Below the pieces are notes generated by a model. That model was not told the origin of the DNA. It saw only the letters and a program-made list of their open reading frames with translations, and made no database searches. From Heterodontus francisci (taxonomy: Eukaryota), in contig NC_090379.1 of NCBI RefSeq assembly GCF_036365525.1, forward strand, positions 61,315,202 through 61,379,201: 64,000 bases of DNA, written 5' to 3'. How positions within the stretch are numbered: the first letter of the stretch is position 1; the number at the start of each line of letters is the position of its first letter. This document shows, one piece after another, positions 1-64,000 of the stretch. The translations under genes were made by a program, and so were the position numbers.

Positions 1-130
1 GCAAAATACTGCAGATGCTGAATATCTGAAATAAGAACAAGAAAATGCTGGACACTCTTGGTTAGGTAGCATCTGTGGAGAAAGAAAGGTTGCCTTAACG
101 GTTTAGGTTGCTACCATTTGTCAGAACCAG
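1..130 (-). repeat. Penelope-derived short repeat (pLTR-like), degenerate
   Basis: gcaaaatactgcagatgctg...gcatctgtggag...ttaacg motif recurs at ~6345, 36200, 41750, 46585, 48012 and 56405. Confidence 0.6.
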
Positions 131-779
131 ATTTTGTTTTACAATTTTAAGTAATCTCATCCTGTCATCAAACTCTCCCTTTGCTTGTTACTGTATTCAT
201 AATGCCACACATTTGATGTGATGTTGCTGTTACGTTATAATGGAAGAGAAGTAACTGATCAAACTAGATGCAATATAGCTTTAGGGCTGTAGAAACTGAT
301 TGGAAGTGGAAATCTTTTGAGACTGAGAAAATCTGATAAATTATTGAAATGCTGTCAGTTTCATTAATTTTCATATATATCTTACAAACTAATATCTGTT
401 GAAAATCTCCCTAAGGAAAATGAGTGAAACAATGGTTTGATTGTTTAACTTGCATCCAGTGACCGAATTGATTAATTCAAGTGACTGTTATTTTTAGATA
501 GAATGTATAGATGCTGGTTGACTACAATTCTGAACCCTCTTGACTGAATTTCGAGTAGTATCATCTGAACAGTAACTCAGTACCTTGTTAGCTTCACACT
601 GAAGCATTCCATTCAAGCAGGTGGTGTTGATTTGTTAATGATCAAAAACAGCATCAATTGAGGACTTATGTTATCCTAAAGTATGATGATGCAATATAGA
701 AAGAAGGCCATTTCATTCACGTCACTTGGTTCATCTCCTCCACCCCCACCCCCCTGCAACCGCCACTTTTTCCAGCATC

Positions 780-2770
780 CAACGGTTCCTTAAAATTATT
801 TGAAGATCCAATTTTAATTAGGCCATTGAAGGCAACCCCAAGTGGCCACTCTTTTGCTGACCTCCTTGCCGTGATCACCTGCTGGGACTAATCTTCCCAA
901 CTTCTTTCACGTCCACTCAGCCAACCCACTATTTCCCACCCTGAACTCTGCTCGCGGATGAACAATCTTCACTGCCCTATGTGTTTCCCTCACTTGTGAG
1001 CAAGGCCCTTGATGCCCAAGATCTTATTGTGGACAATTGTATTGATAATGCTTTGATGAAAACTTGGCTCACAGGGGACACCTTGCCCTTTGCTGAACCC
1101 TGGCTATACATTTCACCATCGGCCCTGTCCAAACCGCCATGGTGGTGCAGCCTTTATTGACAAATTACACCTTGGTGTCTCCTTACTCTTGATACCTTCT
1201 CCTTTGAGTACTTCAACTTGTTCCGCTCCCATGCTTCCTTTAAAATTTTCATTATCCCTTCCTCCAAGCTCCTTTTTTTGTGTCACAACCCATTGAGCAA
1301 CTGCTCACCTTGGTAATTCTAATCTCAATTTACCTTGCCCTGTCTGCTCTGATTTCACTGCTGGCCTCTCCTCCTTAAACCTCTCCCTTCATATTAGATT
1401 CGAGATACAGCACTGAAACAGGCCCTTCAGCCCACCGAGTCCGTGCCGACCAGCAACCACCCATTTATACTAATCCTACACTAATCCCATATTCCTACCA
1501 AACATCCCCATCAGTCCCTATATTTCCCTACCACCTACCTATACTAGTGACAATTTATAATGGCCAATTTACCTACCAACCTGCAAGTCTTTTGGCTTGT
1601 GGGAGGAAACCGGAGCACCCGGAGGAAACCGGAGCACCCGGAGAAAACCCACGCAGACACAGGGAGAACTTGCAAACTCCACACAGGCAGTGCCCAGAAT
1701 CGAACCCAGGTCCCTGGAGCTGTGAGGCTGCAGTGCTAACCACTGCGCCACTGTGCCGCCCTATGAATTCACCTACCTATATTCTTGGCAACCCCTACAA
1801 CTTGCCACGCCAATGTTTTCAATCACAGACAAGGCCATCTCTGACTACTTCCTTGTATCTCTCGTCACCCACTTCCTCCTGCTTCCATGCCTGGAAAGAG
1901 CTGTCCCCAAGATGCTTCTTCAAACTCACTTCCATTCTTAATGATACATCCTCAGCTCCTCCTTTGCCCTTATTCCCAGCAAAACCTTCACTCACTCTTT
2001 ACTATTTTGTCAATCTCCCTGGTATGGCCCTCATCTTTGCTTCCTTCCCAGGTACACTGACTTGAATATATCTGATGCAGAACTGGTTTAGCCATGTATC
2101 AAGGGATCTGATTGGACTGCATCAAGTACCATTGGACCTTGCTGTCTTCTAACAAAACAATTCACTGTTCCAGGATCATGCCAGGAAGCAATGAAAATCC
2201 CAGCTGCTTTTCTCCAGGACCAAATGTTTCTTTGAATCCCTCTCACGAGCACCCTGTACACTCACCTCCAATAATCTGATAGAGAGCATCTGTTCTGGTG
2301 CCTCTATGTATCTACCTCCTTTTTGCCCACCAAGCCAAATCTGCCAGAGTTCCCCCTGCCTTTGCCCTGAGTTTTTCTGCTATCTCCCCTCATGCCCTTT
2401 CTGAACTCATCTTGTATATGAGACCCAGCTCTTGCCTTGACTCCTTCCAACAAAACTACTAACCACCCAACTTGGCCCTTGTCCTCGCTAACATTGCAAG
2501 TGGTTTCCTCTCACATGTGCTACCCCTCCCTTTCAAAACTGACATAATCCCCCTCAAGAAACCACCCTCAACCTCTCCATGCAAACTACCACCCAATTTA
2601 AAATCTTGATTTATCTCCCAAGTTCTTCACGTTCAAATTCATCCCCCTCCTTTCCCGAAACACCATGTTTGAATCTCTTCAGATAGGTTCTGCTACTGCC
2701 ACAGCCTGAAATGGCCCTAATCAAAGTTACAAGTTACATTCTTTGTGACTGTGGCCCTGATGTATTATTG
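780..2770 (+). mobile_element. Degenerate L2-clade LINE fragments, interrupted by a V-SINE
   Basis: Pyrimidine-rich decayed APE/RT sequence; 2660-2750 matches the reverse complement of 4820-4910 and 30300-30390. Confidence 0.55.
1393..1760 (-). mobile_element. HE1-like V-SINE (tRNA head, V domain, CR1-type tail)
   Basis: Minus strand shows A box tggcgcagtgg, B box ggttcgattc, V-domain gtgtggagtttgcaagttctccctgtgtctgcgtggg and tail gaagggcctgtttcagtgctgtatctc; near-identical to 59336-59685. Confidence 0.85.
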
Positions 2771-3249
2771 TTCATCATAATTGTTTTTTATGGATTGAAC
2801 TTGTGTTGAGTCAACTAAAACCCAAGATCTATTTCAAAATGATCCTTAGCTGTTTCAATACCATGCTAAGAAAAGCTATGCCACCACTTTTTCCCCCTAT
2901 ATGTGTAGTATTTTACATTTGTCTGTATTAAGCTTTATTTGCTTTTATTCTACCCACTTATATATGTTGTTCCCAAACTTCAACAGCTGGTCTAATTTGG
3001 TATCATCTACAAAACTGACCACTAAGAGAAAAGCTTCTACATTTTTAATTACGCCAATAAGGTTTCAAGCATACCGACTGATGTCCCATGCTCTTTCTTC
3101 ATGACCACCTGGATGTGGACATAGTCACAGAAGAGAGGCAAGCAGCCAGAGTGATGGCAAAGCTTCTGGTTCTTTTACTGATCCATTGAAAGAAATATGG
3201 ATTTTTGAAAAGATCTCTAGTAGTACGATGCATGGTGAAGAAATAAAGT

Positions 3250-3650
3250 ATGTCCCAAAGCACTTTACAGCCAATTAAGTGCTTTTGAAGTGTAGCTACT
3301 GTTGTGATATAGGAAGCATGGTAGCCAATTTGTGCACAGCAAGCACCCACAACAGCAATGAGATAAATTACCAAATCATCTGTTTTTGTGATGTAGGTCG
3401 AGGGATAAATATTGGCCAAGACACCAGCATGAACCCCTCTTCAAAATACTGCCATGGAATCCAGCTGAGAGCCTAGATAGAGCCTTGGTTTAACCTTTCA
3501 TCTAAAAGATGGCATTTTAAATAACATGGCACTTAAAACAGCATGATGTTCTCTCAGTATGGCACTGGAATATCAGCCAAGATTATGAGACTCACAAGTG
3601 GCACTTCATCTCATGACCTTTTGACTCTGGAGCGAGCCACAGCTGAAACC
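3250..3650 (-). mobile_element. Deu-domain SINE (SacSINE1/AmnSINE1-like), degenerate
   Basis: gagggataaatattggcca...tgccatgg...ggtttaac..tcatctaaaagatggca matches the Deu domain as recalled; same family at 16100 and 61605. Confidence 0.7.
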
Positions 3651-3699
3651 TGTAAAAATACAGATGGTGTGCTATTTTATACCAACAGATTTGATATAC

Positions 3700-5000
3700 G
3701 ACAACAGCTTGTGTTTATATAGTGCCTTAAGCATAATAAAATATTTCAAGGCGCTTCACAGGATAATTTTTAAGCAAAATTTGACAGCTATATAAGGAAA
3801 TATTAGGGCAGATGGCTGAAAGTTTGGTCAAAGAGGTAGGTTTTAAGGACTGTCTCAAAGGTGGAGGGTCAGGTTTAGCGAGGGAATTCCAAAGCTTTGG
3901 GCCTGAGTGGCAGAAGGCACAGCCACCCCAATGGTGGAGCAGTTAAAAATGGGGATGCTCAAGAGGCCAGAATTAGATGAGTGCAGGTATCTCTCAGGAT
4001 TGTGGGGCTGGAAGAGGAGGGGCGAGGCCATGGAGGAACTGTAGGAGTCAATGAAGGTCAGTGAGCATGGGGTTGATAGGTGAACAGGACTTTATGTGAG
4101 AAAAGACATGGGCAGCAGAGTTTTGGATGACCTCAAGTTTACAGAGGGTAGAATGTAGGAGACCAGCCAGGACTGCATTGGAATAGTCAAGTCCAGAGAT
4201 AGCAAAGGCATTGATGAGGGTTTCGGCAGCAGAGGTGGAGCCAGGTGATGTTATGGAGGTGGAAATAGACGGTCTTAGTAATGGCGCGAATATGTGGTCG
4301 AAGGCCCATTTCGGAGTCAAATATGACACCAAGGTTGTGAACAGTCTTGTTCAGCCTCAGTTGGCAGGGAGAGGGAAAGAGTTGGTGGTTAGGAAATTGA
4401 GACAATGGCTTTGGGGTCTTTTCCATAATTTAATTGGAGGAAATTTCTGCTCATTCGCAACTGGATGTCGGACAAGCAGGGTAATAATTTAGAGGCAGTG
4501 GAGGAGTCAAGTGAGGTGTTGGTGAGGTAAAGCTGGGTTTCATTGGCGTAAATCTGAAAAGTGACATGTTTTTGGATTGTTGATGGGCAAAACATAGCTG
4601 AGAAATAGAAGAGGGCCAAGGATAGATCCTTGGGGGACACCAGAATTAATGGTGCAGGAGTGGGAAGAGAAGCTATTGCATGTGATTCACTGCCTACAAT
4701 TAGATAGATATGAATGGAATGCAGTCCAACTGGATGATGGCAGAGGTTGGAGGATGATGGTGGAGTCAACTGTGTCAAAGGCTGCAGACAGGTCAAGAAG
4801 GATGAAGAATAGTTTATCTTTGTCACAGTCACATCAGATGTCATTTTTGACTTTGATAAGAGCTGTTTCAGTACTGTTGGTGGGTTGGAAACCTGTTTGG
4901 AAGGATTCAAACATCCAGCTCTGGGAAAGATGTGTACGGATTTGGGAAGTGACAACAAGGACTTTGGAAGGCAAAGTGCGGTTGGAGTTGGGACAGAACT
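3700..5000 (-). mobile_element. L2-clade LINE, 3' RT portion, degenerate
   Basis: Minus-strand translation gives L2 motifs: NLGVIFD, AETLINAFAISGLDYSNA, IQNSAA, P.L.DLH, QIYANETQLY (decayed YADD). Confidence 0.8.
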
Positions 5001-5659
5001 GTGAGAATAAGAAATACTGAAATGTTGTTTCTACAGCTTGTGGAAAATTGCCAAGAAGTCATTTCTACACAACATAATGAAATCACTGAAAAAGGGAACT
5101 GATAAGGGTATGTGAGTAAAGACCTTGAGACAGTACGGCAGTTAAAAATTGTGCTTATGCAGAGAAAAGAAAAACAGCAAGAGTTAGAACAAAGGATGTA
5201 GTGAATGAGAAACTGCCCCACTAAGATAAAGGCTGACAGCTGCAAGTTAACACACACACAGGAGGCTTGCAAAAGAATGGAGAGCCAAATAAGGTAAAAC
5301 AAAAACAAGAGTCGGGCTAGAAAGTTAGAGTAGGGGGAGAAGTAAACAGAGGAGGAGACTGTAGCAACCATAGGATAGGTTAGTGTCATAATACGTTATA
5401 ACCAATAATGTAAAATAAAGGCGTGGACAAATGGATTTGTATTGTATAAACATAAACTGAATATGTTGATCGGTGTGCCTGCTTGTAGGACACCCGATCT
5501 TGCAAGAACGTTAAATAAACTTACTTCTTCAGAGTTTGACTTGGTGTAAATTATTATTAAGTGGGCTACGTTTCCCACAGTACCAGACAACGCATAGTTT
5601 ATTTTGCTGTTAAAGTGGAGCTGTGCTTCTGGAAGCTGCAATGGGGAAGGCCCCAGAAT

Positions 5660-5857
5660 TTCTCGGGACAGGTCAATCCAGATGGCTTGAATGACCTTCG
5701 TTATTAATTATTCTGCGAACCCTCCCATTGTTCCAGTCCGGGCTCTCCAGCCGTCACACTTTGTTGCCAGTATGTGATGGGGGAAGCTGGGGTGAGAGTA
5801 TTGGGTTCCACTTCCGGGTCGGACCTGGACCTGAGTTGGAGCTGACAGCAGGTCGGA
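5660..5857 (+). promoter_or_regulatory. TOM20-family gene promoter/5'UTR with ETS (GABP/NRF-2) site
   Basis: Locally CpG-richer; CACTTCCGG (reverse CCGGAAGTG) at 5809-5817, about 45 bp upstream of the ATG. Confidence 0.55.
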
Positions 5858-5984
5858 ATGCTGCTGGTTGGTAAGACGGGGGCCATCATGGCCGGAGTCT
5901 TTGGAGCGGCCTTCATCGGTTATTGTATATATTTTGACAGAAAAAGAAGAAGTGCCCCCGATTTTAGAGCAAAGTTGCACGAAA
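5858..5984 (+). CDS. TOMM20L: Mitochondrial import receptor TOM20 family, exon 1
   Basis: MLLVGKTGAIMAGVFGAAFIGYCIYFDRKRRSAPDFRAKLHE contains the TOM20 anchor motif FIGYCIYFDRKRRS; donor A|GTAAGT, phase 1. The L paralog name comes from synteny with TIMM9/KIAA0586; the sequence itself resembles canonical TOMM20. Confidence 0.9.
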
Positions 5985-8900
5985 GTAAGTGTTCCCCTTG
6001 GGCTCCGCCCACCGCCACCCAGTTCCCAGCCACAGATGGATATTTGTGTAAGTGCAGGTGGTTGTGACCTGTTAACCTGCCCTCAACAACATTGCATATA
6101 GGATGTCAGCTGCTGAGACATGCTCAGTTACAGGAGTAAATGTATTTATGATAATAGACACCCCTCGAGGGTCTCGGCATCGTTTCCTCAAACTTGTTTT
6201 TCCAGCAGCGGTGAACTTGCTAAATTACAGGAGAGTGCAGATGCCCTAAAGAACGTGGTGTGTGGGTCAAAACTGGAATAAAAGCATCTTCCTTGCAGCA
6301 CAATCTGCTTTATAATGTGAGTTTCAACTGGTTCTAAAACGATGTTAAAGTATCTCTCCACAGATGCTGCCTGACCTGCGTATTTCCAGCATTTTCTCTG
6401 TTTATTTCAGATTTCCAACATCTGCAGTGATTTCTTTTTGTAAATATTTGTTGTGTAGAGTAATTGATCCCAGTATATTGTAAGGCGGTAACACAGAATC
6501 AGTGCAGCTTACTGAACATATAGTTTACTCATATAGTTTTTAGTGATAAAATGTCACGAAAAAACGTGTGGTGAATGATTCGATAATTTTGTATAGAATT
6601 TGGATGAGTTGGAGGTAACCAAGTTCAAATAACAAAAACTCTGGAGATAACTCAGTGGTACAGTGTGTTGGTGTGTGCTCAGAAGTGAAATAAATTCAAC
6701 TGACTGCATCTTATTCCATAAAACAGGCGATTCCAATTGGTGGCTGCAGAATGCAAAAAACAGCTAATCTGCAAATGCTTCTGTGGTTTCCTATCAGTGT
6801 CCATAATGATGTAGGGCAAGGTGATTACTTTCCACTGCTGGGAATTCAGAACCCCGTTGTTACTGCTTGAATCCAGAATACCAGTATAAATACAATGACA
6901 AAGTGGTGGGCTGAGGTTGGGCCAGGGTCATGATTGTTACATTACAAATGATACTGAAATTATAGAATAGTTTGTCGGTTGGAATATTTTGCAGAGTAAA
7001 TGTAAGAATAAACAATTCTGAGTAATACTTAATTCTTTTCCAAGTCAAATTGAAAATCTAAATTTTTCAATATCTTCGGTGAGTGTAGGAATAATTCCAA
7101 AATGGTTAATTTTGCAACAAATCTGTGTTACTTAGTACTAAGCATGTGAATTTGTTGACCACATTTGAATAATGTTGCACGGGTAACCTCATGATTTAAA
7201 TAGTTTTAATGCAAATAGTATTTTTTGTTTACTTTAAATACTTTGAAATGATTGTTTTATGTTGTTGAGTTCTACAGTTAAATCATAGAATAGTAGAACA
7301 CAGAAGCAGGGCATTCGGCCCATTGAGTTGGTGCTGGCTCTTTGGAAGAGCAATCCAGTTAGTCCCACTGCCCCATTCTTTCCCCATAACTCTTGGCTTT
7401 TTTTTGCCTTCAAGTATTTATCCAATTCACTTTTGAAAGCTACTATTGAATCTGTATCCACAACTCTTATCAGGCATTCAAAATCTTGACAATCAATAAA
7501 GTTTGTGATAGTGATTTTTTGTTGTTGTAGCTGCATATGACTCTGCACCCTACTGATAAACAATCTGCTACCATGGTGATGTATATCAAATTTGAAATTG
7601 AGTTTTGGAACAGTTACTTAAGTATATTTCAATAAGTTCTGATTCTCTTTTAATGTTCACTAATGAAGTAATTAAATAATCATATAGTCGGATGAAAATG
7701 TTCTGAAATTGATTAAACTGTAGTGAGCATATGGTTACAAGACTAAGGTAAAGAGAAACAAATTACATGATTTGGTAGAATGGCCTTTGTTTCAAATGTA
7801 GCTATAGTATTTAAATATGGTTTTTTGGTCAACTTTATTATAGTAGTATTAAATTGCAGAGCGAATCATAGCATAATTACTTTGAGTATATATCTCAACG
7901 ATCTGTACATGATATCACTGGAGTAGCTTTGTTAAGTAAAAGAAGGCACATCTTAACAAAGCTTGTGTAGTATATTCAATGTTTAACTCAACATTTGAGT
8001 TACTTATTTTTCATAAATAAAAGTAAAACTTCCTTTCTGTCCCACTTTTCTACTTTTTAAGTTCCTCTCTCCCCCATGCTCTGCGGTATTTCCTAGTGAG
8101 AAGGTTGTTTTACTCCTAAGATTGCCTTGATACTAACTGTTTGATCAGTCAGTCAGAGAGTATTGCCAACTTCTGTTTTCTCCCTGCCTTTTCCAATTCC
8201 CATTTTTCTTTCCTTCTCAAGGTTGGCAGTTGTGGATGAGAATGTGCAACCTGCTACAATCCACAGTAACCTAAGTATAATTGGGTTATATCAGTGTTGA
8301 AGTTTTAAGTGGAGACAAGACAATTGTCAGAATTTTGATAGATTTTTATTAACTTGAAATTGTTGAGGGCAAAATTCAGTTTAAAAGCTATCAAGCCCAC
8401 AATATAAACTGTGAATTGAGAATGAGCACTTGGTGGTATGCTGATAACATTTTCGACTATCTCTAAAGTAAATCAACTATGTTTTGTGGCAGTGCTGAAG
8501 TTTTGACAAAGAACAGACTTTTCATACCACAACCATTGCTATTGTGGATTATTGTCAGTACTAGGGTAGGAAGGGCACAAAAATAGGTGTAATTGGATTT
8601 CACTCAATAGGTCAGAGGAAGTTGTGTATATTTATCTCTTAGAATTTGAGATCTGAGTTTTGTTTCTGGATGGAAAGAAAAGGAGTAGTGTTATCTCCAC
8701 TTTATAAATATATCCTTTCAGATATTCATTTTGGTGCAGTTTTAATGCACTATGTTGCATGTACCCATGAGTTCTGTGCAGGTGATTATTTTTTTTAAAG
8801 TCACAATTTAACATTTTAAACTAAATTACATGTCAAAACAATAATAAAAGTAAATTGGTAATAATTCTAGATCATCAAAGACTACAAAAAACTGAACTGA

Positions 8901-9339
8901 GGTTTGGCTTATTCAATTTTTCTTTCCCTGCAAGATTTATTTGCCATCTAACTTTCCATTTGGCTGCATATTGAATGAATGCTTGTCTAATCTAAGGAAA
9001 CATACGCTGTTTCGGCACTGATTACAATGTGAAATGAAACTTTACAGTCTTCAACTGGCATCAGTTGTTTGTTTAAGGGCAACGTGTGTATAATTTAATC
9101 ATTATTACCATAATGAAACATTGTGCTTTTAGCTAACCACATAGTTAAAATTTAATGAACACTTGAACAAAACTTTGGGACGTTTTGAATTACTGCTGAG
9201 GCCAAAAAGCAATATTTTCTTTGAGTATGAAAAACAAGGTTGTTCAGATGAGAAATATGTTTCTTTGCAGGGATAAGAACAATTGAAGAACAAGATAAAA
9301 ACTAGCTAAATTGAATAGTCGCTTAATAGTACAGAACTT

Positions 9340-9770
9340 GAGTATTGATGAAAAAAGAGACATGCTACCGAAGCTTTTCATCTTGCACTCATCAGGACAG
9401 ACGCAAGAATGCCAAATTTCAAAGGGAGCAGCAATTTATAGTGCATGAGAAAAGGGTGATGATTGGTTGGCAAGTTGACACTGGTCGAGGCGTTGCCATG
9501 GAGAATGCACCAAGAAACTGTTGTCCCCATGCTTTGTTTAATTCAAAAAAGGCGCAACGCCTGGACATGTTCCTTTTGCCTGTTGAGGACAGGACCCTGC
9601 GTATGAATATATGTAGCTTCTAGCAAGCGTAAGCGAGCCACATTGTGAGCCCCGATTGATAATCTTAAAGTGATTGTTATTGTAATTCTTAGCACACTCG
9701 GATTGTTCAGTAAGTGCTGTTCAATTGCGGAATCAGGTCTAATGTTAGACATTGTGTTCTGAGTTTTGTA
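9340..9770 (-). mobile_element. Penelope-like element 3' remnant (GIY-YIG C-terminus plus pLTR)
   Basis: Minus ORF SAIEQHLLNNP...LRLLEATYIHTQGPVLNRQKE has the PLE endonuclease H...LE..YI....P.LN pattern and is followed by a hammerhead motif. Confidence 0.8.
9365..9400 (-). ncRNA. Minimal type I hammerhead ribozyme motif
   Basis: Minus strand reads ctgtc-CTGATGA-gt-gcaag-at-GAAA-agct-TC-ggtag; core intact and stems pair with G-U wobbles. Confidence 0.7.
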
Positions 9771-10136
9771 AGTACAGGTTAAGATTGTTAGTTATGCTTA
9801 CGTTTGATCACAAAGTTCAAATTGTATATATGGGGAAAGAATGTTTGAACTTATTTCATGGGCTTCGAAGTACATGTAATGAATTAGTGATGCTGTAATT
9901 GAAAAGTATAATTGTTCATGAATGTAAATGATCACAGTTGATTTATTTTACAATTTAATTGAATGACTATAACTATACACATAACTTATATTCCTGCTTC
10001 TCCAGCGGCTTAGTAAGTAAATGCCTTTAACGTCTTCTCAGTTATCTAAGTTCAGCTTCAAATTCAGAAATCAAATTTAATTTTGCCTTGTTTATTTCCA
10101 TGATTTTAAGTGGCTATTCTGACTCTCAATTTATAG

Positions 10137-10186
10137 GAAGAAGAAAGCAGCAAAAACAAGGAAAAATAAATGATTGTATTGGCAAG
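10137..10186 (+). CDS. TOMM20L: TOM20 family exon 2
   Basis: ttatag| (R)RRKQQKQGKINDCIGK |gtaaga; phase 1 to 0, keeps the frame. Confidence 0.85.
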
Positions 10187-11257
10187 GTAAGATCGACTGC
10201 TCATAGTGATGTACACATTATGCTTATTTAAATCCTTGAAAGTTGTGGGGAAACAGGCATTTGGACCAGGAACATTTCCAGTTTCAATCCCCAGTCTCTG
10301 CTGTTAACTGATCTCGTCTAAAGACAGTAGGAACTTGCTGAAATTAGCATTACTGTCTTGAGTTAGAAAGTGGGTAGGGGGTGGGCCCAAGGAGAATCTT
10401 GTTTCTCATCACTATCCAATGATGCCTGTTGTAAAGATTGTGGGTGGGGTAAGCTTAGGCTGAACTTTGGTGCAATCTAAATTTTAATAGCAGCTGACAC
10501 TCCTCGACTACATTGATACATGAAGAATGATCAACTGCCTGAAGTACTGGAGGACTGGGAATAATCTAATAATCTAACCTTCAGGAATGAATGAAAAAAT
10601 CTATTTTAAAAATGGTGTATTGGCATATTAAATAACAGCAGTTGCCATGGCAAGCAAAATGTTGGAATGCCCACATCCTAAGAATGATACTTTTCAAAAT
10701 CCGTTAGTAAAATCATCCATAGGATTATAATATCCATTTTATTGCCACATTTAGTTATTCAGAAGGGTACATTTATATTGGATGTTAGATTTATGATCCA
10801 AGAAAGTCCAGTAGATTTAAATCTGCTCTCTCTGGAATTTAAAAAAAGGGGAAATGTGTCCCAAGTTTTCAAAATTATCATCCTTACTAAAATTAGCAAT
10901 GATTTATGTTCAGAAGATAACTTTTTCTATTAATTTTGATGCATTCATAAAACAAATTGACAGATTCCTGATACAGTAGTGGATAGGATTGATGGCTGAT
11001 TGCCAGGGTTGGAGAGAACGATCCTTTAAATGTGAACCTAAATGACATGGAGCTGAGATATACTAACTGATCATTTCTCATCCTTATACTCTTCGCTCTT
11101 TGCTCTTATTAAAGTATGACTGTAAACCTCCCAACAGCTTACTGGTGGTAACTGCAGTGTCTAACAGGATATAAACAATACTACCATTTTGCATAAAACT
11201 TTTCTAACAGCTATAACGTAGACATGGTTTTGGTTTGGACAGGACTAGAGACTTAAA

Positions 11258-11972
11258 TGCATGGATTTTGTGGTCAGCGGGGAAGCAAGGGCACTTGCTG
11301 CTGACTTTGAAGAAAGCCGCTCACAGAAATCTAGCAGTCTCTGTGGTTTAGTTTTCCCCTTTCCCTACTGCAGTTGAAATCTAGCGCCAAGGCAAGGGGA
11401 TGTCTTGGCATGCCGTAGAAGTGATGTCAGCAAGCAGGAAAGGACCTAATCATTTGAAAGTATTCACACACAGCAAACCAGGAAATTAAAAGTAGTTAAT
11501 ATCCTTCACCTTTAATTTAAATTTTTACATAGCAAAATAAATGAATACAATAGGATTAAGATAGGAGATAAAATAGAAACAAACTTTTTTCTAAAAAAGA
11601 GAAAAACTAGTTGTTTAAAAATGTGGAATGTTTCATCATTATGGAGAAATTTGACATTCCACAAATGTAAAATTAGCTTTTCAGGGCCACTGAGACTGTT
11701 TAGCAGTAATTATGAAGGTGTAACTTTTTCAAGGGTTTTATTTACAGTGAAGCAGACAGCGTAAGAGTGGAAGTTTTTGTTAATTTATTTGATTTCCATG
11801 ATTGCAGTCTTGCGGGGTGAGGTGGCATACCTCAACAGTGCATCCTCTGGAGAAGCGTAGAATTACTGACAGCAACTTCTGCATATTTGTGGACTCTAGA
11901 AGTTGTCAGTTTTAGGGGAGTAATGGTGAACACGAACAGTTTTGCCATCGTTACCACAACAAAATCCAGGCC
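11258..11972 (-). mobile_element. Non-autonomous DNA transposon (PIF/Harbinger-like MITE), family copy 1
   Basis: Imperfect TIR tggattttg...caaaatccagg; internal segment 11647-11690 is the reverse complement of segments at ~46055 and ~62515. Confidence 0.55.
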
Positions 11973-12279
11973 AACATTCCTTGTTCTAACATTTTCAGCA
12001 GAGATAGGGAGTTGGCAATATTAAGAAAGCATTCTATCATAGTTCTAGACTTTAAGGATGTTCTGGGGACTGTGTTGAGACAAAATCTGTGTAGATAAGA
12101 GCTAAGAATAAGAAGGGAACTGGTATAATTCTCAAGCATTACAGGGCTCAAAATGTTGACGATGACGGGGAGAGATTTGTAAATGGTTCAGAGAGATATG
12201 CAAGAACAAGAATACAGTTAAATAGTTAACTAAACATACCAAGATAGAGTGCATCCTCGACTTCTTTCTAGATCAGTAA

Positions 12280-15200
12280 TTTTTTTTTAGAACAAACAAT
12301 GAAAGATGCATTAGTTTTGTTCTGAAAAATTATTTGGGTCAAAAGACTGATATGAGAGTAGGAGAACAATTGTGAAACTGCAACAACAAAATTAATTGGG
12401 ATCCATGCCTGAATAGAAAGGGATAATGAAGAGTCAAAGATAAGAATGCTGAACTGGGAAAAGGCAAAGTTCAGTGCAATAAGAAGAAATTTGATCAAAA
12501 TTTAACTTTCATAGCTTCTTCTTCTCACCTGTGCTGTTCCTCTTTACTGAGGTTAAAAAAAAGGTTGACAAACAAAACAACCAATCAGCAATGGGAAATC
12601 TTCAAATATGAGATGGATAGAGTGAAAAATAATTGTACCTCCTTTTTGCCTTTTGCAATACATCAAAAAATTGAGTTCTGTGAGTAAATAGAGAGGCTAA
12701 ATTCAAACAACAAAGGGAGATACATAATAACATTAGGACTAACAGGACTAAAGAAAATCATGAGGAATATAGTGTACTGGGAAGTGAAAAGCGAGATTTG
12801 AATGCTTAAAAGGGAATATAAAAAAAGGCTGGCAGATAATAAAAAAGGAAATAGTAAGGACTTCTAAAAGTATATTAATAGCGAAAGAATGGCTAAAGTG
12901 AGTCTATTTGCTCAGGGATTAAGGAGAATGTGGATGATGAAGGCATGATGTAGATATTTAATAGAATTTATACAAAATTTTCATTTATGATAGTGGGAGT
13001 GAAAATATTGATGTACTGGAGGAAAATATGGAATAATTGTTGATGATAACTGGGAAAAAAAGGAATTGCTTCATTGGCTATAAAGTGTTTTGGGACATTT
13101 TGAGACTGTGAAAGGAGCTATATAAATGTAAGTTGTTTTTTTATTAGTTTGGAAGTGATGTAGCTTAGAAGTGTGTTGGGTTGACTTTTGTTCTGGCTAT
13201 ATACTGTTATTCCAAGTTGTGTCACTATCATTTCAACTAATTAATTCATATCCTGGGTATCTATTAATTTGTCTTACTATGAGGGATTGGTATGAAATGC
13301 TGATCCTTTTTAAATAACGTTTTTATTTAAGAATAAGAAAATAAATGCAATTCAAATCACAAGAAATCATGGAACATATGTGACTGCTGATGTAGGATAA
13401 CCACTGAATCTATAAAAACACATACGTCAGAGTCAGAGGAACAGATTATTCAGAAGTGAATACAGGGAGGCAGTGTTTCTGTATTAAATATTTTGGTACA
13501 GGAAGCCAAGGTCAGTCAAGGAGGTTGAGAAACATAGTGGACAAGTGGACAGGATATGATACGTACGTGAGAGTTTTGGACAAGTTGGAGTTTCTGGAGA
13601 ACAGAGAATGGAAGGCTAGCAAAGGTTCAGTTGGATTAGAGTAAGGAGGTGATGAGCATTTTAGTAAATAAAAGTAAAATACTGCTGATGCTGGAAATGC
13701 AATAAAAAAAGCCAACATGTCCAGCCATGGACCTTTGCGGACCTTTGGCTGTCACAGAGTGCAGCTTGGGCACAGAATGTGAAGCTGGGAGTTTGGTGAG
13801 TGAGGGGGTTCGGTAAAGAGGGAAAGGAGGTGCACCTTCTACCTTTATCAGTCTCTAGTAGTTGGTGAGTTTTCTTCCTTTGTCTCCAAGCCAGGAGAGT
13901 GCAACTTAACTTGTAAGCCGATTGGTCAGTAAGTAACCACTGTAAGGGACTGTATGTAAATAACTGCATAATAGAAAAACGTAAAAGTTTTAAATAATCC
14001 CTAACTACCTACAGGAGAACAGGAGATGGAGCTGATTGGTCCACTTTTTCTAAATCACTTCTCAGCTTAGTAAAATTGGCCTTGCCCCAATTGAGAACTC
14101 TAACGCCTGTTCTGTCTGTCCTTTTCCATAATTATGTTAAAACTAATTGAATTATGATCGCTACCACGAAAATGCTCTCCCACTGCCACTCCTTCCTCTT
14201 GTCCAGTTTCATTATCTCAAACTAAATACAGAACCGCGCCCTCTCTTGTTGAACTTGCTACATACTGGCCAAAAAGGTTCTCCTGAATGTGCCGTAAGAA
14301 TTCTGTTCCCTCCATTCCTTTCACACTAAAACTATTCCAGTTAATACTGGGGTAGTTAAAATCCCCTACTATTACTACCTTATTGTTTTTGCACTTCTCA
14401 GATTTGCCTACATATTTGCTCTTCTATCTCCCTCTGATTGTTTGGGGGTCTATAGTACACACCCAGCAGTGTGACTGCCCCTTTTTGTTCCTATGCTCCA
14501 TCCGTATGGCCTTAATTGATGATCCTTCTGACATATCATCCCTCTTCACAGCTGCAATTGTATCTCTAACCAAATTTGCCACCTAACCTCCCTTTTTATC
14601 GCCCTTTCTATCTCATCTGAAAACCCTGTAACCAGGAATGTTGAGCTGCCATTCCTGATCCTCTTGAAGGTAAATCAGTGTCAGAACGGTGGGAGGCATT
14701 CAATGGGGAGATTCAAGGGGTTCAGAGTAAACATATTGCCACAAAGAAAAAGAGTGGAATGACCAAATATAGTGGATGTCAAGGAGCTTACAGGGTAAGA
14801 TAAGGAGAAAATGAAAACATTATGTCAGACCAAGAACTCAATACTACAGAAAGCCGAGAGGTGGTTAAGAAGGCATTTCCTTTATTAGCTGAGGCATAGA
14901 ATATAAGAGTAGGGAGGTTATGCTGGAACTGTATAAAACATTAGTTCGGCCACAACTTGAATACTATATGCAGTTCTGGTTACCTCATTGCAGAAAGGAT
15001 GTAATTGCACTAGAGAGGGTACAAATGAGATTTAGGAGGATGTTGCCAGGACTGGATAATTTAAGCTATGAGGAAAGATTGGTTAGGCTGGGGTTGTTCT
15101 CCTTAGAACAGTGGAGGCTGAGGGGAGATTTGATTGAAATGTACAAAATTGTGAGGGGCCTGGATAGAGTGGATGTGAAGGGCTTAGTTACCTTAGCAGG

Positions 15201-15505
15201 GAGGTCAATGACTAGGGGGCATGGATTTAAAGTAGCAGGACTAGAGGGGAAATGAGGAAAAGTTTTTCACCCAGAGGGTGGTTGGGGTCTAGAACTCACT
15301 GCCTGAAAGGGCGAAAGAGGTAGAAACCCTCAACTCATTTAAAAGATGCCTGGATGTGCACCTGAATGCTGTAACCTGCAGGGCTACGGACCAAATGCTG
15401 GAAAGTAAGATTAGGCTAGGTGGCTCTCTTTTTTTTGGCCAGCGCAGACATGATGGGCCAAGTGGTCTCTTTCTGTGCCGTAAACTTTCTATGATTCTAT
15501 GATCA
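12280..15505. mobile_element. Cluster of decayed CR1 LINE fragments (+ 12280-13020, - 14040-14670, + 14670-15505)
   Basis: CR1 ORF2 C-terminus LYKTLVRPQLEY...LERVQ...RLRGDLIE at 14920-15255; decayed APE pieces elsewhere. Confidence 0.7.
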
Positions 15506-16099
15506 AAGTAGCATACACCAGAAGGCTGACAGATTGCAGTTATAAAAAAATCATTTGGGAACAGTCATTATAGTAGAAAAGAACAGTTATTTTAGTGACC
15601 AAAATAATTATCTGAAGGCATGACAAGCCCACAAAGTGGCCACAAAACATGCTAGATACTGCAAGATGTATTGTATTGTGGGTTCGTTAGTTTGTTGAAT
15701 CTATACACAAAAAGCGGAAGACCTTCATTTGTACATTTGATATTAGGAGTTGTGCATCCACAAAATAACAAAAAAAACTCCACAAAAACCCATTAAATCC
15801 AACATGCTTGTTCCTTTTTTGTAGATCAGTCCCACCTATCTGTTGTCTTCACCACAGCCCTCAATCCTTTCCCTCTCCAGTTGCATCTAATTTTCTCAAA
15901 CAGATTTATACTGTCTGCTTCAAAAACCTTCCCAGTAACTTATTTCACAATGCTCTTCGCCATTGGGTGAAAAAGTTACACCTGAATTTTTTTACTCCTG
16001 ACTTCTTCATTTTAACTTATTTGATGAGATTGTTGAAAAAGTTATAACGTTTTTAAAGATCGTTAGAAAAAAGGTCTGAAAAACAAAAAAGCAATAAAA

Positions 16100-16450
16100 A
16101 TAATTTATATGGTCCCTTACCACGTCCTTGGGAAGTTCCATAAAATTCTTCGCCGGCAATGAATTACTTTGGAAATGTAGTTACTGTTGTTATACAGGCA
16201 AACATGGCAGCCAATTCATGCACAGCAAGGTCTTGCGTGCAACAAATAATACATAGCTGCTAAGCTGTTCTTGGTGGTGTCACTAGAAGCACGAATGTAA
16301 GCTAAGGTACTGAAAAAACATTTGCTCTTCAAATAGTGCAATTGAACATTCATCTGAGCTGGCAGACTGGGTCTTAGTTTAATGTCTCATCTGAAAGACT
16401 GCACTGCTGATAATGTAACATTTCTCTAGTGCTGCACATAGTGTTAGTTG
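16100..16450 (-). mobile_element. Deu-domain SINE, degenerate
   Basis: Collinear with 61605-62065. Confidence 0.6.
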
Positions 16451-16701
16451 TTGATGTTGTTAAATCCATCGCAGGAATTAGCAAGCCAACACTGCAATAT
16501 AGTGACATGAGGATAATAGATCATATTTCAGGGTCAAACTGAACAAGACCATCTTGTTACAAAATTATCATGTTATATTCATGAATAATGATCAGAGTAA
16601 ATTATAGATTTATATAACCATTATCTACATTTTGAATTTAAAGTAAATGTTAGAATTGAAGACTGTTGTGACACATGTTTGTTATTGACTTGTAAATTCA
16701 G

Positions 16702-16783
16702 TTACCTGATCTGAAAGATGTGGAAGCAGTACAGAAGTTTTTTCTCGAAGAGGTCCAGTTGGGAGAAGAATTACTGGCAAGAG
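16702..16783 (+). CDS. TOMM20L: TOM20 family exon 3
   Basis: ttcag| LPDLKDVEAVQKFFLEEVQLGEELLAR(G) |gtaaat; nearly identical to the vertebrate TOMM20 motif. Confidence 0.95.
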
Positions 16784-17341
16784 GTAAATATTGGATGTTA
16801 TTGCTCATCACATATTTCTTTCACAACCAGGCCATATTTTGTACTGACACCAAAGTTGTACAGTAACTGTACCCTAAGTTGTGCTATGTGCCTTCATTTC
16901 AGTAAGTAACTTTCCTCCCTCCACCTTCATTAGCAAAATCTATTTTAAAAGTGTTAACATTTTGATGCAGCATCAGCTATGTCTATAAATGGTGCTGTGA
17001 TGATTAAGTGTTCTGTTTTTCAACTAATGTTATGTGACACCCTAATTGTTGTAAAAAACAGGGCTCAGTAAAAATCAGGACCAGGATGAATTGTGGCCTC
17101 CACCTCTCCTATTTGTATTCCCTGTGCTGCTGCTAGATTTTCCTTTCTTCTCCATTTCACCACTGGCATTTGGCCACACAACCATTCTGGTCATTAAAAA
17201 CAAAAAATCTGCTCCTTTAGTTGAATACTGGACTCTCCTGTCTGTGTTTTCTTTCCCCATTTTCTGCTGCAACTTCCCACTCCTGATAGCTCTAGGTTGA
17301 ACCCCTCCAAAAATCCACTGTTCAGATGTATTCCTTGACCC

Positions 17342-20300
17342 TTAGGAGTATTGACAGGCGGAGAGATCTGGACGTACAGGTCCACAGGTCACTGAAAGTG
17401 GCAATGCAGGTGGATAAAGTAGTCAAGAAGGCATACGGCATGCTTGCCTTCATCGGTCAGGGCACAGAGTATAAAAATTGGCAAGTCATGCTGCAGATGT
17501 ACAGAACTTTAGTTAGGCCACACTGAGAATATTGCGTGCAATTCTGGTCGCCACACTACCAGAAGGATGTGGAGGCTTTGGAGAGGGTACAGAAGAGGTT
17601 TACCAGGATGTTTCCTGGTCTGGAGGGCATTAGCTATGAGGAGAGGTTGGATAAACTGGAATTGTTTTCACTGGAACGACGGAGGTGGAGGGGCGACATG
17701 ATAGAGGTTTACAAAGTTATGAGTGGCATGGACAGAGTGGATAGTCAGAAGCCTTTTCCCAGGGTGGAAGAGTCAGTTACTAGGGGACATAGGTTTAAGG
17801 TGTGAGGGGGAAAGTTTAGAGGGGATGTGCGAGGCAAATTCTTTACACAGAGGGTGGTGAGTGCCTGGAACTTGCTGCCGGGGGAGGTGGTGGAAGCAGG
17901 TACGATAGCGAGGCATCTTGACAAATACATGAATAGGATGGGAATAGAGGGATACGGTCCCTGGAAGTTTTTAAAAACTTCCATTCATGCGATGTCGGCA
18001 ACGCTGGCCAGGCCAGCATTTATTGCCCATCCCTAATTGCCCTTGAGAAGGTGGTGGTGAGCTGCCTTCTTGAACCGCTCTAGTCCATTTGGGGTAGGTA
18101 TACCCACAGTGCTGTTAGGAAGGGAGTTCCAGGATTTTGACCCAGCGACAGTGAAGGAACGGTGATATAGTTCCAAGTCAGGATGGTGTATGACTTGGAG
18201 GGGAACTTGCAGGTGGTGGTGTTCCCATGTATTTGCTGCCCTTGTCCTTCTAGTTAGTAGAGGTCGCGGGTTTGGAAGGTGCTGTCTAAGGAGCCTTGGT
18301 GCATTGCTGCAGTGCATCTTGTAGATGGTACACACTGCTGCCACTGTGTGTCGGTGGTGGAGGGAGTGAATGTTTGTAGATGGGGTGCCAATCAAGCGGG
18401 CTGCTTTGTCCTGGTTGGTGTCGAGCTTCTTGAGTGTTGGAGCTGCACCCATCCAGGCAAGTGGAGAGTATTCCATCACACTCCTGACTTGTGCCTTGTA
18501 GATGGTGGACAGGCTTTGGGGAGTCAGGAGGGGAGTTACTCGCTGCAGGATTCCTAGCCTCTGACCTGCTCTTGTAGCCATAGTATTTATATGGCTACTC
18601 CAGTTCAGTTTCTGGTCAATGGTAACCCCTAGGATGTTGATAGTGGAGGATTCAGCGATGGTAATGCTGTTGAATGTCAAGGGGAGATGGTTAGATTCTC
18701 TCTTGTTGGAGATGTTCATTGCCTGGCACTTGTGTGTCGCGAATGTTACTTGCCACTTCTAAGCCCAAGCCTGGATATTGTCTACGTCTTGCTGCATTTC
18801 TACATGGACTGCTTCAGCATCTGAGGAGTCACGAATGGTGCTGAACATTGTGCAATCATCAGCGAACATCCCCCCCTTCTGACCTTATGATTGAAGGAAG
18901 GTCATTGAGGAAGCAGCTGAAGATGGTCGGGCCTAGGACACTACCCTGAGGAACTCCTGCAGTGATGTCCTGGAGCTCAGATGATTGACCTCCAACAACC
19001 ACAACCATCTTCCTTTGCGCTAGGTATGACTCCAGCCAGCGGAGGGTTTTCTCCCTGATTCCCATTGACCTCAGTTTTGCTAGGGCTTCTTGATGCCATA
19101 CTCCGTCAAATGCTGCCTTGATGTCAAGGGCAGTCACTCTCACCTCACCTCTTCAGTTCAGTCCTTTTGTTCATGTTTGAACCAAGGCTGTAATGAGGTC
19201 AGGAGCTGAGTGGCCCTGGCAGAACCCAAACTGAGCGTCACTGAGTAGGTTATTGCTAAGCAAGGGCTGCTTGATGGCACTGTTGATGACACCTTCCATC
19301 ACTTTACTGATGATTGAGAGTAGGCTGATGGGGCGGTAATTGGCCGGGTTGGATTTGTCCTGCTTTTTGTGTACAGGACGTACCTGGGCAATTTTCCACA
19401 TTGCAGGGTAGATGCCAGTGTTGTAGCTGTACTGGAACAGGTTGGCTAGGGGCGCGGCAAGTTCTGGAGCACAGGTCTTCAGTACATTGCCGGAATATTG
19501 TCGGGGCCCATAGCTTTTGCAGTGTCCAGTGCCTTCAGTCATTTCTTGATATCACGCAGAGTGAATCGAATTGGCTGAAGTCTGGCATCTGTGATGCTGG
19601 GGACTTCAGGAGGAGGCTGAGATGGATCATCAACTCGGCACTTCCGGCTGAAGATTGTTTGATTTGATTTTTGATTTATGATTTAGAGATTGTTGCAAAT
19701 GCTTCAGCGTTATCTTTCGCACTGATGTGCTGGGCTCCCCCATCATTGAGGATGGGGATATTTGTGGAGCCACCTCCTCCAGTTAGTTGTTTAATTGTCC
19801 ACCACCATTCACGGCTGGATGTGGCAGGACTGCAGCGCTTGGATCTGATCCGTTGGTTATGGGATCGCTTAGCTCCATCTATCGCATGCTGCTTGCGCAG
19901 TTTGGCACGCAGATAGTCCTGTGTTGTAGCTTCACCAGGTTGACACCTCATTTTGAGGTATGCCTGGTGCTGCTCCTGGCTTGCCCTCCTGCAATCTTCA
20001 TTGAACCAGGGTTGGTCTCCTGGTTTGATGGTAATGGTAGAGTGGGGGATATGCCGGGCCATGAGGTTACAGATTGTGGTTGAGTACAATTCTGCTGCTG
20101 CTGCTGATGGCCCACAGCGCCTCATGGATGCCCAGTTTTGCATTGCTAGATCTGTTCGAAATCTATCCCATTTAGCACGGTGATAGTGCCACACAACACG
20201 ATGGACGGTATCCTCAATGTGAAGGCGGGACTTGGTCTCCACAAGGACTGTCCAGTGGTCACTCCTACCAATACAGTCATGGACAGAAGCATCTACAGCA

Positions 20301-20845
20301 GGCAGATTGGTGAGGACGAGGTCAAGTATGTTTTTCACTCGTGTTGGTTCCCCCACCACCTGCCGCAGACCCAGTCTAGCAGCTATGTCCTTTAGGACTC
20401 GGCCAGCTCGGTCAGTAGTGGTGCTACCGAGCCACTCTCGGTGATGGACATTGAAGTCCCCCACCTAGAGTACATTTTGTGCCCTTGCCACCCTCAGTGC
20501 TTCTTCCAAGTGCTGTTCAACATGGTGGAGTACTGAGTCATCAGCTGAGGGAGGGCGGTAGGTGGTAATCAGTAGGAGGTTACCTTGCCCATGTTTGACC
20601 TGATGCCATGAGACTTCATGGGGTCCGGAGTCGATGTTCAGGACTCCCAGGGCAACTCCCTCCCTACTGTATACCACTGTGCCACCACCTCTGCTGGGTC
20701 AGTCCTGCCAGTGGGACAGGACATACCCAGGGATAGTGATTACAGTGTCTGGGACATTGTCTGCAGAATGTTTTAGTTTAGACAGGCATCAAGATTGGCG
20801 CAGGCTTGGAGGGCTGAATGGCCTGTTCCTGTGCTGTACTGTTCT
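17342..20845 (+). mobile_element. 5'-truncated CR1 LINE split by a nested LINE (17342-17966 and 20762-20845)
   Basis: Collinear with 53790-54450 and resumes exactly at ggaag|tgcaga; candidate TSD TTGACCC at 17335-17341 and 20846-20852. Confidence 0.85.
17967..20761 (-). mobile_element. CR1/L2-group LINE (APE-RT), nearly complete, frameshifted
   Basis: Minus ORFs give YRPP, GDFN, LDL, SDH (APE), then NYRPISLLS, FGF, DIKAAFD, GVPQGSVLGP, FADD (RT); 3' end aagggcaattagggatgggcaataaatgctggcc. Confidence 0.9.
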
Positions 20846-22889
20846 TTGACCCATGCACTGCTCTCCATCAACTGTTTAGCTCTTGCCCATTTCTGCACCA
20901 CAGTTTGGCTGTAACCACATAGCCTTGAACTTGATGAGTGTCTTTCTCAGTATCTGTGACCTCTGATCAGTTGGCCCAATGTTTAGGACTTTCACTCTGC
21001 GTTTACGTCACTTGATGTATTGTGAAATTTATTACAGTGAGTAGTAGGTAATGGCAGAATGCCATTGAAGAAATAAATCTCAGCTGTTTTGATTTCACAT
21101 GACTGAATAAAAAGGTGCAAGCAGGTACTGTGCAACAAAATTACTTCTGAATTGTGGAAGATCCACATGCAGCAGTGTGTTCCCTTCACTATTCTGTATT
21201 ATTGCAGTCAAACGACTGACCGAAGCAACCTATTGGGATTCTAGCATTTGGCAGCCAACTTTCAAGGCGATATATATGCATAGTAACTTTTGTTAGGACA
21301 TGGCAATCCTTACTTTTTTTATATCAAATATCATACCGACCAAGTATGTAACACAACTTGTATCTATTTCATGATTGATTTTGATTTAGGTACTTCACTT
21401 GCCTTATCACTGCACTACTAGTCTGTAACTATTCTGTAACCAGTCAGTGGCAGTTGAGCAGGGTTAACAGCTGGGAAGATAGTTTATAAACTACATTCCT
21501 GCTACCAAGGGACAACTCCACACATACATGCTTTCACACCTTCAGAATGTGATGACTTGTCAATACATTTTCAGTGTTTGAGCGCTGGTGAGTCTCCACA
21601 CTCTCAAAGTGTCAACAACTTTGCAGACGGTCCAATGTATCCTTGAATGCCCAACTTCACCCCACACCGGGATGAACCTCATGTTGCATCAAGTCCTAGT
21701 AGTGTGGTGAAGCAAAAATTCCCTTTTTAAAAATGTTGAAAATGAAACCATTCCACCATTGATAAAGTGCAGCATCTGTGTTTATCTTCCTCAATTTGTT
21801 CAGAAAATTTGTACATATCTAAAATATTTATAGTGGACACTTCCTATAAAATGTCACGTAATTGCTATCGCACTTTAGCTGTCATACTTTACCACATCCT
21901 CTGAAACATAAGCAAATCTACGAGAGGTACGCTAGTGTGTGTATATGTTTCAAATTGCAAGTAAAAATATTGCTTAGTCCAAGTGGCAGTAACAAGGTTT
22001 GCATGCTTTATGTAATGTAGATGACATGAATTACATGACATGAATTTTAGTTTTATTTGTTTCTTTTGGTTTACTGGGAAAATCTTATTTTCTGAATGTG
22101 ATTGTTTTTAATCTGATATTCCAGCTGGCAGTGCTGGTCTGGACTCAATTAAACTATCTGTAGTTGATTAAGGCAACCATGTTAGTCGTACCCAGCTGAC
22201 TCCAGTACCTGATTGAAAGACATGTACTTGTGTGCTGAAGAGAACTGCTGAACACAATGCAGTGCCCATATGGAATGCCCAGCAGCTGGTTTTGAAATTG
22301 AGAATGGAAATGCTTTCTCCCCCTATGCAGTCAACCAGTAACACAACTCGATGTCCAACAAAATGCCAACCTTCTGGCTGAGTGAGGTCATGCTGTGATA
22401 AGTGTTTAATTAGGGTTTCCCTGAAGATCTGCCCCAAATTCTTTGGCTCCGCTCCTGGCTAATGCTAATGAGCAATTCTGGAATGGGTAATCTAGTCTTA
22501 AATGTATATCTTGAGTTACATAGAAACATAGAAAATAGGAGCAGGAGTTGGCCATTCGGCCCTGCTCCGCCATTCAAAAAAGATAATGGCTGATCGTCTA
22601 ATTCAGTACCCTGTGCCCGCTTTCTCCCCCTATCCCTTGATCCCTTTGGCATTAAGAAATATATTTATCTCCTTCTTGAATATATTTAATGACTTGGAGT
22701 TCAGAATAATTGCAGCCAATCTGTTTTGCACTTGAAAGACAACTTATAGAGTGGGAGGAAAAGGTAGTGGGAGTCATGTCTTCAACTACCCTTTAGTTTC
22801 TCTGCTTATCAACATTTGAGTTTCTGTATAAATTAAGTCCATTGCAAACATAAAACTAATCTGAGGCTTGATGGTAAATACAGCAATTA

Positions 22890-23643
22890 TATAAATGGTG
22901 AGAGATTGCGGAGCTCAGAGATGCAGAGGGATCTGGGTGTCCTAGTGCATGAATCACAAAAGGTTAGCATGCAGGTACAGCAAGTAATTAAGAAAGCTAA
23001 TAGAATGTTATCATTTATTGTGAAGGGAGTTGAGTACAAAATTAGGGAGGTTATGCTTCAACTATAGAGGGCATTGGTGAGACCACATCTGGAGAACTGT
23101 GGTTTGAGAATTGGTCTCCTTATTTACAGAAGGATGTAAATGCTTTGGAAGCAGTTCAGAGAAGGTTTACTAGACTAATACCTGGAATGGGCGGGTTGTC
23201 CTATGAGGAAAGGTTAGACAGACTCGGCTTGTATCCGCTGGAGTTTAGAAGAGTAAGAGGCGACTTGATTAAAACATAAGATCCTGAGGGGTCTTGATAA
23301 GGTGGATGTAGAAAGGATGTTTCCTCTTGTGGGAGAATCTAGAACTAGGGGTCATTTTTAAAAGATAAGGGGTCGCCATTTAAGACAGAGATGAGGAAAA
23401 AAAATTTCTCTGAGGATCGTGAGTCTTTGGAACTCTCTTCCTCAAACGATGGTGGAAGCAGAGTCTTTGAATATTATTAAGGCAGAGGTAGATAAATTCT
23501 TGATAAGCAAGGGGGTGATCGAGGGTAGGCAGGAATGTGGAGTTGAGTTGTGGTTACAATCAGATCAGCCATGATCTTATTGAATGGCGGAGCAGGTTCA
23601 AGGGGCCGAGTAACCTACTCCTGTTCCTAATTCGTATGCTCGT
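22890..23643 (+). mobile_element. CR1 LINE 3' fragment
   Basis: ORF2 C-terminal homology and tail gaatggcggagcagg...cctactcctgttcctaattcgtatg; same family as 34870-35570. Confidence 0.8.
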
Positions 23644-23658
23644 ATGTACAGTACCTGG

Positions 23659-23992
23659 TAAAGGCCTGCTACCTGACCCGAAGGGACCCGACGACATGCG
23701 TCAGGTTTGGTTCGGGTCGGGTCGCACTTCCGGGTCCAGCATTCAGACTCTGGTCGGACACGCTCTATCGCAGGTAAGTGACTCAACTGTTAATTTAATC
23801 TTTGGACTAGAAAGGTGGTTTTGTTATAGTTATTATAAGCTTGTGCAGATCAGCAAGAAAGTGAAAAATGGAAGGTAAGTTAACTGATGGTCGGGTTGGG
23901 CGCGGGGAAAAATGGAAGGACTCTGGCCGGGTCGGATGTGGTTCTGTCAGGCTTGGGTTGGGTTTTTTTTTGCAGACCCGAGCAGGCCTTTA
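23659..23992. mobile_element. hAT-type MITE
   Basis: Perfect 12-bp TIR TAAAGGCCTGCT/AGCAGGCCTTTA; 8-bp TSD gtacctgg (23651-58) and gtgcctgg (23993-24000); subterminal ACCCG/CGGGT repeats. Confidence 0.85.
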
Positions 23993-24594
23993 GTGCCTGG
24001 TGTATTGAACCATGTAAAAAGAGAAACTACAAGGTTTCATCACTCATTTTTGCATACATATTGAATTTAAGCCCAGGAGCAGTTAGAGACTGAGAATTCT
24101 TGCTCCTGTAATCCCTGCTGGAACTGTTGAGATTGGATCCGGCAAGATCTGATTCAGCTATGAAGGCTCACATGGTTGAATACATCCAATACCTGAGGTG
24201 AGGCTTGCACTTGAGGGGTGAGTTACTGGAGGATATGAGTCAGTGTCTTCAGAATTAGAATGTGAAAGGCAAATAAAAATGTAGTTTTGTGCTAATTCAA
24301 ATGAATTAATGAAATACGTTCTGATAAAAAATATTCTCATGATGTGAGCAATGTTGGCAAGGCCACATTTATGGCCCATCTCTAGTTGCCCTGAGGTAGT
24401 GGTGATGTAACGAAACCACTGCAGTCCTTGTGCTGATGATGAAGTTTTATAGTGATTATTTTCTTCCACTTTAGAGGAAATTAAGAGTAAACTAATGTGT
24501 GGGACTGCATTCACATATAGGCCAGACCAGGGAGAGATGCGAAGTATTGAACCAGTTGAAATCCAGCAGCTTTCGAGGTTATTTTTCTGGGACC

Positions 24595-24900
24595 AGCCCG
24601 GAACGAGAGGCCATAGTTTTAGGATAAGGGGTAGCAGATTTAAAACAGAGATGAGGAGAAATTACTTCTCTCAAAGGGTCGTGAGTCTGTGGAATTCACT
24701 ATCCCAGAGTGTGGTGGATGCCATGACATTGAGTAAATTTAAGGAGAAGATAGACAGATTTTTAATTAGTAATGAGTTGAAGGGTTATGGAGAACAGGCA
24801 GGAAAGTGGTGTTGAGGCCGCGATGAGATCAGCCATGATCGTATTGAATGGCGGAGCAGGCTCGAGGGGCTGAATTACCTACTCCTGCTCCTAGTTCATA
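24595..24900 (+). mobile_element. Short CR1 3' end inserted in a decayed minus-strand tRNA-SINE (~24330-24995)
   Basis: TRGH...FSQRVVSLWNSL and CR1 tail; flanks match the tail and head of the SINE family at 30640. Confidence 0.7.
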
Positions 24901-25010
24901 TAAAATACCAGAATTATTGAATTCAGTTTGACAATTTACCATAGTGGTATTTGAACTCTCAACTACTGTTACTAGGCCATAACTTTAACCATTACTTTTC
25001 TGATTTTCAG

Positions 25011-25153
25011 GTGACTATGAGAAAGGAGTTGATCATTTGAGTAATGCTGTGTCAGTGTGTGGTCAGCCTCAGCAACTATTGCAGGTTCTCCAGCAAACAC
25101 TACCACACCCAGTGTTTCAAATGCTTATCCAAAGATTGCCTGCTGTTAGACAG
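25011..25153 (+). CDS. TOMM20L: TOM20 family exon 4
   Basis: tttcag| (G)DYEKGVDHLSNAVSVCGQPQQLLQVLQQTLPHPVFQMLIQRLPAVRQ |gtatga. Confidence 0.95.
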
Positions 25154-26058
25154 GTATGACAATATTCATTTCTGTATGCATTAGTAAACTTGTTCACTTT
25201 TTTCCTTCAGTATTTGGTATGCACTGATCATTGTCTGAAAATAAAGAAAATGTTTAAAGATAGAAAAATCTTTCATGGTAAACAACCTACAGATTGGCCA
25301 AGTTACCCCAATAATTCTATTTTCTTCAGATTTCCAAATCTAATTACCCTGGCATTGGCCAATAAGGAACATTAAAGATTTTCAAAGGAATAAGATCACT
25401 TATCAAGTCTATATTTTAAATTTGGCAATTTGTTTATTTATTTATTTCTTTGAAAAATGTTTGCAACACTTAAAGATTATACCAAATCTATTTGAAAATA
25501 CAATGGATTAGGAATTAGTCATTCTTAACTAGTATTTTTCTATAACCCTTCCTGAAGATACTCACAAAAGTAAATGTGAATTACAGTAGAAAATATGGGT
25601 AGCTAGCATGAACAAACGAGATTGGCTGTATACAAGATCACCTCTCTTCAGACGAAAGATTTCTCCATGACTAATAGCTATGTAACATTTTGATTAGTCA
25701 GTGTGCTTGTAATGAGGCAACTGATAACGTTTTAATCCACCTATTTCCTCAAGTGGAAGGTACTTAGAAATTTGGCAAAATATCATGACAAGAGGCAACA
25801 TACTTCATGGGCAAATTGTGGGAAGATTGAAGTAAATATTATTGTGCTGTTGGTGCACTTGGTTGAATGAAAGGATTGTGTTTTAAAAGCAAATGTATTA
25901 CTGAACCAAAGAGCTTATAACTTTCCAAATCTATAACAGGATATCTTAAACATTTTATCGGAAGTATTAAAGTGAAATGAATACATGTACCAGTCTTGAT
26001 AATTTTATTGTTTCTAATGGTGAATTTCTTTTCCCTGCCACCTTCCCCCACCAATCAG

Positions 26059-26112
26059 CGTTTTCTTGCAGGTATGAACGCACAGAATTTGGTCGAAGAT
26101 GACATTGAATAA
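26059..26112 (+). CDS. TOMM20L: TOM20 family exon 5 (last); total 456 nt, 151 aa
   Basis: Pyrimidine tract then aatcag| RFLAGMNAQNLVEDDIE*; acidic EDDxE C-terminus typical of TOMM20. Confidence 0.9.
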   Translation, partial: RFLAGMNAQNLVEDDIE

Positions 26113-26431
26113 AAGGTTTCCACTATCTTCAGCTCCAACAAAGTTTATTCCATCATCATTGTGAACTCTAACCTCAGTGATTACTGTAGACTTAAGTTTA
26201 CAAACTAATTCAAAAGTGTACCATTCACTTTCAAAATAAACCAGAAGCCTTGGTCCATCAAACATAATGAATTCCTGTTTCCATCTACCTTCACTTGATT
26301 ATAAGAATGTTCATTTCAGTTGCATCTTAACAGGCACCAGCTTTCTGGCCATTAAAAATTGTGGCCATTCTTCTACCAGTGCAACAGTGTTTTACACTCC
26401 ATTTGTGCCCTGACTCTCAATTGGTCCGTTT

Positions 26432-26569
26432 TTAAATCCGAGGTTGGCTAATCAGTCCTGCTTTAGCTGCTAAAGCTTCATTTTGTTGAATATGATATTC
26501 CTGAAAGCGCATTGATATTCTTTGGGTCATCTTCAAATATTTTTGTAGACAATGTTCTGAACAGGTTAC
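26432..26569 (-). CDS. TIMM9: Mitochondrial import inner membrane translocase subunit Tim9, last coding exon
   Basis: tgcag| [45 protein letters not shown]; second CX3C motif. Confidence 0.96.
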
Positions 26570-26689
26570 CTGCATTGAAAATAAAAATGACAAAATATGT
26601 TGCAAACAAAACTAGTAAATCTGAAAGTGCAGCTTCTTGCAGTACACATTTCCAGTGTAAAAGTAAACCTTTGTATTCCCCTTCTATTT

Positions 26690-27010
26690 TTTTTATTTAG
26701 AGATACAGCACTGAAACAGACCCTTCGGCCCACCGAGTCTGTGCCGACCATCAACCACCCATTTATACTAATCCTACACTAATTCCATATTCCTACCACA
26801 TCCCCACCTGTCTCTATATTTCCCTACCACCTACCTATACTAGGGACAATTTATAATGGCCAATTTACCTATCAACCTGCAAGTCTTTGGCATGTGGGAG
26901 GAAACCCACGCAGACACAGGGAGAACATGCAAACTCCACACAGGCAGTACCCAGAATTGAACCCAGCTCGCTGGAGCTGTGAGGCTACGGTGCTAACCAC
27001 TGCGCCGCCC
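26690..27010 (-). mobile_element. HE1-like V-SINE with internal 19-bp deletion
   Basis: Collinear with 59336-59685. Confidence 0.85.
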
Positions 27011-28572
27011 TTCATATGTACAATGTGTGTTTACATATGCAAAAATATACACAACAGGTATTCATACCAGCACATGCCAGTTTGCAGAACAGTATATTTG
27101 AACAACATGCCCAGGTGGACAATTCAAATCAAGCAAGTTAACACACCACACAGGGATATTTGTTTGCAAATGCTGGTGAAAAGGTCAGTGTATGTAAAAT
27201 GCAGGTTTGGGTGAGGGAAAAGAAGAAATTGAGATATTTCTCCTGATTCCCTTTTTGAGCCTCCTTGCAATCATTAGCTAAGAAGGAGACAAGCTACTTC
27301 CAGGTTTAGCCAATCCCATTCTGACACCATCTGCATTATTTATAGGTGGCCCCCAAGAGTGATTCTCCTTCCTCTTTGCCTATTTCTTGTGTGGGTCATA
27401 AAAAAAGATGTCTGGCCTTTGGTTGGTGCCAATAATGATTTTGATTAACTGGCTGGAGTGAAATCACTACCACTTATGATAATGAAATACAGAAGATATT
27501 TGTTAATTTAAAATATACCCACCATGAGTCAAAGGTAACTTTTTACCCAAATAAATCACGATAGCTGGTGATTTGTAATGGCTTAAATTTTGGAATTGTG
27601 TGGCAGTTGGATAAACCATGTGACTGTCAGGAAAATAATTAACTTTATAAAAGTTTGAACATTCCCTATTTAAATACAATTTTCAGTGATTGATATAATA
27701 TACTCTTATATACTTTTTTGTTTGTGAACTATGTTGCATTTCACATTCATGGTGGGCTCTCTAGTTACTTTACATCTGCCCCTTAATAACTAAGATCCCA
27801 CAGAGCAAAAAGATGAACGACCTGCTAATGCTTTGGAAGTGTTAACTGGAGGAAAATTATGGCTTCTTTCTCATCTATTGGTATGAATTAAAAACATTTG
27901 AATTTCTATAGTATCGATCCAGTAGACGTTCTAGTTTAAATTCTCCTTCTGTCGCTGGTTGGGGTGGGGGCGGTTTGCAGAAAAGAAAAAGACTCTCGGG
28001 TTAGAATGAAAAAGCAACGTGGAAGAGCGAAGAGCTTCTGCTACATTTGAATTTTAAAGGGTTGATGATGGTGCACAGAATGGAAAAAGGTATTCCATTT
28101 CAGCACTGACATTCTTAATCTTTGTGAATATAAAAATTCACGGGAAAAAATATTCATTTGGATTTTGTTTTCCAACTGTATTCAAAAGTTTTAGAAAGGA
28201 GCATTCATCCTCCTCCTCACCAGAATAAGCTGATGCATCATTTGAGTACTATATCATATTCTATATACTGCAACTTCATTGTAGATCATGTTCAGATTAT
28301 TTTGAGAAGCATTTAAGGCTCACAAAATGACAACACTACATTTCAACTGAATTATCTGAAATTAATGAGTTTAAACTAAACATAAAGTTGCTTTGTTTCC
28401 AAGTCTACTAAGTGGGGAACACTAGAGAACATGTGTATTTTTTTTTTAAATCAAACCCAGCAAGGTACACTTTAGTGCTTTCACAAAATAATAATGGTTG
28501 AGTAGAAGTCACATTGAGTAACAATTGTATTTTCAATGAAGTTTAAATCAACACAATTAGTACAGGATATAC

Positions 28573-28668
28573 CTCTTCTGTTCTCACATCCCTGGTTGTG
28601 AAGTCCTTCACACAATCCATAAAGCAGTGCTCTGTCAATTTGTTGTATGTGCCCAGAAATTCTTTAAA
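28573..28668 (-). CDS. TIMM9: Tim9 middle coding exon
   Basis: tgcag| [32 protein letters not shown] |gtatat; first CX3C motif; 96 nt. Confidence 0.96.
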
Positions 28669-28783
28669 CTGCATGTGGAAAAAAAAGAGCATTGTTTATG
28701 GTATTAAATCCTGTGTTGCCTTCTGTAGTAACACTCAGATGTGTTTACAAACTTTCAATATTAAAGTAACAAATGAAATTTAC

Positions 28784-28819
28784 CTGTTTTATCTGGTCCG
28801 TTTCTGATAATTGTGCCAT
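28784..28819 (-). CDS. TIMM9: Tim9 first coding exon; total 89 aa
   Basis: MAQLSETDQIKQ |gtaaat; probable acceptor ttttattgccag at 28859-28870 upstream of the ATG. Confidence 0.93.
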
Positions 28820-29159
28820 TACAACTATACTTTTAGGTCTTGGGAAGGATTACTGTATCTGGCAATAAAAGAACAATTCAGTCTGTATTTAGACCACACT
28901 GTGCTTAGCTCTGATCTCCATATTATAAAAGGGACATAGAGGCACTTGAGAAAATGCAAAACAGATTCATAAGGATGATATCAGAACTGAAAGGTAATAC
29001 CTATCAGGAAAAGTAAAACAGACTGGGGCCCTTTCCTCAGAAAAGAGTTGACCTGATGGAGGTTTTTATGATTATTAAAGGATTTGATAGGGTAGACAAA
29101 ATGTTTCTACTCGGTAGGGGGCCATAAATATAACACAGTCAGTAACAAATCCAAGAGGG

Positions 29160-30450
29160 AATTCAACAACACTTCCATTTATATAGCACCTTGAACACAA
29201 CAAAATGTCCAAAAGTGTTTCATAGGCGTGTTATAAAGCAAAATTGGACACTGAACAAAGCTTGTTCAAAGAGGTAGGTTTTAAGGAGTACCTTAAAAGA
29301 AGAACGAGAGGTAGAGAAGTTTAGGGAGGAGTCCCAGAGGTTAGGGCCTAGGCAATTTAAGTCATGGCTACCAGAGGTGGAGCAAATAAAATTGAGAATG
29401 CTGAAGAGGTCAGAATGAGATTGTTGTGGAGCTAGAGGAGATTGGAATTGGGGAGGGGTGAGGCCATGTAGGAATTTGTAAACAAGGATGAGAATTATAA
29501 AATCAAGGCATCACTTAATGAGCGAATGCAGGTCAGCGAGCACAGGGGTGATGGATGATTGGAACGTGGTGTGATTTAGGACACTGGCAATAGTGTTTTG
29601 GATGACTTCAAGTTTACGGGGCATTGAATGTGAGAGACCAGCAAGGATGCAATTCAGCAGTCATGCAATTATTAGCCTGCTTGTCTGACATCCAGTACTG
29701 GATGAACAGAAATTTTCTGCAATTAAAATATCAGGGTGAGACTGAAAACATTGTCTTTAGTCCCTGCTACAAACTCCGTTCCATAGCTACCGACTCCATC
29801 CCTCTCTGTGGCAACTGTGAGGCTGAATCACTTTGTTCGTAATAAGGGTTTTAGCAGCAGATGAGCTGAGATGAGGAGGAGAAGGGGGATGTTATCAAGT
29901 TGAAAATAGATGGTCTTTGTAATGGCATAGATATGTGTTGAGGCTCATCTTGGGGTCAAATACGACACTAAAGTTACGAACAAAGTCAAGGGAGGTAGTG
30001 CTGGTAAGGTAAAGCTGGGTATTGTCAGCATACATTTGAAAAGTGATGTGTTTTCAAATAATGTCAAAAGGCAGCATGTAGTTGGGAAATAGGAGAGGAC
30101 CAAGGATAGATCCTTGGGGGTCACGGTGCAGAAATGGGAGGAGAAGCCATTATAGGTGATCTCTGGCTAAGGTTAGATAGATAATGGAACCAGGCGAGTG
30201 CAGTCCCATCCAGCTAGAAGTCACTGGAGGGGTGTTGGAGGAGAATGTTGCGGTCAACCATGTCAAAGACGGCAGAGAGCTCAAGGAGGGATAGTTTATC
30301 TTTGTCATGGTCAAATAGGATGTCATTTGTGACTTTGAGGGGTGTTTTGGTACTCGAAACCTGATTGGAGGGATTCAAACATGGAGCTCTGGGAAAGATC
30401 GGCACAGATTTGGGAGGCAGCATGTTCAGGAAAGGGAGGTTGGTGATGCA
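29160..30450 (-). mobile_element. L2 LINE 3' portion with internal inverted segment
   Basis: Collinear with 3700-5000 except 29660-29842, which is in + orientation. Confidence 0.75.
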
Positions 30451-30639
30451 GTGGTAATTTGCAAGGAGAAACTTCTTTACCTAGAGTGTGGAGCTCACTA
30501 CCACAAAGAATAGTTGAGGTGAATAGCATATATGAATTTAAGGGGAAGCTAGATTAGGACAAGGGACAAAGGAATAGAAGGTTATGTTGATAGGGTTATA
30601 TGAAGGATGAAAGGAGGCTTATGGTGAATATTAACACTG

Positions 30640-31000
30640 GGAGATGGTGGAGTAGTAATCCAGAGGCACAGGCTAATGCCCTGGGGACAGTGGTTCAAAT
30701 CTCACCACAGCAGCTGGTAGAATTTAAAATAATTTAATTAACAAATTCAATTAATTAACAAAAATCTTGAATTGAAAGCTAGGCTCAATTTCATGATACC
30801 AATATCATCAATTGTTGTAAAAATCCATCTGGTTTACTAATGTCCTTTAGGGAAGGAAATCTGCCATCCTGACATGACTCCAGATCCACAGCAATGTGGC
30901 TGACTCTTAAACTGCCCTCTGAAATGGCCTAGCCAGGCACTCAGTTTGGGCTGGGCAACAAATGCTGGGCTGCCAGTGTACCCACCTCCCATTAAAGAAA
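30640..31000 (+). mobile_element. tRNA-derived SINE sharing its 3' tail with the LINE at 17967-20761
   Basis: B box GGTTCAAATC at ~30692; body tcctttagggaaggaaatctgcc; tail gggcaacaaatgctgg..gccag. Confidence 0.75.
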
Positions 31001-31840
31001 AAATAGTTAGGTCATATGGCCTATTTCTGTGCTGTACATTTGATGCAATATGGTTCTTTAAAAAAAAAATCAAAATAATTTGCATTGTAACTGGTAAGCT
31101 ATAGGAAAGGACCAAGAAGGGCTTTGCAGTCCATCTGGACGGTCCCAAAAATTAATCTTTCATTTATTGACTCCTTCCTTCCTTTCTAATTCACCCTTAA
31201 TATTACCCCACACTATTTGCCTCCATGCTACAAGGTAATTCCACAAATTCACCACCTTTGCATAAACATTGGGTCTAAACTGTACATGTACTCTCTCTAT
31301 TTAGCTTAGACTCATCCCCAGTTCTCTAATTCACCGAATTCTTACAGTGTAGGAGGCCATTCGGCTCATTGTGTCTACACTGGCTCTCTGAAAGAGCAAT
31401 TCCCTCAGTCCCATTCCCCTGCCTGCTCCTCATAACTCTGCACATTCTTCCTTTTCATATAACTGTCTAATTCCCTTTCAAATGCTTCCGTTAGATTGGA
31501 AAATAGCAAATATAACTCCTTTATTCAAAAAAGGAGACAGAAACCTGGAAACTACAGGCCAGTTAGCTTAACATCTGTCTTAGGGAAAATGTTAGAAGCT
31601 ATTATTAAAGATGTATAGCAGGGCATTTAGAAAAATTCAAGGTAATCAAGCGGAGTCAACGTGGTTCTGTGAAAGGGAAATCATATTTAATCAATTTATT
31701 GGAGTTCTTTGAGGAGTTACATGTGCTGTGGATAAAGGGGAAACAGTGGATGTATTGTACTTGGATTTCCAGAATGCATTTGATAAGGTGCCACATCAAA
31801 GATTATGGCAGAAAATAAAAGCTCTTGGTGTAGGGGGGTA

Positions 31841-32555
31841 GATTTGGGTGTTCAGGTCCACTGTTCCCTGAAGGTGGCAACGCAGGTAAATAGAGTGGTC
31901 AAGAAGGCATACGGCATGCTTTCCTTCATCGGACGGGGCATTGAGTACAAGAGTTGGCAGGTCATGTTACAGTTGTATAGGACTTTGGTTCGGCCACATT
32001 TGGAATACTGCGTACAGTTCTGGTCGCCACATTATCAAAAGGATGTGGATGCTTTGGAGAGGGTGCAGAGGAGGTTCACCAGGATGTTGCCTGGTATGGA
32101 GGGCGCTAGCTATGAAGAGAGGTTGAGTAGATTAGGATTATTTTCATTAGAAAGACGGAGGTTGAGGGGGGACCTGATTGAGGTGTACAAAATCATGAGA
32201 GGTATAGACAGGGTGGACAGCAAGAGGCTTTTTCCCAGAGTGGGGGTTTCAATTACGAGAGGACACGAGTTCAAAGTGAAAGGGGAAATGTTTAGGGGGG
32301 ATATGCGTGGAAAGTTCTTTACGCAGAGGGTGGTGGGCACCTGGAACGCGTTGCCAGCGGAGGTGGTAGACGCGGGCACGATGGAGTCTTTTAAGATGTA
32401 TCTAGACAGATACATGAATGGGCAGGAAGAAAAGAGATACAGAACCTTAGAAAATAGGCGACATGTGTAGAGAGAGGATCTGGATCGGCGCAGGCTTGGA
32501 GGGCCGAAGGGCCTGTTCCTGTGCTGTAATTATCTTTGTTCTTTCTTTGTTCTTT
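31841..32555 (+). mobile_element. Young 5'-truncated CR1 nested in CR1
   Basis: Uninterrupted ORF2 C-terminus (DLGVQVH...TRGH...FFTQRVV) and (TTCTTTG)n tail; gta repeated at both junctions. Confidence 0.88.
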
Positions 32556-32839
32556 GTAATGTTTTGACATGGATAGATAATTGGCTAGCGAACAGGAAAC
32601 AGAGTAGGCCTAAATGGGTCATTTTCTGGTTGACAAGATGAAACGAGTGGTGTGCCACAGGGATCTGTGCTGGGGCCTCAACTTTTTACAATTTATATAA
32701 ATGACTTAGATGAAGGGACCGAAGGTATGGTTGCTAAATTTTCTCTTGACACAAAGATAGGTAGGAAAGTAACTTGTGAAGAGGACATAAGGGTGCTACA
32801 AAGGGATATAGATAGGTTAAGTGAGTGGGCAAAGACCTG

Positions 32840-34532
32840 CTATACTCTCAGCACTACATGAACTGCTATGCCTGTGCTGGGACGAGGGAGCAGTACCCCA
32901 GGACATGCGCGATGCCAACATCATCACCCTCTATAAAAACAAAGGTGACCGCGGTGACTGCAACAACTACCGTGGAATCTCCCTGCTCAGCATAGTGGGG
33001 AAAGTCTTTGCTCGAGTCGCTCTGAACAGGCTCCAGAAGCTGGCCGAGCGCGTCTACCCTGAGGCACGGTGTGGCTTTCGTGCAGAGAGATCGACTATTG
33101 ACATGCTGTTCTCCCTTCGTCAGATACAGGAGAAATGCCGTGAACAACAGATGCCCCTCTACATTGCTTTCATTGATCTCACCAAAGCCTTTGACCTTGT
33201 CAGCAGACGTGGTCTCTTCAGACTACTAGAAAAGATCGGATGTCCACCAAAGCTACTAAGTATCATCACCTCATTCCATGACAATATGAAAGGCACAATT
33301 CAACATGGTGGCTCCTCATCAGAGCCCTTTCCTATCCTGAGTGGTGTGAAACAGGGCTGTTTTCTCGCACCCACACTTTTTGGGATTTTCTTCTCCCTGC
33401 TGCTTTCACATGCGTTCAAATCCTCTGAAGAAGGAATTTTCCTCCACACAAGATCAGGGGGCAGGTTGTTCAACCTTGCCCGTCTAAGAGCGAAGTCCAA
33501 AGTACGGAAAGTCCTCATCAGAGAACTCCTCTTTGCTGACGATGCTGCTTTAACATCTCACACTGAAGAATGCCTGCAGAGTCTCATCGACAGGTTTGCG
33601 TCTGCCTGCAATGAATTTGGCCTAACCATCAGCCTCAAGAAAACGAACATCATGGGGCAGGATGTCAGAAATGCTCCATCCATCAATATTGGCGACCACG
33701 CTCTGGAAGTGGTTCAAGAGTTCACCTACCTAGGCTCAACTATCACCAGTAACCTGTCTCTAGATGCAGAAATCAACAAGCGCATGGGTAAGGCTTCCAC
33801 TGCTATGTCCAGACTGGCCAAGAGAGTGTGGGAAAATGGCGCACTGACACGGAACACAAAAGTCCGAGTGTATCAGGCCTGTGTCCTCAGTACCTTGCTC
33901 TACGGCAGCGAGGCCTGGACAACGTATGCCAGCCAAGAGCGACGTCTCAATTCATTCCATCTTCGCTGCCTTCGGAGAATACTTGGCATCAGGTGGCAGG
34001 ACTATATCTCCAACACAGAAGTCCTTGAAGCGGCCAACACCCCCAGCTTATACACACTACTGAGTCAGCGGCGCTTGAGATGGCTTGGCCATGTGAGCCG
34101 CATGGAAGATGGCAGGATCCCCAAAGACACATTGTACAGCGAGCTCGCCACTGGTATCAGACCCACCGGCCGTCCATGTCTCCGTTATAAAGACGTCTGC
34201 AAACGCGACATGAAATCGTGTGACATTGATCACAAGTCGTGGGAGTCAGTTGCCAGCATTCGCCAGAGCTGGCGGGCAGCCATAAAGACAGGGCTAAATT
34301 GTGGCGAGTCGAAGAGACTTAGTAGTTGGCAGGAAAAAAGACAGAGGCGCAAGGGGAGAGCCAACTGTGCAACAGCCCCAACAAACAAATTTCTCTGCAG
34401 CACCTGTGGAAGAGCCTGTCACTCCAGAATTGGCCTTTATAGCCACTCCAGGCGCTGCTTCACAAACCACTGACCACCTCCAGGCGCGTATCCATTGTCT
34501 CTCGAGATAAGGAGGCCCAAAAGAAAAGAAGA
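32840..34532 (+). mobile_element. RTE-clade LINE, 5'-truncated, intact RT ORF
   Basis: Open frame to 34473 with NYRGISLL, FIDLTKAFD, GVKQGC.LAP.LF, LFADD, F.YLGS, RLRWLGHV.RM, RPTGRP and C-terminal CxxC..H..C; short 3'UTR with AAG-rich tail; 265-bp flanking direct repeat. Confidence 0.95.
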
Positions 34533-35569
34533 AGATAATTGGCTAGCGAACAGGAAACAGAGTAGGCCTAAATGGGTCATTTTCTGGTTGACAAGATGAA
34601 ACGAGTGGTGTGCCACAGGGATCTGTGCTGGGGCCTCAACTTTTTACAATTTATATAAATGACTTAGATGAAGGGACCGAAGGTATGGTTGCTAAATTTT
34701 TTCTTGACACAAAGATAGGTAGGAAAGTAACTTGTGAAGAGGACATAAGGGTGCTACAAAGGGATATAGATAGGTTAAGTGAGTGGGCAAAGACCTGGCA
34801 AACCGAGTATAATGTGGGAAAGTACGAAATTGTCCACTTTGACAGGAAGAATAAAAAAGAAGCATATTATCTAAATGGTGAGAGATTGCAGAGCTTTGAG
34901 ATGCAGAGGGATCTGGGTGTCCTAGTGCATGAATCACAAAAGGTTAGAATGCAGGTACAGCATGTAATTAGAGCTATTAGAATGTTATTGTTTATCGCGA
35001 GGGAAATTGAATACAAAAGTAGGAAGGTTATGCTTCAGCATTGGTGAGATCACATCTGGAGTACTGTGTACAGTACTAGTTTCCTTATTTAAGGAAGGAT
35101 GTAAATGCGTTGGAGGCAGTACAGAGAAGGTTTACTCGACTAATAGCTGGAATGGGCGGGCTGTCTTACGAGGAAAGGTTGGACAGGCTAGGCTTGGATC
35201 TGCTGGAAGAGTAAGAGGCGACTTGATTGAAACATATAAGATCCTGAGGGGTCTTGAAAGGGTGGATGTGGAAAGGATATTTCCCCTTGTGGGAGAATCT
35301 AGAACTGGGGTCACAAAAATAAAGGGTCGCCAATTTAAAAAGGGTCATAAGTCTTTGGAATTCTCTTCCTCAAAAGGCGGTGGAAGCAAAGCTTTTGAAT
35401 ATTTTTAAGGTAGAGGTAAATAGATTCTTGATAAGAAAGGCGGGGGGGTGAAAGGTTATCGGGGGTAGGTGGAAATGTGGAGTAATCAGTTCAGCCATGA
35501 ACTTACTGAATGGCGGAGCAGGCTCGAGGGGCCGAGTGGCTGACTCCTGCTCCTAATTCGTATGTTCGT

Positions 35570-35960
35570 AATTGAACCTGCCTCCACCACACTCTCAGGC
35601 AGCGCATTCCAGACCTTAAATCACTTGCTGCGTGAAGTTTTTCCCTCATGTCACTTTTGCTTCTCTTACTGAATATTTTAAATCTGTGCCCTCTCGTTCT
35701 CAATCCGTTCACAAGTGGGAACAGTTTCTCTCTATCTACTCTGTCCAGATCACTCAATTTTGAATACCTCTATCAAATCACTTCTCAGCCTTCACTTCTC
35801 CAAGGAAAACAGTCCCAACTTCTCCAATCTATCTTCATAACTGAAGTTCCTCATCCCTGGAACCATTCTCGTGAATCTCTTCTGTACTCCCTCCAATGCC
35901 CTCATGTCTTTCCTTAAGTGCGGCACTCAGAATTGGACGTAATACTCTAGCTGAGGCTGG
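35570..35960 (-). mobile_element. CR1 3' fragment
   Basis: Minus ORF RVDREKLFPLV..RTRGHRFK. Confidence 0.75.
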
Positions 35961-36199
35961 ATTTATTGATTCCCTTTTGGATATTGAATAGTATCTCCAT
36001 TCAGCCTCTTAGAATAAACAATTGCTGGCTCTACAGCCTCTTTTTGAATTTCATAGCTCCGATGTCTTAAGCTGAGTATCAGTTTGGTTTCCCTAATTAT
36101 ACCAAGCTGCACCAGAACTTTTCTGTAGGTGTTAACAACTGCTAACTATATTCTAGGACAACAGGTTCCAGTATCTCTGAAGTAAACATGCAATGCACC

Positions 36200-37460
36200 A
36201 AAAAAACTGCAGATGCTGGAAATTTGAAAGAGCTTGAAAGACTCAGCAACATCTGCAGGGAAACAGAAATCAATGTTCCAGGTAAGACCCTACCCAAGGA
36301 TTGTAATATGATAGCTGAATTACATTTAACAAGGAACAGGGGGAAGGCAAATGGGGAAAATAAAGGACCTCCATGAAGTGCTTGGGTGGAGAATAGAAGA
36401 TGGTTAAATGGCAGGAATATCATTAGCAGGTGACAAAAGGAAGCAGAACGAGAAAAATAAAACAGTGGCAGCAAGTGTGAACAGCAAAAGAGGGACAGAA
36501 AGGGAAACATAAACAGACAAAGCGAAGTAGGCTGCAGTGGCTAAGGTGCCTGGTGAAAGAAAAACAGAAGCAACCAAACTTTTGTGCCAACCAGCTCACC
36601 AGTAGTGTTCTGACAGGGCTCCCACCTTAAGCACCAACTGGCTCCTTGACCCTACCCCTGTGAATATCAGCACATGCATTCCAAATTGCTGGGGAAAAAA
36701 TAAGAGCTGTAGTTAAGGTCTGAAGTTAAAGTCAACATTAAGGCCCGAGAGCTGGAAAAGGCTGAATAGAAAGATGAGGTGCTGTTCAAGCTTCAAAAGT
36801 ACTTAATTGCCTGTAAAATGTCTTGAGACATCTGGTGGTTGTGAAAGGTGCTCTATACATTTCTTTCTTTGGAACAGTGTCAAAGGCTAAAGACAGATCA
36901 GAGTAGGATGGAGAATTAAAATGCAAGTGACAGGATGCTTGGAACAGAGAAAGGTGTTCAACAAAGCAAATCTATGGTTTTACTGATATAAAGAAGGCTG
37001 TACCAAGAGCAGCAAATAGAGTATATTAAGTACTTGTAAATTGCTTTTTTACAGGATGAGCACTTTCATGGGAAGGCGAGCAGGTGGTCGGTGTAATGCA
37101 AGAATGAACCAGGGTGCAATGGAGGAAACAGCCTTTGCAATGTTGAGAGGAGACAGGAAGATGTGCTTGGTGGTGGGCTCATTTTGTAGGTAGTGGAACT
37201 GCCAGGTGATCTATCAAATGCACAGTCTGGTGGGATGGAAAGTTAGAACATGCAGGACCCTATCACAAATCTTGGTGGGGTGGGAGAAATGAGAAGGAAT
37301 GAGGCAGAAGTACAGGAAAAAGCCCAGTCAACCACGGTGGAGGGAAATCCTCAGCTGAGGAAAAAGACGCTCGAATGGAAGGTGCCTCATCTGAGAAGGT
37401 CCAGTCGAGACAAACTGGGAGAAAGGAGTGGAATCATTACAGGCAGCGGGTAGGAAAGTT
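36200..37460 (-). mobile_element. Highly decayed Penelope-like element
   Basis: Begins with the pLTR-like repeat aactgcagatgctggaaat, followed by a purine-rich decayed body. Confidence 0.45.
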
Positions 37461-37649
37461 AATGACTCCTATAACTACTTGGATTACATTTCTTCTTGGA
37501 TTGGGAAAATAATGAAACTAAATAAAACTGCACATGGTTCCATTTTGTTGTTGGATGAGCAATGTTATAGCAACGCCGTGTAATCCATCCAGTCCATGCT
37601 GGTGTCTAACCTTCGCACAAGCAGTGCCCACAGTTCCCCATAACCAGAA

Positions 37650-38830
37650 GAAGAGGCTGTTAAGTGGGAACGTAGACTGAGCTCGAAAGGAGCCGCTCGC
37701 CTGTGCAGCAGCCGGCCCTACTTCCAGCTGCTCGAAATTCTCCCCTCAAGGGTTTGAGCGATGGCTGCGGTCAGTAAAAACACATCGAAGCCTTTCCTAC
37801 CGGACCAGCTTGTGATTAGCTGTCATGGAACGGTTGGCGGCTGCTCAGACCGGGTTCTCCATTTTTCGCGCAGCCACTGTTATAGCCATGACTTACCGGA
37901 GCCCGTGTTCCCGCTGCAAATCCTAGCTCCCACTCGCACATTCACAAGCGTCAGCAGCGAAATTTAAAAAAAAAACTTTGTACAGTCACTGATCGTTGAT
38001 TAGAGAACTTGAAGGAACAGCTTTCGGTTAAACCAGATTTTTTTTTTAAAGAAAAAGATGTCAATAATTGGTGGACGATCGAAAGCATCCGCTCGGAATC
38101 CCGGGATAGTTTTGCTTTGGTTGGGGCGGTGAGCACCAGATTAACCGTCCGGTGGGACCCGGATGTGGCTCGAGCCGTTTTTTGAATTTTCATCCAAGTT
38201 TCGTCTCGAGTAGAAGTAACGGCCCCGAACAGGAGATCCAGAGCCGTAATTAGACCGTAGTCGGTGTACACAGCCAGACCGAGCCCGCTCTGCCATTGTC
38301 CCTGGAGACGCCGTTAAGCTCGTTCCCCGCGTGGGCTGTGCCGTACCGGGGACACGGTTGTCACTGGAATTAGAATCGTCAGTATGGACAGGACCGGTTA
38401 ACGCATTTTTATTCCGGACTCAAACTTGTTTTTGCTGATAGAACAAAATGGGTGGCCAGGTGCAGGTGACTGGCCGTTAGCTTGTGCTCATTGTTTTGAA
38501 ACTTCTGCCAAGTAGTGTTTGCGGAGCGGGAAACAAACGCTGACTGCGGAGCCGGGCAGGACTGGGCTGAGTGACTGCTTTCTGATCGCCGGTGAGCCCC
38601 AAACACATCTCCGTCAGCAAAAAGAAACTGGTTATAGCTGCAGGGGGCGAATGGAGTTCCCGGTAAATGTGATGGAAGGTGATGGTGACTGCCATCCAGG
38701 GACTGCCAGCAGAGTCCGAATTTCGGTGCAAAAGTTACGTAAAGTTACTTCTGATGGTGCAGAGGATTCATTTTACATCCCCCCCGCTCTGCCAGTAAAT
38801 AAACCACGGGGCGATATGTTCGCATCTGAT
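37650..38830. promoter_or_regulatory. CpG island, bidirectional TIMM9/KIAA0586 promoter
   Basis: Marked CpG enrichment against a CpG-poor background, TE-free, lying between divergent genes. Confidence 0.8.
37897..37960 (-). other. TIMM9: Candidate non-coding first exon of TIMM9 (5' end unknown)
   Basis: Consensus minus-strand donor CG|GTAAGT at 37891-37898 inside the CpG island. Confidence 0.5.
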
Positions 38831-38861
38831 GCAGATGTGTCAGGAGGAGCATTTCCAAAAG
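38651..38861 (+). CDS. KIAA0586: TALPID3 (KIAA0586) first coding exon; start codon uncertain
   Basis: MEFPVNVMEG...ISVQKLRKV...YIPPALPVNK resembles human TALPID3 PVKRLREV...VPPALSANK as recalled; donor AAG|GTTAAT, phase 1; synteny. Confidence 0.75.
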
Positions 38862-39189
38862 GTTAATGTCCATTCTCCTCCCGTGTTCGACCTGTTAATT
38901 TGACTTTAATTTGGTAAAATGCTAAACTTTAAAAAAAATCATATAATTGTGTATTAATTTCCAACAGCACAGGGAAACATTTGTAGTTATTTGCAAGAAG
39001 GTTGAACGTTTGAGGAGATCTTTGAGCCGTGACGATGTTGAATTAATGTATTCATAATTACAACCTGGAGCACTCATGGGTTATGATTATGGATTATACT
39101 AATAGCTTCTCCACACTTTTGGGCTCTTGCTCATTGCTTTAAACAACTACTCTCCAAAGACATCAATACTTGTGGTTACAGTAGAAACA

Positions 39190-41140
39190 CTCAGGATATC
39201 ATAGGGGGTTCAGAAGAAACTTCTTTACCCGGAGAGAAGTGCGAATGTGGAATTCGCTACCACAGGGAGTGGTTGAAGTAAATAGTACAGATGCATTGAA
39301 GGAGAGGCGAGATAAGCATATGAGGAAGAAGGGAAGAGAGGGTTATGCTGATAGAGTTAGATGAGAAAAGATGAGAGGAGGCTTAAGTGGAGCATAGATG
39401 CCAGTATGGACTAACTGGGCTGAATGGCTTATTTCTGTACTGGATATCCTATATAATAAATCTAAAAGGTGTCGTTACATTTTTCCTCTTCTCCCTTCAA
39501 TTTTGAAGGTATATAAGGTGATTTACAGTGAAGCTAGTTTGCTTTTTAGTGCATGGAAACAAAAACGGCTTGCATTTATATAGCACCTTTAATATAATAA
39601 AACGTCACAAATTGCTTCACAGGAGCATTGTCAAGCTGGAAGAGATGAGACAGATAGGGAGGGGCAAGGCCAGGGAGGGATTTGAAAACCTGGATGAGAA
39701 TTTTAAAATCGAAGCGTTGCTTGACCAGGAGCCACAGTAGGTCAGTGAGCTCAGAGGTGATGATGGGTGAACAGACCTGGTGTGAGAAAGGGCACAGGCA
39801 GCAGATGGACTTGTCTTGCCTCTATATACCTTAATGCCCTTGGCTAGCAAAAATCTATCAGTCACAGATTTAAAATTATTAATTGAGCTAACATCTACTG
39901 CTTTTTGTGGAAGAGAGTTCCATATTTCTAGCATTATTTGTGTGAAGAAATGTTTTCTAACATCTCTCCTGAATGACATGGCTCTGATTTTAAGCTTATG
40001 TCACTTTGTTCTAGACTTCCCCACCAGTGATAAAAGCTTCTAACACTACCAATTCCTTTCGAAATCCTAAAAACTTTGATCAAATCACCGGTTAACTTTT
40101 TATGTTCCATTTAATCCAAGCCTTGTTTATATAATCTCTTCTCATAATCTAACCCCCAGAACCTTGGTAACATTCTAGTGAATCTGCACTGCAGTTTTTG
40201 TAAGGCCAATGTATCCTTTTTAATGTGCGATGCCTAGAACTGTACATAGTCCTCCAGACGTGGGCTAACCAGGGCTTCATGTAGTTATAGTAAAACTGGT
40301 CACAGCTAGTGAGCCACTGTCGACATTACAGTTTTTTTTGGTATAACTATCCTCCGAATTTAAAATCACAATTGCAGCAAAATACATGTGAAGTACGAAG
40401 TAGGAGCGGGAATAGACCACTCGGCCCTTGGAGCCTGCTCCGTCATTCAGTACGATCATGGCTGATCTAATTGTTACCTCGACCCCACATTCCTGCCTCC
40501 CCCGATTATCCTTTCACCCCCCCCCCCCCGTCCTTGCTTATCAAGAATCTATCTACCTCTGCCTTAAAGATATTTAAAGACTCTGCTTCCACCACCTTTT
40601 GAGGAAGAGAGTTCCAAAGACTCTCAACACTGAGAAAACATTTCTCCTCATCTCTGCCTTAAATGGGCGATCCCTTATTTTTAAATAGTGACCCCCTAAT
40701 TCTAGATTATCCCACAAGGGGAAAACATCCTTTCCACATCCTTGTCAAGACCCCTCACGATCTTGTATGTTTCAATCAAGTCACTCTCCTAAACTCCAGC
40801 GGATACAAGCTTAGCCTATCCAACTTCCCTCATAAGACAACCTGCCCATTCCAGGTATTGGTCAAGTAAACCTTCTCTGAACTGCTTCTAACGCATTTAC
40901 ATCCTTCCTTAAATAAGGAGACCAATACTGTACACAGTATTCGAGATGTGGTCTCATCAATGCCCTGTATAACTGAAGCATAACCTACCTACTGTTGTAT
41001 TCAATTCCCCTCGTTATAAACCATAACATTCTATTAGCTTTCGTAATTACTTGCTGAACCTGCATACTAACCTGATTCGATTCATGCACAAGGACACCCA
41101 GATCCATCTGCATCTCAGAGCTCTGCAATTGCTCACCATC
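39190..41140. mobile_element. Cluster of CR1 and L2 fragments (CR1 + 39190-39460; L2 - 39560-39810; CR1 - 39810-40275; CR1 - 40390-41140)
   Basis: CR1 C-terminal and tail motifs; 40390-41140 is the reverse complement of the family at 22890-23643. Confidence 0.7.
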
Positions 41141-42245
41141 TATAACAGAATTGTGAATTTTTCAATTTGAGCCATGATAATTTGAGACTATGACATAGAT
41201 GCGAAACAACAATTATAACGGATGCAGAAAGTACACACTTAGCTGGTAGAAGAACATGCAACTGTGGCTCCTGTAACAAATTTCCAAGCTCATGACCTGT
41301 TTTGCCTAATCAAAATAAAATGCTAAACTTATTGAATTGGAATATTTATTTGCCAGATGGTAAATTTTGTAGGTAGTCTAGGTTAATTTGCCAGTGGCCT
41401 TACAAAATCTTTTAGTCAAAACAGAAAATTCTTCTTTGAAGATGGTCTCAGTTTCATCTCCAATGACAGATTGCAAATTTAAGACATCACTGTTACGAAG
41501 TATTCTGTGCAGAAGTTCTTTGGCATTACATTGCTACCCATGTTATGCTTCCAGGAATTAATTAAGCATCAAACAATCAATTGAGATCATAAATAAAATT
41601 GTATTCTCACTTTGTTTTAAAACCTAGAGAATCCCGCTTACATCATTCAAGGAGATGTGCGGCCATTTATTTTATTTTTTTTAAAAACATGTTTGCAATT
41701 CTTTAAAGATTGGACCAAAACTATTTCTGTACCACAGCCACACATAAATAAAATACTGTGGGTGCTGGAAATCTGCAATAAAAGAAGAAAGCGTTGAAAA
41801 TACTCAGCATTTTTTATTTCTGTACCACAATGTGTTTGACAATATGTATTTCCCATTACCCTAGGAATGCAATGGATTAGTAATGTACAGTTCTGCAAGT
41901 TTTGTTGTATTTGAATTGCTGCATTAAAAAAACTTGAAAGAAGTGGACATTTTGCAATCAAATATGGTCTTTTAATAATTTTGATTATTAGCATTTTATG
42001 GAAATCATCATACCAATGTGTTTATATTTTATTAATTATGAGTACTATGGATTTAATATATGATTTTGCTAGTTTTCTTTATATCTTGGAATTTCTAAAA
42101 GAAGCAGCTTCTTGGAAGAAAAGTGAATATTTCAAAAAAAATTTCATTTTATGGAAATTGCTTATATTTGAGTAAACTTTAATTATTTGTGGCTCTTTTG
42201 TGAGGATTATACTCATTAATTTATTCATAATGATTTTGATTTCAG

Positions 42246-42334
42246 CACATGTACATGATTTGTTTGGAACAAAATCAACAGGTCAGCAGATTCAAAAAGA
42301 AACCAACTATGACTACTGCAGGTTACTACAATGG
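42246..42334 (+). CDS. KIAA0586: Probable TALPID3 exon 2
   Basis: tttcag| (A)HVHDLFGTKSTGQQIQKETNYDYCRLLQW |gtaaga; phase 1 to 0 links the flanking exons; no recognisable protein homology. Confidence 0.55.
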
Positions 42335-42949
42335 GTAAGAAATTGTTTAATTATCTGTAAATTGATACTAGCAATGTTAGTGCAGAAGGAGCACTGTTTA
42401 TTAGCTTGTCTCCTATCTGATGGTAGTGTTTACTGCACTTTCACCATTGAAAATTCTGTTATAATTCAGTCCAGATTAGTTGGTTGAAACTCTCTTCTTT
42501 CTGCTGGTGGTTAAGGTTCTTATGTGAAATATGTTTGTGCTGTTTCAACCCAGTTACTGTTTGCAAACTCCTAAGAGAATCTTCAACAGGTCAGTTTAAA
42601 TAGCATTTGTACTGGGGAATACGGGGCAGGGGGAGGGTTGTACATACTAGGTTAAAAATTACAATTCCCATAATTAATTTTCATGTATCTTAAGTTGCTG
42701 ATACTTGTGCATCTTGGTGTTCTGATTTAAAGTTTATTTATCATTGAGGCAATAGCCATGTAAAGAATTCTTTCCAAACCATCAGAACTACCAAATTCAA
42801 ATAGGTCAAAACAGCAAAGAAAAATTATAAGCACAAATAGGACAGAGTTGTCTCGGCTTCAAGGGTCAGATTACCATGGCTTGGGTTGCAGGTTGGATAC
42901 CTACCCCTGTTGTAGCTCATCTGAGTGACACTTAAATGATGTCCACAAC

Positions 42950-44050
42950 ATGCATTTATATAGTGCCTTTAATGTAGATAATTGTCCAAAGTGTATCTTA
43001 AAGATAGAATGGAATGGGATACTGAGCCAAAGAAGGAAATATTAGGAGAGGGTAACTAAAAGCTTGGTTAAAATTTGGGTTTTAAAGAGGATCTTGGCCC
43101 TTAAGGTACCGTTGCCAATGGTGTAGCATAGAGGAAGAAGCAAAAGAGGGCAGGTCAGAACAGGGAGATTCGGGGGCGGGAGAGGTGGGATTAAAGGGAG
43201 AACATGAAAGATTTAAACAGAAGGATGAGAATTTTAAATTGATGCATTGGGGGACTTGCAGCCAATGTAGGTCAGTATGGATGGATGTTGGGTAAGCAGA
43301 AATTGGTGTGGAATAGGACATAGGAAGCAGCCTTTTGGATGAGCTGAAATTCTAGAAGAGATGGGTGGCTGGCCAGTGGACTATTGGAATAGTCAATCCT
43401 GGAGATAGTAAACGCATGGATGAGGCAGTTGGGTGGAGGTGGTGCAGAGGCAGATGATATGGAGGTGGAAGTAGACAGTCTTTGTAATGAGGTTGGAAGT
43501 TTGGTTCAGGGTCAAATAGGTTGTCACGGTTACGAACAGTCTGGTTCAGCCTGAGACAGTGACTGGGACCCCAGATTAAATGGCTTAATTAAGTGTCTCT
43601 GATGGAGGGATGAAGACAGTGGCTTTTGTTCTCTCATTGTTTAGCTAGAGAAGTTACAATTTAATCCAGGACTGGATGCAGGACAAGCAGGCTGACAACC
43701 TGTGCAGAGGATGGGTCTAAACAGGTAGTTGAGAGGCAGAATGTAACCTTACAGCCCCTTGCCAAACTCTGCCTTCTTCTGACAAATGTGAATCACCTGC
43801 TTGCCTTTGGACTATTTTGACAGCCATGCTTTCAGTTGTCTTGGCCCCACGCGCTGGAATTCCCACCCTAAATCCCTCTGACTTTCTACTTCCCTCTCCT
43901 CCTTTTAAAGTACTCTTTAAAATCCAGCACTTCAACCAAGCTTTTGGTTATGCCATCTGATTTTTTTTTGGGTGTTTGCATATGTTTGATTATTCCTCTG
44001 TGGAGCACCTTGTGATGTTTTCGACTTTCATGGTGCTTTATAGGTGCAAA
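42950..44050. mobile_element. Decayed L2 fragments (- then +)
   Basis: TDLHWL.VPQ.I..K motif on minus strand; L2 3' tail on plus strand. Confidence 0.6.
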
Positions 44051-45721
44051 AGGTCTCCTCCTCTGTGAACACCAAAGCCTTGCATCTTTCTACCCCACTT
44101 TCAAATAAAGATGCATTCCCTCATGCCACTAACCATCTTGCAAAATGATAACACATCAACCCTTACAGTGATTTCCAAACAAGGCACAATTACATTAATT
44201 TTTCTTTACACCATGCTCCTCCTGGGTAACTAAACATGCCTTGTTTAAAAAAATGTATTCCCGTGCTACTTCTATGTACCACCCAGGCTCCAGGATCACA
44301 GGAGGTGATTTGCTGTTCATGATCTACAAAAGGCACTTGGGACTGAGGTGGCTCTTGTCTCATGAAAACCTGCTCCTGGCAGGAAAGCACTGTTGGCTAA
44401 ATCTCTGGAACGTGCTTCTGGGCAGCTTGGTGCTGACTCACCAGTTCCTCTAGTGTTGTGCTCTAAGAGGGAAGGCTGGAGGCCTGATATGTACTGATGT
44501 CCTGAGATCTGACTGGTGGACTCTAGTTGTCACATTCATCTGGACTCTGGATCTGCGGACATTCTGAACAGCCGAATGGCTTGCCGAAGGACAGCTATCA
44601 GATCCTGATATCCCTGAGATACAGTGATCGCCTTGGTCTTGAAGCTGTGCTCCATTCCCTTCCTAAATCTCTTCATTCCTTTTCCGAACTTTACTCCTTT
44701 AGAATGCTCATTAGCAAATACCTCTGACCAAACTTTTGGTCATCTGTATTCATATCTCCTTATGTTGATCGGTATAAACTTTTGCTCCTGTGAAACACTT
44801 GAGGATGTTCTATTACTTTAAAGGTGCTATATAAATACAAGTTGTTGTTTGTTCCAGTGTAACTCATTTCAAGTAAATTCTAGACTCCAGTGTTTAGTAG
44901 CACTGAGTAGAGGGGATGGGGTTTAGCTGCCCTGGGGGAGTCCTTTGCTTTGGTATACCTGAGAAATGATCTTGGCTTTTGGTTGTACTGAAATGCAGTT
45001 CCTGGAGTTCAGCACTTCTGGAGTTTGGCAGCATGGAGAGGGGACCTGAAGTTTGGCAGATTTAAGGGATTGGAAAGTGGAGCTGTGGCGTACGATGGGG
45101 GTTTGGACATCACTGGTTTGTACCTTTCTAAGAGATCTCTGCAGTTCTTAAATTTGCTGTTTTGTGATTGGTTCTTGGAAGAGTTTCTTGCTGTCTTTTT
45201 TTTCTCGCTCTCACTGTCGTCTCTGTCTCTGTCTCATAGTATCAAAATTAAAATGTTTACATTTTTAATGTCAACAGTGTACAGGGAGATGATCAATTGA
45301 TTTCATGCATTTCTTTCCTTTCAAAATTTTAACTCATTTATATGTTCATAGACTTAAAGATCTCCATTTTAAAGTCATGCATTCAGTCCTAATAGTTTAA
45401 TTTTCACGTTTTTTATAGTTAAAAAGCAAAACTTGCAATATTTTGAGAAACATAAGTAGAGTTGGTTGGAGTATATAAATGTTTCTGTAGGACAGGTCTG
45501 AGGTGAGATTCAATTACAGAGGCAGTGCAGCACCACCACTGCAACACAAGGATGTAATTACAATGTGCAAATCTTATGTGGGTGGTTCTGTTAGAAATGT
45601 GGGCATAGAAATTTTTAATAGCAAAGAATTGAAGGAAATTGCAAGTGGACATAAGAATTTTAGATATGTGTTAAATATTTCAAACCATTTTGTAGTCTGG
45701 ATTTTAAAAATTTTAATCTGA

Positions 45722-46518
45722 TGGTCCAGATTGCGTGGAGAATAATGGTCAGGCTATCAGCACTCTGTTGTTATAGAGAAAGTCGGACAGCATCTTCTGG
45801 CATCCACATGTGCATGTTGAAATGCAGAAATCCGAAAACTGCTGTTAGAGATACCCCGTTCCTCTGCAGTGTGTGCTACAACAGTCCTCTTCGTTAGACA
45901 CGGCACTGAAATCAATGTTGTGGTATGATCTTGGGCTGCTTGCCCACTAGTTCTCCACTAAACATGCCAAAAAAAAGTTAGGGCTGGTGCATTCAGAAAT
46001 AAGTTTGTTTTTAATGGCATGATAATTGATAATTACTGCCGAACAACCTCTCTGGCCCTGAAAATTTAATTTTATGAGTATGGTGTCACATTCCTTCAGA
46101 AGTTAATATGTGTTGGAGGTACAGGGAATAAAAGGTTGTTTTTTACTTTGTCTTTTAGCACTCTCCCTTAATCCCTTCTGTCTTTTCCAATCATTTTTTC
46201 CAATTTCTGTACATCATAAATCTATAATATTACAGTACCTATAAAAATACAATATACTATCTACAATTTATACAGCCTGCTTTATACTTTCTGATTTAGA
46301 CTCTGCCTGTCTCAGTGAGGATTCTTCAGTCTGGTTGAAGAGCCTCGCTGTTGTTAGACCAGCTCGCAGACCACAGATCAACTGTAGAGGGCATCGTGCT
46401 AGATCACACGTCGGTTTAGAGCAAGTCTCTGCTTAGAAGCCTGTAAAGGCTTGGGGGCAGCTGTCAGCAAGGTGAACGGCAAGCGCCCATCCTTTGCCAC
46501 TGACTGCAAAATCTTATG
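45722..46518 (+). mobile_element. Harbinger-like MITE family copy 2
   Basis: Collinear with 62273-62961 (aaagttagggc, aattactgc, cctgaaaa.ttaattt, cagaccacagatca). Confidence 0.55.
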
Positions 46519-46584
46519 CATAATGTGTTATGCGTAAGAAATGGTAATATTTCATAACCAAATGATGAACACAGCAAATGCTTT

Positions 46585-46755
46585 AAAAACAGAATGCTGG
46601 AAATACTCAGCAGGTCTGGGAGCATCTGTCGAGAGAGAAACAGAGTTAATATTTCAAGTGGATGATATTTTGTCAGAACCAGCCAGACCTGCTGAGTATT
46701 TACAGCATTTTCTGTTTTTATTTCTGATTTCCAACATCCACAATATTTTGCTTTA
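46585..46755. repeat. Inverted pair of Penelope pLTR-like repeats (hairpin)
   Basis: Arms 46585-46619 and 46683-46719 are near-perfect reverse complements. Confidence 0.7.
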
Positions 46756-46811
46756 ATATTAATGTTTTATTCACTGTCACAACAAATGCTTTTACGTCCA
46801 GTGTTGTTATT

Positions 46812-49650
46812 TAGAGTCATGGAGTTATACAGTGCAGAAATAGGCCCTTCGGCCCATCATGTCCGTGCTGGCCATCAAGCACCTATCTATTCTAATCCCA
46901 TTTTCCAGCACTTGGCCCGTAGCCTTGTATGCTATGGCGTTTCAAGTGCTCATCTAAATACTACTTAAATGTTGTGAGGTTACCTGCCTCTACCACCCCT
47001 TCAGGCAGTGTGTTCCAGATTCCAACCACCCTCTGGGTGAAAATGCTTCTCAGGATTAAATTCCATCTGCCACTGCTCTGCCCATCTATATCATCCTGTA
47101 ATCTAAGGCTTTCCTCCTCACTATTTACGACCACCAATTTTCGTGTCATCTACGAACTTACTTATACCTCCTATATTCATATTAAAATCATTAATGTACG
47201 CTACAAACAGCAAGGGTCCCAGTACCGATCCCTGTGGTACATACACCACTGGTCACAGGCTTCCAATCGCAAAAACAACCCTCGACCATCACCCTCTGCC
47301 TCCTGCCACTAAGCCAATTTTGGATCCAGTTTGCCAAATTGCCCTGGATCCCATAGGCTCATACCTTCTTAACCAATCTCCCATGCGGGACCTCATCAAA
47401 AGCCTTACTGAAGTCCATGTAGACTACATCAACTGCTTTACCCTCATCTACATACTTAGTCACCTTCTCAAAAAAGTCAAGTCAAATTTGTTAGACACGA
47501 TCTCCCCCTGACAACGCCATGCTGACTATTCCTGCTTAATCCAAGTGGAGGCTAATCCTGTCCCTCAGAATTTTTTCCAATAGTTTCCCTACCACTGATG
47601 TTAGACTCACCGGCCTGTAATTACCTGGTTCATCTCTGCTACCCTTCTTGAATAATGGTGCCACATTCGCTGTCCTCCAGTCCTCAGGCACCTCTCCTGT
47701 GGCCAGAGAGGATTTGAAAATTTGTGTCAGAGCTCCTGCAGTCTCCTCCCTTGCCTCACATAGCAGCCTGGGATACATCTCATCTGGACCTGCGGATTTA
47801 TCCACTTCTTAGCCTGCTAAAACCGCTAATGCCTCTTCCCTTTCAATGCTAATTTGTTCAAGTATATCACAATCCCCTTCCCTGATCTCTACACCTACAT
47901 CGCCCTTCTCTATAGTGAACACAGATGAAAAGTAATCATTCAAAACCTCACCTACGTCCTCCGGCTCCACACACACATTGCTACTTTGGTCCCTAATGGG
48001 CCCTACTCTTTAATAAAAGCAAAATACTGCGGATGCTGGAAATCTGAAATAAAAACAAGAAATGCTGGAAATACTCAGCAGGCCTGGCAGCATCTGTGGA
48101 GAGAGAAGCAGAGTTAACGTTACAGGGCCCTACTCTTTCCCTGGTTATCCTCTTGCCCTTAATATACTTAGATAACGCCTTGGGATTTTCCTTTATCTTG
48201 TCCGCCAGTGTTTTCTCATGCCCCCTCTTCGCTCTCCTAATTACTTTTTTAAGTACCCCCCTACATTTTCTATACTCCTCTAGGGCCTCTGCTGTTTTCA
48301 GCCCTCTGAACCTGCCATAAGCCTCCTTTTTTATTTCCTTATCCAATCCTATATCTCCCTTGATATCCTGGGTTCCCTGGACGTGTTCGTCCTACCCTTC
48401 ATCTTTACGGGTACATGTTGGCTCTGAACTCTCGCTATTTCCTTTTTGAATGACTCCCACTGGTCTGATATGGACATTGCTACAAGTTGCCGCTCCCAGT
48501 CCACTTTGGCCAGATCCTGTTTTGTCATATTGAAATCAGCCTTCCCCCAATTCAGTATCTTTATTTCCGGTCCATCTTTGTCCTTTTCCATAATGACCTT
48601 AAATCTTAGAGTTATGATCACTGTCCCCAAAATGCTCCCCCACTGACACTTCTACCACTTGTGCAGCTTCATTCCCTAAGATTAGGTCCAGTGCCGCCAC
48701 TTTTCTTGTGGGACTTTCTACATGCAGGCTCAAAAAGCATTTTATGCATTTTAAGAATTCCACCCCTTTTAAGCCTTTTGCACCAAGACTATCGCAGTTA
48801 ATATTGAGGAAGTTGAAATCCCCTACAATTATTACCCTATTATTTTTACATCTCTCTGAGATTTGCTTATATATCTGCTCCTCTATCTCTCCCTGACTAT
48901 TTGGAGGCCTGGAGTACGCTCCCAGCAAAGTGATTGCCCCCTTTTTGTTTTTAAGTTCTACTCATATGGCCTCATTTGAGGAACCTTCCAAGATATCATC
49001 CCTCCTTACTGCAGTAATTGACTCCTTGATCAACAGTGCGATGCCACCTTTTTACGCTCCCCCCTGTCACGCCTGAAGATTCTGGAATATTGAGCTGCCA
49101 GTCCTGCCCTTCCCTCAACCATGTCTCTGTGATAGCAATAATATCATATTCCCAACTGTTAATCAATGCCCTCAATTCACCTGCCTTACTTGTAAGACTC
49201 CTTGTGTTAAAATAGATGCAATCCAGTCTTGCATTATTCGCTTGTGCCTTAACAGGTCTATATTTACTCTGCCTTCCAGACTGACTCAGTTTGTCTTCTA
49301 TATTTGGCTGTGCATCACCCCCGACTCTACCTCCATTCAGTATCCCATCCCCCTACCAAATTAGTTTAAACCCCCCCCCCCCGCCAACAGCACTAGCAAA
49401 CCTCCCTGCAAGGATGTTGTTCCGGTTCAGGTGCAACCCGTCCGACTTGTACAGGTCCCACCTTTGCCAGAAACAGAGCCAGTAATCCAGGAAACTAAAG
49501 CCCTCCCTCCTGCACCATCTCTTTAGCCGCGCATTCATCTGCTTTATCCTCTGATTCCTGTACTCACTAGCATGTGGCACTGGGAGTAATCCAGAGATTA
49601 CAACCTTTTGAGGTCCTGCTTTTTATTCTGCTACCTAGCTCCCTAAATTC
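46812..49650 (-). mobile_element. CR1 LINE (ORF1 C-terminus, APE, RT, 3' tail) with internal deletions
   Basis: Minus ORFs give DGLHLN (esterase), GDFN, SDHN, NYRPVSLTS and FTQRVV. Confidence 0.88.
48012..48124 (-). mobile_element. 113-bp Penelope-derived insertion with 14-bp TSD
   Basis: GGGCCCTACTCTTT at 47998-48011 and 48125-48138 flanks the pLTR-like repeat. Confidence 0.85.
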
Positions 49651-50535
49651 TTGTTTCATATTCATATTTCATATTGTACCGTGATCATTCTTCATTGAGT
49701 CTGCCGTATAGCTCCAAAGTTGTCCTGGCCACTACGACAGAGCGTACTGTTGTTCATTTTTACAGCACTTACTAAAAACCCTAGTTAAAAACATAGTGTT
49801 CTGTATGCGATGCAGTTATCTGGCCACAATGTGAAATTAAAGATGGAACCACCTTGGTTTGGGTGATTCAGTACTGAACTCACAGTGAACTTACTAACTG
49901 AGCCATTAGGAGAGTCCACTAGATATTTTCATTAAGTAAATTTTATCGCCTACAAGCAAAGTCATACTTCTAAAATCATGATATCATTAACATCACAAAG
50001 AACTGTTCTGATTGACAGTGTATGGCCTCTTTTATTGTTACCTCGTGCAGTTGTGTCAGTGGAAGGATGATGTTATGTGTCCAGGTTTTCTCTAAACAAC
50101 TGGCTCTAATCTTTTAAGTGAGCCAACAGGGGAAGGTAGCAGGTATAGTCTAAACAGCTCCCTACAAGTAAAGAGGGGAAAATGGAGGACAACTCTTGAA
50201 CCACTTCCAGAGCATGGTCGCCGATATTGATGTGGGTTGAAGGGCCTGTTTCAGTGCTGTATCTCTCTATGACAAGTCACCTACATTCCTATTGTGTGGT
50301 GTAAAAATGGATAAGAGTAAAATAGAAGTTTTTTGATGTTTGCATTCCCCATCATTTGAACTAATGGGTGCCTAAAATCAATCAAAAATACAATCTATTC
50401 TGGAATTTGAAAGTGGTTTGAGCGCTCATTCCGTTTTCCTCAATTTTCTCTCTTCCTTTTCTGAACTTTCTGACTGAGGCTGAGGTATGATTCTGTGGGT
50501 GCTGTCTAACCTTTAAATCCTGCCTAAATGGCCAG

Positions 50536-53500
50536 TAAGGATTTAATAAGTATTTATTTATTTTATATTAATTAACTAATTAGTGATAGAAATGTCAGTT
50601 AGAGGGGTGAAGTGCTTCACCTGTGAGATGTGGGAAGTCCGTGACGCTTCCAGCGTTCCGGGCGACTACATCTGCAGGAAGTGTACCCAGTTGCAGCTCC
50701 TCACAGACCGCATGGATCGGTTGGAGCGGCAACTGGATGCACTTAGGAGCATGCAGGTGGCGGAAAGCGTCATAGACAGGAGTTTTAGAGAAGTGGTTAC
50801 ACCCAAAGTGCAGGCAGATAGATGGGTGACCGCTAGCAGGGGCAGGCAGTCAGTGCAGGAATCCCCTGTGTCTATCCCCCTCTCTAACAAGTATACAGTT
50901 TTGGATACTGTTGCGGGGGATGGCCTATCAGGGGAAAACAGCAGCAGCCAGAGCAGTGGCACCACGGTTGGCACTGTTGTTCAGCAGGGAGGGACAAAGC
51001 GCAGAAGAGCACTAGTTGTAGGGGACTCCATAGTCAGGGGCACAGATAGGCGCTTCTGTGGACGTGAGAGAGACTCCAGGAAGGTATGTTGCCTCCCTGG
51101 TGCCAGGGTCAAGGATGTCTCTGAACGGACAGAGGGCATTCTGAAGGGGGAGGGTGAACAGCCAGAGGTTGTGGTACACATCGGTACCAATGACATAGGC
51201 AGGAAGAGTGATGAGGTCCTGCAGGGGGAGTTTAGGGAGTTAGGTAGAAAGTTAAAAAACAGGACCTCGAGGGTTGTAATCTCTGGATTACTCCCTGTGC
51301 CACGTGCCAGTGAGGCTAGAAATAGGAAGATAGTGCAGCTAACACGTGGCTGAGCAGCTGGTGTAGAAGGGAGGGTTTCAGATATCTGGACCATTGGGCT
51401 CTCTTCAGGGACAGATGGGACCTGTACAAGAAGGACGGGTTGCATCTAAACTGGAAGGGCACTAATATCCTGGCTGCAAGGTTTGCTAGGGTCACTCGGG
51501 AGGGTTTAAACTAGTGTGGCAGGGGGGTGGGAACCAGAGCAGTAGGACAGCTAGTGAAGTAAATGAGGAGGACATAGTAAATAAGGCCAGTAGGACTAAG
51601 AGGAAAAGCAGGCAGGGAGATGTTGCTGAGCACAGCGGGACTGGTGGTCTGAAGTGCATTTGTTTCAATGCGAGAAGTATAACGGGTAAGGCAGATGAAC
51701 TTAGAGCTTGGATTAGTACTTGGAAATATGATGTTGTTGCTATTACAGAGACTTGGTTGAGGGAAGGGCAGGATTGGCAGTTAAATGTTCCAGGCTTTAG
51801 AAGCTTCAGGCGGGATAGAGGGGGATGTAAAAGGGGTGGGGGAGTTGCATTACTGGTTAAGGAGAATATCACAGCTGTACTGCGGGAGGACACCTCAGAG
51901 GGGTCATGCAGCGAGGCAGTATGGGTGGAGCTCAGGAATAGGAAAGGTGCAGTCACGATGTTGGGGGTTTACTACAGGCCTTCCAACAGCCAGCGGGAGG
52001 TAGAGGAGCAGATATGTAGACAGATTTTGGAAAGATGTAAAGGTAACAGGGTTGTAGTGGTGGGTGATTTTAACTTCCCCAATATTGACTGGGACTCACT
52101 TAGTGCTAAGGGCTTGGATGGGGCAGAATTTGTGAGGAGCATCCAGGACGGCTTCTTGAAACAGTATGTCGATAGTCCAACTCGGAATGGGGCCATTCTG
52201 GACCTGGTATTGGGGAATGAGCCCGGCCAGGTGGTCGAAGTTTCTGTGGGGGAGCATTTCGGGAACAGTGACCATAATTCCATAAGTTTTAAGGTACTTG
52301 TGGATAAGGATAAGAGTAGTCCTCGGGTGAAGGTGCTAAATTGGGGGAAGGCTAATTATAACAATATTAGGCAGGAACTGAAGAATTTAGATTGGGGGCG
52401 GCTGTTTGAGGGTAAATCAACATCTGACATGTGGAAGTCTTTCAAATGTCAGCTGATTAGAATCCAGGACCAGCATGTTCCTGTGAGGAAGAAAGACAAG
52501 TTTGGCAAGTTTCCGGAAGCTTGGATAACACGGGATATTGTGAGCCTAGTCAAAAAGAAAAAGGAAGCATTTGTAAGGGCTGGAAGGCTAGGAACAGATC
52601 AAGCACTTGAAGAATATAAAGACCGTAGGAAAGAACTTAAGCAAGAAGTTAGGAGGGCTAAAAGGGGTCATGAAAAGTCATTGGCAAACAGGATTAAGGA
52701 AAATCCCAAGGCTTTTTATACATATATAAAGAGCAAGAGGGTAACCAGGGAAAGGGTTGGTCCACTCCAGGACAGAGATGGGAATCTATGCGTGGAGCCA
52801 GAGGAAATGGGTGAGATGCTTAATGCATCAGTATTCACCAAGGAGAAGGACTTGGTGGATGATGAGCCTAGGGAAGGGAGTGCAGATAGTCTCAGTCATC
52901 TCATTATCAAAAAGAAGGGGGTGTTGGGTGTCTTGCAAAGCATTAAGGTAGATAAGTCCTCAGGGCCTGATGGGATCTACCCTAGAATACTGAGGGAGGC
53001 AAGGGAATAAATTGCTGGGGTCTTGACAGAAATCTTTGCATCCTCATTGGCGTCAGGTGAGGTCCCAGAGGCCTGGAGAATAGCCAATGTTGTTCCTTTG
53101 TTTAAGAAGGGTGGTAAGGATAATCCAGGAAATTATAGGCCGGTGAGCCTTACGTCAGTGGTAGGGAAACTATTAGAGAGGATTATTCGGGACAGGATTT
53201 ACTCCCATTTGGAAACAAACGAACTTATTAGAGAGAGACGGCATGGTTTTGTGAAGGGGAGGTCGTGTTTTACTAATTTGATTGAGTATTTTGAGGAAGT
53301 GACGAAGATGATTGATGAGGGAAGGGTGGTGGATGTTGTCTATCTGGACTTTAGTAAAGCCTTTGACAAGGTCCCGCATGGCAGACTGGTGCAAAAGGTG
53401 AAGTCACATGGGATCAGAAGTGAGCTGGCAAGATGAATACAGAACTGGCTCGGTCACAGAAGACAGAGGGTAACAGTGGATGGGTGTTTTTCTGAATGGA

Positions 53501-54472
53501 GGGATGTGACTAGTGGTGTTCCACAGGGATCAGTGCTGGGACCTTTGCTGTTTGTAGTATATATAAATGATTTGGAGGAAAATGTAGCTGGTCTGATTAG
53601 TAAGTTTGCGGACGACACAAAGGTTGGTGGAGTTGCGGATAATGATGAGGATTGTCAGAGGATACAGCAGGATATAGATCGGTTGGAGACTTGGGCGGAG
53701 AAATGGCAGATGGAGTTTAATCCGGACAAATGTGAGGTAATGCATTTTGGAAGGTCTAATGCAGGTGGGAGGTATACAGTAAATGGCAGAACCCTTCGGA
53801 GTATTGACAGGCAGAGAAGGCATTCGGCATGCTTGCCTTCATCGGTCGGGGCATAGAGTATAAAAATTGGCAAGTCATCTTGCAGCTGTACAGAACCTTA
53901 GTTCGGCCACACTTAGAATATTGCGTGCAATTCTGGTCGCCACACTACCAGAAGGACGTGGAGGCTTTGGCGAGGGTACAGAAGAGGTTTACCAGGATGT
54001 TGCCTGGTCTGGAGGGCATTAGCTATGAGGAGAGGTTGGAAAAACTCGGATTGTTTTCATTGGAACGACGGAGGTGGAGGGGCGACATGATAGAGGTTTA
54101 CAAAGTTGAGTGGCATGGACAGAGTGGATAGTCAGAAGCTTTTTCCCAGGGTGGAAGAGTCAGTTACTAGGGGACATAGGTTTAAGGTGCGAGGGGCAAA
54201 GTTTAGAGGGGATGTGCGAGGCAAGTTTTTTTACACAGAGGGTGGTGAGTGCCTGGAACTTGCTGCCAGGGGAGGTGGTGGAAGCAGATACGATAGCGAC
54301 ATTTAAGAGACATCTTGACAAATATATGAATAGGAAGGGAATAGGGGGATATGGGCCCCGGAAGTGCAGAAGGTGTTAGTTTTGGCAGGCATCAAGATCG
54401 GCACAGGCTTGGAGGGCTGAATGGCCTGTTCCTGTGCTGTACTGTTCTTTGTTCTTTGTTTGTTTGTTCTTT
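50536..54472 (+). mobile_element. Near full-length CR1 LINE: ORF1 (Zn finger, coiled coil, SGNH esterase) and ORF2 (APE-RT), recently inactivated
   Basis: ORF1 has CxxC..CxxC, GDSIVRG, HIGTND, DGLHLN and ends TAG 51512-14, with a 1-nt deletion at ~51342. ORF2 has FNARS, ITETW, GDFN, SDHN, PQGSVLGP, FADD, stops at 53008 and 53434, and a ~64-bp deletion at ~53816. (TTCTTTG)n tail. Confidence 0.95.
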
Positions 54473-54734
54473 TCATGTGGGTCTAGACTGTGACTGTTAC
54501 TCTGTTGAGAATTGTAGCCAAGCCTGTTAATGCCCTTGATCAGCTGTGTGCCAAAGCTAATAGTAGTGCCTTTACTGGTACCCCCAAATCAGCACACAGC
54601 AGGGATCAAACTTTACACTTACTTGTCTGCATGGTTTGGTTTGATGTTAGGTGGTGGAGTATTAGCAATGTGGTAACGGAGCACTTAGAAAATCACTATG
54701 ATTATGCAGAGCCAACATAAAAGGGAAATCGGAT

Positions 54735-56405
54735 TTGACAAATCTATTAGATTTTTTTGATTAGCAGCGCAGACAAGTGGGAACCAGTGGAGGTAGTATT
54801 TGGATTTTCAAAAGGCATTTGATAAGGTACCATATAGGACCTTTTACACAAGATTAGGGCTCATAGGATTGGGATGTTAGCTTGGTTTGAGGATTAGTTA
54901 ACGGATAGTAAATGGAGAGTTGGAATAAATGGGCAGTTTTCTGGTTGGTAGGTTTAACTAATGGGGTGCCACAAGGATCAGTTCTTGGGTCTCAGCTATT
55001 TACAGTCTATGTCATTGACTTGGCTGAGGGAAGCAAGTGCATTGTATCTAAGTTTTCTGTCGATACAAAGCTAGGTGGGAAAGTAAGCTATGAGGAGGAC
55101 ACAGAGGGGATATAGACAGGTTAAGTGAGTGGATAAGAAGGTCACAAATGAAGTATAATGTGGGGAAGATCACAAATGAAGTATCATGTGGGGAAATGTG
55201 AAATTATCCACTTTGGTAGGAAGGACAGAAAAAAAGACTTTTTAAAAAGGGTGAGAGACTGCACAGGGATCTGGGTGTCCTTGTACATGAAACACAGAAA
55301 GTTAACATCCAGGTATAGCAAGCACTTAGAAAGGTAAATGGTATGTTGGCCTTTATTGCAAGGGAGTTAGAGTATAAGAGTAGGGAAGTCTTGTGCAATT
55401 AGATAGGACTTTGGTGAGTTCGTACCTGGAGTGCTGTGTACAGTTTTGCCCTCTGCACCTATGGAAGGCTATACTTGCCTTCAAAGGGGTACAATGAAAG
55501 TTCACTAGATTGATTTCTAGGATGAGAAGGTTGGTCTATGAAGAGAGGTTGTTTAGAATGCACTTATAAGACTGGATTTTATGGGGCCCCCTGAGGCAGA
55601 GTCGGAAGCGGGGGGCCCCATAAAATTACAACAGGGACGGGACTGGGGTGGGGGGGTGGGCGGTGAGTGGTGGAAGGCCGTCGCTAAACTATTTTTGTCA
55701 GGGGTGGCCCAGAGGCCACTTGAGGGCCTTAAGTAGCCAATTAATGATCACTTGAGGGCCTCTTTCCCCCTGCTGCTGGGATTTAACCAGCGGGGGCAGT
55801 GGGGGTACCTCCTCCACGTGGGGAGGTCGCCTAGTAATATGAGGCGCCCTCCCTGCTGGATTTGGGGAGGAGGTGGGTCCCTCCTCCATGAGCAATCTGT
55901 GGCCCCCAGAGGACCCCCACTGGGAAAAACTCTACCTCCCCTGCACACCCCTCCTCCACTACACGCCCACCCTCCCACCCACCCCTCGCCAGGCACCTCT
56001 GGACTGGCTCCGGCGACCCAGCTTTACTTACCTGAGGTCCGGGTCTCCAGCGCTGGGCCAGGGTCCAAGGTCTCAACAGTACCAGCTGTGGCCATTGCTC
56101 CTGGTAGCACTGTTGATACTGCTGAGCTACCAGCTCTGTGATTGACCAGCAGCTTTTGGAGCAGGTTCCCCTCCTTTGAAGGGACAGGGATCCCGGTTTT
56201 GGCCACTTAAGTGCTAGAACGATGTAAGAATGCACTGGTGGGTGGGTTGCTCAGAAAGGCCGAGGCGGGGCTCCCCCCACCTTTTTGGCCCTGTGTTGGG
56301 AGCGCCAGCACCACAAAATCCAACCCATATTCTCTGGATTTTTGAAGAATGAGAGGTGGTCTCATTGAAATGTAGAAGGATCTTCAGAGGGCTTGACAGG
56401 GTGGA
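54735..56405 (+). mobile_element. Decayed CR1 RT/3' fragment interrupted by a MITE
   Basis: GVPQGSVLG and downstream CR1 motifs resume after 56329. Confidence 0.75.
55569..56326. mobile_element. GC-rich PIF/Harbinger-like MITE
   Basis: Imperfect TIR agactggattttatgg / ccacaaaatccaaccc (12/16); 3-bp ATA on both sides; cleanly splits a CR1. Confidence 0.7.
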
Positions 56406-56570
56406 TGTTAACGTTTCAGTTCGATGACCTTTCAGAAGCTCTGGTAAAAGGTCATCGACCTATTAACTCTGTTTCTCTCTCCACAGATGCTGCCAAACCT
56501 GCTAAGCATTTCCAACATTTTCTGTTCTTATTTCAGATTTCCAGCATCCGCTGTATTTTGCTTTTGTATT
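56405..56570. repeat. Penelope pLTR-like repeat with two inverted, decayed hammerhead-like motifs
   Basis: aacgtttcagttcgatgacctttcaga followed by ctggtaaaaggtcatcgacct..ttaactctgtttctctctccacagatgctg. Confidence 0.6.
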
Positions 56571-56574
56571 AGTG

Positions 56575-58030
56575 TTTAATCCATTCTCATATTGTGGGCC
56601 TGACATTTATCATAAGCCTTCTTTTTCAGTTTTGTTTGAATCTCTATATCTTTAGTCATCCAGGGAACTCCAGCTTTGAATTCTTTTCCTTTCCTCCTTA
56701 CGGGAATGTGTCTAGTCTGTACCCGAACTTTGAAGGCCCCAAATGCTCATTTATTGTTTAATGTAGCAATATTTGGTTCCAATCCACCTGGGCCAAATCC
56801 TTTTTCAACTCACTGAAATTAGTCCTCCTCTGGTTGCCTATTTTTACATTTGATTGCTCCTTGTCCTTTTTCCACAACTACTCAAAACCTAATACTGTGA
56901 TCACTGTTACCCAAATGCACCCCCACTGAAACATGATCCACTTGCCTCACTTCTTTCCCCAGAACCAAATTCAGAACTGCTTCCTTCTTTGTTGGGCTGC
57001 AAACATACTGATCAAGAAAGTTCTTTTCTACAGATTTCAGGAATTCCTCCTCTTTGCCTTTAACACTGTCATTTCACCAGTCTATGTTAGGATAATTGAA
57101 TTCCTCCTTATCCCTACTCAATAGTTCTCACATTTTTCTGTACTTTGCCTTCAAATTTGCTCATCTACCTCCTCCCCAATATTTGGTGACAAAGAGTATT
57201 CACCCAGCACCATAACCGGTCTGCTATTGTTCCTTAATTCTAACCAAATAGATTCTTTGAGCCTTCAAGTACATCATCCCTTTCCAATACTGACCAATAC
57301 TACCACCCCACTTCCATTTTTTTCATCCCTCTCTTTCCTGAATATTTTGTAACCATGAATATTAAGTTCCCAATCCTCCACTTGTTTGAACCAGGCCCCT
57401 TTGTTGCCGCTATATGATAATCCCATGTGTCAATTTGTGCCTACAACTCGCCAACCTTATTGACCACACTTCCAAATCCATCTTGGCTTACCTCGCATTT
57501 CACCCATCTGATCCGTCCTGTTTCTGTTTTTCTACAGTACTCTTTATTCTAATGCTGTTTGTCCCTCCCAATCCTCTGTGCACCTTGTTTCTCTCTAATA
57601 CTTCAACCTACTGTCCCTTCTCCTGTCAAATTGATTTAAATCCTGCTCCACAGCGCAAGTTAACCTTGCCACAAGGAAATTGGTTCCAGCCCTGTTGAGA
57701 TGCAAATCATCCATCTTGTACACATCCCTCCTGCTCTAGAAGTGGTTTCAATGCCCCAGAAATCTGAAGCCCTCTCTCCTGAACCCATGTGTCAGCCAGA
57801 CATTAACTTGCCTTATTTTACTGTCCCTCTAGTCAATAGCATGTGGCACTCAGAGTAATCTAGAGATTGATGCTTTTTGAGGTCCTGCTCTTTAGCTTCC
57901 CCCCTAGCTCTTGAAACTTTGACTGCACGACAAGTCTTTTCCTTCCTAATTTGTTGCTTCCAGCATGGACCACGATCTCTTGCTGTTCCCTCTTCCCCAT
58001 GCAGAATGTTTTGCACCTGTTCTGTGAAAA
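56575..58030 (-). mobile_element. Old CR1 5' portion (ORF1 esterase plus APE), decayed
   Basis: Minus strand IVVHAGSN..G...FQELG.KLKSRTS matches ORF1 at 51170-51280. Confidence 0.7.
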
Positions 58031-58320
58031 TGATACACTGGTATAGAAACTCGAGGCTTCCCAGTTAAAGAAAGTTTGCATTTATATTGCAAACTTAAAA
58101 AACCTCAGGATGTCCCAAGGTATTTTACAACCAATTAAGTGCTTTTTAAAATGCAGTCTCTGTTGTAATACAGGAAAAAAATGTTTTCAAAAAATGAGGA
58201 AGAGCAAGTAAGCAATTTTTTTGAAAATCTTTTCTTAATTCCTATTTTGCAGGTTTGATGCAAGTCTTTGAAATTATTTTAGAAAACTTACTGATTTGTT
58301 TTTGTATTTCATAAAACCAG

Positions 58321-58396
58321 TGTTCAAGTTTAAATCATGAACATGCCACTGCAGCACACCTTCCAACAGAACCAGCAGATGGCAGCAGACATGAAG
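58321..58396 (+). CDS. KIAA0586: Probable TALPID3 exon 3
   Basis: ccag| CSSLNHEHATAAHLPTEPADGSRHE(G) |gtatga; strong donor; phase 0 to 1 fits the next exon. Confidence 0.6.
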
Positions 58397-58709
58397 GTAT
58401 GACCATGAACACATAATTCCAAATTGGTTTATTGGCATTTCTGAGAATGTAAATATGTGCAATGGACTCATGATTTACCATATTTCAGTTTAAAAGTGTC
58501 TTCCATTGCATGTGTCTTGTTTCAATTCATAGAGCAATATGATGCTCGCTGTGAGTTTACTTGTGATTGCTGTAAATGCTGCTTCATGATTAGTCTACTG
58601 GACATGCAATTTCAAGGGCAGATGATAAAATTCATCGCTGCTTTTTAGGCAAATTTTGTGCTGTAAATCTGATATTGGTTGTGCAGCAACATTTGATTAA
58701 TTTTGAAAT

Positions 58710-60700
58710 TAGAAGAATAGTAATAAGAGTAGACTATTCAGTCCCTTGAACCTGTTCTGCCATTCGGTTACATTGTGACTCATGATATATCTTCATTTAC
58801 CTGTTATGTATCTTTATTCCTTAATACCTTGCCTGAGAAAAATCTGTTGATCTCAGTTTTAAAGTTTTCAATTGATCGAGTCTCGATGGCTTTTTGGGGG
58901 GCAAAGTTTCAGATTTCTACTAGCCTGTGTGTGAAGAAGTTTTTCCTGACTACAGCTCTGAACATCCTAGCATTAATTTTAAGGTTATGTCCCCTTGTTC
59001 TGGATTTCCTCACCCATGGAAAGAGCTTGCCTCTCTCTACTCCATCAGATCCTTTAATCATCTTAAACACCTCAATTAGATCACTCCTTAATCACCTACA
59101 CTCGGGAATATATGCCTAGACTGTGCAATCTGTTTTCATAATTTTACCCTTTTAGCCCAAGTATTCAGTAAATCTGCTCTACATCTCCTCCATGGCCAAT
59201 ATGTCTTTCTTGCAGTATAGTGCCCAGAACTGAATGCAGTACTCTAGATGCAGTCTAACCAAAGCGTCTACAACTGTAGCATAGTCTCCACCCTTTTATA
59301 TTCCAATCATAATAAAGGCCACCATTCTATTAAGCGATTAGATTAGAGATACAGCACTGAAACAGGCCCTTCGGCCCACCAAGTCTGTGCCAAACATCAA
59401 CCACCCATTTATACTAATCCTACACTAATCCCATATTCCTACCAAACATCCCCACCTGTCCCTATATTTCCCTACCACCTACCTATACTAGTGGCAATTT
59501 ATAATGGCCAATTTACCTATCAACCTGCAAGTCTTTTGGCTTGTGGGAGGAAACCGGAGCACCCGGAGAAAACCCACGCAGACACAGGGAGAACTTGCAA
59601 ACTCCACACAGGCAGTACCCGGAATCGAACCCGGGTCCCTGGAGCTGTGAGGCTGCGGTGCTAACCACTGCGCCACTGTGCCGCCTTTTAGACTTTTAAA
59701 CATTTTTTTTGGACCTGTCCACTAGTTTTTAGTGATTTCTGTACATGACCCCTAAATCTCTGTTCCTCCACTGTTCTAGCTTCTCGCCATTTAGAAAATT
59801 CTCTGATCTTGGGTCCAAAGAAATTACCTCACACTTCCCCAATTGAACTCCATCTGCCACAGTTTTACCCACTTACTTAGTCTATCACTGTGCCTTTGAA
59901 ACTTTTTGTTTCCATCTACGCTAAATACTGTGCCACCAAACCTAGTGCTGTTAGCAAGCTTGGATTTAGGCACTCCATTTGTTTATTTAAGTCATTGATA
60001 AATATAGTGAAAATCTGAGGATCCAGTGCAGATCCCTGGTCACATCCTGCCAATTGGAGTACTGACTACCCATTATCCCTACTCTGTTTCCTTTCTACTT
60101 CCCAACCAGTTTCCTATCAATGTCAATAGGTTGCTTCTATTTTCATGTGCATTCATTTTTGCGAATAGTCTCCTGTGTGGAACTTTATTGAATACCTTTT
60201 GGAAGTCTATATCAGTAACAGACACAAACATTCCCTTATCTACTATGCTAGGAACCTCCTCAGAAAATTTAATTCAAACTAGTTTGGCATGACTTGCCCT
60301 TTTCAAATCTATACTAGTTCTTTCTCTGATTGGTTCATATTTGTCCAAATGCTCAGTCACATTGTCCCTAATGACAGATTCCAGTAACTTTTAATAACAA
60401 CAGACTTTAAACTAATAGGGCTGTATTTTCCTGGTTTCTCCTACACTTTCAATGCAATGGGCCAATTCCTAAACCAATATCATGATTAAAGCTTCTACAG
60501 TTTCTGTTCCTACAAAGTTTTCACCCCAGGGATTTAAAATTTCAGAGATTTGACTAACTTGAGTCTCATTATTTTCAGCATTACCATTTTTGAACATATT
60601 AAATCTAGTAAATTCCTCTCCTTGATTTATTTTTATTTTTCCTCATCTTTATCCTTTTCCTTTATTTTGTATCAGTCTTTACAGTAATCATTTTAGCAAG
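58710..60700 (-). mobile_element. Decayed CR1 3'/RT portion containing a V-SINE
   Basis: CR1 tail at 58710-58790 and RT remnants. Confidence 0.7.
59336..59685 (-). mobile_element. HE1-like V-SINE, intact
   Basis: A and B boxes, V domain, CR1-type tail ending (ctaat)n. Confidence 0.9.
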
Positions 60701-61207
60701 TCTGCCTTCTCCTGAATTTCAATTACAATATCCCTTGCACCTGTAAGATTTAAAAGTCAATATGTCTAGATCATGCAAGTAAATCCAGATTGCTAGTTCC
60801 TAATTTCACCTGGACGTCTTGGTAGGTGGCAAAGGTTGTTCTCCACAATGAACAAAACAAATGAGAATATAAAGTTGCTGTAATGAACTTCCTACTGTGA
60901 TTGCAGAGTTCCTCTTGTAGGTTATCCCACCACTTGGTTGAGAATGGTAGGCGTTAGGAGTGGCAGGAACTAACATGAAGAATGGAGGCCAAGAAAATAT
61001 CTGAGAGGAAAGTTTTCCTTGGCACCTTTCTTATCACAAATATAAGGTTAGGTAGGAGGAGGGGGACTTCCACTTGACAAAAACAAGATTAGTGGGCACA
61101 AACTTGGAAGTAAGATTATCTGTAGAAAGGTAGCTATGGCTCTTTATGATTAATTATACTTATGTGACTCACTATAGTAGCTGTCATTTGAATTCTCATT
61201 TTTGTAG

Positions 61208-61274
61208 GAAATGATATTTTGATTTCCCAGTATACCAGAGGGCAGAAAGAAGCAATGAAAGCCATTGTCAAGCG
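61208..61274 (+). CDS. KIAA0586: TALPID3 exon 4 (gene continues beyond the window)
   Basis: tttgtag| (G)NDILISQYTRGQKEAMKAIVK(R) |gtaagt resembles human [22 protein letters not shown] as recalled. Confidence 0.88.
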
Positions 61275-61604
61275 GTAAGTTGCTAAGTGCCAATTTTAAT
61301 ATCTTGTCATACTATGACTGTTTCTGGGAGGGGAGAAGGTGTTGGTGGGGGGGGGGGGGTGGAATGCAAAAATCAGTTCATGATTTCATCTTCGGCTAAA
61401 TCCATGCTCAGTAATGTGAATTCTATGTGAGATAAGTGCAAAGTAACTTTTATGGGTCAAAGGTAAATCATGTTTTTGTAAGCTATGGATGTGCTGGCTC
61501 AATGTACTTAATTGTGTAAATAGATTATAGGTAGATGTATTCAGCTAAAATTCTTTTTATGCAAATCAGATTTAATTCTTTATTGAAGTCCATCTACTTT
61601 TAAA

Positions 61605-62065
61605 CAAAGACTTACATTTATATAGTGCCTTTCATGACCTTGGGATGTCCCAAAGCTCTTTGCAGCCAGTGAAGTACTTTTGAAGTGTTGTCAGTTATAA
61701 TGTAGGAAACACAGCAGCCAATTTTCACACAGCAAGCACTCATAAACAACAATGTGATAGTGACCAGATAATCTGTCTTTTTTAGTGATGTTGATTTGAG
61801 GGATAAATATTGACTAGGATACTAGCGATAACTTCCTTGCTCTTCTTAGACACAGTGCCATAGGGTCTTTTACATTCACCTCAGAGAACTGATGGGGCCA
61901 CAGTTTAACATCTCATTCAAAAGGCAGTGCATCCGGCCAGGCAGCACCTTCTCAGTACTGCACAGGAGTGTCAGCCTAAATTTTTGTGCTCAAGTCTTTG
62001 TAGTGAGTCTTGAACACCTACAACCTACTGACTCAGAGGCAAAGGTGCTATCAGCTGAGCCATGG
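61605..62065 (-). mobile_element. Deu-domain SINE with tRNA head and L2-type tail
   Basis: Deu-domain sequence; tail gaaaggcactatataaatgtaagtc resembles the L2 3' ends at 3710 and 29175. Confidence 0.75.
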
Positions 62066-62272
62066 CTATCAATTTTATGTGGAAAAGGATTGGATTAAGA
62101 TAATGTGCAGCTCACTTGTCAGTTTAAAATATCCCTTTCTTTCCTGGCTCTGTTGTGGATCTGTAGAGAAACTCATTGACATTGAAACAGTGGCTTTCCT
62201 GTGATATTGTTCTTGGTTAGTTGTAGGATATGCTGTTTCATAATATTAGGAGTATTAAAGCATGAACTCAAT

Positions 62273-62961
62273 GGCCCAGATTTAACGGTGGGCTGTCAAC
62301 ACTCACCCATATTACTGGCTAAAACTGACAGCAGCTTCTGGCATGCACATGTGCCAATGAATCCCGCACAGAGATGCTATCATGGTGTGAACTGAGTTTA
62401 ATTACCCACTATTCTTGCTCTTAAAAACAGTTAAAAAGTTAGGGCCTGTTTAGTCAGGAAGAACTGAGTTTTTAACGGCATTGTGGATGATAATTACTGC
62501 TGACTGACTTCTTTGGACCTGAAAAATTAATTTGACAGAGTGGAGTTTCATTTCCTCAGAAGAAAATTAATGTCGCAGATTTTTAAAAATGTAAAATTAG
62601 AATAATTTTTTATCGCTTTCCTGTTTTGCTCTTTTATGTATTTCCCTTAATTGCATGATGTAGCCCAATCTTTATTTCACTTTCTGTTCAGTGATTTAAA
62701 TGTAATTTATAGTTTTTTTTCTATTTCCTGCTTTGTTGTCTGTGTGCCTGTGAGCATTCTTCAATTAGATTGATTGAGAAGCCTCGTGCTGCTTTTCTCA
62801 CTCACAGACACCACAGATCACCTGCAGAGGGCGCCAAATTCAACTCTATACCTTATTACCAGAAATCTCCGCTGACAAAACCCTTTAAAAGTCCGTGGGC
62901 GCTGTACGTGAGGTGAACAGCGAAAGCCATTCCTTTGCCCTTTACAGCAAAATCTGGGTCC
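62273..62961 (+). mobile_element. Harbinger-like MITE family copy 3
   Basis: TIR ggcccagattt / aaatctgggtcc. Confidence 0.6.
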
Positions 62962-63469
62962 ATGGAATTTTTGGAGAAATTCTAGCCATAATGGGGCAAG
63001 TTTTCCTTTGTGCATGGTGTATAATTGCAAATGCATTTTCTGTGAATTAGGTATTGAGCTTTGGCATTGTTAATGGACAAAAAAATGGCTCTCATAACAC
63101 ACACTATTATCTGAAGAGAAAAAGATTTGTAGGGCGATGGGGAAAGGGCCGGGGAGTGGGGCTAGGTAAGTTGTTCTTGCAGACAGCCAGCACAGACCTA
63201 ATAGGCCGAATGGCCTCCTATGCTGTGGACAAGCTACGATTCTATCTGTGACATTCTAACTTTTTCTGCGTTGCTATTTTTGTTCTACACTCTTCCTCTT
63301 TTTTTCTGTCTTGTGCCCTCTTGTCATCGTGTTGTTTGTATCTTTATTGCTGTCCATCTTCCTTTGTCACTGTTCATCACTTTTTTTGAAAATCTTCCAT
63401 TTCCTGTGTTTTGTCTCATCTGTGTGTCTCATCAGTTTCTGGCTGTCAGCCATTTTGCTTCACCATCGT

Positions 63470-64000
63470 GAATGGTAGCATAGTGGTAATGTTACTGGAC
63501 TAGCAATCCAGAGGATTAATGCTACGGAGACACGAGTTCAAATCCCACCATGACAGCTGGTGGAATTTAAATTAATTTCATTGCACAATCTGGAATTAAA
63601 AGCTAATCTCGGGAATGAGACCATGAAACTTCCGGATTGACATAAAAACCCATCTAGTTCACTAATGTCCCTTAGGAAAGGAAATCTGCCTAGCAAGCCA
63701 CTCAGTTGTATCAAACTGCTACAGAAAAGTCGAAAGAGAATAAAACTGGATGGACCACCTGCGTTGACCTAGGCACTGGAAATGACAAAGGCACACCCTG
63801 TCCAGTCAACCCTGCAAAGTCCTCCTCACTAATATCTGGGGACTTGTGTCAAAATTGGGAGAGCCGTCCCATTGACTAGTCGAGCAACAACCTGACATCG
63901 TCATACTCACTGAATCATACTCCTCCATCACCATCCCTGGGTATGTTCTGTCCACCGGCAAGACAGATCCACTAGAGGTGGTGGCACGATGGTATAGAGT
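63470..64000 (+). mobile_element. 5' end of a LINE: tRNA-SINE head joined to APE N-terminus (runs off the window)
   Basis: A box TAGCATAGTGG 63476-86 and B box GAGTTCAAATCC 63534-45; then KVLLTNIWGL..KLGE...QPDIVILTESY..ITIPGY..RQDR..RGGG, matching the 5' end of 17967-20761. Confidence 0.8.

Follow-up and report, generated by a model that had tools for sequence, protein, structure and literature searches.

The slippery heptamer U_UUA_AAC, which directly precedes the ORF1 stop codon in this shark retrotransposon and in its relatives, is with a probability of about three in four a programmed -1 ribosomal frameshift site, from which a minor ORF1-ORF2 fusion would be made. Because the families share the heptamer and the adjoining stop, have ORF2 one base back and possess no start codon in common, the copying enzyme is likely to be produced as a fusion, by -1 slippage. 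An earlier note on this DNA had proposed frameshifting at this junction, a proposal now supported by constraint at synonymous sites, by a linker that is free of stops in the -1 frame and by Leu-Asn-stop ends found across vertebrates, all of which is evidence from sequence.

The retrotransposon and its junction

The element spans about 50590 to 54460 of the window (the whole stretch of 64,000 nucleotides that was analysed), in a host genome of 6.0 Gb, and consists of an ORF1 with an SGNH esterase followed by an ORF2 with an APE endonuclease and a reverse transcriptase. ORF1 (50592..51514, plus strand) encodes an N-terminal Cys-rich finger, a coiled coil and the SGNH/GDSL esterase. It aligns to the ORF1 esterase of PDB entry 4C1B (E 1.8e-37), the ORF1 of an unbroken sister copy matches Lipase_GDSL_2 (E 8.9e-13), and the nearest named homologues are from sharks and rays. 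In ORF2, which is 34% identical to a stork ORF2-like gene model, the endonuclease domain (51649..52275, plus strand) is followed by a reverse transcriptase domain (53011..53853, plus strand) in two pieces parted by a stop, each with an RVT_1 match. Domain searches of the element's ORFs detected no protease domain for processing a fusion. We take the element to be a CR1-type non-LTR retrotransposon, a provisional name given on architecture and on identity to the stork model. The window copy is dead: a one-base change shifts the frame of ORF1 near 51340, and ORF2 is interrupted by stops at 53008 and 53434, with further frameshifts after them.

ORF1 ends GAG GGT TTA AAC TAG (51500-51514), as the earlier note had read it, and the coordinates given there were all correct. 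That note described two overlapping slippery heptamers, and both GGGTTTA (51502..51508) and TTTAAAC (51505..51511, both plus strand) are indeed in ORF1 phase in the window copy, but G_GGU_UUA is present in only 5 of the 8 families described below and was ruled out as a second slip site. U_UUA_AAC, found in all eight, reads Leu-Asn in the ORF1 phase and Phe-Lys-Leu in the -1 frame, and is abutted by the ORF1 stop (51512..51514, plus strand), which is TAG in three families and TAA in five. ORF2 lies in the -1 frame, where it is closed upstream by TAG at 51487..51489 (plus strand) and open from 51490 to 53007 (506 codons). No in-frame ATG occurs in it before 51958, which is codon 149 if numbering starts at the ORF1 stop and codon 157 if it starts at 51490; this ATG falls inside the endonuclease domain, past the FNARS (51664) and ITETW (51742) motifs. 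On these points, as on the presence of a G tract 3' of the junction, the earlier description holds.

The -1 frame stop at 51487-51489 deserves separate mention. A TAG or TAA exactly five codons upstream of the heptamer is modal in 7 of the 8 families, its T being held at a position that is synonymous in ORF1; the stork models lack this stop. Such a stop would restrict entry into ORF2 to the last five codons of ORF1.

TTTAAAC followed by a stop occurs ten times in the window; two of these are CR1 junctions and the other eight were rejected as such. Likewise, the junction 12-mer with at most two mismatches has 10 matches in the window, against 7.9 expected. The motif being common by itself, its evidential weight lies in its position and its conservation. 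The second CR1 junction belongs to an older family, on the minus strand at 49344..49373, and reads as previously noted: TTTAAAC TAA with the G motif, a lengthened upstream G run and a stop five codons into ORF2. In the loci of this kind (L031-L060; window 49370-49385, minus strand) the G run before the heptamer varies in length among copies, often shifting the ORF1 frame. A third, older copy (57631-57858, minus strand) retains an ORF1 end, an endonuclease remnant and a decayed junction (57631..57640) two substitutions away from heptamer plus stop. Further LINE fragments, mostly of the 3' part, lie at 47047-49650 (minus strand), 14893-15303, 17426-17968, 20762-20848, 31902-32714, 34572-34672 and 35717-35957.

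Conservation of the heptamer in the shark genome and beyond

All 30 of the nearest loci in the shark genome, the window copy included, have the heptamer, but as these are 96-100% identical we collected divergent families with protein queries. ORF1 ends were anchored on the esterase motif, using queries without the last 10 residues. This gave 193 distinct anchored ORF1 3' ends, with the stop at the expected place in 158 and TTTAAAC in 146 of those 158. In six of the remaining 12 the G run is changed and an in-frame TAA falls inside TTTAAA, and the other six have a single substitution. Family tests were made on an earlier set of 176 ends, 142 of them clean, from which the eight groups with at least two members were used and three singletons excluded. 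The eight families are 55-83% identical over the final 150 nt of ORF1.

The expectation that the heptamer would be held at synonymous sites was borne out, since Leu is encoded by TTA, Asn by AAC and the preceding base is T in 8 of 8 families. Elsewhere, the last 60 ORF1 codons contain 12 further invariant residues, none of which keeps a single codon (eight families), and the first 36 endonuclease codons contain 10, of which one does (nine groups). Before TTA stands GGT in five families, while the remaining three have GCT, ACT or AGT, encoding G, A, T or S; as this codon is not fixed as GGT, U_UUA_AAC alone is the conserved site, not G_GGU_UUA. In contigs from four public runs, representing four organisms, no alternative letter reaches 2% or more over 51505-51513, whereas variation is seen in the flanks and at the last base of the stop codon; this comparison is biased towards similar sequences and drops rare variants, and the runs are either presumed RNA or of unspecified kind. 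Because the families have a common ancestry, 8/8 does not amount to independent trials. On the DNA comparison, U_UUA_AAC is conserved at synonymous positions beyond what the protein needs.

It seems very improbable that Leu-Asn is instead kept for the function of the ORF1 protein, with its codons maintained by descent and ORF2 made from an internal non-AUG start or from a separate or spliced RNA. The Leu would lie on the last esterase helix, as placed by the 4C1B alignment, and the families are related, both of which agree with such an explanation, but all 12 control residues differ in codon across the same families and, among distant esterase relatives, 55 of 101 representatives end without Leu-Asn. 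As for splicing, no joint was seen across 51455-51560 in the contigs of the four runs, which cannot prove absence, and the six low-depth joints in a wider stretch, from one run, lack GT..AG ends. Polymerase slippage in the T/A or G runs, adding a base and so joining the frames in some RNAs, is hardly credible: the G run upstream of the heptamer does differ in length among copies of one family, but this instability is confined to that family, the conserved runs comprise just 3 T and 3 A, and contigs of the four runs (in which rare variants are dropped) contain no inserted or missing letters in 51455-51560.

Similar ORF1 ends are widespread in vertebrates. Among 177 homologous proteins, 138 have the esterase anchor; 126 end 20-36 residues past it, 114 of these in Leu-Asn, including proteins from named sharks, rays, an eel, a mormyrid, frogs, turtles, lizards and an alligator. 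Directly before Leu-Asn, 2 of 47 clusters have a residue that lacks a U-ending codon (E, Q, K, M or W), compared with 16/47 at the next position upstream and 17/47 at the one before that (Fisher p 4e-4 and 2e-4, respectively). The same residues are also scarce at positions -6 and -7 (4/47 clusters each), so helix packing may account for part of the pattern at -3. Gene models that cross the junction in the -1 frame read FKL there in a ray, a tortoise, three unnamed proteins and 6 of 11 long models, all six of one stork species. FKL in the -1 frame combined with LN-stop in frame 0 leaves U_UUA_AA(C/U) as the only possible sequence, although the two readings were observed in different records, and evidence beyond the shark genome and the contigs is at the protein level. 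We also observed that public gene models (P0344-P0349, P0030, P0144) bridge ORF1 and ORF2 by predicted introns or copy-specific indels, which masks the junction in annotation.

When representatives were taken at 50% identity (150 proteins), 101 ended 22-60 residues past the anchor: 46 in Leu-Asn, 9 in Gly-Asn, 2 in Lys-Asn and 44 otherwise. All nine Gly-Asn ends are Gln-Gly-Asn (P0209, P0212, P0217-P0220, P0224, P0254, P0264), and an internal Lys-Asn follows Ala, Thr, Arg, Ser or Gln in 12 proteins. Judged from the protein ends, Gln-Gly-Asn and Lys-Asn fit the slippery sequences G_GGA_AAC and A_AAA_AAC. Relatives with Lys-Asn near the end include P0223, P0234, P0262, P0266, P0270, P0271, P0276, P0278 and P0284. 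Scans of metagenomes, prokaryote genomes and viruses gave 3, 2, 1, 0 and 1 loci, five of the seven being read, and no usable junction DNA from distant relatives; a divergent fish ORF1 query brought back the same families only. The record P0010, a CR1 ORF1 of shark type with 63% identity, sits on a 4 kb contig attributed to Pseudomonas aeruginosa and is probably host contamination.

Access to ORF2 and the region 3' of the stop

Of the 130 copies whose heptamer is intact, 112 have the endonuclease in the -1 frame, 10 have it in frame 0 and 8 in +1; the last 18 are likely dead ones with indels. The divergent linker between shift site and endonuclease (51515..51648, plus strand) is free of stops in the -1 frame in the window copy, and over the eight families the modal linkers (119-191 nt) contain 0 stops in the -1 frame versus 30 and 46 in the other two.

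According to the earlier note, an in-frame AUG upstream of the endonuclease in the family consensus would speak against frameshifting. This arrangement exists in a minority, as UAAUG, its AUG in frame with ORF2, in one of the eight families and as a later linker AUG in two, while five have no ATG upstream of the endonuclease, neither in the linker nor on the stop. The codon overlapping the ORF1 stop is, family by family, GTT, GTG, AAT, ATG, ATT, GTG, ATT and ATT, that is, ATG in 1/8, a near-cognate codon in 5/8 and neither in 2/8, so no AUG at or next to the stop is shared by all. The family with UAAUG is a young one (loci L064-L093, e.g. L066:2373-2400) that also has the heptamer, and it could use both routes to ORF2.

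These codons bear on termination-coupled reinitiation at the codon overlapping the ORF1 stop (UAAUG, or a near-cognate GUG or AUU), which would yield free ORF2p and make UUUAAAC and the G tract parts of the signal. We consider it unlikely. In its favour are the overlapping ATG in one family, GTG in two and ATT in three, and a UGGGA located 81-99 nt upstream (at -81, -96 or -99) in all eight families; UGGGA is the calicivirus-type reinitiation motif and in the viral cases stands at a fixed upstream place. The open -1 linker is equally compatible with reinitiation, and precedents exist, according to the available portions of PMC3708506 and PMC2881922, in SART1, which uses UAAUG and a downstream structure, and in L1, where ORF2 depends on ORF1 translation. 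However, two of the eight families have GTT or AAT overlapping the stop, and the models from the stork, tortoise and ray have a codon for Asp, Gly or Asn there. The UGGGA stems from Trp-Asp codons at two different places, and 1-45% of 100-nt background windows contain it; only 10 of 47 vertebrate clusters have Trp-Asp/Glu within the last 34 residues. Moreover, an exactly phased X_XXY_YYZ is not predicted by reinitiation, and neither is its apparent replacement by G_GGA_AAC in distant relatives. For these families -1 frameshifting thus stays the preferred reading.

In the folding test suggested by the earlier note, the downstream sequence of none of the eight families scored better than shuffled sequences (z -1.42 to +0.98). 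An alignment of seven downstream sequences gave no consensus base pairs and the junction region had no Rfam match. A hairpin stimulator 5-9 nt downstream was accordingly rejected on folding, which covered nested folds only, in a region with little C or U. For 6 of the 8 families, a two-tier G-quadruplex is predicted downstream.

The most constant feature 3' of the stop is GGGG-NNN-GG (51522..51530, plus strand), a candidate stimulator which starts at the 11th base after the heptamer and is kept in 8/8 families, with two synonymous third positions among its fixed bases; a single copy in the larger set misses one of its Gs. The motif encodes Gly-x-Gly in the -1 frame and may be kept only for that. 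The stork models have FKL-D-S/L-K-G-E-G in matching register, and the tortoise retains the first Gly only. We also looked at a pyrimidine-rich ORF1 patch some 640 nt upstream (window about 50865-50895; L187-L198), which could form about 10 bp with the G motif in six related families and was the best partner of that motif in several of the 11 junctions listed. This patch encodes a Pro/Ser-Leu-x-Asn-Arg/Lys-Tyr/Phe motif. Long-range pairing was set aside as a weak lead, since own-family pairing was no better than cross-family pairing (permutation p 0.32) and synonymous resampling gave p 0.04-0.71.

A proposed retrovirus-like route to ORF2 and its precedents

In the mechanism that we propose, the majority of ribosomes would terminate at UAG or UAA and release an ORF1p ending in Leu-Asn, while a minority would slip from UUA/AAC to UUU/AAA in the -1 frame. 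The slipped ribosomes would read ...EGLN-LVWQGGG across the linker and continue into the endonuclease and reverse transcriptase, and a low rate of fusion would set a ratio like that of Gag to Gag-Pol. More speculatively, the pause could be caused by the G-rich motif 11 nt downstream, through a bound protein or a small G-quadruplex and not through a local hairpin, perhaps assisted by slow termination. The most extended version of this reading, in which CR1 elements of jawed vertebrates would make an esterase-endonuclease-reverse transcriptase fusion at an invariant U_UUA_AAC-stop, stimulated by a protein on the +11 G motif rather than by RNA structure, and in which deeper relatives would have swapped heptamers (G_GGA_AAC, A_AAA_AAC), is possible but doubtful.

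A close viral parallel is the coronavirus IBV, which has the same U_UUA_AAC in the right phase and, as in retroviral gag-pol, places its polymerase gene in the -1 frame after another gene, a structural one in the gag-pol arrangement, as outlined in the available part of PMC5009743. The CR1 junction differs from both in having no detected pseudoknot or hairpin 5-9 nt downstream and no detected protease domain. The same text, as far as available, counts U_UUA_AAC with the heptamers on which mammalian ribosomes shift most readily, also lists G_GGA_AAC, and describes stimulation of frameshifting by G-quadruplexes in synthetic constructs. It further describes how PRRSV nsp1beta and a poly(C)-binding protein act on an unstructured 9-nt CCCANCUCC, 11 nt 3' of the shift site (PMC5009743). 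The likeness to CR1 is one of position only: GGGG-NNN-GG also starts at the 11th nucleotide, but it is G-rich and encodes Gly-x-Gly. A protein switch at this motif would be the mirror image of the poly(C) switch of PRRSV.

Among non-LTR elements, the ORF1p class of zebrafish ZfL2-1 (PDB 4C1B; PMC3905857) shares the SGNH esterase ORF1 and an ORF2 with APE and reverse transcriptase, and has homologues from sharks to birds; the accessible part of that paper does not mention frameshifting. Dictyostelium TRE5-A and TRE3-A need a -1 frameshift for ORF2, according to a figure legend in a review (PMC5911963). They too are APE-type non-LTR elements, but belong to another host kingdom and have no esterase ORF1 described in the portion available; the CR1 junction has an invariant heptamer abutting the stop. 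Elsewhere, the available text of PMC5009743 attributes mammalian LINE ORF2 synthesis to unusual initiation, and L1 and SART1, which are experimentally tested LINEs, are reported in parts of PMC2881922 and PMC3708506 to use coupled reinitiation, ORF2 translation of two-gene LINEs in general being described there as unclear (PMC3708506) or as reinitiation (PMC2881922). In SART1 and L1, as in CR1, ORF2 begins near the ORF1 stop, and one CR1 family has UAAUG; unlike in SART1, UAAUG is missing in 7/8 CR1 families and the invariant feature precedes the stop.

A search of full-text literature found no report of ORF1/ORF2 frameshifting in CR1; most subscription papers and the original 1997 CR1 papers were outside its reach, and an earlier proposal is therefore possible. 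The original descriptions are reportedly those of Haas (1997) and Kajikawa (1997). CR1 is not mentioned in the available frameshifting text of PMC5009743, the accessible parts of PMC5006619, PMC5408684, PMC6609765 and PMC13405545 contain nothing on the CR1 junction, and the junction motif was not found in those supplements of PMC4255032 that were available.

As far as sequence comparison can tell, the junction is real, strongly conserved and of the recoding type, and would bring a known mechanism, -1 frameshifting, to a major LINE clade. In birds, reptiles and sharks, CR1 dominates among LINEs. Its dominance in reptiles is also stated in the part of PMC6609765 available. If our reading is correct, the CR1 lineage uses a retrovirus-like Gag-Pol strategy, ORF2p bears ORF1p at its N-terminus, and consensus annotations which begin ORF2 at an internal Met are wrong; vertebrate genomes would also harbour a natural -1 frameshift signal of great abundance and age, whose stimulator would be unusual. 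If, in addition, slippage were stimulated by a protein, a host factor or the ORF1 protein could switch retrotransposition at the ribosome.
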